From NCBI GenBank assembly GCA_030167865.1, contig JALAGF010000383.1:1-64000 (forward strand): a stretch of 64,000 bases of DNA. The letters run 5' to 3'. The stretch comes from Craspedostauros australis. Lineage: Eukaryota. Under the pieces are notes generated by a model. It worked only from the letters and a program-made list of their open reading frames with translations. It was not told the origin of the DNA and did no database searches. Of this stretch, positions 1 through 64,000 are shown one piece after another (positions within the stretch are counted from its first letter, which is position 1; each line of letters opens with the position of its first letter). A program made the translations under genes and the position numbers.

Positions 1-1
1 T

Positions 2-526
2 GCTACAGGCACTGCTGAAAAGGATGCTGGCGATTCGGCTATGGACAACACCGCGCTGGCAGGGTCGCTGGTGTCAGTCAAGGTGGAGGCGAATGTCGCC
101 AACGACCATTGCGAGAATGCAATTCCCCTTTACGATCGCGACGAAGTGTTTGTCGATATGAGTACGGCAACGATCGATGACATCGACTTGTGCCACTCTC
201 CTCGGTATCCGAATGTGAATTCGACGCTCTTGACACATGCTGCAGTCTGGTACAAGATTCTTGCATCGGAGCTGCAAAGAATGGATTCCGGAATGCGGAT
301 CACTGCCTGCTCACCGATCCCAGGCACGCAAATTGGTGTATTCGTGGGCGATGATTGCGACAGCTTAAGATGCCTTCAAACGGTGGCAGCCTTTGGGGTA
401 ACCAACTGCGTCGAACATGAACTCCCTGCCGATTCTGATGAAGACGTTTATCTTCTATTGATGGGTGGGACGTCATCGGCCCAGATCAACGTGAGAGTTC
501 GTCAGCTGTATCTTTGGGACGTGTAG
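2..526 (+). CDS. 3' end of an unknown protein (ORF open at the window start)
   Basis: The frame is open from nt 2 (ATGTAEKDAGDSA-MDNTALAG...) to TAG at 524-526. Composition looks globular and an AT-richer UTR-like stretch follows. No recognisable motif. Confidence 0.5.
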   Translation, partial: ATGTAEKDAGDSAMDNTALAGSLVSVKVEANVANDHCENAIPLYDRDEVFVDMSTATIDDIDLCHSPRYPNVNSTLLTHAAVWYKILASELQRMDSGMRITACSPIPGTQIGVFVGDDCDSLRCLQTVAAFGVTNCVEHELPADSDEDVYLLLMGGTSSAQINVRVRQLYLWDV

Positions 527-643
527 CATGATATCATAGGTGGCTTTTTTGCTTGAAACAATCCTAGAGGATGTACAGTGATTATGGATTGTGCAGTATT
601 GGTATTATACATACTCGTACTCTTATGCCACAGTATAAGGAGG

Positions 644-2202
644 TTAGGCAAACGTGGCGTACCAGTCTGCTTCCTCCCCCAGAACAAAAGCGAGAGACGA
701 GTCTCCTTTCATCCAAATTCGCCGCGAGATGGATGGTGTAGATCGTACCATACGTACGACTTCAAGCAGTACAACAAGCAACCAACGTGCGTCTACTCGA
801 GGATGCATGATGTGGTACGCCACTCTTTCGAGAAAAAGGACAGGGCACCCGATTGGGGACAGAAGCATGGCAGGCAACAGCACCTCCTTCACGTCCGCAG
901 AGCGCAGAAGGGCTGACAAGAATGGGAGACTCGATGCTACTACGTAGGACGGGCGAGCGTAGTCGATACGATTTCGTGGCCGCACACTCTGCGCACTGGA
1001 CCAGAAAGAGATGATGTGAAAATGAGCAACTCTACTTGCTAGAGGATGTGGTTGCTGCTCCGGCAGTACTTTTGCTTTTGAGTAGTTGTATCCGTGAGTT
1101 GGTGGACAGTCCGTCCAAGTTGCCAATGGTGGGTGTCCGTCTTTTTGTCCAGAGAGGCAGAGGCTTGCAGCGAAGAGGCACGGCCCAGTCCATGTCAAAT
1201 CTCTGTCCGTGGTCCAGACCCTTTTTCTCTGTCATTCTCCCCCGAGGTGATAGACAGGAGGATCGCGATAAGGTCAGCTACATCGAGTGCGAGGAACTCC
1301 ACTGCAATAATCAACGCTGGAACATCTTGATTGCTCTCTTCGGCTCGTGCTGCCTGATTGTCGACTTGCATATTGCTTGCAACCTGGGCGAGTTGACTGC
1401 GGATCAAGGATAGGGGTGCCAGATCCCCCAATGAATCAGTGACTTCCGCCTGGAGATGTTCACTTGCACTCAGAGTCGTGTTCACAAGAGCCCAGTCTGC
1501 AGTCGCAGCCGTTTTGCCCTGGAGGTGAACAACGAGCTCCTGTGGTTTGCAGAGCATTGATGCGCGCCGCATGAGGAAACGCACGCGCAAACAAAACAGA
1601 GGGACAGCGGTCGTTTTTTTAAATGAAGAGTGCAGCAATGGTGAGACAAGGGAGTGAATGCCCCTCGCATTGAGAGGTGTAGGAGGCGGTCGATGCCAGA
1701 GTCTTGGCAATCTTCTGGACCACGTGCATATTGCACATTTCAGGAACCTGCATCACGATCAGCAGCGTCGTCCACAAATCCAACCAGAGGGGCAAATGGC
1801 CGTCATGTCGACAACCTTCACTTTCGAGTTCATCGAAGCAGCAAACCGCCATGTGCGTTTCGTCCACACCAGGGCAAGGGTCCACAGCAATGACTGTCTC
1901 ACCTCGAGACTCTCAAAGACGTCTTCTGCTTCGTCAAGCAAATCTGTGGCAAAATCAAGTGATACAATCTTCGTCCCTCCGTTGAGAGTAGTGGAGGTGC
2001 CTGTCGTTGTTGCTCTTGTTGTTGCTGTGATACCAACGCCAAACGCCATCTCGTTTCGTGTTGCTCGGGCGCGGCAGGATGCGGCTCTGGGAAATCCCAG
2101 GCCAACCGAGAAGGCTTGAACGAGCGTGCTACCAGCATAGTTCTGAGCACTCAATGCAAAGATTGCAGCGAAGATGAGGGAAGGGATGGAGAGGTGTTTC
2201 AT
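644..2202 (-). other. Possible fragmented or multi-exon gene (or pseudogene) with a signal peptide and plastid-type presequence
   Basis: The ATG at 2202 gives MKHLSIPSLIFAAIFALSAQNYAGSTLVQA-FSVG, a signal peptide followed by an AF cleavage-like motif and an R/T/S-rich transit-like segment. Protein-like minus-strand ORF pieces lie at 1195-1710 and 644-1198. No splice model could be confirmed. Confidence 0.35.
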
Positions 2203-3500
2203 CGTGGTTGTTGATGAGTGGTTTGCTTGTTGTGCGTGATGTTGTTTTGGATGTCGTTGTTCTGATTTTGTGAGCTAATCGCTTAGCGAGGGCTCCAAGT
2301 TACATTCCGTTGTGCTTCAGTCGTCGCCGAGCACGCGGATGTGGTGTCTATTTGTTTGTTGGTTTGTTGGTCTGTTTGTTGTCGTACGACTATGGTACGG
2401 CCCTCTGCGAACACGCCCTGTTATCGATTCCTTTCCGCTTCATGCCACTTGACAGTCATTCGCGAATGTACTTGTACGGCTACACATGAAGGCGCAGCCC
2501 TCAGAGAGTGAACGCGTGCTATGCTGTTCCTGCATGCAGTTTGGAGATGAAAATGCGATCATCGAAACATCATATCGCCTCGTACGTGCTGTCCCTCTCG
2601 TTCGAAGCGAAGTTACGCAAGAAGTCAGCTCTCGTCAGCGCCACCGCAGATCCATCATGTTGAAGGTCGCCAACGGGAGCCAGGGATGGATGGCAATGAT
2701 TGCAGAGTTCAACAACTATTCCAGGCGTCCTTCTGTGCCGTTTGCTCCGTTTGCTTCTTTTGTGGAGAGTCCCATCAGTGAATGATGCTCTGCCCTACTC
2801 GTGCGATCGCAGCTTCTCGCTCTGTGCACCGGATGCGGAGCGAACGCAACACAGGCCTCCTCGGAAATGAAGACTTTCGCGGGCGTGTCATCGCCTTCGT
2901 TGCGGCTGCTCTCGTGAGATTCAGCATCGTCATGACGCGAATTCTGGTGGTATCTACCAATAGAGTGTTGTATGTATTTATGGGCTTCGCAATACTTATG
3001 GCGAACCAATTAACGTGTGTCGGAACGGAGAGCCCGATCTTCATGCAGTATTTGGACAACGAAAATCATATGAAACGACGTTTCGACTCGAAGCGGGAGA
3101 AGTCTACAAGCCACGAGAGAGAGAGAGAGAGTAGTCGTGCTCTCGACTCAAAATGTGCGAGTGCTTCAGAGTCCTAATCTACGAGCAATACATTGCTTGA
3201 CTAATGTGCCAGTCCTCTAGTGCTAGTACTATATGATGCATTCCGGAGCAATCCATGTGTGGGTTTGCATCCAGCTCGTATGAGTGTGTGTGTGACCTCG
3301 TTGCTTTGGAGATGCCGGAGTACCTATTGCGTTAATGGAGCTGCACACGAGTTCGTATGGTACTAACGACAACAAGTACACAACCGCCAGCCCATTGCAA
3401 AGAAAGCATCTACTGTCTGATTGGCACCTGCACCTTGCTGTTCCCTCCCCGTGAATTCAGAAGCACGATCACCGACGAAAGCAATCATGGCCATATCCCT

Positions 3501-6500
3501 CTATTTCTTTGCATTCTCATACTTTCTCAAGTATCCCTTCACCATCTCCTCTCCCCTCGACGCCCATTCCTTTCGATTTGCGAGCGCGTAGTTGAGGCAT
3601 TCGTCACTGGCGGCACCGAACACCCGGCATTCCTTCAGCTTTTTCGCGAGGGGGATGATGTAGTTGTCAAAGAACCACAACTCGCCTTTGTACCAGCCAG
3701 AAGCTGGGTCCTTTGCTCCGCCACGGCCGCTGCAGAAGGCGGAATACATCTCGTGGAATAAGCGTTCGTTCCAGGTTTGGTACACCTTCCAGTGCTGCAT
3801 GGTGTGAGAGACATCGCTGGCCTGCATGATGTACTCGATCACAATCGTCGCCTTCAAGTTCTGTTCGTCACGATGGCTGAGTGGCGGCGATTCGTTGTGG
3901 AACGCCTTGTCCCAACGAGAATTGCGAATCAACTTCATGTCTGGATCGAAGATATCAGTCGCCATGACGACATTCACCACCACCTGTCGAAAGCGTTCCA
4001 ACTCGGATGCATTCGCGAAGATGCACCGCTGCAGGTCCTTGAAGCTTGGGTCGACGAGGAATTGCCACGCCAAATCCAGCGAGTTTTGTTCTGCCACGCA
4101 CCGGTTCTTGTAAATGCCCGCGATATGCGCTTCTTCCTTCACGAGCTGCGAGTTCGGCACACCGGTGTGATCTACGTCGTGGATGAGAGCGGAGAAGACG
4201 ATCGCGAACTGGATCAACGGATCTGCTGTGATAGCGTCCGTGTAGTCTGTCAAGTTGGAAGATGGCGATGGCGGGGATCCGTCTTTTCTGCTGGCCTTGC
4301 CGCTCTTCGGAGGCGACGCCGCGGCTCGGGTCGCGCGATCTACCTTGTGTTGATGGGCGGTCACGACACGTTTCAACAACTTCTGCGCAGACATGGTGAC
4401 ATGGCTCGCATGTTCGAAGTTGTGAAAGAAATTGTCGCGATACATGCAAGCCACCATGGTTACGTACTCTCGCAGCTGTTCGATCACGTCTTCATGCAGC
4501 TCAACCGTGCTTGGGTCGATTGCCACCGCGGGTTTCTCATTTTGGGAATCGTTGCCATTTTTGTTCGAGAGGTATATGATCTCGGTGACTTCGTCGAGGG
4601 CAGTCGAACCGCTCTCACGTTTCGGGAGTTGCACCGCCTCCTTCGCCTCTGGCACTCCATACGACTGTCGGTGAGCACAGATCTGCTTGAGCAACCCGGT
4701 CAAGATCTTCACGTTCCACTCAATCAGACGTTCCTGACGATTCGAATCTTCACGCTCAAGCTCGTGGCCGTCAAGCGCGACATGTAAGTCGCCAGCAGAT
4801 GCATCATCCATATCGATTTCGCTCTGCGATTCCTCCTCTGCACCTTCGCTCACATCCGGATGACCGCTGCTGTCCACACCGCTGCCGAAGCGACCGTACT
4901 TGGCCTCGCCCCACAGATCTCCGCTGACCGAATTGATCATACTGTGTCTTGATGCCAGGCTGCCGAGGCTGTTGCGAGATGAATTCATCATGCTGTGTCT
5001 TGATGTCGGGGGTGAGAAAGGCGTAGCGAGACTGCCATTCGATGTTCCCATCGACTTGTTGGTGATGGATAGCGGATCTGTCACCTTCCCCTTTTTCGCG
5101 CTGTTGCCAGCAGAGAAGAGTGACGACATGCTCTGGGGGCGTCCGTGATGCTGCGAATCGTTGCTCGCCCGCCTGCGATGGTAGGAGTCGATCGGCCCAC
5201 GCCCCTTCTTCTTCATCACCAATCTGACATCATCGTCATCGTCATTTTTGCTCCCGCTGTTGGAAATGGTGCTCCTGCCGCCGCCGCCGCCACGAGGGGC
5301 GTTGACACCGTTTGCACTCTGGCCGCTTGCTCGCCTGCTGCCAGTCGTGCGGAAACTCTGCATGCTTTGCATGCTGTGGTTGCTCACATTCAATGACATA
5401 TTGGCACCGCTCGAGCTGCTCCTCGAACCGATTGCGCGCGGAAGTGCCCAGTACGTTTGCATTTCCCCAATGCCTTTGGCGTCCACGGTCTCCTCCCGCG
5501 GTGCCTTCCAGAATCCCTTGTTGGCGTTTTCCAGCAGCTCCGCTGTGGTCGACGAGAGCTGAATGTAACCTGCTTTTCCCGTGCTTTCCATGCGGGCGGC
5601 CGTATTGACGGAGTCACCGAAGAGTTGGAATCGGGACTTGTCGCCCCGCAGCACCCCAGCCGTTACTGGGCCAGAATGCAGGCCAACGCGCAAGCCCAAA
5701 TCGCCTGTTTCCGGTCCCAACCGAACCTCCAGATGCCTCGTGAGATCGTGCAACCGCACCAGACACTCCTTTGCGAAGCGGGTCATCCGTACAGCATGGT
5801 CCTCTTGTGGCTCTGCGCACGCCCATCCGAAAATGAACGAAACGATTGTGGAGTGAGAATATCATGCGTGTTGAGTTGAAGCATGGTATCCGCAACCAAA
5901 GAGATGAGTCAGTGGATGGTTCATTTGTTGGTGTCCAGCATTTTCCACCATACAGTATCAAAAACAAGCAAGAATCAAGATCATGAAACGAGGACAGGTC
6001 AGCCGTGGCAGCAGTCGCAACGGCAGTTAGAGAAGCGTGACATGTCACAGTTCCACTCACCCGGCAACCCGGTCACGGCCACGTAACAATCGCCGATCGT
6101 TTCCACCTTGAAGACAACGTATTTGCGTGCCGCGCGATCGAATGCACGATAGATGGTCTCCAGCAGGGTGAAGACTTGCGCCGGTTCTCGCGTGCTGGAC
6201 CATGCCGTGAATCCGGCAATGTCGGCAAACAGGACCGTGCAGTTCGGAAACAAGTCGGCAATGGGCGGTTCGTCGCGAAAAATGGAAGACGAAGCGGACG
6301 AACGATGATGATGCGTGGAATTTGTGGCCGACGTGATGGCGTTGGATAAGGACGTCGTCGATTTGGGTTTGGCTGGTACATGCACGCTGTTGTTGTTGTT
6401 GGTGCCGCCGTCTTGGGACAAGAAATTGCGCAGCCGTTGCCACGGTGGCAATAACGATTCGGATGACAGCAACCGCGAGGATCGTGCCCGTCCCAGCGAG

Positions 6501-8938
6501 AATGTCGATTTGGGTTTCTCAGGAGCGGAATCGGAATAATCCTGGAATCCCGAGGAGTCATCCATGCTGGAAGAACGCCCGCGTTTGGGAAATGTCGCAT
6601 TCCTCTTGCCATGCCGCGTGCTGCCGTTGGTTTGTGCGCTGGACACGGATTGGCGCGATCCCGGGTGTTTGCGAGTCGGCGACCGCGGTATGTCCTCCAT
6701 GATATCTTCCGCCATCGAAGCGAAGCTGCCGTTGCCATCGAACGCGGTATCGTCATCATCGTCGTCGTCATCATGGTACGTCGCGATATTGCGTGAGCTC
6801 GTGGATGATTTGGCGGTCGTGTGGTGGCTGCTGGAAGACAGCAGGGAGAATCGCTGCTTGAAGCGCTTGGACTTTTTCTTGGATCGATCCGCGTTGCTGC
6901 TGGCGTTGGTGAGGACGCTGCCGAAGGATTCCGAGCTGGTGGTACGTTTGGGCGATCGCGGCGGGACTTTCATGCGACCGGTGTTGCGGTTGCCGCGGCT
7001 GATATCCATGTCGTCGCTGTCATTTGCCGTGATTTGGCTCTCGTTGGAAAGTCGCTTGGAATGCCTCACGGACACCGATTTGGGTGGTCTGGGCAGGTTT
7101 TGATGGAACGACGGCGACAGCGGTGCTCGCGGTGGCGTTTTGGATCTGGATGTCTCCGCAGCGGAATCGCCGCTGGACGTGTCTGCCATGGCGATCTTGG
7201 GCAGCAGCCTGATATCGTCGTCGTCGACCTCATCCATCGGTTTGGGCGGCTGCGATTTCGGATTCTGGTGATGGCTGTTCATCATGGTGGACGACAAGAG
7301 TGATTCCTTGGCGACGTTGCCGTTGTCTTCGCGGCTGTGCAGCGTGTTGTCCTGAATGTCCGATGGAGTCGTTGGCAGCTGGTGGCAAGGTTCATGCGAG
7401 AAAGTCTCCGCGCTGCTGAGCGATGTGCGTGACAGCGTATTGTGAATGCCGGGGCGCTGCTGCTGCTGCTGCATGGCATCGGTGACGTTGGCTTTGATGG
7501 TGATGGGCACGGGCGCCGATTCATGCGACGGTATCGTCTCGACGGATGCGTCGTGGCGCGCGGGCGGGTGCTGCGACTGGAAGAGACGATCATGGACGAC
7601 GGTGGGGAAGAGGGACGAGACGATGGCCTGCGATTTGGAGGCGGCGAGGTTGGCCATCGCATGACGGCCCTCAATAGATGGCTGCAGGTAATACCGTATC
7701 GGTATGACGGTCGTGACCGTGGCCCAAACGAGGTGGAAGACGCACAGGGCCGCTGTCGTAATCCATATCGTTTTGGATGACGACACGAGCTGATCGAGGA
7801 TGACGAAGGTGCCAATCCAAAGCACGATGGCACCGAGCGAATAGAGCCTCCAAAAGTTGTTCCAGCGCAAATTGAGCTGTTCCGTTTCCTTGGGCGTGAT
7901 ATCCGGTGCATTTTCTACGCGATCGGTGGGCCCTTGCGCCGTGCTGTGGCTGTTCGTGTTGAAGCTGGAGGATCTTAGCGTGGGCGAAGACAGGTCTCCT
8001 TGGCTGCTGCCATCGACCATGGAGGATGCAGCGGAGGATAACAGATCGTCGTCACCCACAGTGGAAAGGCCCATCTCCAGATCATTGGGATTGTGCGCGG
8101 ATGCGAATACGGCGTAATCAATGTCATCATCTTGTGTGTCGTCATCATCGTCATCATCATTCGAACTTGAATTGATGTTGCCACCGCGATTGAAGTTGTT
8201 GTCGTCGTCGTCTTCGCTGCTGTCGTCCTTTTTGCTATGATCATAAACATCATCATCGTCATCTTCCATCGAGACGGACGAAGCGGATCCATCATGCGGA
8301 TTGCAGCCATAGATCATGCTGCCCGTGCGATCGCTGTCTCGCGAATGACCGCTGGTGTTAGCATTTGTGGGAGCTTGGAAAGGTTCGTCGTCGTCGTCGT
8401 CATCGCCGCCATCGAGCGATATCGACTCCTCCTCATCGGGAAGGTGGTACTTGTCGAAGGAACTGGCATGGCTGAGGGATCGGTGGCTTTCCTCGTTGCT
8501 GTGGTGGTGTTGGTGCTGATGATGGGTGGTGTCATTGTCCGTGTTGGAGTCATATTCCGGCACGACCTTGAGCTGCGTGGCCATGTGCGGATCCAGGTCG
8601 AGCGCATGCTGGAATGTGGTGGACATGGTGCGTTTGTTGGCCTTCTTGGGGGTGATCGTGAGGACGCCGGTCATTCCGATGGAGGTGGCCTGCGCTTGGG
8701 CGGATGCGGGCGGCGATGATGTGGAGGCCTGCGAGTGCTGCGGACTCTGCGATCGCATGTGGCTGTTCGCGTTGCTGGTGCTGGATTGGCCTATCTGCCC
8801 GTGCGTGGGTGTTGTGGTTGCTGATCCTCGGAGATGCGCGCCGCCGTGAGTGTACTCGTAGGTTCCTTTCGTGTCATCGCTGCGGGCGCCTGCAGATGTG
8901 CTTGCCGCAGCGGCCTTTGAGATCGAGGAGGGTCCCAT
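3501..8938 (-). CDS. Membrane-anchored class III nucleotide (adenylate/guanylate) cyclase - class I cyclic nucleotide phosphodiesterase fusion, paralog 1; exons 8938-6061 and 5812-3501 (~1729 aa)
   Basis: Cyclase motifs: VLFADIAGFT, FKVETIGDCYVAVTGLP, RVGLHSGPVTAGVL, FQLFGDSVNTAARMES. PDE motifs: HNFEHASHV, LIHDVDHTG, ATDI, ASDVSH. Removing the GTGAGT...CAG intron joins GLP-G|AG-PQEDHAVRM in frame. Two hydrophobic helices lie near 7700-7850. Confidence 0.93.
5813..6060 (-). other. Phase-1 spliceosomal intron (248 nt) of cyclase/PDE paralog 1
   Basis: Donor GTGAGT at 6060 and acceptor GCGCAG ending at 5813. Splicing restores VAVTGLPEPQEDHA. Confidence 0.9.
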
Positions 8939-9310
8939 GGTGCTGCTTGCTCCTGTCCGTGTCCTTGCTGGTGTGCTTGCTTGTAGTCGTATCAGTGGGT
9001 ATGGCAGCTCGCACTCCTCCTGTTCGGATGCGTTTTCCTGTTTCGCCTTCTGTTCCTTTTATCTCTCGCACAGGTCGATACAAGCCACACGTATAGTAGG
9101 TCGAAGGCCGTACTCCCTAGTACCCCTGCGCAATACCCTTGAGCGATGACAGGAACCTCGATCTACACGTCTGGTTGCGATGCTGAGCGAAAACAGACAA
9201 TGGAGCTGATGTGATGAATGCCACAGAGGTTGGTGATGTGATGCGATGCGATGTGATGAAGATCGAGACGATCCAAGTCCTCTTGTTTTGTACACAATGC
9301 TCTCCTTCCC

Positions 9311-9336
9311 CTCTCTCTCTCTCTCTCTCTCTCTCT
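9311..9336. repeat. (CT)13 microsatellite upstream of cyclase/PDE paralog 1
   Basis: Perfect CT dinucleotide run in the divergent intergenic region between the cyclase/PDE gene and TRM5. Confidence 0.95.
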
Positions 9337-10164
9337 GGATGTGTGTGCGTCTGGAAAGGAAGGAGGATGGAAGTCGCGATCGATTGATCTGCCGATGTGG
9401 TCGCTACCATAGGCCGCAGCTCGTCCCCGCATGAACTGCGCTTCGCTGTGTGTGTCTTCCTCTCGCTCTCTTTTGGCGCCTCTGTTTCGTCCGTCTTGTT
9501 CTGTGTTCGTTCGCCCTCGTTTTTCATCTTTGCGTTGCGTTGACGCGCCAACATGTGCGCACCCTTGCGTGTTGCGCAGTTGGAGCGTCGTTCCCCCAAC
9601 AAAGCAAGGCTAACCTCTACTAGCAACTGCAACGCGCGATTGTGACAAACGACCTGCGAGAATCAGGGAGTTTCTCGGTCGTTTCGATCGATCACGACCA
9701 ACCCCGGCGCCTTGCGTTTGTTTGCGTGCAGCGAATCTCAGTCTTTGGTCATTGAACACGATTCGCGTGGCGTCATTCCTTTATACGCCATGCAACGTTG
9801 CGCAGGCACAAAATAGCGAACTATTCAGCCTTGAAAACCAGTTGGGTACGAAATAGACATGACGCAATGGCCGTCAGCGGCGATATGGACAAATGCAACA
9901 TGCATTACTTATGAATTGTCCTATCCTGTAAATGTCAAATGCTCCCTTTGGACGTTTTCGTTCTATGACTACTTGGACTAACCACAACCAAACAACAAAA
10001 TCGGCAAACGAATGAAAGAAGCCAAACAGAACCCCTTGTGGCAAACCTCACACAACACATCATCACATCATCACATCATCACAATCGAGATCTTCACAAT
10101 CAAGCCAAGCCAGATCTCAACATCAACATCAACATCGCCAACTCCATCCCTCGCACCAACCATC

Positions 10165-11781
10165 ATGTCGACATCTGCATCGCAAGGCCAAACAGGGACA
10201 CAGGCATCCGAATCCGCGTCATCGCAGTCACTCGTGCTGCAGGCCTTGGGCGATCGACGCTGGTTGCATGCAGCAGCAACGAACGCAAGCGCCATCCTTC
10301 CAGTCTCCGACTTCCCACCGCCGTCCACGTTCGAGCTTTCCGTTGCGTATCCCGCCATCATCATCCCCACACGGCGCACCGCAGACCTAAGACGTTCGCT
10401 GAAGCATCTTCTGCTGCGTCGGCCCAAGCTCAGCAACGTCGTCAAATTGACGCGGCAGGATCAGGATCATGTTGCGGCCAAGCTCTCTCCGCCTTGCGAT
10501 CCTCCGAAAGACTTCCGAAAGCTCATCCTGGAACGCAAAGGCACCAGCAATGATGTGAAGGACGATGATGTCTTCAACGATCCGGTCTTGAAGGACGTCC
10601 TGGCCAATTCATCCGACACCGATTTGAACGCCTTCTTCCTGCCATCCTCCCATTCCATCCAGCTGCAATATTCCGACTGGACCATCGAGGAGCTGCTCAC
10701 CTTCCTGCTGCCCGATTGCAATGAGATCCCGTCCGCCTTCGAAACCATCGGCAGCATCGCCCACATCAACCTGCGCGACGACCGCCTGCCCTACAAGCAC
10801 TGGATCGGCAAGGTCATACTCGACAAACACGCGCCGCGCATCCGAACCGTCGTCAACAAAGTCGGCACCATCGCCAACGAGTACCGCACCTTCACGATGG
10901 AAGTTCTGGCATCGACAACGCCCGACGACGATTGGAGCGAAGTCACGGTGCGCGAAGAAGGATGCCAATTTGCTCTCGACTTTCGCACGGTCTATTGGAA
11001 TTCACGGTTGGGTGGCGAACATCGGCGGCTTGTCAATCTCATTTGGGATCATTATAAGCGCACGAAGGACGCGAATGATCCATTCATCGTGGCCGATTTC
11101 ATGGCCGGCATTGGTCCGTTCGTGATTCCCTTGGCAAGCCGAATCAAGAATGGCTCATCCATGCAGATCTATGCCAACGATCTCAACCCGTCTTCGTACA
11201 AATACTTGCAACTGAATGCCAAGAAGAACAAATGCGATCATGGCAACTTGCACCTGCACAACATGGATGGCCGTGCCTTTTGCCATTGGCTGCAACAGCA
11301 GACGAGTACCACCAGCGGCGACGACATCTTCCCACATCACGTCTTGATGAATCTGCCCGCATCGGCACCGGAATTCTTGGACGCCTTTCGTGGATACGGC
11401 ACATTGCAAACGAAATCGGACGTCCGCATGCCACGTGTGCACGTGCATTGTTTTGGATCGAAGGAGACGCAGGCACCGCAGCAGCTGATGCAGCGATGTT
11501 CCAAGGCCTTGGGATGCACGTTGGACGCCACGCAGCACAAAGTCGTGATCCACGCCGTCCGCGATGTTGCACCCAAAAAGAACATGTACTGTGTCAGCTT
11601 TGATTTGCCACGCGAATGTTGCGCCTTACCCCAAATCGACGTGGCCTCCAAACGGCGCAAGGAAGATGGCGACGATGATGGGAATGGGAATGGGAAAGAT
11701 GTCAATGGTGATGGTGACGGTGACGACAACGATACGGAACAAACATCGGCAAAGCGGCATAAAGTAGCAGCAGAATTGTAG
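10165..11781 (+). CDS. TRM5: tRNA (guanine37-N1)-methyltransferase, Trm5/Met-10+ family (an upstream in-frame ATG exists at 10012)
   Basis: Motifs PSAFETIGSIAHINL, IGKVILDK, IRTVVNKVGTIANEYRTF, VYWNSRL, SAM-binding DFMAGIGPF, ANDLNP, MNLPASAPEFLDAF and VRDVAPKKNMYCVSF. C-terminal KRRK and KRHK NLS-like motifs. Confidence 0.92.
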   Translation: MSTSASQGQTGTQASESASSQSLVLQALGDRRWLHAAATNASAILPVSDFPPPSTFELSVAYPAIIIPTRRTADLRRSLKHLLLRRPKLSNVVKLTRQDQDHVAAKLSPPCDPPKDFRKLILERKGTSNDVKDDDVFNDPVLKDVLANSSDTDLNAFFLPSSHSIQLQYSDWTIEELLTFLLPDCNEIPSAFETIGSIAHINLRDDRLPYKHWIGKVILDKHAPRIRTVVNKVGTIANEYRTFTMEVLASTTPDDDWSEVTVREEGCQFALDFRTVYWNSRLGGEHRRLVNLIWDHYKRTKDANDPFIVADFMAGIGPFVIPLASRIKNGSSMQIYANDLNPSSYKYLQLNAKKNKCDHGNLHLHNMDGRAFCHWLQQQTSTTSGDDIFPHHVLMNLPASAPEFLDAFRGYGTLQTKSDVRMPRVHVHCFGSKETQAPQQLMQRCSKALGCTLDATQHKVVIHAVRDVAPKKNMYCVSFDLPRECCALPQIDVASKRRKEDGDDDGNGNGKDVNGDGDGDDNDTEQTSAKRHKVAAEL

Positions 11782-12188
11782 CGACAGTGTGGGCGGGAGC
11801 ACGTTGAAGCTTGTTGCTTGTGGGTACAGTGTTTGGCATTGAGTTGGCACCTCAACGGGTTGCGTCTATCTTCCACTCTCTATCAATGACCAGTGCGACC
11901 AACATCAGCGCCAACAACATCCACGTCTCGAACGCACAAAACACGATGACGTCTTCTCTTTTCTTCTTTCTTGTGTGCGGACACAGAAAATGGATGAAAA
12001 CTGGCCAAACCACCACGATCATCAGAAATCCACGAACTGCCATCACAAGACATCCCGGTGATCGATCGTGGACGATGCCATCGGCAGTCGGTCTGCAGTG
12101 ATCAGCGCGACTCATCAATCGACGTGTGCTGCATCCACGCTCACACTTGCAAGCAGGCAAACGCAAAACGAGGACCAAGGCAAACACG

Positions 12189-14402
12189 ATGCAAGCATTG
12201 AAGTCGGTTGTATTGTTCCACGGTGCAATAGCTGCAAGGGCATTGACCTCCATCGATTGTGGGAGGTTGTGGCATTCCACCCAAGGTCGAGCAGCTGGGA
12301 TTGTTCCCATAACATCGACAATCACATCATCAGTATCATTATCATCATCACCATCATCGTCAGTCTTGTCCATTTCGTTTCCACAACAACGTTACAGTCG
12401 CAGTCTCAGTCGCAATCATCGCATCATGCAGCAGTCCACTTCGCTTGCCGCTGCATCGACCGCGACAACGGACGCCGACAAGCCGCCCTTCAAACTGGGT
12501 TACGCCTCCGACGTGGAAGGCAACCTCGAGTACTTCCAACGATACATCGCCCGCAGCGACGTGCTGGACTTCGCCAACGACGATGCCAAGCACCGTCGCA
12601 CGAAGGACCTGCAGCTGCGACTGCGCGATGGATGCATGTTCGTCTACGGCGGCGACGTCGTGGACAAGGGACCCGGCGATATCCGCGTGTGCCGTGCCCT
12701 CGTGGCGTTGAAGAAGGCGCATCCTGATCGTGTCTTTCTCATCGTGGGCAATCGCGATCTCAACAAGGTGCGATTCACGGCAGAGCTCAGCGAGGCGGAC
12801 ATGCAGCGCGATGTGCACAGCATTCCGGGTATGCACTGGTTGCCGGGCCACACGACTTTGGGGCAGTACTTGGACGGGAAACTGAGTCGGCTGCACCAGG
12901 AAGAAGAGCAGGTAGAGGCGGCGCTGTTGGCATCGATGGAACCGGCTTCGGTGACGCAAGGTCAAGATGAAGGGGAAGCCATACCAGATCTTGGGGATGA
13001 GATGGCCACGGACACTCCATCCAACGACAACTCCACTCCAAACAAAGAAGCGCAAGGTTCAACGCAAGTGCAGCTGCCGCCACGATCAACGATCAAGGAC
13101 GTCGACACCCGCGTGGCACGCCTCCAGTACATGCTTGATTTCACCCTCGGATGTGGAGGCACGTTTGAATTCCGCAGGGAGGAGCTGGGAATCCTCCAGG
13201 GCCGATCGCGGCGCACCATCACGGACGACGAGGTCCTCCACAGTTTCTTGCACGAGATGGAGCATCCCGAAGGCAGCCTGCGCCAGTACATGGAGCTCGC
13301 CAACGTCGTCGTGCGCATCGGCAACACCCTCTTCTGCCATGGTGCCATTGACCGACAAACGATGCAGTTCGTTCCGGCCTTCGATTCCAAGTTCCACAAC
13401 CCGCCGTCCAAGCCGCAGCCAGGACAAGTGTGCACGGACGTCGACGAATGGGTGGATCAGCTCAACGCGTATCTGCGACACGGTTTTCAGGATTACCTGG
13501 ACCGCCCGCACTGGAACGCCAACCGCACCAGCCGCGGTGGAGAATCCCTCATGGCTCTGCAGAACCGCCCTGCCATGTGGGGCCGATCCATCGTGAGCAA
13601 CAGCTACGCCGACGGCGGTTGCATCACGACGACCTACGCCGCGTCGGTCCGCAACGACCCGAAGCGCGTCGCATTGGAGGAGCATGACCCGCTCGTATTT
13701 GAGAGTGTGAACAGCGATCCGATGGACGCGGATGTCGCGGAGTGGCTGTCGACGCAGGGCGTGCAGCGCATCGTGGTGGGACACAAGCCGACGGGTGATT
13801 GTCCCTCGGTGCTCTCGTCCTTGCATACCGGCGTGGAAGTGGTGTCGGCGGATACGTCGTACTCGGACGATTCCTGTCGCGATAATCGCGGCAAGGCCGT
13901 GCCGGTGATCGAGGTCTCGGGCAGGTCGGCATCGAACAACGCGCTGCGATTGAGCGGCGTGCTGAAGGATGGATCGCAGTATGATTGCCAGTTCCTTACA
14001 TTGCGGTCGGGCGAGGAAGATGAAATTCCCTCGAACGATGGCGACATTGGTGACAACAAGCTCGGACGGAGGCTCATGAATTCCGACGGCTCGTTCAGCG
14101 AATGGTGGGTCCAGGTGAGCAGCACCAACTTGGCACCATCTGCTAGCTCCGACAACGTTGCCGCTGTCAATGGCGATGGCGATGGCATGGAAGTGGAGGA
14201 CTCCGGCAGCCCTCGCAACGTCAGCGATGAAGGGCGACAGCTGAAGGATGGGTTCTACTTGCTGTGCCGTGGAGCCGGACGGAAGTTCGAAACCAAGCAG
14301 GTGCCGGTGAACGCAGTCGACGATGCGATGCATGTGCCATGGTTGGACGAGGTCAAGGTCAAGACCATCGAGGAGCCTGACAAAGCGATCGCGACGAGTT
14401 GA
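12189..14402 (+). CDS. Calcineurin-like metallophosphoesterase, possibly with an organellar transit peptide
   Basis: Motifs ASDVEGN, GGDVVDKG, IVGNRD, FCHG and IVVGHKP occur in canonical order. The ~80 aa after the ATG at 12189 are S/R-rich and acid-poor. An alternative start lies at 12426. Confidence 0.8.
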   Translation: MQALKSVVLFHGAIAARALTSIDCGRLWHSTQGRAAGIVPITSTITSSVSLSSSPSSSVLSISFPQQRYSRSLSRNHRIMQQSTSLAAASTATTDADKPPFKLGYASDVEGNLEYFQRYIARSDVLDFANDDAKHRRTKDLQLRLRDGCMFVYGGDVVDKGPGDIRVCRALVALKKAHPDRVFLIVGNRDLNKVRFTAELSEADMQRDVHSIPGMHWLPGHTTLGQYLDGKLSRLHQEEEQVEAALLASMEPASVTQGQDEGEAIPDLGDEMATDTPSNDNSTPNKEAQGSTQVQLPPRSTIKDVDTRVARLQYMLDFTLGCGGTFEFRREELGILQGRSRRTITDDEVLHSFLHEMEHPEGSLRQYMELANVVVRIGNTLFCHGAIDRQTMQFVPAFDSKFHNPPSKPQPGQVCTDVDEWVDQLNAYLRHGFQDYLDRPHWNANRTSRGGESLMALQNRPAMWGRSIVSNSYADGGCITTTYAASVRNDPKRVALEEHDPLVFESVNSDPMDADVAEWLSTQGVQRIVVGHKPTGDCPSVLSSLHTGVEVVSADTSYSDDSCRDNRGKAVPVIEVSGRSASNNALRLSGVLKDGSQYDCQFLTLRSGEEDEIPSNDGDIGDNKLGRRLMNSDGSFSEWWVQVSSTNLAPSASSDNVAAVNGDGDGMEVEDSGSPRNVSDEGRQLKDGFYLLCRGAGRKFETKQVPVNAVDDAMHVPWLDEVKVKTIEEPDKAIATS

Positions 14403-14737
14403 GTAAAATGGAGGAGATCTTGAAATAGAATAGTTGGAGAATGATTAGAATGATTCCCGAATGGGACTGGAATCGAACAGTATCGGGAGTGTACAACTCG
14501 ACTCTGCTGTGCTCGACTCCACTCTACTCTTGTTTTCTCTTTAATGTACTGGTCCAGTTGCAACCATGCTGATTGGATGGCGGTCATAGGTATTGTTGAT
14601 GAGTATTGCTATTGTTATTGTGTATTGATACGATGTAAGGTACGAGTATGAATATTGTATAAATGCGTGAGAATCCCGGTTTGAACAATTGCAGTATCTC
14701 GTGGTGTAGGGTACGTGTGGTATTGCGCCAGTCTCCC

Positions 14738-15919
14738 TTAGATGGCGATTGCATGTTGAGCGGTCCCCATTTGCTCAATTCCCGATACCTGCGGTGAGAG
14801 GCCGAGTTCCTTCCGTCGCTGAGCGATGAATTGCTCCTTGAGCTCAATGTACTTCTTCTGAAGGGCGACCATGGTGCTGGCCACTTCGCCTTCGATTGCC
14901 TTGGGGTTCTCTTGGATGCGATCGATCCTGGCCTTGAGGGATGGCGGAAAGCAGTTGATGGTTCGGTGGAATGCCTGTGACTGCTTGGGAGAAGCGTCCG
15001 CGTTGGGGTCGCTAAGTTCGCTTTCGTGCATGTTGTCGGACTTGCCGTCGTCATTGTCGCGACTGCCATGGTCATCGTTGTCGTCGGCATGGTCGTCGCC
15101 GGTCTTGTCACCGTAGAACTGCTGATGCGACATGAGGCACTGGTCGTACTTGACCTCGATCTTGGCGAAGTACTTCTGTGCATGCGAGCGAATCTGCGTC
15201 GATGTTCTTGTGGGGATGCGGAAGCTGACCTGACGCCAATCTCTGCCGCACTCCTCCAAACCCTCGAGGAAGAGCTCGTGCTCCTCATCCGTCCAGCGGC
15301 CGAACTTCTGACCGACCTTTCTCTCGATCTTACGCTTGCGTCGGCGGCGGCGACGGCGTCGCTTCACCACCTTCCTCGCAACGATGCCGGTCGCGACGCG
15401 CTTGAGTCCGAGCACCAGTTCCGCGTCTCTGCCACCCAAGGAGGCTGCCCGGACGTCCGTAGTTGTGGTGGCGATCTTTGCCTTCGTTGGGCTCGTGACT
15501 GAGATTCCAGCGGTGACGGCAGCATGGGTGGAGAGGGACGCGGAAGAGTGGGAATGGGAGAGAGAACTGTTGACTGACTCCGTGTCTGTGGTTGGTGGAG
15601 ATACCGCGCGGGCGGCAGCGGCAGCGTTGAGCACGGTGTTGGGTGCAAAGACCACGAAGGAGGCCTGTGCCTGCAGCTGCAAAGGCGCATGCGCGGGCTG
15701 AGGAGGTTGGTGGGACTGCTTGAGCTGCAGCATGGATTCCAATGATGCGATTGCACCTATCGTGGTCTCGTCGCGCAGAAGGAGAGCCTCGTCCATCTTG
15801 GGAGGTATGGTTTCTAGTGTTGGTACTGCCGCTACTGTGTGTGCTGATATGAATGGCCAGGTTGGGTACGCTCGGTGGAAATCAGGAATGAAGAACATCG
15901 ATGCGTCGATTTTATGCAA
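14738..15919 (-). CDS. Single-repeat MYB transcription factor, SHAQKYF class
   Basis: GRWTDEEHELFLEGLEECGRDWRQVSFRIPTRTSTQIRSHAQKYF, preceded by a poly-Arg NLS (KRRRRRRRKRK). The exact start codon is uncertain. Confidence 0.92.
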   Translation of the reverse strand: MHKIDASMFFIPDFHRAYPTWPFISAHTVAAVPTLETIPPKMDEALLLRDETTIGAIASLESMLQLKQSHQPPQPAHAPLQLQAQASFVVFAPNTVLNAAAAARAVSPPTTDTESVNSSLSHSHSSASLSTHAAVTAGISVTSPTKAKIATTTTDVRAASLGGRDAELVLGLKRVATGIVARKVVKRRRRRRRRKRKIERKVGQKFGRWTDEEHELFLEGLEECGRDWRQVSFRIPTRTSTQIRSHAQKYFAKIEVKYDQCLMSHQQFYGDKTGDDHADDNDDHGSRDNDDGKSDNMHESELSDPNADASPKQSQAFHRTINCFPPSLKARIDRIQENPKAIEGEVASTMVALQKKYIELKEQFIAQRRKELGLSPQVSGIEQMGTAQHAIAI

Positions 15920-17158
15920 CGATGAAGTTGCTGCTGCTGTTGACGATGTCGATGATGTCGATAATGGCCACAGGATGGAAGGGTGGTGGATGATGGTGGA
16001 GGGCGATAATGCAAAGTTCGCTCAGAGAGGTATGCTCGTGGTGGCGCTCTCAGGTGGTGCTATGTTGGTCCTCTCCGCTTTCGCGTCAACGTTGATCTCT
16101 TCCTTCAATGTTCTCTGTCGAATCCGTGGTCAGATTATTAGTACGCGCTGGTGTGCAGTTGATGTGACAGTGTTGCGTGCTTGTACGTTTTGTGCATCCG
16201 TGGTGAGCACGCTTTCTCGAAGTTTTGTGGAGTGAGAACCGAAGTTGAAGAGGAGAAAACCAGACGTTGATCGTGCCACAAGTTGACTTTTGGATACGGA
16301 CACACCGGAACCGCGTGGCGGGCACAATTTCGGCAGCCTCTGTGCCTGCTTTGGTTGACTGCGGTGCGTGATGTATTCGCATGATGTGCATTGAGACTTG
16401 CGACGGCCATGGGTTGTGCACAAGGTCGCAAAGATGATTATCGTTGGCACCATCAAACCAACTCGTGGAAATTTCACGCGATGTGTCGAGTGGAGTGTGT
16501 GGCGGCACAAGTTGGCTTGCGCCAAGCGCGTGCACGAAGCGTTCTGGTTCTGGTTCTGATTCTGATCCACTTCGAAAGAGAACTCATGCAAGATCGCAAA
16601 CACGAACCACGTGATCGCCACGCGACAAAATTCGATACCCAATATTTGGTTTGTCATCACACGAATACACAATAAGGTGATTGTGCTTCTCCAAGCTTTC
16701 AAAGTGACACGTGATCGATTTGAATTTTCAACACGGTAACGGTCGAATCGTGGATTGGCCTAAGATCTTGCGTGACCTGCGCTCGTCGCCAGCTGGCTTC
16801 GTGGCAGCGCCGCGATGGCTTCTGTTTCCACGTTGACGTCAACTCCACCAAGTGTCACCAGTCATGACAGCGGACTGGTTGATCCGGCTGCACAAAAACC
16901 GCAATCATCAGCGCAATCAGCATCAACACCAACAACAGCACTTGCATTGGCAACGGCGCTTGCATCGACAATAACATCACTGCCCAGCACCATTCATCAT
17001 CAGAGCATTGCATACGCGTAACTCGAACATCCTGTACTCCGAGTAAGCACTTCTCTATCCTCAACACTTCCAAGTCATAGCAACAACTATCAGTAACAAC
17101 TTTCGCAACGATCACACGACGCAGCACCATTCTGTTCTATTCTATTGTACCATACACC

Positions 17159-17725
17159 ATGGACAAGTCATTACCATCCGTTCCCTCCACGTCTCTGGTA
17201 TCTCTCCTGGTACTATTGCTGGCGCTGCTGCAAACATCTACCATTGCGACGGCGGCCAACGCCAAGGCAACTGCAGACGACGGCGCTAGCGTGACCCTAC
17301 ACGACAAGGTCCGCAATGGCTACAACGACATGCCCAAGGACTGGAAAGGATTTCGTTCCGTCTTCGCCAAGGATGCCACGTTGATGGTCTGCATCCAGAG
17401 CAATGACCCGATCGACGATCAGAACCATTGCAAGGAGGGTTCCTTTGACGACATCCTCGGTCCCTTCCAGCACAACGTCAAGCTCTCCATGTTCGAGATG
17501 ACCAACCTCATGGGGCCCGTCTGTCGTCACGATTGCCTCGTTCACTGGAGCCATTACATCAGCACGCCGGATGGTTGCGAGGCCGTGTGGACGGGCTACT
17601 CCACGTTGGAGGTGGATGTCGCCACGGGAAAGATCAAGCGCTCCGTCTCCTTTACGAATGATGCCGATGCGTTGTCCAATTGCATCCCCGCACTTGGTCC
17701 CAACCCTGCCAGCGCTTCCAAATAG
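17159..17725 (+). CDS. Secreted small protein, probable NTF2/SnoaL-like fold
   Basis: Signal peptide LVSLLVLLLALLQTSTIATA. The pattern DWKGFRSVFAKDATL...CLVHW...VWTGYSTLEVD..GKIK resembles SnoaL-like domains. Six Cys residues. Confidence 0.6.
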   Translation: MDKSLPSVPSTSLVSLLVLLLALLQTSTIATAANAKATADDGASVTLHDKVRNGYNDMPKDWKGFRSVFAKDATLMVCIQSNDPIDDQNHCKEGSFDDILGPFQHNVKLSMFEMTNLMGPVCRHDCLVHWSHYISTPDGCEAVWTGYSTLEVDVATGKIKRSVSFTNDADALSNCIPALGPNPASASK

Positions 17726-19420
17726 GGCACGGATGTCCATGAGGATGATGTTGTGGGAGCAGTGGATGGCATGCCTTTGCATCGCATCGTGCAACTTCAT
17801 CGTGTGACTTCATCGTGAGCGAACATCTTGAAGTTTTTGTGCAAACGATGTGGCATGCAAAATCAACACTGCTTGGCTAACCCAGCCACAGACGAGATGG
17901 TCCATCGTGTCAATCTTCATACAGGAATGAGTCGGGAAGAAGGCATCGACTTGCATCCTGCTTCCGCGACAGTGGTCGGCCTGTCGACGATGGCCGTCGG
18001 TATGGTATAAGCCACAAGACTGAAATGGCAGGTTTTTGGATGAGTTCGTACGTCACAAGCATTCGTCCAAAGCTTCTGGCTTGGTGGACGTCGAACTTGG
18101 ACAGACAGCTCTGTTGTTGAACCGCTTGAATGCGGTTCTGCGACGGATAAATGTTTTTGGAAGGGATTCGCCATTGTTGGAGCCTTGTTCCGCACAAACG
18201 GTTGGTTTCAGAATGGCGTCTTCCGATCCAAGCGAATTCTTACGCGACTGTTCGGTTCCTGCTCGCCGTACTCCATCATCTTTCGCCACCTCCAGAGCCA
18301 AACGACTCGGAGATCACATGAGATCGGATGTTGATCTATACCTTGACGAGAGCGGCGATACGGGAAGATCCAGACACTGATGTTGATGGACCCCAACTGA
18401 TGCTGTGCCACGCTCAAACTGAGGCATCGTTGCAGTGTCGTGAGCGCACGTTCTCCTTGGAGGGGTCGTGCAGGAATGAACGCATGCACGCGTACCGAGA
18501 CAATCCCTTCCGCTCATTTACGAGCTATTATATGATGGATTGCTCCCTCCTCATACGTTCCGAGTCGTAAACTGTGTCGTGACCACAAATAATTCCTCAA
18601 ATTAACAGTGACGAAAGAGCCACAGCAGCGCCACACGTACCTATTCTACCATACAGTCTTGCCCGGCGTGTCCTGTTCGTGTGATCGGCAAGAGCGTTTC
18701 CGAGTGTTCATGCATGGCGCAGGTCCCCAACCCATCTTCTTTAGAGAGTTGCCCCATTTTGGTGACTCTGTGATGTCGCAAGGTCCGTCCTTGTTCATTC
18801 GACCGGGCCCTTTGTGATCGAGTAGGGAGAGCTACGGTCGCTCCCGCGGCGATGAGTGCACGCATTCTCACAAAATGTGAGTATGAGCGAGTCTCCTGCT
18901 CTAGTGGTATCCTGATTCCTGTGGCAAAACAGTGCTGTTGCTCACGTCGCGCCACACCGCTTTGCATCGCGTCGTTGTGCGTCTCTGAGCGGCAATCCCC
19001 CATCGGCAGTTCTGATTTCGTGCGTCTCTGCAGCCAAGCCTGCATGAAGCGCAGCATGTGCTCGTGTGATCACGGAACGTCGTCATCTCCATCGCTGCTC
19101 GGAGGGTGGGGATTTGTGACGTAGAGAGGACCGGAGAAGGAAGGCGATGGAAAACCAACACGCTCCGCACTGTCGCATTCCGCATCCGACGTTCCGCGTT
19201 TGTACCTCTATAAGCACAACACCACAAAAACACGACAACGTAGCAGCTGTATTGTGTGGCGAAAAGACAGTCGCTTGCACAGTAAAGCGAAACGTGCTGC
19301 ATGACACACTGCATTGCGTCACTCTTTGTACCCCGAAGATTCGCAGCTCTGTGCGCACGTCCTCGCCGACATCGCCTGATTTTCGGTGCTCAGCCGAAGA
19401 CTTATTCACCTCCACCGCAC

Positions 19421-19474
19421 ACTGTATGACCCCGTTCAGGGTTCTCATGTAGTCATTTGCGGATTTTTGAGATA
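19421..19474 (+). repeat. Left arm of a degenerate inverted repeat (partner 26282-26335)
   Basis: actgtatgaccccgttcagggttctcatgtagtcatttgcggatttttgagata aligns with the reverse complement of 26282-26335, actccatacgaccccattcagcgaagtcgtgtagtatcctgcggatttgagata. Confidence 0.65.
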
Positions 19475-20089
19475 AGCACTTAGATCATCCTATTATGTTG
19501 TAGAGAGTATATGTGTGAAGTAACAAGCTCCTGGGCCCCGTAGTTAAAAAGTTTATATTTTTCGCACTAGTCTACGTCTAAAAACGCCAAGCATGCAGAC
19601 GTCGAGGGACAAATGCGGTTCGGAATCGCCATTCGTGCTTCGGCTTGCTGTCCAGTCGTGTCTATTATCGACACTCCCACATTTCGCGTGGGTGAGGTGG
19701 TCGGTTTCGATGAATTGTTGAGGATTGCGTGGTAGCGGTAGGCATGATGAGGCTGCTACTTCGTCTGGACCGTGGATCAGTGGTCGAAATCTAGAGTTTT
19801 GGGTTGGTGGGTAATCCAGATCTTGACCCCCAGCTTGACTTTCATACTGCCTTGTTCTCGGTTCTGCCGCTGTTCATGCACTGGGACGTTGAACATCGTC
19901 CTCTTCCCAATCAGCACACACTGCCTTCCCTCCATATGTCTACTCTATGGTACAGCTTCGTCCTTGATTCAGGCCTATTCCCTGCCTGTGTGTTTGGACC
20001 TCCTCTCTGCTAGTCGTCGCCAAAAGCCATTGCTGGCTTCTGGCCGTTGTTCATCTGCTCTCCTCTCAGCTTTGCATTTCGGTATCAAT

Positions 20090-20251
20090 TATCAAACTGC
20101 ACACGTAACTACTGAAGACGTATTGGCCGTTGTTGCGCGCCCTGGTCAGAGCTCTTGTTGTTGTATTGTGAGTCGTTCGAGGACGATCTCTGACCAGTAT
20201 TTTCGAATAATTCGAATAGTAAAAAGGTAAGATGTACAGTGAAAGCTGTCA
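20090..20251 (-). repeat. 3' LTR of the copia element
   Basis: On the + strand it reads tatcaaactgcac...gaaagctgtca (terminal TG mutated to TA). A purine-rich PPT-like AAGATCAAGGGGTA lies immediately upstream on the minus strand. Confidence 0.95.
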
Positions 20252-20274
20252 TACCCCTTGATCTTGAGGATGAC

Positions 20275-23200
20275 CCCCTGTAGAACAGAGCTGTGACAAA
20301 AGTGGTCAGTATTGGCCGTGCCAATGCCTTTGTGAGCATATCTGCAAGGTTCTGTGCTGATGAAACGTATACTGGAACCAGTATATCGGCTCCCACAGAC
20401 TCGCGCACTTTGTGGAATGATATTGCCACATGATTTTTTGTAGCAGGCTGTCTGCGATCGTCTTGTTCGAGATCACAGCATTGTTGTTGCATAATGTGAT
20501 AGCCAAAGACTTGACTTGGACTCCCAGCAATAGGAGTGCGTATCTGAGTGAAACAGTCTCCTCGTTCACCGATCTCATTGCGTTGAATTCCGCGCCGTAT
20601 GTGGATGTTGTGACGCATGTTTGTTGCTTGCTGGAGAAGTATACTGGCGTCCTGCCCAGGAATCGTATGATGCCTGTGTTGGATCTCCTGGTCACCAGAT
20701 TGTGAACGTGGTCTGCATCCACGAATGCATACATTGGTAGCTCTGGGTAGATTGGCTTTGGTGATCTGTCATCGATGTCTTCCGTGGCCTTGGGATATTC
20801 CTCCTTCATCTGTGCTACCAGTTCTGGATTTGATGACGTTGCATTGAAGTTGTTGAATAGCATTGGCCTGGAATCAATCTGTGTTTGCAGCGTGGACTTG
20901 TGCTTGAGATAGCCCCATACTTTGAGTGCACGTTCAAGATGTCCTTTCCGTAGTGATGCAGTGAGGTGTGAAAGTGAGGAAGTTGCAAATGCGACGTTGA
21001 ATGTCCAAGCTGGACAGCCCAGTTTAGCATGCCAATGAGCTGCTGGACTTTTTGTTGCTTGCCAGGTGTTAGTAGTTTGGAGTCATCCGTTTCCAAATGG
21101 TTCTTGTTCCTCATGGGAACATGTTGGCTGTGAAGTGATCCATGCTGGCACTTGCCTTTGTCTGGTGCATTTGAGATGCATTTGCTGCATCTGGCGCTCC
21201 ATTTGCCTTTTGCATTTCTGGAATAGTCATTCCTGAGATAGTATATGGGTGGGGCCAATATCCTTGATCGTGTTGACCTGTTGGAATGACTTCATGTATT
21301 GATTTGTGTCCTTTGGTATGATCTTGAAATCGTCGACATGTGTGCAGATGTAGTCATCTCCGGATTCATCTTGGAGTCTGGTCCATACATCTTGGTTGTG
21401 GCGCAATGGCTTGGATCCCATGGAAGATAGTGTGTTGGCAAAGTGAGCATGGAATCGTTGGGCACTGGATCAGAGTCCATACAATTATTTCTTGAGTACA
21501 ATTGTCTGGCCCTCTCTGTGATTGAATTCCTTTCCTGCTCTTGCATATATATTTTTGTTGGTGTAGGTGTTGACAAATGTGATGCCACTATTGCTGCAGA
21601 GTAGCTGGAAATTGTTCGCATCTGCAATTTCATGGAGGATATGCACGCTGGTGGAGCTGACTGTTGACGAGGACATACGTATGTTGTCTGCAAGCTTGAT
21701 GAGGTGTCCTCCAGCTATGAGCCTTGCCTTGCACTGCAGGTCTTGTTTGACCACGAAGATGAGCCTGAGCTTCGTGCTCTGGTATTCAGTTGATGGTTGA
21801 TGTGTGGATGGACAAAACTTGAAGCAGGCAAGGTTGATGAGTGCATCGATCTCCTTCTTGGCTTCCGCCTTCCACATGTCGTTGTTGTTGGCTTGGTCGA
21901 GTTGTAGTGCATGCTTCATGTTTCGTAGCACTTTGCCCCTGTGCTGGAATATTGTGGCAAAGAAATCCCATTTCGGCTTCTTCTTTGCCTGGTCGAATCC
22001 GCTGTAGTACAGTGACATTGTCATTGCCGTCGATCGTGAATTGGTGTGTGCGTTTGCTACGCTGGATGCGCTGCTTGATTGCCCGGATTGCATGATTGGT
22101 CCATTGTAGCATCAGTTCCGATTTCCAATTGTGTCGTCCGTGCCGAGTTGGTTTGTTTGCGATGATGTACCGCGCCACCAGCTCCGGATGGTCCGCTCGA
22201 ATGATGTCATATTGGAACCATGTTCTTGTCTCTGTTCCCTATTTGGCATTGAGGTGTAGGTGTCCATCGCGGAAGCTGTGTCCTGCAATGCTGGTGATTT
22301 CAGGTTCGTTCTTGTCGACCTTATTGATTTGATTTTGGAACACCTCGTTGTGCTGTTGTTCTGCAAGAGTGCTTTGACGCCCCTGAGTCCGGTGCTCCAA
22401 AGGATCTAGCATGGGTACTGCCGCCAAATCATTGAGCTACCCAGAGACATTGTCAGGTATTGGGTTGTCACCATTGTCATCACCGTCCAAGATCACATCT
22501 GCAGCGTCCTTTACACTCGTGTCTTCGTCATCAGGCACAACATTTGGCTGTCCAAACTATTGGTCCTCCAGTGAAGCTGTGTTTGCGTTGACCTTGATTT
22601 TCCTGACCCTCGTTGGGCCAGGTTCCGGGATGCGAGCCGCTGCCCCTGACCGCACGGCAATCGCATCGATGGCCTCTCGGACCTGCCGAGCGAGCTCAGT
22701 TGGCATAGTCTTCGTTCGTGCCCTGCCACCCAAAGCGCCGTTTGTGGTTCTGTCAATGAGGTCAAGCCTCGCAATTCGTTGCATGTCTCCATTGCTAATG
22801 CGCAGGGTGTCTGCGTATTCCAGAATACGTGGCTTGTCAATGTTGCGCACGAGAACTGTGCCCCACTTGATATCCTCATCTTGTGGCGACCATATATGGT
22901 AAGTGAATGGATCCCTGTGAATCCACACAATGCCCAGGATATAGCCTGGTTTGAATGGATGCTCAGGGAACTTCGTTATTGGCCCGAACAACAACACAGG
23001 CTGGAAGAAAGTGGATTGGAACATGGAAATGTTGGGCGTGTTGCCATGGACAAGTTCAATCGGTGTCCTCCACTGGATGCTGCCCTTGTCCATATAGTTC
23101 CACATGTCGATGGCATGCTGCAATCCAAAACACCAGAATTCAAGTGGCGTGGACGCCGCCCATATCAACTGATAAACATGCCACTTGATGTCACCGATTG

Positions 23201-25487
23201 TGCATTCCACTCTGTTCGGGTTCTGGTTCATGGGCATAGCGAAGTAGTGCTTGATCATGTGCTTGGATGTGATTGCCTTCCAGGCCTTTCCTGATTGGAC
23301 CTGCGAGTTGTTGGACACAAGGGCATCTGGTGCGCCAACATTGAGGATGAAGTCCATGAGCGTCCCTGGCATCATTGCCTCTCTTCGGAGCGGCTTCGTC
23401 CAGATTAATTTTGGTTTGCTGTGGACAAAGAGTTGGAAGCATTTGTAATGCCAAATTGATTGCACTGTGGAAAAGAAGGGATCCGTATTGACTCAGCCTT
23501 ACATTCGTTGCGGCTGGAGCACTCCAGCTTGTTGTGTTCGGTACTGCCACCATGGTTGACCAGTGGGATGCTGGTGTCGCCTGATGCAATGCGCTGTTGC
23601 CCCTGGTGTTGGATGAGGCAATTGTATGCATTCAGTCCAGGCACGTGCATGTGATGTGTATTAAACAATGATTCCGTCTGATGTGGGTGCTTATCCAGAG
23701 CCACATATTCTGCCTTGATGAGGATCACATCGTCTGTTGGAGATTCATGTACTGTCACCGCGTCGACCATCTGGAATGCCTTGATTGGTGAGGCCATTGT
23801 TGCCCCGTGAGCATGGAATGTCTGTTGGTGTTGTCGGGTCACAACCCATCCGGATTCATGTACGATGTCGCTGTCTGCCCCTGAGTCAAATGATGTAGCC
23901 TTGGCTACTGCTTGTTACTCTTGCCCTGCAAAGAAAGTGTTTGATGGTTGGGTTGGTTCTGCTTGGCACCGACTCTTGTAGTACCTCCAGGCATGCACAC
24001 CTGGATCTTCTCTCTGCAGCTGTGCATGTCTCCCCCTACAGTTGTGGGGCTTGATATGTATGATGATCTCTGACTGGCAGCGAGTTGTGTCTGTCATTGA
24101 TTGTCACAAGCTGTCGTCGCATGGTCCATATTCCTTTCCACCGCACGCCGGGGACGCTTTGGTCCAGGCTCTCTTGTGAGATCTTCATGTGGTGGGAAGT
24201 TGGAGGTTCTTTGCGTACTCTGCTAGTTTGAGTTTCTTGAGCTTGTCCTCGTCAATTGGCTTGCTGTGTTTGCGGAAGTGAAGCGCAGACTCCACAACGA
24301 GCACCTGCGTGTGGGTCTGAAGCCGGCAGAAGACGCTGTCCATCAGCTGGAACATCGCTGAGGGCCTTTGGTCCGCCGTTGACGCCTCGTAGCGACGCTT
24401 ATGGTTGATTTGCCTGTCCTTCTTCTGCTGTTTGTGCCGGTTGCGCCGTGAGGGCTGTTAGATCTTGGAGTTGGTGATGGAGCTGTCATGTCTCATCAAC
24501 TTGTTGCGGATCCAGTCAAATGACTGATTTACGTCGCGAAGCCAAGAAATCTCACTCAAGAATTGTTTGTCATTGATGTTGTAAAAGATCTTTGCGGTGG
24601 TCTCCTTATTGTTCATGACCTTTCCATTGTCCTCCATCATGCGGATGGACTTCGAGAAGGCGCTGACGAACTTGCTGAACAGCTCTGATCCATTGTAGAT
24701 AGGCTTTGCCAGGAGCTCTCCCTGCTCAGCTACGATCTCTGCCTGGTTCTCCTTGAATTTGTACATCCGGACCAGTGCCTGGAAGGTGCCATGACCACTG
24801 CCAATGTGCGATGACACAATGAAATCTGTGTCACCTCATAGGTCTTGCTGTTGAGGATGGTGTAGAATTGGTTGTTGATCTGTGAATTGTAGTTGGTTGG
24901 TTGCTTGGGTTCTATATACTTCGTGTATCTCATTGTTGCCATCGATCTGGCAAATGTGATCTTCCAATCATGCCAGGCTTTGTTCAGTCCAGAGAAGGCC
25001 AGAGTTTTGGGCATGAATACCTTGTCCTAGCACCAACCTGTTGGTGTTGAGGGTGATTGTGCAAGGGTGGCTCCATGTCATGGAGACATCATGGCTATCT
25101 CATTGTTTGCCACTGGGGGCTCCACCACTGCTGCGTCTTTGATGGCCATCTTGGTTCTTGTGCAAGCCGCTGTGTTTGTAACAGGGGTCTTGATCTTTGG
25201 AGGCACATAGTTTGTCTGTTCAATGTATGCATCAACGGCAGTCCAGTTGGTGGTGGAGTCAATTGTATTGGATCTGGTGTATGCAAAGATGTGTTGGATG
25301 TTTCCAATGTTGATTAGGTGAGGGTTGGTGCAAAGGTCAAGGAAGCCACAATTGCGCCATCTGGATGCTGGATGGCTTGGTCGATGCACCCAAGGGTGGA
25401 CGTGATGAAGGTCATCTCCTAGTAGTCAAGCTGGACTAGCTCCTTGATGATGGGTGCAACAGTTCTGTTGTTGATTGCTCTTGCCAT
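20275..25487 (-). pseudogene. Disrupted gag-pol polyprotein of the copia element
   Basis: Gag ATG at 25487 (MARAINNR...). Many stops and frameshifts split gag (24458-25487), protease (~23850-23900), integrase (22557-23465), RT (~21227-22093) and RNase H (~20275-20760). Confidence 0.92.
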
Positions 25488-25541
25488 GGTGAAGGTTTGT
25501 TTGTAAGTGGTAAGCTTGGTGGTAAACCACAACTCTCAACC

Positions 25542-25703
25542 TGTCAAACTGCACAAGTAACTACAGAAGACGTATTGGCCCATTGATGCATGCCCTGGTC
25601 GGAGCTCTTGTGTTTTATTGTGAGTCGTCCGAGGACGATCTCCAACCAGTATTTTGGATTTATACGATTAGTAAAAAGGTAAGAAGCACAGTGAAAGCTG
25701 TCA
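25542..25703 (-). repeat. 5' LTR of the copia element
   Basis: On the + strand it reads tgtcaaactgcac...gaaagctgtca, with TG...CA termini. About 87% identical to 20090-20251 by manual alignment. Confidence 0.95.
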
Positions 25704-26281
25704 TCAATGAACCTGCACGTACTCGAATCACAACACGAGAAACAACAAGGTAAACAACACCGCCGCCATCAGTCTCTTTCCGCACCATGCCAACAGCTCA
25801 GCAGATGACCTCGGCATCCCATGTCCAAGCGGAGCAAAGCAGGCTACACAGGACTTTGTACTAACAAACTAAGCTTGGTGTAAAATGATATTATACTATA
25901 GTTTGCATACCATAGGATAAGTCGCTGTGCTCCATTACATGATGTTATGTTGTGTAGCATTCGCAAGTGTCGCTGTTGCAGCCGACGCGCAGGGATGCCA
26001 CCAACGCTGTGCTGCTTGACACAACACACACAAGCGAGGAACGTCCAACCGAGCCAAATCACCAACAACGCGAGGAATCAACACGACACCGAACCTGGCA
26101 CAACTTCACCATCAAAACAGTTGGATACCATCGCAGTCTGACATCGACCGTCAAAAACGTCATCATTTTCGTCCGCGGTGAAGACAAGTCGGCCAGGTAC
26201 TTGTGTCGTAGAAGCTAGCTAGATTTATCTAACCCTAATGGACAACACGAAAAATCATGTTCTAAAAATATCACGTTTCAG

Positions 26282-26335
26282 TATCTCAAATCCGCAGGAT
26301 ACTACACGACTTCGCTGAATGGGGTCGTATGGAGT
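26282..26335 (-). repeat. Right arm of a degenerate inverted repeat (partner 19421-19474)
   Basis: See the left arm. Weaker similarity continues inward (ttagatcatcctattatgttgt vs ttagaacatgatttttcgtgttgt). Confidence 0.65.
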
Positions 26336-27254
26336 ATTGGTGGTCGGCACCACGCAGTATTCCGTATCAATAAGCTCTCTGTGACACTCTCCCCGAGTCT
26401 AATTATGCGTTCGCGATGTTCATTCAACGCCATCCCCCTACCATCTTTTTTCGGTTGGGGGAGGCCTCATTCGCCCCAACCGAGTCGGGTCATTGCCGTT
26501 CGCTTCGACACAAACACCTCCGCTGCGGAGGACGGCAGTACCTTGTCTACCAGGATGTAGGCAATCGTAGCACAAGCTTCGATACTTTCGCTCTCTGTGA
26601 TCTCTTTGTGCGAGTCTTTGTGGTGTGCTGGCACCGTAAATGGCCAACCTCCTGCAAATTCGCCGCACCAAAGGTCATTCGCTGCCACCCCCCAGATGGG
26701 GCATTTGGCTCAGGAGTGGTATGGCGGGGACGCTGAATCGAAGCTGTTGCAGTTGCTTCAACAACAAGCGATGCAGAGTTTGTTGGCTGGACTGCGACGA
26801 CTTCCCAAAACATGCACCAAACGCAGACAGATGCGGCCAACCATACTGGGAATACCACAGCGATACCCAACCTCCCCACTGTTCTGCTCCTATGGACATT
26901 CCGAGAAGCAAGCAAAGTAGAACGTAGCGGAACGCAGAAAGCACAACAAAGGAAGTAGAACTGTAGCAGACCGAAACAATACGAAACCAGCGCACGAAGG
27001 CGTGTCAGAAACCTTGTTAGGACATACCGAACGACGGAAGGTGTCACAGCTCAGCAGAACAACGCGGTAATACAACCATCGCACATACCATACTGTGCCA
27101 GCCCACAACCACTGGGGATTCCACTTCTGCTTTTGGCCATAAAGCACACGCAGTGGAATCCACAAGAGAAAGGTCAAGCAAACCAAGCCAAGCCAAACCA
27201 AACCAAACATACCAACACCAACACCACCACCGACCTCAGTCTTGTGCTTCAACC

Positions 27255-29090
27255 ATGGAGATCAAATCTGACACGAGTATCGGCGCCTGCGCCGACGCTG
27301 CCAACCAAACTGGGGCAGATGCACCGACTGCCTGTGCCAAGATCAACAAACAGCTGTTCATGAAGCAGGGGAGGACACTCCTGCCGGCTGGATACAAGCC
27401 AGATGACATCGACGTCATGTGCGGAAGGGGCAGAATCTCCTGGCAGCATACAGGGAACAAGAAATACAAAACAATCGTGAAGCAACACACCCAGAGATAC
27501 ATTGATGCACCTCGAAAGATCGACAAGAGCATCCTCGTGTCCTCGCTGGTGGATGAATTCAGAGGCAAGGGCATCCTCTTCCTCAAGTTCGACATGCGCA
27601 CTAAGCGCTTCTACGACGTCGGGGATATCCACGCGCGTGACAAGACTGGCCATGCCATCAGAGATCAGATCTCCAAGCTTGCTAAACATGCAGCGAAGGC
27701 GCAAAAGTCCACCACGCGTGCTCGTCGTAGATCGTCCCCTTTCGGGGCTGAAAGCAGTCATAGCAGTGCATCTGCCACTAGCAGTAGAATCAGCAATGGA
27801 AATGGCAGCAGCTGCAGCAGCAGTGAGGACGGCGATGACGATGGCAGCAGCTATCGTGATGATCAAGGACGGCGGAGAAGAGTGAAGCAGGTGCGAGATC
27901 ACATCAATCAGAGTCTCAGTACGTCAGGATCCGCTCATGCCAACAAGTCACCAAGTCAGATCTTCCCGATGATGACAGGTCAGCACGAATCCCTCTCCGC
28001 GATGATGGTGGCTGAAGCTGAGCAATCCGGGCGTTTGGCTTCGATGGCCGCTAATCAACGAAACCCCTTCTCCCAGCAGGTGCCAAGCGAGATCCTTTCC
28101 ACCAGCATCATTCATGGGATGTCGCCACTAGCACAGGCAGCCATGTCTACGAGGGCATTCCAGGATGCGACCGAGACCAGGGCGACTGCACATGCGGGTA
28201 GTCCATTCTCGGGTCCGAGAGCCCCTTCCATGCCAACATCTCCGACTTTGCTGTCCCCATTCAAGTTGCACCCGTCACCAAACCGCCAACCTACCCTTCA
28301 AAAACACGAGCTTCCCAATGTGTCGACCATCCCAGAGCAATCCGAGCTACTGAAGCGACAAAGGGAAGACCATGCAACGAAGATACCCACCCAACTGTCG
28401 ATCGATCGAGTCAACCCCAAGACCTACTTCAAGATTGATTCCGTCTCCACCACAAGGCCTGGACTGAAGCTCGCAGGTGCGGATGCTATCAGCACGCAAC
28501 CGAGATCGACCGCCTCGCAACCGCTCTCTGCCTCTGCTGCGACCAAGGTACTGGCCAGCCTCGACATTGGCAAGAACGATCATCCGTACGATCAGCTGCA
28601 ACAATTGAATCAGGGACAGTCACAGCAGGTGAGCCCACATCTGTCTCAACTAACAGTTCCCCAAGACTCATACACGGCACAGCACCAGTATGGCCAAGCT
28701 CTTCAAGGGGGCTTGTGGCAATCCAAGCCGAGTGCAAACGCAAGCGCAAGCACATCGCTGATGTTTGTAGGTTCACCGTCTGCAGCACTCGAGCCCCGAC
28801 CTCTGGCAAGATTGCCAATGCGAGCCGCACAGAAAGCCCCACAATCACCATCAACAAAGGTAAATGCAATGGGAATGGCCTCTGGTTTTCTTGACACCAA
28901 GAGCAATTCAACCAGCACACTGGATATGCTTCCCATCCATGAAGTTGGGAGCAACGCCCTCGATCTATCGTCTCTGTTGCAGAGCGATCTTGCTATCGGA
29001 GCAACAACTAGCATCTCAAGAACGAATTCAGGTGGCGCAAACGCCGCTTGGAACAGGACTGAAGACACTGACGAAGAAGATCATCCATAG
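27255..29090 (+). CDS. DUF6824-domain protein 1 with a long S/Q/P-rich disordered C-terminus
   Basis: PDDIDVMCGRG...HTGNKKYK.IV...KSILV..LV...GILFLK...FYDVGD..ARDKTGHAIRD matches the diatom DUF6824 pattern (DVLCGRG...GN..FR...AREKV.HALRD). ATG at 27255. Confidence 0.82.
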   Translation: MEIKSDTSIGACADAANQTGADAPTACAKINKQLFMKQGRTLLPAGYKPDDIDVMCGRGRISWQHTGNKKYKTIVKQHTQRYIDAPRKIDKSILVSSLVDEFRGKGILFLKFDMRTKRFYDVGDIHARDKTGHAIRDQISKLAKHAAKAQKSTTRARRRSSPFGAESSHSSASATSSRISNGNGSSCSSSEDGDDDGSSYRDDQGRRRRVKQVRDHINQSLSTSGSAHANKSPSQIFPMMTGQHESLSAMMVAEAEQSGRLASMAANQRNPFSQQVPSEILSTSIIHGMSPLAQAAMSTRAFQDATETRATAHAGSPFSGPRAPSMPTSPTLLSPFKLHPSPNRQPTLQKHELPNVSTIPEQSELLKRQREDHATKIPTQLSIDRVNPKTYFKIDSVSTTRPGLKLAGADAISTQPRSTASQPLSASAATKVLASLDIGKNDHPYDQLQQLNQGQSQQVSPHLSQLTVPQDSYTAQHQYGQALQGGLWQSKPSANASASTSLMFVGSPSAALEPRPLARLPMRAAQKAPQSPSTKVNAMGMASGFLDTKSNSTSTLDMLPIHEVGSNALDLSSLLQSDLAIGATTSISRTNSGGANAAWNRTEDTDEEDHP

Positions 29091-30910
29091 TTTCGTTGAG
29101 ACAGGAGTGACCACGCCAAGATGAATCGAGTACTCAACGCAAATCCCCCTCAACTAGAGTAAAATATAATACAATTTAACCATAAGATTCGATTCAATCA
29201 AGATACGTATCCCATCTGCACGAGTACTACCAGCAACACTCAAGAGTCTCGACAATCCGTCGTACTTATACGTAAGTAGCACTTCTCTTGTCTTGTCTTG
29301 TCTATTGCAAGAGTATTCATATCATACATTTTCATGCGGCCGGTTCCGCGGCTCTCCAGCAAGGTGACAATATAGTGCTATAGAGAGTGCGAAGGAAGTC
29401 CACATGCTTGACTCGCGATCTCTTCCGATTTCCCTGCCTCACTGACTACATGCCGCACGCAAGGTCCCCACAGGACTCGAGCCAAACCCAAGCAAATACA
29501 GCACGAACACGTACGATCTATTATACACAGTAGAAGATTCGTATGTAGAGTATTTGAGATCCGATGCTAGAAACACGATATCATGAGCGCAGGGAGACAT
29601 CACAGATGAGGGAAAACGACCCTACTCGTCCCCAACAAATCCACATCCATGCAACGCAGATCAGATTCTGCATGGCAGGTTTGGTTTCGTGCTTTGCCAT
29701 GGCTTTCGTGTGATTTGGTTTGAGATACGAGTGTTGGAGAAGTCTGCATGACGTTGCATGACACAACGTAATGAACTATAAGTCCATGTACCATGCAAGA
29801 CACAACCTGCGAGTAGAATACCACAGGCATTCCGTCCAGGAGACACGACCGATTCTAAATGGAGTTCTTCGCAATTCCAACAAATGTTGTTTGCGCCAGG
29901 TTTTGCTCACTGCAACTTGAGGACGCGACACGAATCGTCGTTGTCGAGTTTTCATTCATGGATGGAGTTTCCAAAAGCGGTTCATACTTGTGCCTAGCCT
30001 CGTTGCATGCTATGTTCATGGAAAAGTCGAGACGAAAGGGGACAACAGCGTCCGAGCGGGAAGTGAAAGCGGCCTTATTTTTATCATTGGTCATCGTTGT
30101 TTGTTCCTATATAAATGTGAAACACCCCAAGACACATGGACAATGACTCCAAGACACGAAAGACTTCCGATGCGCGTAACGCGGAAACATCCACGATACA
30201 AAGCGTCTTGTTGGCGCCTGCGTCGGCCAAAGTCACAAGTATCATCGAGGTTTCTTGCCATGCCCAACGCGTTTTTTGCTCGTGCGTTGCCGCAACAACC
30301 TGCGGCGACACGAACAGTGACTGCTCTGTGTGGGGTGTCTTGTCCGGCTTTTCTTGGTCCTCTCTTTGCTTCGCCGGCCTTTCCCGCACCAATGGGCGTC
30401 GTGGAATCAACCGCCAAGAAGAAGAAAGCTCCGTAGAATCGAAACAACAGCTCCACCATCGACGTCGTTGTCATTGTGGCTGTGTGCGGGCCATCTATCG
30501 CAGGGACCGAGGGAGAGAGAGAGAGTCACACACAGAGCAAGCAAGAAAGCCAAAGGGAGGAGTCCTTCATTCACAAGAGATTCAGAGAGGCAAGGTGGAA
30601 CTCACATGGAAGACAGCTCCTTCGGCGAAGGAATCTTGTTGGAAAGGCCAACCAGTCTTTCGCCAGGTGCTGAGTGTCCCTTCCCGATCGACAGAGTGCC
30701 GTAGGTCTCATCGTCGTCGTTCCCATCATTGCCATCATTGCCATTGCTGCTGGAACCGGTGTTGTCGAGAGGGTGTGTGAGTAGTCCAGACCAAACCAGA
30801 GCAGTGACAAACTGGAGGTCAAGAGGGAGAGAGGGCAGCGGGAAAGCCAAGAGCGACGGTGGCCACAGACGAACGCTCTGCTCCCGAGTGTGCATTGCCA
30901 TTGTTGGCAA

Positions 30911-30967
30911 CTCATATACGCATATATACACACATATACGCACATATACACACATATACGCACACAC
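30911..30967. repeat. 10-bp tandem repeat (CACATATACG/CACATATACA, ~5 copies) just upstream of cyclase/PDE paralog 2
   Basis: ctcatatacg catatataca cacatatacg cacatataca cacatatacg cacacac, ending ~19 nt before the ATG at 30986. Confidence 0.85.
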
Positions 30968-30985
30968 TTGTACGACTAGTATACC

Positions 30986-33900
30986 ATGTCGACGTCCAGC
31001 AACTCCGGCAGCCGGCGACTGCGGCGGCACAACAGCATGCGGCACAGCCGCAACAGCGAGAGTCTCTCGTCCATGATCGAGCGCACGTCGCATCACCACA
31101 AGCAGCAGCAGCAACAGGAGCTGCTGCATCAGCATCGATTGCAGCGACAGAGAACGCAGCAGCAGCAACCAAGGCCACCGCAGCGCTCCAACAGCGGCCG
31201 GCGGCGCGAGCTGATGCAAACGGGCGCCATCGCACCGAACCCGCTGGTCTCATCGATCTCGGGCACGGCCAACTACTCCAGCGGGGAGAGCCACGAAGGC
31301 ACGCTCAGCGTCAGCGATGGCTCCGCCAGTCTCGACCTGGCCAACATCTTCTACGGCGACAACACGACGGTCGACGGGGGCGTCAGCGCTGAAACCAGCA
31401 CCATGCGTGCGCACCAGCGCCGCGACATGATGGCCCTGCAACAGCATCAGCGAAGGCAGGCCGCCAATGCGGATCAATTCCGCGATGAAGGGCTGGCGGG
31501 ACTTCACAGCGACGAATTCTCCTTGGACGGCGAGAGCAGAGCCTCGTCCGATGAGAATGGCGCCGCCAAGAACAACGCGCACGCGTCCATCGCCCGCGAG
31601 GAGACGCAGAACATCGGCCGGTTGCGTTGGATTGTGTTCGGGTTGCTCGGTCTCACCACGATCCTGGTGTCCTTCGTTGTCTACTTCAACACGCAGAGGG
31701 AGGAGACCGACCAGTTCCTGCGCGCGTTCGAGATCGAATCGCAGACCGTGTTTCATGTCATCCGTTCCGAGTTGGAAGAGACGATCAACGCCATGGAGCA
31801 ACTCGGCGTGCTGTACACGTCGGCGGCAGCATCGCCCGCTGGCGTTCAGGTCTCATCGTCCACGCCGATGTCATGGCCATTCGTGGCGTTGCCAAACTTC
31901 GTCATCCATGCCTCTTCCACCAAGCACCTCTCCAACGTGCGGTTGCTCACAATGATACCCATCGTCACGGATGAGACCAGGAGCAAATGGCAGACCTTCG
32001 CCTTCAAGACGGCGAACCAAGACCTGATTGCGTCGCGTGCCAACGACGGCGATGAGAACGTGTTCGAAACATCGGCGTCCGCAAAGGGTGGAAGCAGAAA
32101 AACCAAGAGCGACGTCAGCCACGATCGAGATCGATCCAGAATACGGGAGTTGCACCGAACACGTATGCAGCACCAGCAACAACAGCGAGAAGCTGCGGAG
32201 CATGGCTCTGTGGTGGCACAGGAAAGAGCAACGACTGCTCCTTTCGCTCGCACGGAGCCTGTTCAGCACACGGTCGATCACGTCGCTGAACATACCAATA
32301 GACGCGTGCAGTCTGGCGGGCAAAAAGAACCAGACGTCAACAAGGACAGGCCGACATTGGCACCTTCTGCGCTCGAAGCACCGACCGGTTCCAACAACGG
32401 TGCCGTTCCCACCAAGGATAGCATCACGAAGCCGCCATTCTCGTCGACGACAGCCTCGCCCACGCTGGCACCGATCGCGCAACCCGACAACGGCGAACCG
32501 GCCCTTTTTGTGGACGGCATCTCGACCACGATCTATCGCTTGGAACAGAACCGACCACAGCGCGACGGCGTTGACACTCGCAACACTGGAAGACCCATTG
32601 TCGAGATGGGCAACCTGGGGCAGTACTACCCCGTGTGGCAGACGATCCCGACTGTTCCCGGCCTGTGCCAGTACAACGTCCGATCCGATACATTGTACTC
32701 CGAAGAGTTGGAAGCATCCATCCAACAAGGTCCATCGGTGGTCGTCGGACGCACCCATTTCGATGATACAGATCTGTTCTCCCAGGCTATTGTGCTTACC
32801 GAAACGAGCGGCAACGCTGGGAACAACGGCAGAACAAAAAGCAATGGCAACGCTGCTGCCATCTCCACGCAGCCCAGGCTCAGCATCAGTGTTCCGATTC
32901 TGGAGGCAATGCCGGAAGTCACCGTGTCCATACCTTGGGTGACACAGCTGGACACAGGCACAGACATTAGCACGGACACGGAGACTACAGTGGAATCATC
33001 GGAGCAACAGAAGGAGCCAGGCAAGCCTGTCGCATCTCTGCTCTCCATTTTGCATTGGAATGACTTGATTGGATCCAACTTGGACTTGCACGGGGCAACC
33101 GAGATGGTGCTGGTGATCGAAACCAGCTTCAGGTGCAGCGGAGAGCGGCGAGATTCGGATGCGAATGTAAATACAGACGCAAATCGTGGCGATCTCTCCA
33201 GGATCTCATATGTGATCAGCTCAGAAACCAACGCATTGCGATTCTTGGGATACGGGGACCGCCATGACAATGACTTCGACGACCATCGCCAAACAACCAC
33301 GCTCTTCCCATCCAACCCAAATACAAACTATGCAACGTTCTCGCAGAAGATATCCTACAACACGACGTACTGCCCGTACACAATGCACGTCTACCCAACG
33401 CAAGCAATGAACGACGAGTACAGATCCAACCTTCCCTTGATTTACACCATCGCCGTTGTGTTCACCTTCCTGTTCACCGTGGGTGTGTTCATCATGTACG
33501 ACGTCCTGGTGGAGCGACGGCAGCGTCTTGTCATGGAAAAGGCGGTGCAATCATCAGCCGTGGTGTCATCCCTTTTCCCTGCCGTTGTGCGGGATCGTCT
33601 CTTCCCCGGCGGCAGCTCGAGCCACGACCTCGATGCCAACGTCTCCGCCAAACGGCGGTTGAAGACCTTCCTGGACGAAGGCAGCCGCCAATCGCACAAG
33701 ACTTCCCGCCGGTCTTCGTCCTCTTCCGGCGATGCCAAGCCAATTGCGGATCTGTTCCCGTACACGACAGTGCTCTTCGCGGATATTTCTGGATTCACGG
33801 CGTGGAGTTCGGTGAGGGAACCAAGCCAGGTGTTCACGTTGCTGGAGACCATCTACGGAGCATTCGATCGGATTGCGAAGAAACGAACGGTCAGTGCACA

Positions 33901-36900
33901 AATCTTGCATCCATGCAACCTGCTGGTGTGCACATTGAGGTCTGCGAATCGCGAGTTGCAAATTGCGACGTCGTATTGGCGTTTCTATGAATGCTCTGCT
34001 TTACTCTGCTCTGCCACCAGCAGTTGGCCTTGTGACGTGAATGCTGCTTGAGAGTCTCTTTGTGGCTTTGCCGAAGACGTGGCTGGCGAGAACAACACAG
34101 CAGTATTGCATTTCTGCATTTCATCATATCCCCTCAAACTGATCTCATCGAATGCGAAACTCAACTCAACACCTCAACCAATTCTTGAACTTGTTTCCAC
34201 CAAATCGTACCAATCCAAACACAACGCTCCAATTGCACCGCTCCAAACCAACAGGTGTTCAAAGTCGAAACCATCGGTGACTGCTACGTGGCTGTAACTG
34301 GATTACCGGGTAAGGATTGCTATCAATTCAGGCATTGTCGCGAAGTGCAGCGAAAGGCTTCGCTCTATTGCATGTTGTGCTTTTCCATGGATTCATTTGT
34401 CTTCCTTTCCTCTTTGCCTTGCCTGGGTGTGCTCATCTTCGACGAGCAAGGCCACATCACATCACACCATGACATGCATGGGCAAGAGATGTTTCTATGA
34501 TCTCATCAACAACACCTAATCCAGCACCTCATTCACCTGTTCTCACTCTTTTACACTCTCATCGCTCTGCTTTCACCACAACTATCACCCAAACCAATGG
34601 GATACTCGACCGTGCGGAATGGCAAACGCAACCATGGTCATACTTGCACAATGGATGATCACGTCATGCTCTACAACGCAATTGCTTCTCGAATGATACT
34701 CATCCCATCGTAACGTGCATTTATTTTATTGATGCATCCAATACTTTGTATGATACGAACTATGTCTACTCGGATATTGACATGGACAAGAACAGATCCT
34801 CAGAAGGACCACGCAGTGATCATGGCAAAGTTCGCTTACGAATGCATGAGCAAGATGCAGGATCTGGTGGAGAGCCTGGAAGTCAAGCTTGGGCCCGATA
34901 CCGGCGATCTGTCCATGCGATTGGGTATGCACAGCGGACCAGTCACGGCTGGCGTGCTGCGGGGTGAAAAGTCGCGGTTTCAACTGTTCGGCGACACGGT
35001 CAACACGGCCGCTCGGATGGAAAGCACTGGCAAGGCTGGCAAAATCCAGTGCTCGCAGGCGACGGCCGAGCTGCTGATCGCGGGTAACAAGACCCATTGG
35101 ATCTGCCCGCGTGACGAGGTGGTCCAAGCCAAAGGCAAGGGCAAGATTCAAACGTATTGGATCAACCTGAGCCGCGCCATGGACAGTCCATTTGGTGACT
35201 CCACGGATTCGCTTGGATCCTTCGGGTCGTCGGGATTCAGCAAAAGATCCATCGCCATGTCCGTGCGTGACATGTCGCGCTCCATGGTGTGGGGCGAGAG
35301 CACCCAGAGCAACTTCCAGGAGCTGTCGGAAGTCGTTGAGAATCACAAGCACCAGCGTTTGATTGATTGGAATGTGGAGATATTGTCCAAACTGCTTCGC
35401 AAGGTCGTCTCGAGGCGCAAGGAGACGAAGAGCAAGAGCAGCGGGTCATTCCGTTCGCCTGCGCAGATTGGCAACGGCAATCCCATCTACGAAGTGTCGG
35501 AAGCCATTGTCATGCCCGAGTTCAACCACAAGGGGCTGAAGTCCAGCAGGCATGCAGACTCCATCGACCTGGGATACGCCGTTGCCTTCCAACTCAAACA
35601 ATACGTCACGGAAATCGCTTGCCTCTACCACGACGACAACCCGTTCCACAACTTTGAGCATGCGAGCCACGTCACCATGTCGGCGAACAAGCTGCTCAAG
35701 CGCGTCGTGTCACAGGAGCACGTGTACAACCGTAGGCAGTCCATGCGCAAGATAGCGTCGAACCTGCACAACTACACGTACGGCATCACCTCCGATCCGC
35801 TGACGCAGTTCGCCATCGTCTTCTCTGCGCTCATCCATGACGTCGACCACAGCGGAGTTTCCAACATGCAGCTCATCAAGGAGAAGGCCGAACCAGCCTT
35901 GAAGTACGGGGAGAAGAGCGTCGCCGAACAGAACTCTGTGGACATGAGCTGGAAACTGCTGATGAAGGACGAGTACCGAGACTTGCAGAAGTGCATCTAC
36001 GGCAACGACAGCGAGTTCCGGCGGTTCCGCAGCCTGGTTGTCAACTCCGTCATCGCAACGGACATCTTCGACAAGGATCTGAAATCGTTCCGCAACAACC
36101 GCTGGGACAAGGCTTTCCACCAGGGCAACGATGACACCAACCTCATGGCAACAATCGTGATCGAGCACATCATTCAGGCGGCTGATGTGTCGCACACCAT
36201 GCAACAGTAAGTGCGACAATTTGGAATGCTGGCCCGGACAATGACGTCATTGTTGACCATGGCATTGATATTGCTGCCGCTGTTTCTATTGCTGTCGATG
36301 CCGATGGTGGTGTGTCCGTATTGATGCGTGTGCCAGATGTGTGTGTGGGCGAGAGAAGCGGTACCACGATGCGATGATACTCTGTTTGCATGTGCAAATG
36401 ATGCTCGTTCTGTGACCATGCTGTGCAAGCACATTCACTCCACCAATCATACCCGTATGTACGATGCACCCGTCCAACTCCTGTCACTCACCACGTGTCT
36501 CCTATCCATGCCTACTGTTGCTGTTGCTCACTTTACGTGGCCTATCACATGCTCACATGTCCAACCAACCAAACCAAACCAAACGCTCTGTTTATCCCAT
36601 CAACACTATACGTTGCAGTTGGCATATCTACACCAAGTGGAATGAGCGCCTCTTCCACGAGATGTACTCGGCCTTCCGCAATGGAAGAGGTGGAGAGAAG
36701 GACCCATCCGTGGGTTGGTTCAAGGGTGAGTTGTGGTTCTACGACAACTATGTCATCCCGCTGGCCAAGAAGCTGAAGGAATGCAACGTGTTTGGCGTCG
36801 CCAGCGCGGAATGCCTGAACTACGCTATGGAGAACCGTCGCGAGTGGGAGAGCAAGGGTGAAAAGATTGTGGAGAAGATGGTCAAGGCCTACCACTCCGG

Positions 36901-36988
36901 ACAGCGCAGCCTGGATCGCCTCCCGTCGCAGATGGAGGATCCCGACACAGCCAGTAGCACGGGCATCAGCATCATCAGCGCCTCCTAG
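30986..36988 (+). CDS. Receptor-type cyclase - phosphodiesterase fusion, paralog 2, with TM-ectodomain (CHASE-like)-TM; exons 30986-33889, 34255-34309, 34796-36206, 36619-36988 (~1579 aa)
   Basis: TM1 is WIVFGLLGLTTILVSFVVYF and TM2 is LIYTIAVVFTFLFTVGVFIMY. Splicing restores AKKRT|VFKVETIGDCYVAVTGLP|DPQKDHA and SHTMQH|WHIYTKWNERLF. Motifs VLFADISGFT, FQLFGDTVNTAARMES, HNFEHASHV and LIHDVDHSG are present. The spliced length of 4740 nt is a multiple of 3. Confidence 0.93.
33890..34254 (+). other. Intron 1 of cyclase/PDE paralog 2 (365 nt, phase 0)
   Basis: GTCAGT...AACAG boundaries; the join is in frame. Confidence 0.85.
34310..34795 (+). other. Intron 2 of cyclase/PDE paralog 2 (486 nt, phase 1)
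   Basis: GTAAGG...AACAG boundaries; same codon position as the intron in paralog 1. Confidence 0.88.
36207..36618 (+). other. Intron 3 of cyclase/PDE paralog 2 (412 nt, phase 2)
   Basis: GTAAGT...TTGCAG boundaries; CA|T restores the His of TMQHW. Confidence 0.9.
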
Positions 36989-37559
36989 GATAGGTATATA
37001 CTACCATACATAATGTACGAGTATTGTCCGTGCTTGCTACGAATCGGAGTACCGTACATGTGCTGCAATGCTCTGCCATCAGAACTATCATATCATACAA
37101 TACCTGACCTGTGTGATACTGAAGTGGAGTACGTAGGTATGTGATGTGGTCTGGTTGAATTACGAGGTGCATACCGCACAGGCTACTCTCCAGTGCGATC
37201 ACGGGTACGGTTCCTGAATGGTGCACTGTATGAATAGGGCTGAGGATCATGTCCTAATCTGACTTCGTAGGCTGAATCTGATCATGCGGGATTGATTTGG
37301 AAGTCACGTAAAAATGGCAACATTCAATACAATTGGCATCAGATCTTTGGGATTCAATCTTTTCGGGCACCAGAAACAACAGCGACAGTCTTCGTCGTCA
37401 CGGATCCACCCACAACAAACAACAACAGCAACAACAGCGTCAGCAACAGCATTGTCATGGCTGCCAATACTCGCAGAAGTCGGATGTAGACTATTATAAT
37501 AGAATATAATACTTGCACTATCACAACAACCGATCCCATTGTCTAAGCTCAATCTTGCG

Positions 37560-38813
37560 ATGAAGAACAAGAGGCAGATATTGAAAATAGTGCAGTCCAT
37601 CCTGTCGGCCAAGGACAAAGGCAAAAGCAACGGCGAAGGCAGGTCGCAGCAGTCAACAGTGGCGCAGAGGGATGACAAGGGCGATGCTCCAGATGCGCTA
37701 ACTGTTTCCGATCTGCACGTGTTGACCCTGTGCCGATTGTGGGGTGGCATGGGGTACATACACCGAGTGAAGATCATAGGTCGCAAGCACGGCTTCGATG
37801 GCATCGATTACAACAGCAGCAGCGAGAGCGACAGCGGTATTATCATCAAGCACGTGACGCCCCCGAAGCAAAGCCGGCGGTCATTCGGCGATCAACGCAA
37901 GGCTGTCAGTTATCAGGTCGAGGCCAATTTTTATGATCAAGTCGCGGAACAATTGGTCAAAGGAAGCAAAGTTGACTTGCCATACCCCCTCCTTGTGCAG
38001 CATGGACCAGCGGATGGGGAGATCATGATCGCGATGACGTATCTGGAGGGTGATGGGTTCGACGGTGATGATCAGGAGCAGGTGAAGGCGGTCCTTGCCT
38101 GGATGGCGAACTTTCATGCGGCAAGTTGGGGAGGAGCATCCATCGACACGTTGGTGAAACGAGCCAGTCTCCATGAGACTGGAAGTTATTGGTATCTCGA
38201 AACGCGTCCAAGCGAGCACGATTCCATGCCACGGCATGGATGGGAAGGGCGGCTGAAGCGTGCCGCTCGAGCAATCGACGGTTGCATGAAGCGCGATCCG
38301 ATGCAATGCCTGATCCATGGAGATTCCAAAGGGGCCAACATCTTGATCAGGCAAGGATGCGCCGCGTCCTCCGCACCAAAGGACAGCAGCCACGATGGCC
38401 AACCTGCCGTGACTGCATCGATGTACGACTTTCAGTACTGCGGCAAGGGTCCGCCCACGAGAGATCTGGCGTACTTCTTATGCTCATCAGTGTCCCCGAA
38501 ACACGAGGTCGAGTACGTCGCCTTTTACCATGAACGATTGTGCGCGAACTTGTCGGAGTCTGGCATTGTAGATTCGGATGGTAGCTACGGAGACGGAGGT
38601 CGCGACATGGCAGCACCTCCACCGACGCTCGAACATCTGAAGGCATCCCTTGAACTAGCCTTCTGCGACTACTGTCGCTTCATGAGTGGCTGGGGGTATT
38701 GGGGTTTCGATATCAAGGACCGAGTGCGTGGCTTCCTGGACCAATTGGATGGTGGAAGCGATTTGGGCTCGGAGGAGGCATATGATGCTGCCATCCGCAA
38801 GTTGCTGTGGTAA
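37560..38813 (+). CDS. Ecdysteroid-kinase / APH-choline kinase-like phosphotransferase
   Basis: LWGGMG, IIIKHV, YQVEANFY, Brenner-type LIHGDSKGANIL and YDFQYCGKGPPTRDLAYFL. Confidence 0.85.
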   Translation: MKNKRQILKIVQSILSAKDKGKSNGEGRSQQSTVAQRDDKGDAPDALTVSDLHVLTLCRLWGGMGYIHRVKIIGRKHGFDGIDYNSSSESDSGIIIKHVTPPKQSRRSFGDQRKAVSYQVEANFYDQVAEQLVKGSKVDLPYPLLVQHGPADGEIMIAMTYLEGDGFDGDDQEQVKAVLAWMANFHAASWGGASIDTLVKRASLHETGSYWYLETRPSEHDSMPRHGWEGRLKRAARAIDGCMKRDPMQCLIHGDSKGANILIRQGCAASSAPKDSSHDGQPAVTASMYDFQYCGKGPPTRDLAYFLCSSVSPKHEVEYVAFYHERLCANLSESGIVDSDGSYGDGGRDMAAPPPTLEHLKASLELAFCDYCRFMSGWGYWGFDIKDRVRGFLDQLDGGSDLGSEEAYDAAIRKLLW

Positions 38814-41800
38814 ACCAAGAGTGAATGCTAATGGAAACAGAGTCCTTCGGCGTATTCCATGTTGCTCCCGTGTTGACCTGGCGGCTGCGTTTCACGGATC
38901 TACTCGTGTGGTCCAATCTGGGACTATCCTCGTCCGCTTGCGTAGGTACGATGTGCCATACAACTGCGCAAGAATGGAGTTCTGCGTACGTATGCATGCA
39001 TACATGTGTGTATGCTTGCGCCGGACCAATGCCATTTGCTTCTTTCCACTTCGCGGCGTCATCACCTTGTCGCCTGTGATCGACGTCGCCACATCGGTGC
39101 AAGTGCATGGACTTGATCAAGGAAGGCCGACCACGTGGCCTCGGGCTGAGCCAAGTGGACAGATGACACATGCGATCAGAGGCAAGGGTGTGCTTGGAAG
39201 TCGCGAGGCCCATTCTCCGCGATGATATCGCCGCGCATCGCTTCCATTGGCCAACATGTATGCCTACCCGATTGTACCATACGCACGCAAAGATCAGCAC
39301 AGATCAGCACAGCACAGCATAGCACAGACTTTCTGCTCGAGCCGCATGATCGCTGTGCCAATGCCGAAATGAGAGTCGCACTCTTGTGGCTGTTGGTACA
39401 AGACAATCAAGGGAGATTTCATCTTCCGTCATCAAGCGATCCGTGGCAGATTAACTGGATTGGCAAACTTCTTTGCCATTGCGGCATTTTAGAAAAGCCT
39501 TGTGTTCGAACCGACAAAAACGGCATCGGCAGACAGGAACCCTTGTCACCTTGTCATGCAGGGTGTCGTAATAGTAGAGTCGGACCAGTACTCGCACTCT
39601 GTGGTCAGGGAGGAGTCCATACAACGACGTCGCTACGAGAGCGGGTCGCCAATGTCGCCAAGAGACTCTAAAACTTCCACAGGTAGGTCCGCGTGAAACT
39701 CGTACGCGCACGACCTACGACAACGACACCACCTCATTTCCACGATGTTGCTCGAGCAACTCGAACCAGTGAGTGGCTCTTGGAGCACACACCAGACGAA
39801 AAGAACATCTGGAGACAAAACCATCCATGCAGATTTGCTCGGAAACGACGCTTGGGGAAGTGGCTACAATAGGTAAATCTCTCCAAACATATTACACCCT
39901 TCGTACAACCTCCACGCGCACTCCTGCACGAGTTGTTGAAACGACATCTTCTCCCTGCCACACTCTACGATCCGGTATGTTGGGTTGGAACGAGTAGGAC
40001 GATGCCTCTGGTCACAACAGATATCCTCTCGACCACCACCAGTGCTTCCGCATCTGCCGTTGGTGCCAGCGTGGAATGTTCGTGTCATCCTTTGGATGTC
40101 TGCGGAGATCAGCCATTCCAGTACAGAGTGTTATGAGTTTTCTGGGCTGCGCTACCCCGGTACCGATGGGAGTACGAGTGCGAGTACGAGCTGGAGGTTC
40201 GGCTCTCCATGCTCGTATGGCGGCGGCGGGTTTGATGGGAGAGTCCATGGCACCCTCTTGACACGAGCAGCTCGTGCCTCGGATGTGCAGAGTTCGAATG
40301 TAGATGCAGTCACACAACAAACTTCGCAGGTTCGCCAAACAGGTGCTCTGTCTGCCTCTACGACCTAGAGAGATAGAGTGAGCGCAACAATTACGATTAC
40401 TCTTTGACGACATGCTTCAGATCTGCAAGAGGGATTCGGCACCTTGATCTCTCTCTCTCTCTCCACTCCCTGCTTGTAGCTAAACATGTATTGCTCGTTG
40501 CATCATGCTCTACAGTGAATAGAGCACCAGGTTCGTTGTCAGCATCTTGCTCAGCGGCGAAATCCATTCGGCGACTCTCTCTCTCTCTCTCCAGACGATG
40601 CGGATACTATCCAGGTTGGGACCTCCACATTGGCCCGGCTTGTGCGTGTTACTTGTATACGAATAGAGGACGAAAGCTCGTATTCTGAAAGACAAGCATC
40701 CACCGACTCGTTCGCATGCCAACATCGTTGGACATGCATAATAGCTCGCAGGAGACAGTGGGAGGTATTATTATATGACTCAACCCCTGACACACACACA
40801 CACGGCACAGCCAGGTGATTGTGCAGAACGATCTAGACATGGATTCAAACAGAGGTGCTGAGGATCGTTGGCCTCTTTTCATCTGAGTCACATGCCTGGC
40901 AGTTAGACTATTTCTCATTTCGTGACGAGTGCATCCATTTGTCGTAACATACTTCCGCGGCGCAATGGGATACGAACAAGTGCGCCGTGGAGACGTCAGA
41001 GAAGCGGTATGGTAGTTGCTTTTTGCGTCGGCAGGGAGAGTATATCTATCTATCTACCTAATCTATCTGGTCACAGCCCACGAATGTGACGTTCGTGCTG
41101 TTTGCGTGGGTTGGTTTCATTGGTTTCCATTGGTTGACGTCCGCGTTGATGTCTGTGTTGGTGTCGACATTGTTTTCATGTGATGTTCCCTTGTTTTGTT
41201 TTGTTTTGTTTTCCTCCGACATCCGCACAGAGAAGCGGAAATGGTTCCACTGTGCGCAGAATTTTGTGAGGAGGAGGATAATTGATGCGAAAAGGAAGAT
41301 TGCATGCAGAAACGGAGGAACCACCCAGGGTTTGGGCCTATGCAGGATTCTTGATTCGCACAGATACTCAGATGCGGTGTCCGAGTACATACGTATCCCC
41401 CATGCTGTTGTCACAAGATGTCTTCCTCCCTCAGGGGCCTGTTCCACCAAAGTCACACGCGACAAAACCCCACCGCAACAAACATCGGTGCGTTAAGAGG
41501 AATCTCGATTAAATAGCCATACTTATTCCTAATGACACTGATCGTGATGAGGATGTGGTGGCGGCGCACCTTTGAGCTTCTTCACACGTGTTTTCCGCCT
41601 TCCCCATCATTGATTTCTCATCGTGCACGCCGTAGTACACAACGAAAAAACACTTTAGGGTACATTGTACCTCGTTTGCCTTCGAGGTCGAATCGAAGGC
41701 TTAACGTTGACACTTCTTCGCCTTACACGAACTACTTCCTCTTTTCTAATGTTGGTTGCGGCCGTGTTGTTTGTTAGGGCTTTATGGGGGGCTTTTTGTA

Positions 41801-43369
41801 TGAATTGTCGTGATGACGTTGGTGTTTGGGACAGATAAGCCCACGGCTCCACGGTTGGTGTATGAGTCGTCATCTTGATGGTTCGTCATAACTTTCTGCT
41901 TCGTGGCATCTAAGTAGAGTTCTGTCAAATTCACGAATGTGAGGAGGAGCTTAAGTATGGATGCATAAGCAAGTCACAGAAGTACCACAAGAGGTCAGGT
42001 TTGCCGAACTCTTCTTTGCGGACAACAAGATGAGCAGAATGCTTCCCTTTCCTGTCCCCCTGTTTCGCGAGTTTCCAAAAACAAACGGCACAAAATACGC
42101 GTGGGCGTGTGTCCGAACAAACTCAAACAAAGTCACACAAACGAAACACGCGCACACGACACAGAGATTCATGTCATCAGCGTCCACACGCAACGTATCG
42201 CAGTCGTGTGGTATTGCGCTTCAAAAACGGTACAGTAGGATAAGCACTGGTTCTGCAGAACCCTGTTCTGTTCTGCTCTGCTCAACGCTCTCTGGAGATA
42301 TGTATCTCCACACACGTGCCTTGGTCGTAGCTGTCGAAGTGTGTTCTGCACCCTCCTCTTTGTCAACCTTGCTCTGCGCGAGTACCCTTTAGCTCGAACA
42401 ACGACGTTGGTGCGGTGCACAAGTTTGTGTTTGTAGGCTCATCCATGACCAGTTCGGCGGGTCCGGTTCTTCCTGGCTTTCCAGTAACCCCTCCCACTGC
42501 GTTCTTGATCTGTTCTCACGCAAACCACAACCAGCACAAACAGCGACTGAAAAGTTGCAGTCTCCAGCTTTCCATTCATAACTCGTACGCATACCCCATG
42601 CAGACTGCAGTAGGCACTCACAAAGTTCTGCGCAAGCCTCCGATCCTCTCTCCCTGAGCTTCCCCAGAGAGAGAGAGACTGGAACAAATCAGGATACACG
42701 AAGAAGACAAAGCCGCTGACGAGGAGAAGGCCAACCACCAAGACCACCCATCAACAAACATCCCCCTGAGAGGGCACAAAACAAACGGATACTACAACAC
42801 AGCAGGGGCTCTTGCGCAGACAGTCACCAGTACTCACCGAACACTTCGACTACGATTACCCATTCCTACTTGGCACAACGCAGCATCAACAAAAAAAGAA
42901 CAACAACACAGACGCAGACGTCACACCCATCGCTATCGACACCAAGTGAGTCGGTTTCAACCCATAGCGACACTGCCTTCTGGCTCAAGGCAAGAGGAAC
43001 ACGAAGACGGCTGCAAGCAAGCAAACAAGCAACCACAAATACATCTCTCTTCACCTCACAACATCGCATCGACAACGACCAACACTGTCTTCCATCCATC
43101 CATCAACATCGCAGCCCGACGGCGCACACTTGGTCGTGCAATAATCGTTCAATCGCACGGAACGAACATCCAATTGGGACAGAATCAAACTCTTCCACAG
43201 TTCCTCCGAAACCGAAATCAATCTTTCAGCACACGAGTCACCAAACGACCGTGTTTGTCAAGGGCTGCATCGCATCATTTCGGCACTCACACTGGTTGGA
43301 GTGCGATTGGAATCCACCACACCCGTGCTTTCCCGTGTTCGGTCGCCTCTTGTTCTGCAAACTGAGAGG

Positions 43370-45613
43370 ATGGACTGCCCACAACCATCCGACACTGACA
43401 TATACTGCGGGCGAGGCAAGGGTCGCTGGGCGTCACCTGGCAACCAAAGGTTTCGTGAGATAGTCAAGCAAAGTGCACAGACTTACACCGAAGCATCATC
43501 CAAGGCGGCCAAGACGAGGGTCGTGGCGGAGGTCGTTAAGAGGATCAAACAGGGCGGCGTGCGCTTCGTGAAGGCGGGTAAACCTGGCAGATGGGTGGAG
43601 CTGACAAAGAAGGAGGAACGGCACAAAGTTGCGCATGCGATCCGGGATCTGATCAGCAGCACCGACCACGCCAGGGCGAGAGCGACAGCAGGCGACAGCG
43701 CAGAGGAGACGTCACATACCGATAGATCAACGGCCGCGTACTCGTATGCAAACAGTGCTGCCGCACGGATCAATGCAGAAGATGATGGCGACAGCGACGG
43801 CGCTTTCAATGACGAAACGCAAAGCCCCAGAAGGGCATCGGCAGCAGCGACTGGCATTACGGTCGGCACAAGAGCAGGCAGCATGATCAGCACTAGCTTC
43901 GGGGTGCCTGGGAGGAAGCGACGGAGCAGCAGCACCGCGAAGACGAGCCGAAGCAAGGCTCGGAAGCTCAAAGATGCGGCGTTGCAGGAAGCCGATCCAT
44001 CTTCATCGGCGCTCAGTATGAACTTGCTACCATTCGCCAACTTCAACTACACTGGCGGGAACCTTTCCAACGTCAACGCCGGAGACCGCCACCTCAGCCA
44101 ACGCGCTGATGCGATGCCTGTGCTGGGTGGTTTGGGCGGAGGTGAAATTCCCAGTGATGGAGGGACAGCAAACGACCAAGTATCTCCGAGAATGTCGTCG
44201 TCGTCGTCGCTGTTTCCCGATCCAATTCTTTCGGTGCCAAGGCAAGACCAATCAATGACGACAGCAATCATAGCCCAGGCCCCCACAGACCCCACTTGGA
44301 CCATACAACAGATGCGATACACAAACCCTGCAGAGCTCAGGCAACCAACGAGGATTTATTCGATGGCAGACAGCAGCTTCATGTTTCAATCCAACGCTCC
44401 AATACAAACCGTCCCAACCAACACAGCCAGCATGAGTCACGCTGGGATCACTTTCGGAACCGAAGCCGCCAGTATAGCTCCAGCTACAGGTGCTGCCACA
44501 TCCAACCGCCCGAGCGCCTTCAGCGGCATATTACAACAGCAAGGCAGCACAAACGTGTTGAGCTTGGGCAGCGGCGCACCAATAGTCCCAGGGATGTCAG
44601 ACTTCGATCCCAACTGTGCGCAGTATGCCTACATGGCGTTACGTAACAACCAGTTCATCCAGCAGGGACCAGGTTGGCCAGGCACCTCAGTGCCGTCGTT
44701 TTCCGCTTCATTCGACAGTGTTGCAAGTGGTCGTGCGGGCGATGCAGGGAGTGGCACGGCTTCTGCGGAAGACACCAACGCCACAGTTGGCATTGCTAGC
44801 AGCGGGAGTCACAGCCGAAACATATTTGCTGACGTGCCAGATTGGCAGTCTGATAGACTGCCATTGCCTCCCCATGCCGTGTCGAATAGGGGATCCATGC
44901 TGTTTCCACCACGCCCGCCCACGAGCACAGGGCCACAGGTACCACCACGAAGTGCACCGCTGAAAGCAGGCACACCATCTCATGTGACTGAAGGTGCAAG
45001 AGTGCCGTCGGTTGCAGCTGCAGCGACCGCGGGCTCCCTTGCCATACCATCGTTTTCATTGGCAACGCCAACAGTCGATGCAACAGCAGATGCGACAGCA
45101 GCAGCAGACGGAGTCTTCGATGTTGGACAGGCAACGGCGTCTGAGGAATGGCGTGCAGCTATGCGTGCCCCGCCAACATGTTCCGTTGGCAACACTGCCA
45201 TGTCATCTTCTATTACCACGCTGGCGAATCTGGAGGCAGGGTACAACGCAGGCACGCCGCGAAATCCGTCCGGGTCGGGCGCGGGTTCCGCGGATCCGAG
45301 TGCACCCAACACGCCTATGGCATTCTCCACCGACCTTCATGGCTCGTTACCCCAGCCCAACAGGAGATCACAGCCGTCTCACTCGAAAGTGCCAAGTGCG
45401 CAGCATCCACTGGCGTCGGCCCAGACCCGAACAGGGACAGAGGCGGATGAAGCGGCGGGAGGCGCATTCGATCCAGAGAGCAACTTGTTCGGAAACTTTC
45501 ACATGGTACAAGGCGCAGTGCAGGATCGGAGGGGATCACTTGAACAAGGTACGGGTAGAGACCCTGGCATAGGCCCAGCAGATGACACCGCCCGCGCTCG
45601 CAACAAGACGTAG
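43370..45613 (+). CDS. DUF6824-domain protein 2 with a long disordered S/A/P-rich C-terminus
   Basis: PSDTDIYCGRGKG...PGNQRFREIV...KTRVVAEVV..IKQGGVRFVK...WVEL...ERHKVAHAIRD, plus an NLS-like RKRR. ATG at 43370. Confidence 0.82.
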   Translation: MDCPQPSDTDIYCGRGKGRWASPGNQRFREIVKQSAQTYTEASSKAAKTRVVAEVVKRIKQGGVRFVKAGKPGRWVELTKKEERHKVAHAIRDLISSTDHARARATAGDSAEETSHTDRSTAAYSYANSAAARINAEDDGDSDGAFNDETQSPRRASAAATGITVGTRAGSMISTSFGVPGRKRRSSSTAKTSRSKARKLKDAALQEADPSSSALSMNLLPFANFNYTGGNLSNVNAGDRHLSQRADAMPVLGGLGGGEIPSDGGTANDQVSPRMSSSSSLFPDPILSVPRQDQSMTTAIIAQAPTDPTWTIQQMRYTNPAELRQPTRIYSMADSSFMFQSNAPIQTVPTNTASMSHAGITFGTEAASIAPATGAATSNRPSAFSGILQQQGSTNVLSLGSGAPIVPGMSDFDPNCAQYAYMALRNNQFIQQGPGWPGTSVPSFSASFDSVASGRAGDAGSGTASAEDTNATVGIASSGSHSRNIFADVPDWQSDRLPLPPHAVSNRGSMLFPPRPPTSTGPQVPPRSAPLKAGTPSHVTEGARVPSVAAAATAGSLAIPSFSLATPTVDATADATAAADGVFDVGQATASEEWRAAMRAPPTCSVGNTAMSSSITTLANLEAGYNAGTPRNPSGSGAGSADPSAPNTPMAFSTDLHGSLPQPNRRSQPSHSKVPSAQHPLASAQTRTGTEADEAAGGAFDPESNLFGNFHMVQGAVQDRRGSLEQGTGRDPGIGPADDTARARNKT

Positions 45614-48600
45614 CCAAGACGCGAAAAGGCGCCGAAAAGGCACGGAGTGTTCCTTCAAGAGCATCATAACCACGAACATCAACCACGATTATAACTATGC
45701 ATCAAAGAAGGCGAAGCCTTGCAAGGGAGGACATGAATAGCAGTGGACCCAGCCATCGCCTTTTTCAATCAACAAGGGGGAAGTGCCCATAGATTAGAAA
45801 AGGTTGATGATCTCACAGGGGAAACTGAAGGCACACCAGCAACACAGCAGACACCTACGTCTATTCTACCCAAGTAGTATACCTGGAGGCTCTGATGATT
45901 CCACCAAGCACAGCCGACAACTGCGCTCGCGGCAATGTGCTCCGACGTGCGCTCCCATGTAATGGGCCATCGAGCGCATGGAGCGCTGCGAGTTCCCAGG
46001 TCGAACTGTTGGCAATCGCAGTCTGCGGGATCGCCAACTCCTTTCGCAGTCCATGACTCACAAGTCTCGTGGATCAGCAAGCTACATATATTTTGGTACA
46101 AGTACTCCACGGCGCACTCACAACGCAGCATGGATGAGTGACGACCGTCCCACATCTCTTCTGGCGAGACAGCATTGGGTCTTCGGGGCAATTCTACAAA
46201 TATTGTCAATGGCTCATTGCGAATGGATCGGCGGCGTCCTCTCTCTCTCTCTCTCTCTGTGTTTCTTTCTGGAGAGTGGAGTAATGCTTGTATGGCGTAA
46301 GATTCACCATGCGAGGACGAATGTAATCATTCTCGGCGCGGTATTGCAGGGATCCCATGGTCGACAACGCCACCACCCGGATGTTGAGCTTTCGAAGTGT
46401 GAGCGTACGGGTACTCAGAACGTTTGACACACCGGGGAAACTATTGAGCAAAGCAGGAACACAGTCGAAAGGCACCACCGCCCTGCGGAGGTATCTATCA
46501 CATGTACAACATATTGCAGGAGATGAACTTTGGGGGATAACACAAGTTATGTTACCTGTTTATACCGTCAATGCGGTGTCGTTACAGTTATTGTCATTGT
46601 TATTGTTGCTGGTGGTGGTGGTGCGAGATGGCACAAATAGTTCACACAGCACTCTCGAGTACTAGTGAATCACCAAGGATATGGCTGAGAATACGGTGGA
46701 GGACACGAAGGGAAATGGCATCAACACTCCTTCGCAGAAGTCCACAAGTACTACATGGTCATCGATGCATACAGTCTTCTCGAAGCGCGTGTTGCTCTGC
46801 CTCCCAGAAGGGCAAAGCGCACAAAAAAGGTCAAGTATCGCAGGAGAATATCCCTCATGTGCTTACCTGGCTGTGCTTTGAATTTGTCCTCCTGGACACC
46901 TGTCCAGTGTCCTTGGCATGCATGAGCGTTTCGGTGCGTGAGTCTCCAAGGGCATGCACTACAAAGTCTGCTCTCTGGTTCTGTTGCTCCCTTGGGTGCT
47001 GCATGCATTGTGAGGTACTCTGTGAAGGGGCGTTGACGAACGCCACTGACGTCAGCCCCTCACATAGCCAAGCGGTGGCACTTGCACACCACACCACGCG
47101 GATGCATGCGATTCAGCAAAGGTAGTCGCACTTAGCGCGAGGAGCTCCACACCGGACCCTCGCCTGTGGTGACGAGCCAATCTCTGTTTCGATGCCTTCG
47201 ATAGCGATGATGGATGGATTTGCCCACAGAGAGCCAATGCAGTCTTGGTCCTGACTGATGTCCTTGCACACAGAGAGGTTCCGATTCTTCATCAGGCGTT
47301 TTCGACTCTGCCTCGCATTTCAATGCCACACTGATAGGGCAGGCATCATGTTTGTCTCCACTTGCCAACACAATACTCGTACTCGTTGCTCGTATCCGTA
47401 CCCGTACGTGTGCCAGATTCCATCGTTGCGATGCTACGATTAGAGAGCACCGTCCTCCTGCATCCATGGAATGATTCTGTGGTCGCGCCTTTGCGTCCTC
47501 GTTCATGGTCGTCTGTGTGGTTTGCTGTCTCTGTTCGCTGAGGGGGAAGGTTGGATCGCCGGGCACACAAACGGCTTCAGGAGGCCAGCGAAGAGCAAAC
47601 CCAGAACAGAATCACCCTCGTGGGCACATCCTCGATCCCGTTTTGTGAGAGGTTGGGGTTCAGCCGATGCACGTCGACCTGGGCGACAATTCTCCAATGT
47701 TTAATCTTTATCTGCATCACGTCAACACCAATCGCAATCAAGACCGTGGGGCAACTGGACGAACGGGGCGAAATCGCCTCCAGGAAGGTGGAAGAGTCGC
47801 AACAACAACAGCAAAGGCAACTGGAGGAGCCACGAAGAGCAACACAAAACGAACTCGACGTGGCCGTCCTTGCTTGTTTGTTGACATTTACGTTGACGCA
47901 GCAGATTGGAGACAAAGTTGGATTGTCCTTGTCGCTCTGTCTTCTTCACACCAGTCACCATGTTGCGACACAACAGTCCACAACAAACCACCAAACTGGA
48001 TCAGACGGAGATTTCGGCCGGCGAAGCACTCCACGCAACGTCGCACCTTCATCAAGCCAGAGAGACAAAACAGATAGAAATGAGACCGCCAGGCGTTGTC
48101 CATTCTCCACAATCACGAACACACCATCGTTGTCAATCTGTGTACCTGTGGAATTATGGTTCGAAATGAACCTTCTGGAAAAGTTCCTGGTTCGATTCGC
48201 TCTCCTCTCAGCACTCCATACTTGATGGCGCGGAGAGTCGCAAACACGATTGATACCAAACCAAGTTCTGTGATACATTCCTTGTCGTACTATTCCAGAG
48301 TATCCATTTTCTCGGGTCTTCATCGATTCCTTCGATTATTCTTTGGAAGTTAGTGTAGAATTTCTATCATTGCAATTATGACAGTATCGATCATGATGTG
48401 TTTTCCGTCGACGAGATTCACACAGAAGGACTTCCCATTCGCGGCTTCTGTTGCGATCTGTCGGTAGTGGTCTCGTGCAGGGAGGGTAGTTGTAGTTAGG
48501 TGCGCAACCATACCACCATCCCAGAACACAATACATACAATACTCCACACCCTTGGATAGCATCATTATCGTGTCAGTGCCAGCGCCAGTGCCAGCACCA

Positions 48601-48640
48601 TACATTGACCAATCGATGGATTGGTGCCTCTCTGATCAAT

Positions 48641-50227
48641 ATGACTCCTGTTGATGCCACCTCGACGAACAGCATGGCCCGCCAAGGCGACGCCTACCAA
48701 CGACTGCTGCCAGCAGACTGCTGGGACTTCGTGTTTTCGTTCCTCACGTTGAAGGAATGCCTCGGCATGTCGCAAACCTCGATCTCCTTCATGGATGCTG
48801 TGGCGAATGAAGTTGGGAAGCGACGCAAGCGAGCCTTCCTCGTGCAGCACGGGTACCATGCCACGCCTGCCTACACGGTCGTCAACGATGAAGCCAACAG
48901 GGTTGGGTTTGGACGTCCCATGCTGGTTCCTTTGGTGGACGGCAGCGGCATCGAGATGAAGCACCACACAGACTCTTTCGATTGGAGGGTGCTTCCCACG
49001 GTCAAAAGTCGCGTTGCGGACCTGTACAGCGCCGTCCCGTCACCTCACCCACTCACGGCAACGATACAAGAACTCAAGCTGGACCTTGAAGCCGAAATGG
49101 GTGATGGCGAAATGCAAGATTCTCATCAAGGCGATAGCGGCCCGAAGACACTAATTGTTGCTCGCGCCGCATCAGCAGCAGCAGCAGAAGAGCAGGTTGA
49201 CAATATAGGCAATTTTGAGGCCACGTGGATGAAGTTCAAGCGACTGTGCAAAGCACACCGCCTGCATGCCACCATCTTGCGGAAGGCGGTAGATTCCAAC
49301 CCCCTTCACGATTACGGCCAATTCAAGACGAGACCGAGAGGTTTGATCCAGCCATTGCGATCCGCAAACGCTTTCTCTGTGTCGATGGAGCAATTCTGGG
49401 GCGACGTCCTGATCGCCAACTATCTCATGGGCAACGTCGTTGCTGGTCTTGTCGAGGGCAGCCGGACAGAAGCAGCATGGACGAATCAACTGTGGGAGCA
49501 GTGCGGGTTGAATAACAACAGCAGCAACCGCAACAGCAACGCCCTTGGCGGCCGCGAGGCAGGACATTGTGCCAACGCAGGAGCGTCGAATGAGAATGAC
49601 ACAGCTAACGGACACGAAGATGATGAATCCCATGACCATGACCAAGCACAGACGCAGACGCAGACGCAGCACGGCCAGCATCAGGTCCTGAGCCTCAACA
49701 CTGTGTACCGAGTGTTCGTGTACCTGCAGAGCACGACGCTGCGCACGATGCCATTCTCCGCATCCCAAATCGAACGGCTGAAGCTGGGGTCGAGCATGGG
49801 CCACACACAGCAACGCGATGGAAGGTCCTTCGTGCGGCCTCACACGCCGTTCAGCGGGGCGCACGGGCCCATCCGTAAATTCCTCCAGCCGTTGGTGGAT
49901 CTGCTGCGCATGTACGACATCCGTGGCACGATGAATCAGTTCGGGCCGTTGGGTCCGTCCTTCCGCGGCAGGGATCACGTGCGCGTGCTGCGCATGAACG
50001 GCGCGGCATTCTGCACCAAGCTGTCCGTGCTGCTGTACCTCGCACAGCTGGACCTCATGGAGGCCCTGCCATCCAGCGGACCCTTTCTCAATTCGTGGCT
50101 CGGCAATGCCGGGTTTTATTTGGACGTTGACGTCGCGTGGATGATGGAGGTGTCGAAGGCGTGCGGCCAGATCCGGCCGATGACCGTTGAACCGCCGCTC
50201 ATCACGGTGGAACGGGATGCTGTGTAG
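48641..50227 (+). CDS. F-box-like domain protein
   Basis: The N-terminal LLPADCWDFVFSFLTLKECLGMSQTSISF resembles the F-box consensus. The rest is unrecognised. Long ORF with coding-like codon use. Confidence 0.55.
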   Translation: MTPVDATSTNSMARQGDAYQRLLPADCWDFVFSFLTLKECLGMSQTSISFMDAVANEVGKRRKRAFLVQHGYHATPAYTVVNDEANRVGFGRPMLVPLVDGSGIEMKHHTDSFDWRVLPTVKSRVADLYSAVPSPHPLTATIQELKLDLEAEMGDGEMQDSHQGDSGPKTLIVARAASAAAAEEQVDNIGNFEATWMKFKRLCKAHRLHATILRKAVDSNPLHDYGQFKTRPRGLIQPLRSANAFSVSMEQFWGDVLIANYLMGNVVAGLVEGSRTEAAWTNQLWEQCGLNNNSSNRNSNALGGREAGHCANAGASNENDTANGHEDDESHDHDQAQTQTQTQHGQHQVLSLNTVYRVFVYLQSTTLRTMPFSASQIERLKLGSSMGHTQQRDGRSFVRPHTPFSGAHGPIRKFLQPLVDLLRMYDIRGTMNQFGPLGPSFRGRDHVRVLRMNGAAFCTKLSVLLYLAQLDLMEALPSSGPFLNSWLGNAGFYLDVDVAWMMEVSKACGQIRPMTVEPPLITVERDAV

Positions 50228-50702
50228 AGTCTGCATATGGACAGATAAGGTGGTCGAGTATAATATAATATTATGGATGGCCATTATACATTATGTAGTC
50301 CATAGTCTCTGGAGATTACAATACTTGTCGATGATCCATGCTCTCTTGTGTGTGTGCGAGACAGAGAGAGAGCATCTTGTGAGCTGCCAGCAGAGAGTTG
50401 TGCTGGTGTCAAGAATGCAAGGCTAGAGAATGAAGTCTAGAGACCCGTCTGATTCCATTTGACACCACGAAACAGCCAACAAAAACGCAAACCCATTCAC
50501 GATCGCACTCGCTGAGCTCACTTGATGATGTTCGCCAATCGATCGAAGCAACCAGCAGCCATCCATACTCTGCTCTATTATCACACTTCCGCATCCTTCC
50601 ATTCCGGGTGCACTGCTGGCGCATACCAGCCCGCTGCACGAGCATACAGCACAGCACAACACAGTACAACACATTTGCAGTGTCCGGATTGGACGACGAA
50701 GC

Positions 50703-53700
50703 ATGACGGATGCGCTAGTGCGCGACTTCGTGCGAGAGCAGCGAGAGCTGCTGGGATTGGAGCTGGAATCGGAGCAGACACTCGAGAAGGAGGTGGCGCA
50801 GTCCTCCCATCAGCTGTCCGCGGCCGCTGGCTCTGATCGGGAGCGTGTGGCATCTCACGTGCTGGGGAGTTTGGAGGCCTCGGATGTGTCGATTGGATTG
50901 TACGGGCGCACCGTGGTGGAACTGGTCGTGCATCACGCGTCTGCGGATGCATCGCAAGGCGCGCCGAATGGCAGCACGGCCCAGGCGGCTGCAGCTCCAT
51001 CGCAGCTGCTGCTGCCCGCGCATCGCTTCACGGTTGGCGATGAAGTGGAAATCCGCACAAAGCAGAATCGCAAGGGCTCACCGGGAGGCGTCATCAGCGC
51101 AGTCACGGACACCGCCATTTCTGTGGCGCTGTTTGGTCAAAAGACGAGATCTTCCAACAACAGCAATGGCAACAGCAACAGCAAGAACGGCAACAACCAT
51201 GATGGCAGAAACAACGACGACGACGATGTGGAATCAGAGTTGGGCGACCCTCCGCTGCGGCTGATTCCCAAGAGCTCCGTCGAGGTTCATCGCAAATTGA
51301 TGCACGGGTTGAATGATTTGGAACGGCACGGCGCGAATCATGAACTTTGCGGCCCAGTCATCGAGGCGTGCTTCAACCCGCGACCCAGCAGCACACGCCA
51401 AGCGAAGTCGCAACCGGCAGAACGCAATCGTAACACGCCGATCCAGAAGTTCAATGCCGACCTCGATGCAAGCCAGGTGGAGGCCATTCAATTTGCGCTG
51501 GATGATGAGCAGAGGATATCCTTGATCCACGGTCCACCGGGAACGGGCAAGACGACCACGGTGGCGGAGCTGATCCGGCATGCCGTGCATGTGCGTGGCA
51601 TGAAGGTGCTGGTCACGGCACCCAGCAACGTGGCCGTCGACAACGTCCTTGAGCGCCTTGTGGCGTCTGCCACTCCCAGTACCGCGCAAAAACGCAAGAA
51701 TGCCAAGCGCACATCCTTGCGCGCAGTCCGTCTGGGGCATCCAGCAAGGATCAAACCCACAATCCTGTCGTACAGCTTGGAAGCACTGGTGCAATCGGCC
51801 GACGGCACCGAGATCGTCAACGATGTGCGCAAGGAGCTCAAGTCTTACATCCGAGTCCTTTCCAATCCAAAAAGTCGCGGCAACGAAAAACGGGTGGCGT
51901 ACCGCGAGATGAAGGCCCTTCGCAAGGAGGTCCGAACGCGAGAGGAGAAGGTCGTGCGGGAACTTATCGGAGGTGCGCAGGTGGTCCTGGCCACGACGGT
52001 CGGTGCCGCGAATCGCATGCTCAATCATGTGGAGGGTGGATTTGATCTGGTCGTCATCGACGAAGCCGCGCAGGCGTTGGAAGCATCATGCTGGATTCCG
52101 ATGCTGCGTGGCAAGAAGGTCGTCCTGGCCGGAGATCATCGTCAGCTGCCGCCAACCATCAAGAGCCGCAGTCACAAGGCGCAGGCAGGTCTTGCCAAGA
52201 CCCTGTTCGAACGCCTGATGGAGCTGTACGGGGATGACAAGAAACCGGAGGTTCCTCGCATTTCGAGAATGCTCAAGGTGCAGTACCGCATGCATCGCCA
52301 AATCGCGGACTGGGCCAGCACGGCGATGTATGGTGGGGAACTATCGACCCACCCGAGCGTCGAGACGAGGCTGCTGTCGCAGCTGGGTTCCATCAAGGAA
52401 ACCCAAGACGCAGGCACAGACGCTGGCGAAACTGAAGGCAATAACGAGAGTCGCATGCAACACGAGCTGAACAGCGACGATGTGGAACTGCTGGGCACGA
52501 CCATGATGCTGGTGGACACGGCCGGGTGTGACATGCACGACACGACCAACGATGCCGGCTCCAGATTTAACGAAGGCGAAGCGAAGATAGTAGATCGCCA
52601 TGTGCGCCGCCTGTTGTCGTTCGGGATGAAGCAAGCCGATGTGGCGATCATCACGCCGTACAACGGTCAGGTGGAATTGCTTCGCAACATGCTCCTTCCG
52701 GAGTACCCCTCGCTGGAGATCCGCAGCGTCGATGGATTCCAAGGTGGCGAGAGGGAAGCCGTGGTGCTCAGCCTCGTTCGAAGCAGCGAAAGAGGTGGGA
52801 TCGACGGCATTGGCTTCCTCAAGGACGATCGTCGTCAGAATGTGGCAGTGACGCGCGCGAAACGACATGTGGCTGTCGTCTGCGATTCGGAGACTGTGAG
52901 CAAGAGCAAGTTCATTGCGAGTCTGTTGGCGTGGATTGAGGAGCATGGACAACAGCGATCAGCGATCGAGTACCTTGCTGCCGTGGAATCGTCGTTCGAT
53001 GCGGACTTTGAAGCGGACATGCAGAACGCAGAGGCTGAGATCGAGAAGATGATGAAGGGGCCCGACCAGAACGCAGACAGTCCTGCAAATACCAACGCTA
53101 AAGGAGAAAACAAGGTGGCAACGAAGAACCAGCCGAAGCATGTGCACTCGCATAGCGCGCAGTCTAAGAATCAGCAGCGAAACAAGGAGAACGATCTGAA
53201 GCAGACGCAGCAACAGCGAAAGCAGGAAGATGAACTGCTCAAGAATCAGTTGCAAGAATCCAAACGCAAGGCCTTGCTGGACAAGATCTCGGCTTTCAAC
53301 GAATCCGCGCAGCCCGGTGACAGCCTGCCCTTGAGTTCGGAGCTGAACGGATACGAACGACGTCTCGTGCATGAATTTTGCGAACAGCTCGGCTTGACGC
53401 ATGTCAGCTCAGGGACCGAAGGCGTGGATCGACGCATCGTCATCGGCAAGGAAGCAAAAGGAGTTGCTGCGGAAAGCAACGCCACCATTTCTTCCATCAA
53501 TTCGCTATCAGGAGGCTTGCAGACGCGAGCAGAGCAACAGAATGATGCCACGCTTGGTCTGCATGAAAACAATGATGACGGGACGCCAACGAAGTCTGCG
53601 TTTGCAACCTTGGCGCTGGATGACGATGACGATGACGACAGCAGCAGCAGCAGCAGCAGCAGCGATGAGAAAGAGAGTGACCCGGACGCGCCTGTCACAG

Positions 53701-54161
53701 CTACGGGCGCCTCGTTGCTCGCCCAACTGGCAATAGAACGCAGACAACGCGAAAGCGCGAGATTGGAACAGCAGAACCAAGCAGCTGCCGCATCCGCTGA
53801 TCGATCTGGAGCGGGAATGTCCAAGAGCCAGAAGAAGAAAAACAAGAAGAAGGGCGGTCAGAAGCTCGGTGGTTCTCGTAAACCGACCCACCCTCCGACG
53901 CAGGATGACAGCCACCTTGACGATCTGGATGACATGGCATTCCTCGATACTCAGATTGAGAGGTCACAGAATGCGCATGGTCGAAAGGTGGTCGGCGCGG
54001 GGAAGGGGTACAGAACGATCATCAATGGCGTGCTGAACGCCAAGCCCGCTCCACGCGAACCTCCCAAGAATGCGAAGGCGGCTGCATCGCTCCAGGCCAA
54101 ACTGAAGAGCGCACAGAATGGGAGGAAGACCAAGGGAGGTGGCAAGAAGAAAAAGAAGTAG
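50703..54161 (+). CDS. IGHMBP2: SF1 Upf1-like helicase, IGHMBP2/SMUBP-2 (Hcs1) type, with R3H domain
   Basis: Helicase motifs IHGPPGTGKTTT, APSNVAVDN, VRLGHPARI, DEAAQ, GDHRQLPP, QYRM, ITPYNGQV, VDGFQGGE and NVAVTRAK. R3H motif ERRLVHEFCEQLGLTHVS. Confidence 0.9.
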   Translation: MTDALVRDFVREQRELLGLELESEQTLEKEVAQSSHQLSAAAGSDRERVASHVLGSLEASDVSIGLYGRTVVELVVHHASADASQGAPNGSTAQAAAAPSQLLLPAHRFTVGDEVEIRTKQNRKGSPGGVISAVTDTAISVALFGQKTRSSNNSNGNSNSKNGNNHDGRNNDDDDVESELGDPPLRLIPKSSVEVHRKLMHGLNDLERHGANHELCGPVIEACFNPRPSSTRQAKSQPAERNRNTPIQKFNADLDASQVEAIQFALDDEQRISLIHGPPGTGKTTTVAELIRHAVHVRGMKVLVTAPSNVAVDNVLERLVASATPSTAQKRKNAKRTSLRAVRLGHPARIKPTILSYSLEALVQSADGTEIVNDVRKELKSYIRVLSNPKSRGNEKRVAYREMKALRKEVRTREEKVVRELIGGAQVVLATTVGAANRMLNHVEGGFDLVVIDEAAQALEASCWIPMLRGKKVVLAGDHRQLPPTIKSRSHKAQAGLAKTLFERLMELYGDDKKPEVPRISRMLKVQYRMHRQIADWASTAMYGGELSTHPSVETRLLSQLGSIKETQDAGTDAGETEGNNESRMQHELNSDDVELLGTTMMLVDTAGCDMHDTTNDAGSRFNEGEAKIVDRHVRRLLSFGMKQADVAIITPYNGQVELLRNMLLPEYPSLEIRSVDGFQGGEREAVVLSLVRSSERGGIDGIGFLKDDRRQNVAVTRAKRHVAVVCDSETVSKSKFIASLLAWIEEHGQQRSAIEYLAAVESSFDADFEADMQNAEAEIEKMMKGPDQNADSPANTNAKGENKVATKNQPKHVHSHSAQSKNQQRNKENDLKQTQQQRKQEDELLKNQLQESKRKALLDKISAFNESAQPGDSLPLSSELNGYERRLVHEFCEQLGLTHVSSGTEGVDRRIVIGKEAKGVAAESNATISSINSLSGGLQTRAEQQNDATLGLHENNDDGTPTKSAFATLALDDDDDDDSSSSSSSSDEKESDPDAPVTATGASLLAQLAIERRQRESARLEQQNQAAAASADRSGAGMSKSQKKKNKKKGGQKLGGSRKPTHPPTQDDSHLDDLDDMAFLDTQIERSQNAHGRKVVGAGKGYRTIINGVLNAKPAPREPPKNAKAAASLQAKLKSAQNGRKTKGGGKKKKK

Positions 54162-54743
54162 AAAAGATGATATCATCGTCCAGAATGGTGAGGTCGAGTG
54201 TCCTCCATTCAACTTGCTCATGAGTGTGTCCACCCCACAGCACCTGAAGCAACGCAGCACAGCGCCAGACGTGGCACGCCACGGTTCTCATTCGTGGATG
54301 TTTCGTTCGAACGATTGTGTTTGGGTGACACACATTTGACGTCTGGCCGTCAACACAACAACGTTGGTCGAATCATTCGAGTGCGACGTTGACACACGCA
54401 CGAACGTGTCACAGCACCCATCACTCGTATCCTTTGATGACATCGCTGATGTGGATTCCCTTGGGTGACACGTCTTTGTTGTCGGCAGAATGGAGATCTT
54501 TTTGGAATTGTGGCGGGAGATCGAAACAACCTGGCGACATCAGGGGCGGACGTGGAGGATGGGTGGAAACAGCGGCATGTCATGAAACTGCAACAGAGAA
54601 TCTCCGACATTGCGATTGGGATTGAGATTGACATCGACAACAGCATCCCCCTCTCTGTGTGCAAATAGAACGCACAATAATTCTGCAGATCTCATCACCA
54701 GACTCGCACTACGACTAGTAGTCGTACAACCACTGAACCAAAC

Positions 54744-57300
54744 ATGAAGATCCAAGTTCCATCCGCCGCGTTCGCCCTGATGGCAGCCTCCGCTGCGATC
54801 GTCTCGCCCGGCAGCGCCTTCGTCCCATCCTCGCTGGCGCCAAGGTCATCCGGGGCAGAGGCGGCAACCGGGGGCGTCGGGAAGGCCCGGTTCTCCCTGG
54901 AGCTGAACGTCGCCACCGACCCACCGGCAACCAAAAGTCCCATCGACCCGAAGGCAGCCATCGCCGTTCCACCCAAACTCGCCCAGCGATGGCGAAAGAG
55001 CACGAAGCAGCTCGTGACGCTCGGCCCGTCGTCCTCCAGTTTGGAAATGATCGAACGTCTCTTCTTGGCGGGTGCCGACGTCTTCCGTCTCAACTTCTCG
55101 CACGGGTCGCAAGAGCAGAAGAAGGAACTCCTGGATGTCATCCGATCCGTCGAGGCCAAGTACTCCCATCCCATCTGCGCGTTGGGAGATTTGCAGGGAC
55201 CGAAGTTGCGGGTGAGCATGATCCTGTCGATGGATGTTGCGTTGTGCTGATGCCTGGTCTGCGTGTTGCGACATTCGTGCGATATCGTCAGCCGCACGTC
55301 CAGATTCGTCCTGTCTGGCTGGTGGCTTGCGGACAGGCTGCTTGTGAATTGCTTGTGAATCGCTCGAGCATCTGTTATCCCATAGAGCACGGCGATTTCG
55401 AGACGTAGCCAGCATCCAGCATTCATGCTCCAATACTCATTCGCACTCATCTCCATTCTCTCAATCGATCGTTCACCGACTAACTCAACCACCGGCCGTC
55501 TCACCAACTTGAACATTGACGCATTGATACATTGATACATGGCACATTAATGAATTGACCCGCTGCCGTTGCGCATTCACCACGAAGGTCGGAGAATTCT
55601 CCAGCCCAACCGGCGAGTACCTCGAGGAGGGCCAGACATTTCGCCTTGATCTGGATTCTGCGATGGGCGACAGCACCCGCGTGCAGCTGCCTCACCCAGA
55701 AATCATCAAGGCGTCCGAGGTTGGCCACACTCTCATGGTGGATGACGGAAAGGTGAAGCTCACTGTCACCGCCAAAGGTGACGATTTCCTGGAATGCATC
55801 GTCAACGTGCCTGGAAAGATCAGCAACCGCAAGGGCGTCAACACGCCGGATTCCATCCTCAAGATCTCGCCCCTCACCGCCAAGGATCGTTCCGATCTGG
55901 ACTACATGCTCGAAATTGGCGTCGACTGGGTGGCCCTTTCCTTCGTCCAACGTCCAGAGGATATTGAGGAAATCCGCGCCATCATCGACGAGCGCATCCC
56001 ACCCTCCAGCGGGAGATTCCAGCCCAGCGTCATGGCCAAGATCGAGAAGCCATCCTGTTTCGAGGGCGACAACCTCGAACGCATCGTCGACCTCTGCGAT
56101 GGCATCATGGTGGCGCGCGGGGACCTGGGCGTCGAATGCCCGCCTGAAGACGTCCCCATCCTGCAAAAGACCATCATCGATGAATGTCGTAAGCAGGGAC
56201 GCCCGGTCGTCGTCGCCACCCAGATGCTCGAATCCATGATCGAAAGTCCCACGCCCACTCGTGCTGAGGCCAGTGATGTCGCGACAGCCATATACGATGG
56301 TGCAGATGCCATCATGCTTAGTGCCGAATCGGCGGCTGGAAAGGTAAGTTCATTCATTGAGGCCATGATAGTGGCACTTTCCTGGTGTTCTCTCTCTCTC
56401 TCTCTTGCTATTCGTTGCAATCCTATTTCAACGTGGAAGGCTCTTGCATGCCAGTATGTATTACACATCCAATCCATTGAACTGGAGATGGTGTGGTCTT
56501 GTTTGGTCTAATCCATCTCGCAATCTCAAACTCACCGACAAGTTCACTGTTGCCTTCCATCATAAACCTATGGCGTAAAATACACCGCATGTACGATCAT
56601 CTCCTACTGTCATACTCGTGAAATACGCACCCTATTCATACTCTCTTGGGTCCTCAATCTACATGCTATGACGCACACATGAACACATGCACACACCCAC
56701 ATGCGCACTTTTCTTCTGCTCGTGTGTCTTCCGTAGTACCCGGAAGAGTCCGTCGCGATGCAACAGCGCATCATCAACCGCGTGGAAGGGGATCCGCATT
56801 ATCGCAATTACTTGAATTCGTTCGACCAGATCCCGGATGACACCCCCACGGAAGCCTTGATCGTCGCAGCACGCCAAATCTCGCAATCCATCCAGGCCAA
56901 GTGCATCGCCACGTTCAGTTTGCGTGGTTCCACCGTGCTGAAGGCATCTAAATTCCGACCCACCACGCCCATCATGGCCATCTGCCCGTTCGTCGAAAAG
57001 GCTCGTCAGCTCACCTTGGCATGGGGCGTGTATCCTGATCTGCCCACCACGCAGTTTGGTTTCAATGGGATCGTGGACTACGACGACAACGAAGGTGACG
57101 ACGAAGAAACTGGCATGACAGCAGATGGATTGCCCACAAATGACTTGGACTTGGTCATGCGCAATGCTTGTCGAGCTGCGTTGAAGAAGGGCTTGGTCAA
57201 TGATGCCAACGATGCCATCGTTGTGACCGCTGGATTGCCATTCAATAGTCCAGGTGTTGCCAACATGCTGCGCATAACTTGTCCATCAGACTTTCGTTGA
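54744..57300 (+). CDS. PK: Pyruvate kinase, plastid-targeted; exons 54744-55211, 55588-56343, 56737-57300 (~595 aa)
   Basis: Motifs [86 protein letters not shown]. Signal peptide plus GSAFVP bipartite motif. GT-AG introns at 55212-55587 and 56344-56736. Confidence 0.95.
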
Positions 57301-57588
57301 AGTCAGACATAGATGAATACTCGTACGCAAGTACTCGTGGTGCGCACGAGCACAAATAATCCCAAATAAGCGAGAAAGCGGCAAGGACACTAAGGAGCAA
57401 CTGAACGAAGAAATGGAGAAGCATGGAAGCAACATGTTTGCAAGAAAGAAGGCAACGAGCGTAAGCGCGGAGACATCATTGGTTTTGATTGGAACTGTGT
57501 GAAGCGTAATATCATCCATTGCATTATATGAAACATTGCATGATTCTCTAAATTACATTCTGGGGCAGGGGTGCTGTTCGTCTCGTCA

Positions 57589-60500
57589 CTATCCAGTTTT
57601 GTGTGTGCGGACCGTCTTCCAGTTCTTCTCCACCCAGTGTCTGCTAGTCACCTCCACCAAGTAGCGGAGGTTGATTCGTTTCACGTCGTTCACCACGTAT
57701 TCGTTGTAGTGGACACATCCCTGGTTGCCACCATCGTACCGGGTCAGTTTGATTTCCCGTGTGAGGTGCTCTGGTAGTTCTTCCTCGTCGTCCTCATCGT
57801 CTTCGTCGCCGCTTCCGTCCTCTCCATCTACCATCGCGTTGTTGCTATCGGCATCGGCATCCTCGTCGTCTCCGTCGTTGTCGTCGTTCTTTCGCCGCCT
57901 CTTTTTGTCGTTGCCGGCAGCTCCCTTCTTCCCTCTTTTCTTGCTGCCGCTCTTCTCGTCGTCGTCGCCATCATCGTCCTCTTTCGCGAGATCCTTTTGT
58001 TTGATGATGGGGATGAGTTTGGCGGTGCTGGAGAAAGGACCGTCCGAGAGCACAGCCGTGTACGCTCTACCTTTATATTCGACGCCTATCTTCACAGGGA
58101 ATATGGAATCCTTTGACGACCTTGCATTCTCAATAGCCTCCGATACTTTGGGGAAGTTGTCGTCATCAAAATCGAACTCCACCCACTTGATCGTGGTGGC
58201 GCGCTTGGGATTGGGTGACGTCTTGCCCAGCGGGAAGACCGTCCCGGACTTGAACACAGTGTCATGGGTGACGTCCGGACCTTCCTGCCCCAACGCGAAG
58301 ACGCTGTCTGCATCGATCTTTGTTTCACCCCAATTGGCCTCGGTCACCACTCCCTGATCTCCCAGCGCAACATCTGCAAGGAAGAAGTAGGCTCGCGGCA
58401 TGGTCCTCGCGCCGCTGTCCAAGTGCGCGCGGCAGTATCCGAAGGATTTCTGCGCCATGTCAGCGAAGTACACACCATCACCAAACGCATTGCCGGCGAT
58501 TTCGGCTGTCGATGGCGCGATGCGAAGACCCTCCCTGATGATCCCCAGCACGTTGGCGTTGCTCGTGCCGTGCCACAACAACCTGCGATTCCCCATCTCT
58601 CTGTTGCTGGATTCGCTGTTCCGGCGCATCTCGAACACTTGGCTAACGACGAGACCTTCGGCAGAGCTGATGGTGTTGCGGAAGTATTGTTCCACTCCAA
58701 CCCTTTCGGTTTCTTTGACCGACATGGGGCGTATGCTGGCGTTCAAGGCTCTGTAGATGTAGTCGAGCGGGTGGACCAGAGAAGCATTGGAGTTTGCGAG
58801 CATGAGCAGTTGGGTGGAGACGGCGAGATCCTTGAGCTGCGATATGACGTTGCGCTGTTCCTTCAGGGTTTCATCTGTGAGCGGTTCCAGCGCGTCGTCG
58901 CCCTCCTTCGTTGGCAGGAGCTCGTAGTACTCCCCCGACAACAGAGCGACGTCATCCATGGCCTCGCGCTTCTCCTTCAGCTGTTCGGGCTTGTCAAGTT
59001 TTTCGACCTTGTCCAGTGCCGCAGCGATGGCGTCCAGCTTCTCGGCCGCCGCCAGGACCATTCGGATGGAGATGCGTCCCAACGGGCACTGATCTTGTTG
59101 CAACCCAAGCTCGTTGGCACTTCTGTTCATTTCCGCGCGATCCGCCAAAGTGACCAGCGTGTCCCTGATCACCGAGCTCAACAGCGACTCCGTGCCACTA
59201 TCGGTTGCCTTCTTCACGAGCGATGTGATGCTGGGAAGCTTGGGCTGTTCATAGTTGCTCCCGAGGAGGTTGATCGTCTTGTACTTCCCAAACTTCGGCT
59301 TGAACTTGCCCGCCAGGTAGTCGTCGAAGGTGTTGCCGCTCTTGGCCTTGAAGACCTTGCAGAACTCAGCCACCGCCTCCTTCCGGACTCCGTACGGTGT
59401 TTCCTGCTTCTGTCCACCGTAGTCGCCTGTTTGCCCCCAGTTCGTCAGGAGAACAAAGAGCTTCTTGATGGGGTCCTCGACGATTTGCATCTTGTAGTAC
59501 TTGTTCTCTGAGATTCCATAGTGGTGCAGCTCCACCTTGGTGGTGGTGATCGTGAAGAAGGCCCTGCTTGTATCCGAAACCACAGCACCCGGAATGTCTT
59601 CGTCGGTGAAGGGTAGGACCCGGATGAGGCGGCCCTTCAGTTCGCAGCAAGGGTTGACCTTTGGCGCGAAATCATCCTTCTTCTTCATAAGCCCGCTCGT
59701 TTCCATCTCCACGAGGGCCTTCTGGACTTCGACCTCCAGCTCATCATCAGAGATCGGTTTCAGGTCTGAGACTGATGCAGACTGTGCTGCTGTGCGTGAC
59801 GAAGTGGGCCCAGATGCATTGTCGGTAGCAACATCGGCATCGCCGCCTCCCTCGGCTGGAGACATGGGCACATCTAAGCCGCCGAGCTCAGCCAGCTTGG
59901 CATGGAACTGACTGCCCGCCCTGCATTTCGCGAGCATCTCCTCGCTCACAACAGCACCGTGCTTGCAAAGGAGTTCCGCCGCTTCCATGTTCTCGTAAGA
60001 TCCGAATTTGACGGGAGCCACAACATACTCGAGAGCCGTCCTTCCGCTACCATCCTTCATTTCCAGCAGCCGGGCGGCCCTGGACTTCTGCTTCGTCTTC
60101 GCCGCCTTTTTCTTCTTCTTCTTCGCCCCTGTCCTTCCCGTGCCGCCAGAAGCGTCGGTCGCCCACAAGCCTGGCGTCGCCTTCCAAGGTCTGATCTGCT
60201 GACGAAGGACGTTCGTCACCAGCGGACCGCGCAAGGTTTGCAAGTCGTAGGTTCCGTTCTTGTAGCATTTCACAACCCTTGCCTCGCACCATGGTTTCAA
60301 CGCTGACGCGTAATCCTTGCCGTCGCCACTTCGCTGGAAGATGACGTAGGACCCTTCCGGCAGAGGTTTGGTGAGGTGTTCATCGTGCAACCCAACTGCG
60401 ATGTGCTCTGCACCAAAGACATGCTTCAGCCTCCGCCGCGCCTCGTTGCGGGAAGCATCGTCGTTGTACCTCGGGATCTGTGCCCAGCGTACTCCGTTCG

Positions 60501-63500
60501 AGGGTGAGTACGAGCCGCCACGGGCATTCCACAGGACGGCAAAATGGAGGAGACTATCCAGGTGCTTCGATGACACGTCGTATCCAGCCACGATTTTTGA
60601 CGCAGGCACCTGCTGTTTGTCGGCAAGAACTGCATTTTTGCCTTTGTCAGCGATGCTCGCGGGGTACAAGGTGACATCGTTGGAAAATCGCAGCAGAAGA
60701 CGATGACCCTCGAGCGTCTTGGACTTGGAATCCAGCTTCAAGTCGTCACCGCGACTTGCAACTGCCTCGAGAATTGAGGCCATGAGTGTGGCACGATTTT
60801 GCTGGCAGGCGTGGTGCATGATGGTCATGCCCCTCCCAAGACACGGCTTCTCCACGTCTGCGCCGGAGCGCAGCAGCAGATGGAAGATGTCATGACGATT
60901 GTTGACGATGCTCATGATCAAGGGCGTCAAACCTTGCTCGTTGTCAACGGCCAGGTCGAGGTCAGCACCATTCCGAACGAGGAATTCGACGGTTTTCTGG
61001 CAGCCTCTGGAGACGCCATGGTGGAGCGCTGACATGCCGCTTGAGTCGAGGAGATCGATCAGAGCACCCTTGTCAATCAAGTACTGGGCAAGGTCGAAGT
61101 TGCCAGACTGCAACGCCAAGATGATTAACGTCGAGTGGCGCACCTCCTGTCGCTTTTCGCCCTCTTCTGAAGCGGCCTGCACCATGGCTTCGCTGTTCTG
61201 TTTCTTTGCCAATGCTTCCGCCTTTTTCAGCTCGTTGATAACTGATGCCACATTGGGGCCAGGAGCAAATTCGATTTTGCCGTAGCCATGCCCACCAAGG
61301 TTTCCCTTCCTATCATTGGTGCTCGCCTGGCTGTCTTCGTCGCTGTCCTGATCACTGTCATCATCACTGCAGTCGTCGTCGTCGTCGGTGTCGTTCAGGG
61401 CGTGGTCTCTCTCCCCAGCGCCAGTACTGTTTGCGACACTCGGTTTCTTGGGACTTGTCTGGGCGACGGATAAGACGGATGTGACGACCTTGTTAACCTT
61501 CACCGATGTCAGGTCGTGCTCGGTGGGAGCAAGCGTTCGGAACAATGCCAAGATGCTCTCGCTGTTCCCACGGTTCAACATTGATGTCATGTAGATGCTC
61601 AGAGGAAATCTCCCCGCATTGTCAGCCACATTGACTGCGTTGCGGAAGTTGGCAACGAGGTAAGTGATGAGAGGCTTGTGCTGGTTGAGAATAGCATAAT
61701 GCAACGGGAGTTTGCCATCAGCATCAACCCCCGTTGCTTTCACGTCTGCTTCGACCAGAAGTTCAGCCAACGTCGTGCTCCATCGATGGTCGCTGTACCT
61801 CTTGACGCGGCAAACCTCGTGCAGAAGAGACCTCTTCGTCGCCATGTCGATGTGGCGCACAACATCCAACGAACTGGTCGTGAGGAGCTTGCGCACGAGC
61901 TGGAAGGACTCGTTGCTCAATGCGTCGACACAAGCCGTGTGCAACGGGAAGGATGTGTCCAGCAGAATGTACACCAAACCATTGAAGCGGGATTTGATGG
62001 CATGCCACACGATGGATTGGATCTGCCTGCTGACCTCCGTTACCTTCTTCTCTTTCGTCCCTGGCTTGATCGTGACTGTGCGACGCACATCCGTGACATC
62101 AACCAGCGGCGGCAGCGCGTCCGATCCCTGGCTCTTGAGCATGGTGATGATGTAATTTTCGTGCCCGCGGAGGACCGCGATGTTGGCAGCGGTGTTGGAG
62201 TCGTTGTCTTGGTGGAAGAGATCCGCCTTCTTCGAGAGGAGGAGCAAACTTGAGACGGTGGAGTTGTATGCCGCCGCGTACAATAGAGGCGTGCGTCCAT
62301 GGTTGTCGGCGATGGACACGCTCTTGTCGGCACCTTTGGCCGCCAGGAGAGCGCTGACGAGATCGACTCTGTCGTGAGTCGTCGACGAGAGACAATGCGG
62401 AAAGTTCCAATGATCCATCGAAGATGCATGTTCGAGAAAGCAGTAATGCAAGGGCGTTCTGTTGCGCGAGTCGACAATATCCAGCCGCGCACCAGCTCTC
62501 ATGAAGAGCGCCTCGCATGGCTCCAGAGCCTCCTCCCGACGTGCTGTTGCCTTCTCGACACTGAAATGGAATGCCGTTCTGCCTGAGGAATCCTTCCTGT
62601 TGATTTCTCTGGTGACCAGATCATTCACATCGTCATCTGTCCTATCCTTGACGGAACCGGTGGTGGCCTGACTTGTCGCTGCATGCTTCGATATGAACCG
62701 CAGCACCAACTTGACCAGCCTCGCGTTGTCCTTCTTGGCGGCGATGTGAATCGGCAACTCCCCTTCCAAATTCGCTTGTGTTATTAACGACAGATAATTG
62801 TCCGTCATGTAGGTCACGAGCTGGTCGTCCTGCCGACGGAGCGCAATGTGCAGCGCTGTGTCTCCTGTCGAGGAGCTCTGGGCGCAAAGGTCCAAACCAA
62901 AGTCATCACGCAGCTTTTGCCACGCGCTTCTGGGGATGAATTCGCAATTCGCAAGAATCTTCACCAGCGGTTCTGTGTCGTTTGTCTGGTTGTTGTTCCT
63001 CCGCGCGCTGTTGCTGGAGCTACTGCCAGCACTGTTGCCATTCGCAGATTTGCGGCGACTCTTCAGACGATTCTGTCTTTGTGACATGATGTCACGAAAG
63101 TGCTTCACGACGCTGACCCCGACATCCTCTTTCTTCGAATCGAGGAATTCGGTGGCAAGCTGCACCATCTTCTTGACTTGCTCTGTATCATCCACCTTCT
63201 TTGCATCTGAGCCTTCATCATCTGCATCTGCATTTGCATTTGCAGCTGCGTTGGTGGAGCCGCTGCCACCACCATCGTCGCCGCCATCGCCTGCCGTCAC
63301 ATCAGCCATGTCATCATCCGCGTTGTCGACAGCATCGTCTCGTGGGACAGTGTTGATGTCATGTGATCCTGCATCGACGAACATTTGCAGCACCTCGAAG
63401 AAGTGGTCGTAACATTGCGCGATTTGTCTTCGAAGGTTCACATGCTTTGCGACGTTTCGAGGCAGCATTCTGTGTGTCAGCACCTGCATCGGCGTCAAGG

Positions 63501-64000
63501 GAAAGCCGTCGCACGGTGCCTTGCTGTTCACCTGGTCCTTGCACAACGGAAGAAGCCATTCCATCATTTGCTTGGTTCTCTGCGGTCGCTCATCGAAGCA
63601 GGTGATATGCAGCAAGGTTTGTCCAACGTCATTCCCGCCAAAGGCGACAGCCTGGTCGTATGTTTCCAGCACATTTCGGATCCTCGACGCATCGATGATG
63701 TCTTTGCCTGTGACCAATAGGGGCGACTGCGAGTGCGACTGTGAGTGGTGCCAGCCATGGCGCGTGTTGCGTGATGTCTCCGCACGTTTGTCAGCCTGGA
63801 CTTCAGCCAGGACGGGGCATAAGAACTCGGGATCATGGAACAAGGGAACCTCGTCGATGGGCTGTGTCGCCAGTTGTGGATGCTTGGTAAGGACACCTTT
63901 GACACAAGTCATGGATTTTTCCCACATAGGGTCGGCCACGTTGCAATTCGCCATGTACTGCACAGCCATGTGCAACGGAGAGCGACCCATCGCATCCAAT
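57589..64000 (-). CDS. Large poly(ADP-ribose) polymerase: ankyrin repeats - Tudor/Agenet-like - WGR - PARP regulatory - PARP catalytic (5' end beyond the window)
   Basis: Many ankyrin repeats (GRSPLHMA, GDTALHIA, GRTPLLYAA, GMSALHHG, GLTPLIMS). WGR-like NKYYKMQI...NWGQTG...EFCKVFKAKSGN. Regulatory PLGRIS...LSGEYYELLP. Catalytic LLWHGT, GLRIAP, FGDGVYFADMAQKSFGYC and YNEYVV. Confidence 0.93.
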   Translation of the reverse strand, partial: LDAMGRSPLHMAVQYMANCNVADPMWEKSMTCVKGVLTKHPQLATQPIDEVPLFHDPEFLCPVLAEVQADKRAETSRNTRHGWHHSQSHSQSPLLVTGKDIIDASRIRNVLETYDQAVAFGGNDVGQTLLHITCFDERPQRTKQMMEWLLPLCKDQVNSKAPCDGFPLTPMQVLTHRMLPRNVAKHVNLRRQIAQCYDHFFEVLQMFVDAGSHDINTVPRDDAVDNADDDMADVTAGDGGDDGGGSGSTNAAANANADADDEGSDAKKVDDTEQVKKMVQLATEFLDSKKEDVGVSVVKHFRDIMSQRQNRLKSRRKSANGNSAGSSSSNSARRNNNQTNDTEPLVKILANCEFIPRSAWQKLRDDFGLDLCAQSSSTGDTALHIALRRQDDQLVTYMTDNYLSLITQANLEGELPIHIAAKKDNARLVKLVLRFISKHAATSQATTGSVKDRTDDDVNDLVTREINRKDSSGRTAFHFSVEKATARREEALEPCEALFMRAGARLDIVDSRNRTPLHYCFLEHASSMDHWNFPHCLSSTTHDRVDLVSALLAAKGADKSVSIADNHGRTPLLYAAAYNSTVSSLLLLSKKADLFHQDNDSNTAANIAVLRGHENYIITMLKSQGSDALPPLVDVTDVRRTVTIKPGTKEKKVTEVSRQIQSIVWHAIKSRFNGLVYILLDTSFPLHTACVDALSNESFQLVRKLLTTSSLDVVRHIDMATKRSLLHEVCRVKRYSDHRWSTTLAELLVEADVKATGVDADGKLPLHYAILNQHKPLITYLVANFRNAVNVADNAGRFPLSIYMTSMLNRGNSESILALFRTLAPTEHDLTSVKVNKVVTSVLSVAQTSPKKPSVANSTGAGERDHALNDTDDDDDCSDDDSDQDSDEDSQASTNDRKGNLGGHGYGKIEFAPGPNVASVINELKKAEALAKKQNSEAMVQAASEEGEKRQEVRHSTLIILALQSGNFDLAQYLIDKGALIDLLDSSGMSALHHGVSRGCQKTVEFLVRNGADLDLAVDNEQGLTPLIMSIVNNRHDIFHLLLRSGADVEKPCLGRGMTIMHHACQQNRATLMASILEAVASRGDDLKLDSKSKTLEGHRLLLRFSNDVTLYPASIADKGKNAVLADKQQVPASKIVAGYDVSSKHLDSLLHFAVLWNARGGSYSPSNGVRWAQIPRYNDDASRNEARRRLKHVFGAEHIAVGLHDEHLTKPLPEGSYVIFQRSGDGKDYASALKPWCEARVVKCYKNGTYDLQTLRGPLVTNVLRQQIRPWKATPGLWATDASGGTGRTGAKKKKKKAAKTKQKSRAARLLEMKDGSGRTALEYVVAPVKFGSYENMEAAELLCKHGAVVSEEMLAKCRAGSQFHAKLAELGGLDVPMSPAEGGGDADVATDNASGPTSSRTAAQSASVSDLKPISDDELEVEVQKALVEMETSGLMKKKDDFAPKVNPCCELKGRLIRVLPFTDEDIPGAVVSDTSRAFFTITTTKVELHHYGISENKYYKMQIVEDPIKKLFVLLTNWGQTGDYGGQKQETPYGVRKEAVAEFCKVFKAKSGNTFDDYLAGKFKPKFGKYKTINLLGSNYEQPKLPSITSLVKKATDSGTESLLSSVIRDTLVTLADRAEMNRSANELGLQQDQCPLGRISIRMVLAAAEKLDAIAAALDKVEKLDKPEQLKEKREAMDDVALLSGEYYELLPTKEGDDALEPLTDETLKEQRNVISQLKDLAVSTQLLMLANSNASLVHPLDYIYRALNASIRPMSVKETERVGVEQYFRNTISSAEGLVVSQVFEMRRNSESSNREMGNRRLLWHGTSNANVLGIIREGLRIAPSTAEIAGNAFGDGVYFADMAQKSFGYCRAHLDSGARTMPRAYFFLADVALGDQGVVTEANWGETKIDADSVFALGQEGPDVTHDTVFKSGTVFPLGKTSPNPKRATTIKWVEFDFDDDNFPKVSEAIENARSSKDSIFPVKIGVEYKGRAYTAVLSDGPFSSTAKLIPIIKQKDLAKEDDDGDDDEKSGSKKRGKKGAAGNDKKRRRKNDDNDGDDEDADADSNNAMVDGEDGSGDEDDEDDEEELPEHLTREIKLTRYDGGNQGCVHYNEYVVNDVKRINLRYLVEVTSRHWVEKNWKTVRTHKTG

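Follow-up and report, generated by a model that had tools for sequence, protein, structure and literature searches.

The locus raises the question of what a long segment is doing inside the catalytic (ART) domain of a PARP, immediately before its catalytic glutamate. The gene lies on the minus strand, and its 3' two-thirds occupy positions 57589..64000 of the window, by which we mean the whole 64,000-nucleotide stretch analysed; the frame stays open past the window edge to contig position 67764 (3,391 codons from stop to stop), and its first methionine, at contig position 67527, gives a product of 3,312 aa. Pfam places an ankyrin-repeat region at 60952..63999 (Ank_2, E 2e-43, seven stretches), continuing upstream of the window in the same frame (Ank_2, E 2e-47), then a WGR domain (59320..59511, E 8e-13) and the PARP regulatory, or helical, domain (58753..59181; PARP_reg, E 2e-12). 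The ART domain, located by Pfam and phmmer, follows in two parts, an N-terminal one at 58225..58698, with the triad His at 58572-58570 and Tyr at 58470-58468, and the C-terminal strands at 57655..57711, with the catalytic Glu at 57702-57700; alignment to chicken PARP1 (1a26) shows the H-Y-E triad to be present. Ankyrin, WGR, regulatory and catalytic domains without a SAM domain are what define Clade 1A, or Clade 1-ank, PARPs in the accessible text of two family surveys (PMC2964712, PMC4245714), and the gene belongs to this class by its domain architecture, the trees discussed below having been built from retrieved matches only, with the Clade 1A references ADPRT3 and PME-5 outside them. A tankyrase (Clade 4) identity was rejected, WGR and PARP_reg being present and a Pfam SAM match absent. 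The nearest named homologues are diatom proteins, from Cylindrotheca, a Bacillariaceae MAG and Seminavis.

Between the ankyrin repeats and the WGR domain (60190-60370, minus strand) lies a beta-rich segment conserved in the clade (NG.YDV.L..G), possibly a Tudor-like domain; it has no Pfam match in the query, and the homologue P0046 has an Agenet match (E 0.004). On the plus strand, Pfam identifies a SMUBP-2/IGHMBP2-type helicase with an R3H domain (50529-54161) and a pyruvate kinase (54745-57300) that is convergent with the PARP gene and, on reading by eye, appears to contain two introns and to begin like a signal peptide.

The insertion comprises 172 residues (57709..58224): the motif VFPLG ends at 58225 and the Tyr of YNEY starts at 57708, with 172 codons of a single open frame between them. 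This bears out the preliminary description, which had placed about 170 residues here, and the peptides that it quoted, the D/E-rich tract, KKRGKK, KKRRRK and TREIKLTR all lie within the insertion. The Pfam PARP match is split into two flanking stretches, and the phmmer alignment to chicken PARP1 (1a26) runs through residue 320 and resumes at 325. The distance from PLG to YNEY is 13 residues in that protein, in keeping with the dozen or so given for PARP1 in the preliminary description, versus 172 in the query. At the scale of the whole catalytic core, the His-to-Glu spacing is 290 aa here; among 165 retrieved proteins, 132 had both anchors, of which 93 lie within 114-147 aa and 34 reach at least 200 aa.

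An insert of the same kind at the same site occurs in 28 other proteins, from Cylindrotheca, Seminavis, Ditylum, Hondaea, EukProt CFRG0569T1 (a prefix that we take to denote Creolimax), one source labelled Epithemia, and others. Across 28 aligned rows (the query and 27 others), one Trp and one Pro are invariant, a Glu is kept in 27 and a final Arg in 26, with Lys in the remaining two; since the folded part is preserved in this way in the 27 other aligned proteins, the insertion is far beyond chance. Median identity to the query is 26% for the folded insert, 42-45% for the ART domain and 30% for the helical domain, and the triad Tyr is kept in 29/29 clade members. In a tree of the pre-insert region, the insert bearers form a single group (29 rows, SH 0.999), and two further trees of that region keep all 10 of the 10 sampled bearers together (SH-aLRT 98-99). 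The domain was inserted in the ancestor of this protist subfamily and retained thereafter.

The clade adjoins six oomycete proteins whose insert is longer and of a different appearance, with joint support of 0.977 and 89 in two trees and no resolution in a third. These ankyrin-PARPs (Aphanomyces, Achlya, Saprolegnia, Pythium; P0013, P0087, P0091, P0102, P0118, P0160) have a same-site insert of 138-150 residues that lacks the acidic tract and opens with a Trp and a helix as in the core type; scored against both profiles, it does not rise above controls. Two further ankyrin/WGR PARPs, P0072 and P0112, carry same-site inserts and cluster among insert-less proteins, off the core clade. The insert of P0072 has a WWE match (E 0.0018), with a PBZ-like match (E 0.0003) in the same protein, and that of P0112 has 203 residues with W.W and LE motifs; a single origin of all inserts, these two included, was not rejected (AU p 0.11). 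Within the clade, P0011 (EukProt CFRG0569T1) and P0032 (labelled Epithemia) sit in a well-supported subgroup away from the other named diatom proteins, which could reflect horizontal transfer, contamination or hidden paralogy. Individual members show further variation: P0067 has Tyr for the catalytic His and retains the insert, P0028 (3284-3330) and P0034 (906-949) have a C-terminal KOW domain of the SPT5 type behind the ART domain, and P0030 bears N-terminal VPS9 and RCC1 repeats.

The AF2 model of the insert, computed from 28 sequences in which the first 32 residues are misaligned and so unreliably modelled, contains a helix at insert residues 29-41 and strands at 49-55, 58-64 and 72-77 (block pLDDT 91-97), and, past a low-confidence acidic stretch, a last strand EIKL at 163-166 (block pLDDT 83), as anticipated by the proposal that the final strand is set apart by a charged loop. 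The main part of the WWE-like domain spans 58006..58191, with the invariant Trp at 58185, the helix with the conserved Glu at 58131, the motif R.DP.T.FP and three strands; the last strand, TREIKLTR, with the conserved Arg at 57741, spans 57739..57762. Among the best 50 structural matches of the insert model are six different WWE proteins, whose alignments cover most of the domain and span the charged loop, and canonical PAR-binding WWEs are its best family-level match. Profile comparison to canonical WWEs scored above all controls, in both directions and with family scores shifted relative to shuffles, yet weakly (P 0.004-0.01, probability 2-8%). A PDB profile search with the insert returned no WWE match, and a Pfam check of the WWE claim came out negative, none of 24 inserts passing the cut-off of PF02825 and the query locus giving no match. 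The WWE signature is likewise partial, its first Trp being present in 28/28 inserts, its Glu in 27/28 and a distinct, canonically spaced second Trp in 5/28, with the query lacking the latter; the family's own motif R.DP.T.FP has R in 24, D in 17 and T/S, F/Y and P each in 28 of 28. Of the WWE-like fold claimed in the preliminary description, a folded domain in the acceptor loop thus stands, and WWE is most likely its identity, with no single test decisive. We consider WWE ancestry of the domain probable.

Pocket roles were mapped onto the insert family through a canonical WWE alignment of 14 rows, using an RNF146 residue numbering that we take to be correct. In the canonical set the pocket Gln is present in 14/14 rows and the Arg in 12/14. 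According to the accessible text of a study of solved WWE complexes, the adenine is held by Gln together with a stacking aromatic residue (Trp or Tyr), and the phosphate by Tyr and Arg (PMC11269756). Among the 28 inserts, an aromatic residue occupies the stacking position in none and the adenine-binding Gln is found in none, in either register; the phosphate-binding Tyr occurs in eight, the query among them, and the phosphate-binding Arg/Lys in one, the query having Ile. The family retains the structural W and E, the final R and its R.DP.T.FP motif. Judged from these columns, the nucleotide pocket has been lost while the structural Trp, Glu and Arg remain, which makes the insert a pseudo-WWE comparable to PARP13 WWE1 or the PARP14 WWE, both known not to bind PAR (PMC9720839, PMC10450202, in the portions available). 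Because the pocket residues are absent or unconserved, canonical PAR reading by the insert is unlikely, and the earlier suggestion of a PAR reader is not supported by the comparison, the long loop being net acidic as well.

That loop, between the last two strands (57766..58002), has 79 residues of low modelling confidence, with 33 D/E against 15 K/R, and includes the basic clusters KKRGKK (57942-57925) and KKRRRK (57906-57889), whose motifs suggest a possible NLS function. Across 28 proteins, the last two strands lie 12 to 98 residues apart, and the loop sequence is also highly variable; the acidic, NLS-like tract is therefore present as first described, but belongs to the variable part of the insert and not to the conserved one. 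In Seminavis robusta CAB9519785.1 (P0028), the loop contains a Pfam-positive WWE (3078-3145, E 4e-11), so that a WWE lies within a WWE-like insert within an ART domain, three insertion levels in all. This nested WWE has the Gln and Arg missing from the outer domain and shares 65-74% identity with WWEs found in unrelated proteins, and so arrived separately and later.

Several alternative explanations of the insert need to be weighed against this evidence. Three weak GT donors inside it (58070, 57831, 57739) and a length that is a multiple of three, as it must be by construction, would suit an intron, or an assembly artefact, comprising all of the insert or just its acidic stretch. Against this stand the protein-level conservation of the insert in 28 homologues, its retention in MMETSP transcript-derived Ditylum proteins and a contig from what is presumably an RNA run, which spans 57300-58014, and with it the whole acidic loop, without difference or joint; this contig is weak as coding evidence because it is unstranded and possibly derives from the convergent pyruvate kinase gene. 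The insert is exonic, as the preliminary description had presumed, and the intron or artefact explanation is largely refuted and barely tenable. Also unlikely is a small alpha+beta domain of non-WWE origin, in which the W...S..IE...R pattern and the topology would be convergent or generic, given the WWE structures aligned across the loop, the control-beating profile scores in both directions, the W-W-E spacing of some members and the P0072 insert, which occupies the same site and scores as WWE.

A remodelled pocket or a basic surface could still make the insert a working reader of PAR or ADP-ribose, holding a growing chain or primed substrate at the acceptor site and so giving processivity or product feedback. 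Its position beside that site (by the chicken PARP1 alignment and the accessible part of PMC3868897), the family-specific surface motif R.DP.T.FP, the phosphate-binding Tyr position retained in the query, the re-insertion of a Pfam-positive WWE in the same Seminavis loop and the more canonical WWE of P0072 would agree with such a role; the depleted pocket, so different from the canonical set, an acidic loop that would repel PAR and the precedent of degenerate, non-binding WWEs (PMC9720839, PMC10450202, as far as available) make it doubtful. Similarly doubtful is a WWE-derived structural plug that seals the loop, packs against the C-terminal helix and bears the acidic/NLS tract without any role in substrate choice. 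Conserved residues of mostly core type (W, P, L, I, G, A), an insert identity lower than in the ART domain and similar to the value for the helical domain, and a C-terminal motif that co-occurs with the insert fit a plug, but retention over distant lineages and the conserved charged surface residues that follow the helix (R, D, T) suggest a surface for binding, and reversion to a short loop by deletion would have been easier. A broader proposal, drawing on the core clade, the oomycete type, P0072/P0112 and the nested Seminavis WWE, is that WWEs have landed repeatedly in the acceptor loop of ankyrin-PARPs, where ADP-ribose or a primed substrate is read at the enzyme's own catalytic Glu; we regard it as improbable. 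If it were true, a built-in reader-writer active site would replace an accessory factor and set target choice or chain length.

The explanation that we favour, tentatively and with doubt slightly outweighing belief, is a pseudo-WWE acting as a docking or gating module in the acceptor loop. The accessible text of PMC3868897 describes this loop as the acceptor site's variable wall and a proposed determinant of target preference, and states that PARP3, which lacks M890, makes shorter products. The query keeps the equivalents of the PARP1 acceptor-site residues K903, Y907 and E988, has Ala for M890, and H826 falls in a deletion; Met occupies the M890 position in 4/29 clade members versus 64/117 insert-less PARPs. 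Behind the ART domain lies a putatively helical C-terminal extension, E[VIL]TSxxWL (57610..57654), found in 24/28 core-insert proteins, 0/94 others and 0/4 of the oomycete type. Under the docking or gating model, a WWE would have entered the acceptor loop in the subfamily ancestor and been kept since; the ankyrin repeats, with the WGR domain, would recruit partners and bring acceptors, and the inserted domain together with the C-terminal helix would select the protein or nucleic-acid acceptors that gain access to the NAD+ site. The product would presumably be mono- or short-chain ADP-ribose. The hairpin loop, for its part, may accept any passenger in a lineage-specific manner, an acidic tract here and a second WWE in Seminavis, and the acidic tract with its NLS-like clusters could serve as an import signal, a trap for basic proteins or an auto-modification site.

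Comparison with known systems clarifies what sets this protein apart. Clade 1A PARPs (Dictyostelium ADPRT3, C. elegans PME-5, Saprolegnia) share its domain order, lack of SAM and H-Y-E triad, but neither an ART domain split before the catalytic Glu nor the E[VIL]TSxxWL extension is described in the available text of PMC2964712 and PMC4245714; most retrieved ankyrin-PARPs have an ordinary short acceptor loop. PARP7, 11, 12, 13 and 14 and plant RCD1 likewise combine WWE and ART in one chain, but their WWE lies N-terminal to an unbroken ART domain of Clade 2/3, without WGR or HD, whereas here it lies inside a Clade 1 ART domain; the PARP7 model has a C-terminal segment packed between the two domains (PMC10450202, PMC9720839, in part). 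The WWEs of RNF146, TRIP12, HUWE1 and DTX1 have the helix-plus-half-barrel order predicted for the insert, and the W, E and final R are common to both, but the insert has lost the pocket and mostly the second Trp, has additional FP and GP motifs and a hairpin loop expanded to as many as about 90 residues, and falls below Pfam detection. The split KH (PARP9/10/14) and RWD (PARP6/8) domains, as presented in the available portions of PMC10450202, are nested cases in which the last element also returns after a long insertion; those splits affect accessory domains, whereas the query splits the catalytic ART domain and then the insert again. WWE-before-ART and split accessory domains are thus already described in PARPs (same source). 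A profile search of the C. australis genome found a WWE upstream of ART on seven contigs, six of them in one open frame, and the genome has many possible WWE donors. Four of its contigs (C2855, C3558, C3559, C4322) carry a tandem-WWE frame of identical length (782 aa) and scores, which reflects either recent repetition or duplication in the assembly. Among the retrieved proteins, P0178 and P0179 have a WWE and a C-terminal ART domain (PF01129), along with a region named uracil DNA glycosylase by one source.

Within the literature covered, mostly outside subscription journals and partly in excerpt, we found no WWE or other domain inside an ART acceptor loop, in agreement with the impression of an unrecognised architecture in the preliminary description. 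Term look-ups in the accessible text of the two family surveys (PMC2964712, PMC4245714), whose supplementary alignments might show such a gap, gave none, nor did the available parts of a fungal PARP preprint (10.64898/2026.07.25.740670), PMC11766942 (Phytophthora) and PMC9145170.

Should the insert prove only a plug, it would be an architectural curiosity. Diatoms, first reported as lacking PARPs (PMC4245714, in its accessible text), gain a PARP type through this insert-bearing gene. Of the walls of the PARP active site, the acceptor loop varies the most; the graded series from WWE-scoring through pocket-less to doubly nested inserts makes the target-preference proposal directly testable, and the tolerance of the ART fold for a domain graft beside the catalytic Glu is useful for engineering target-directed ADP-ribosyltransferases.
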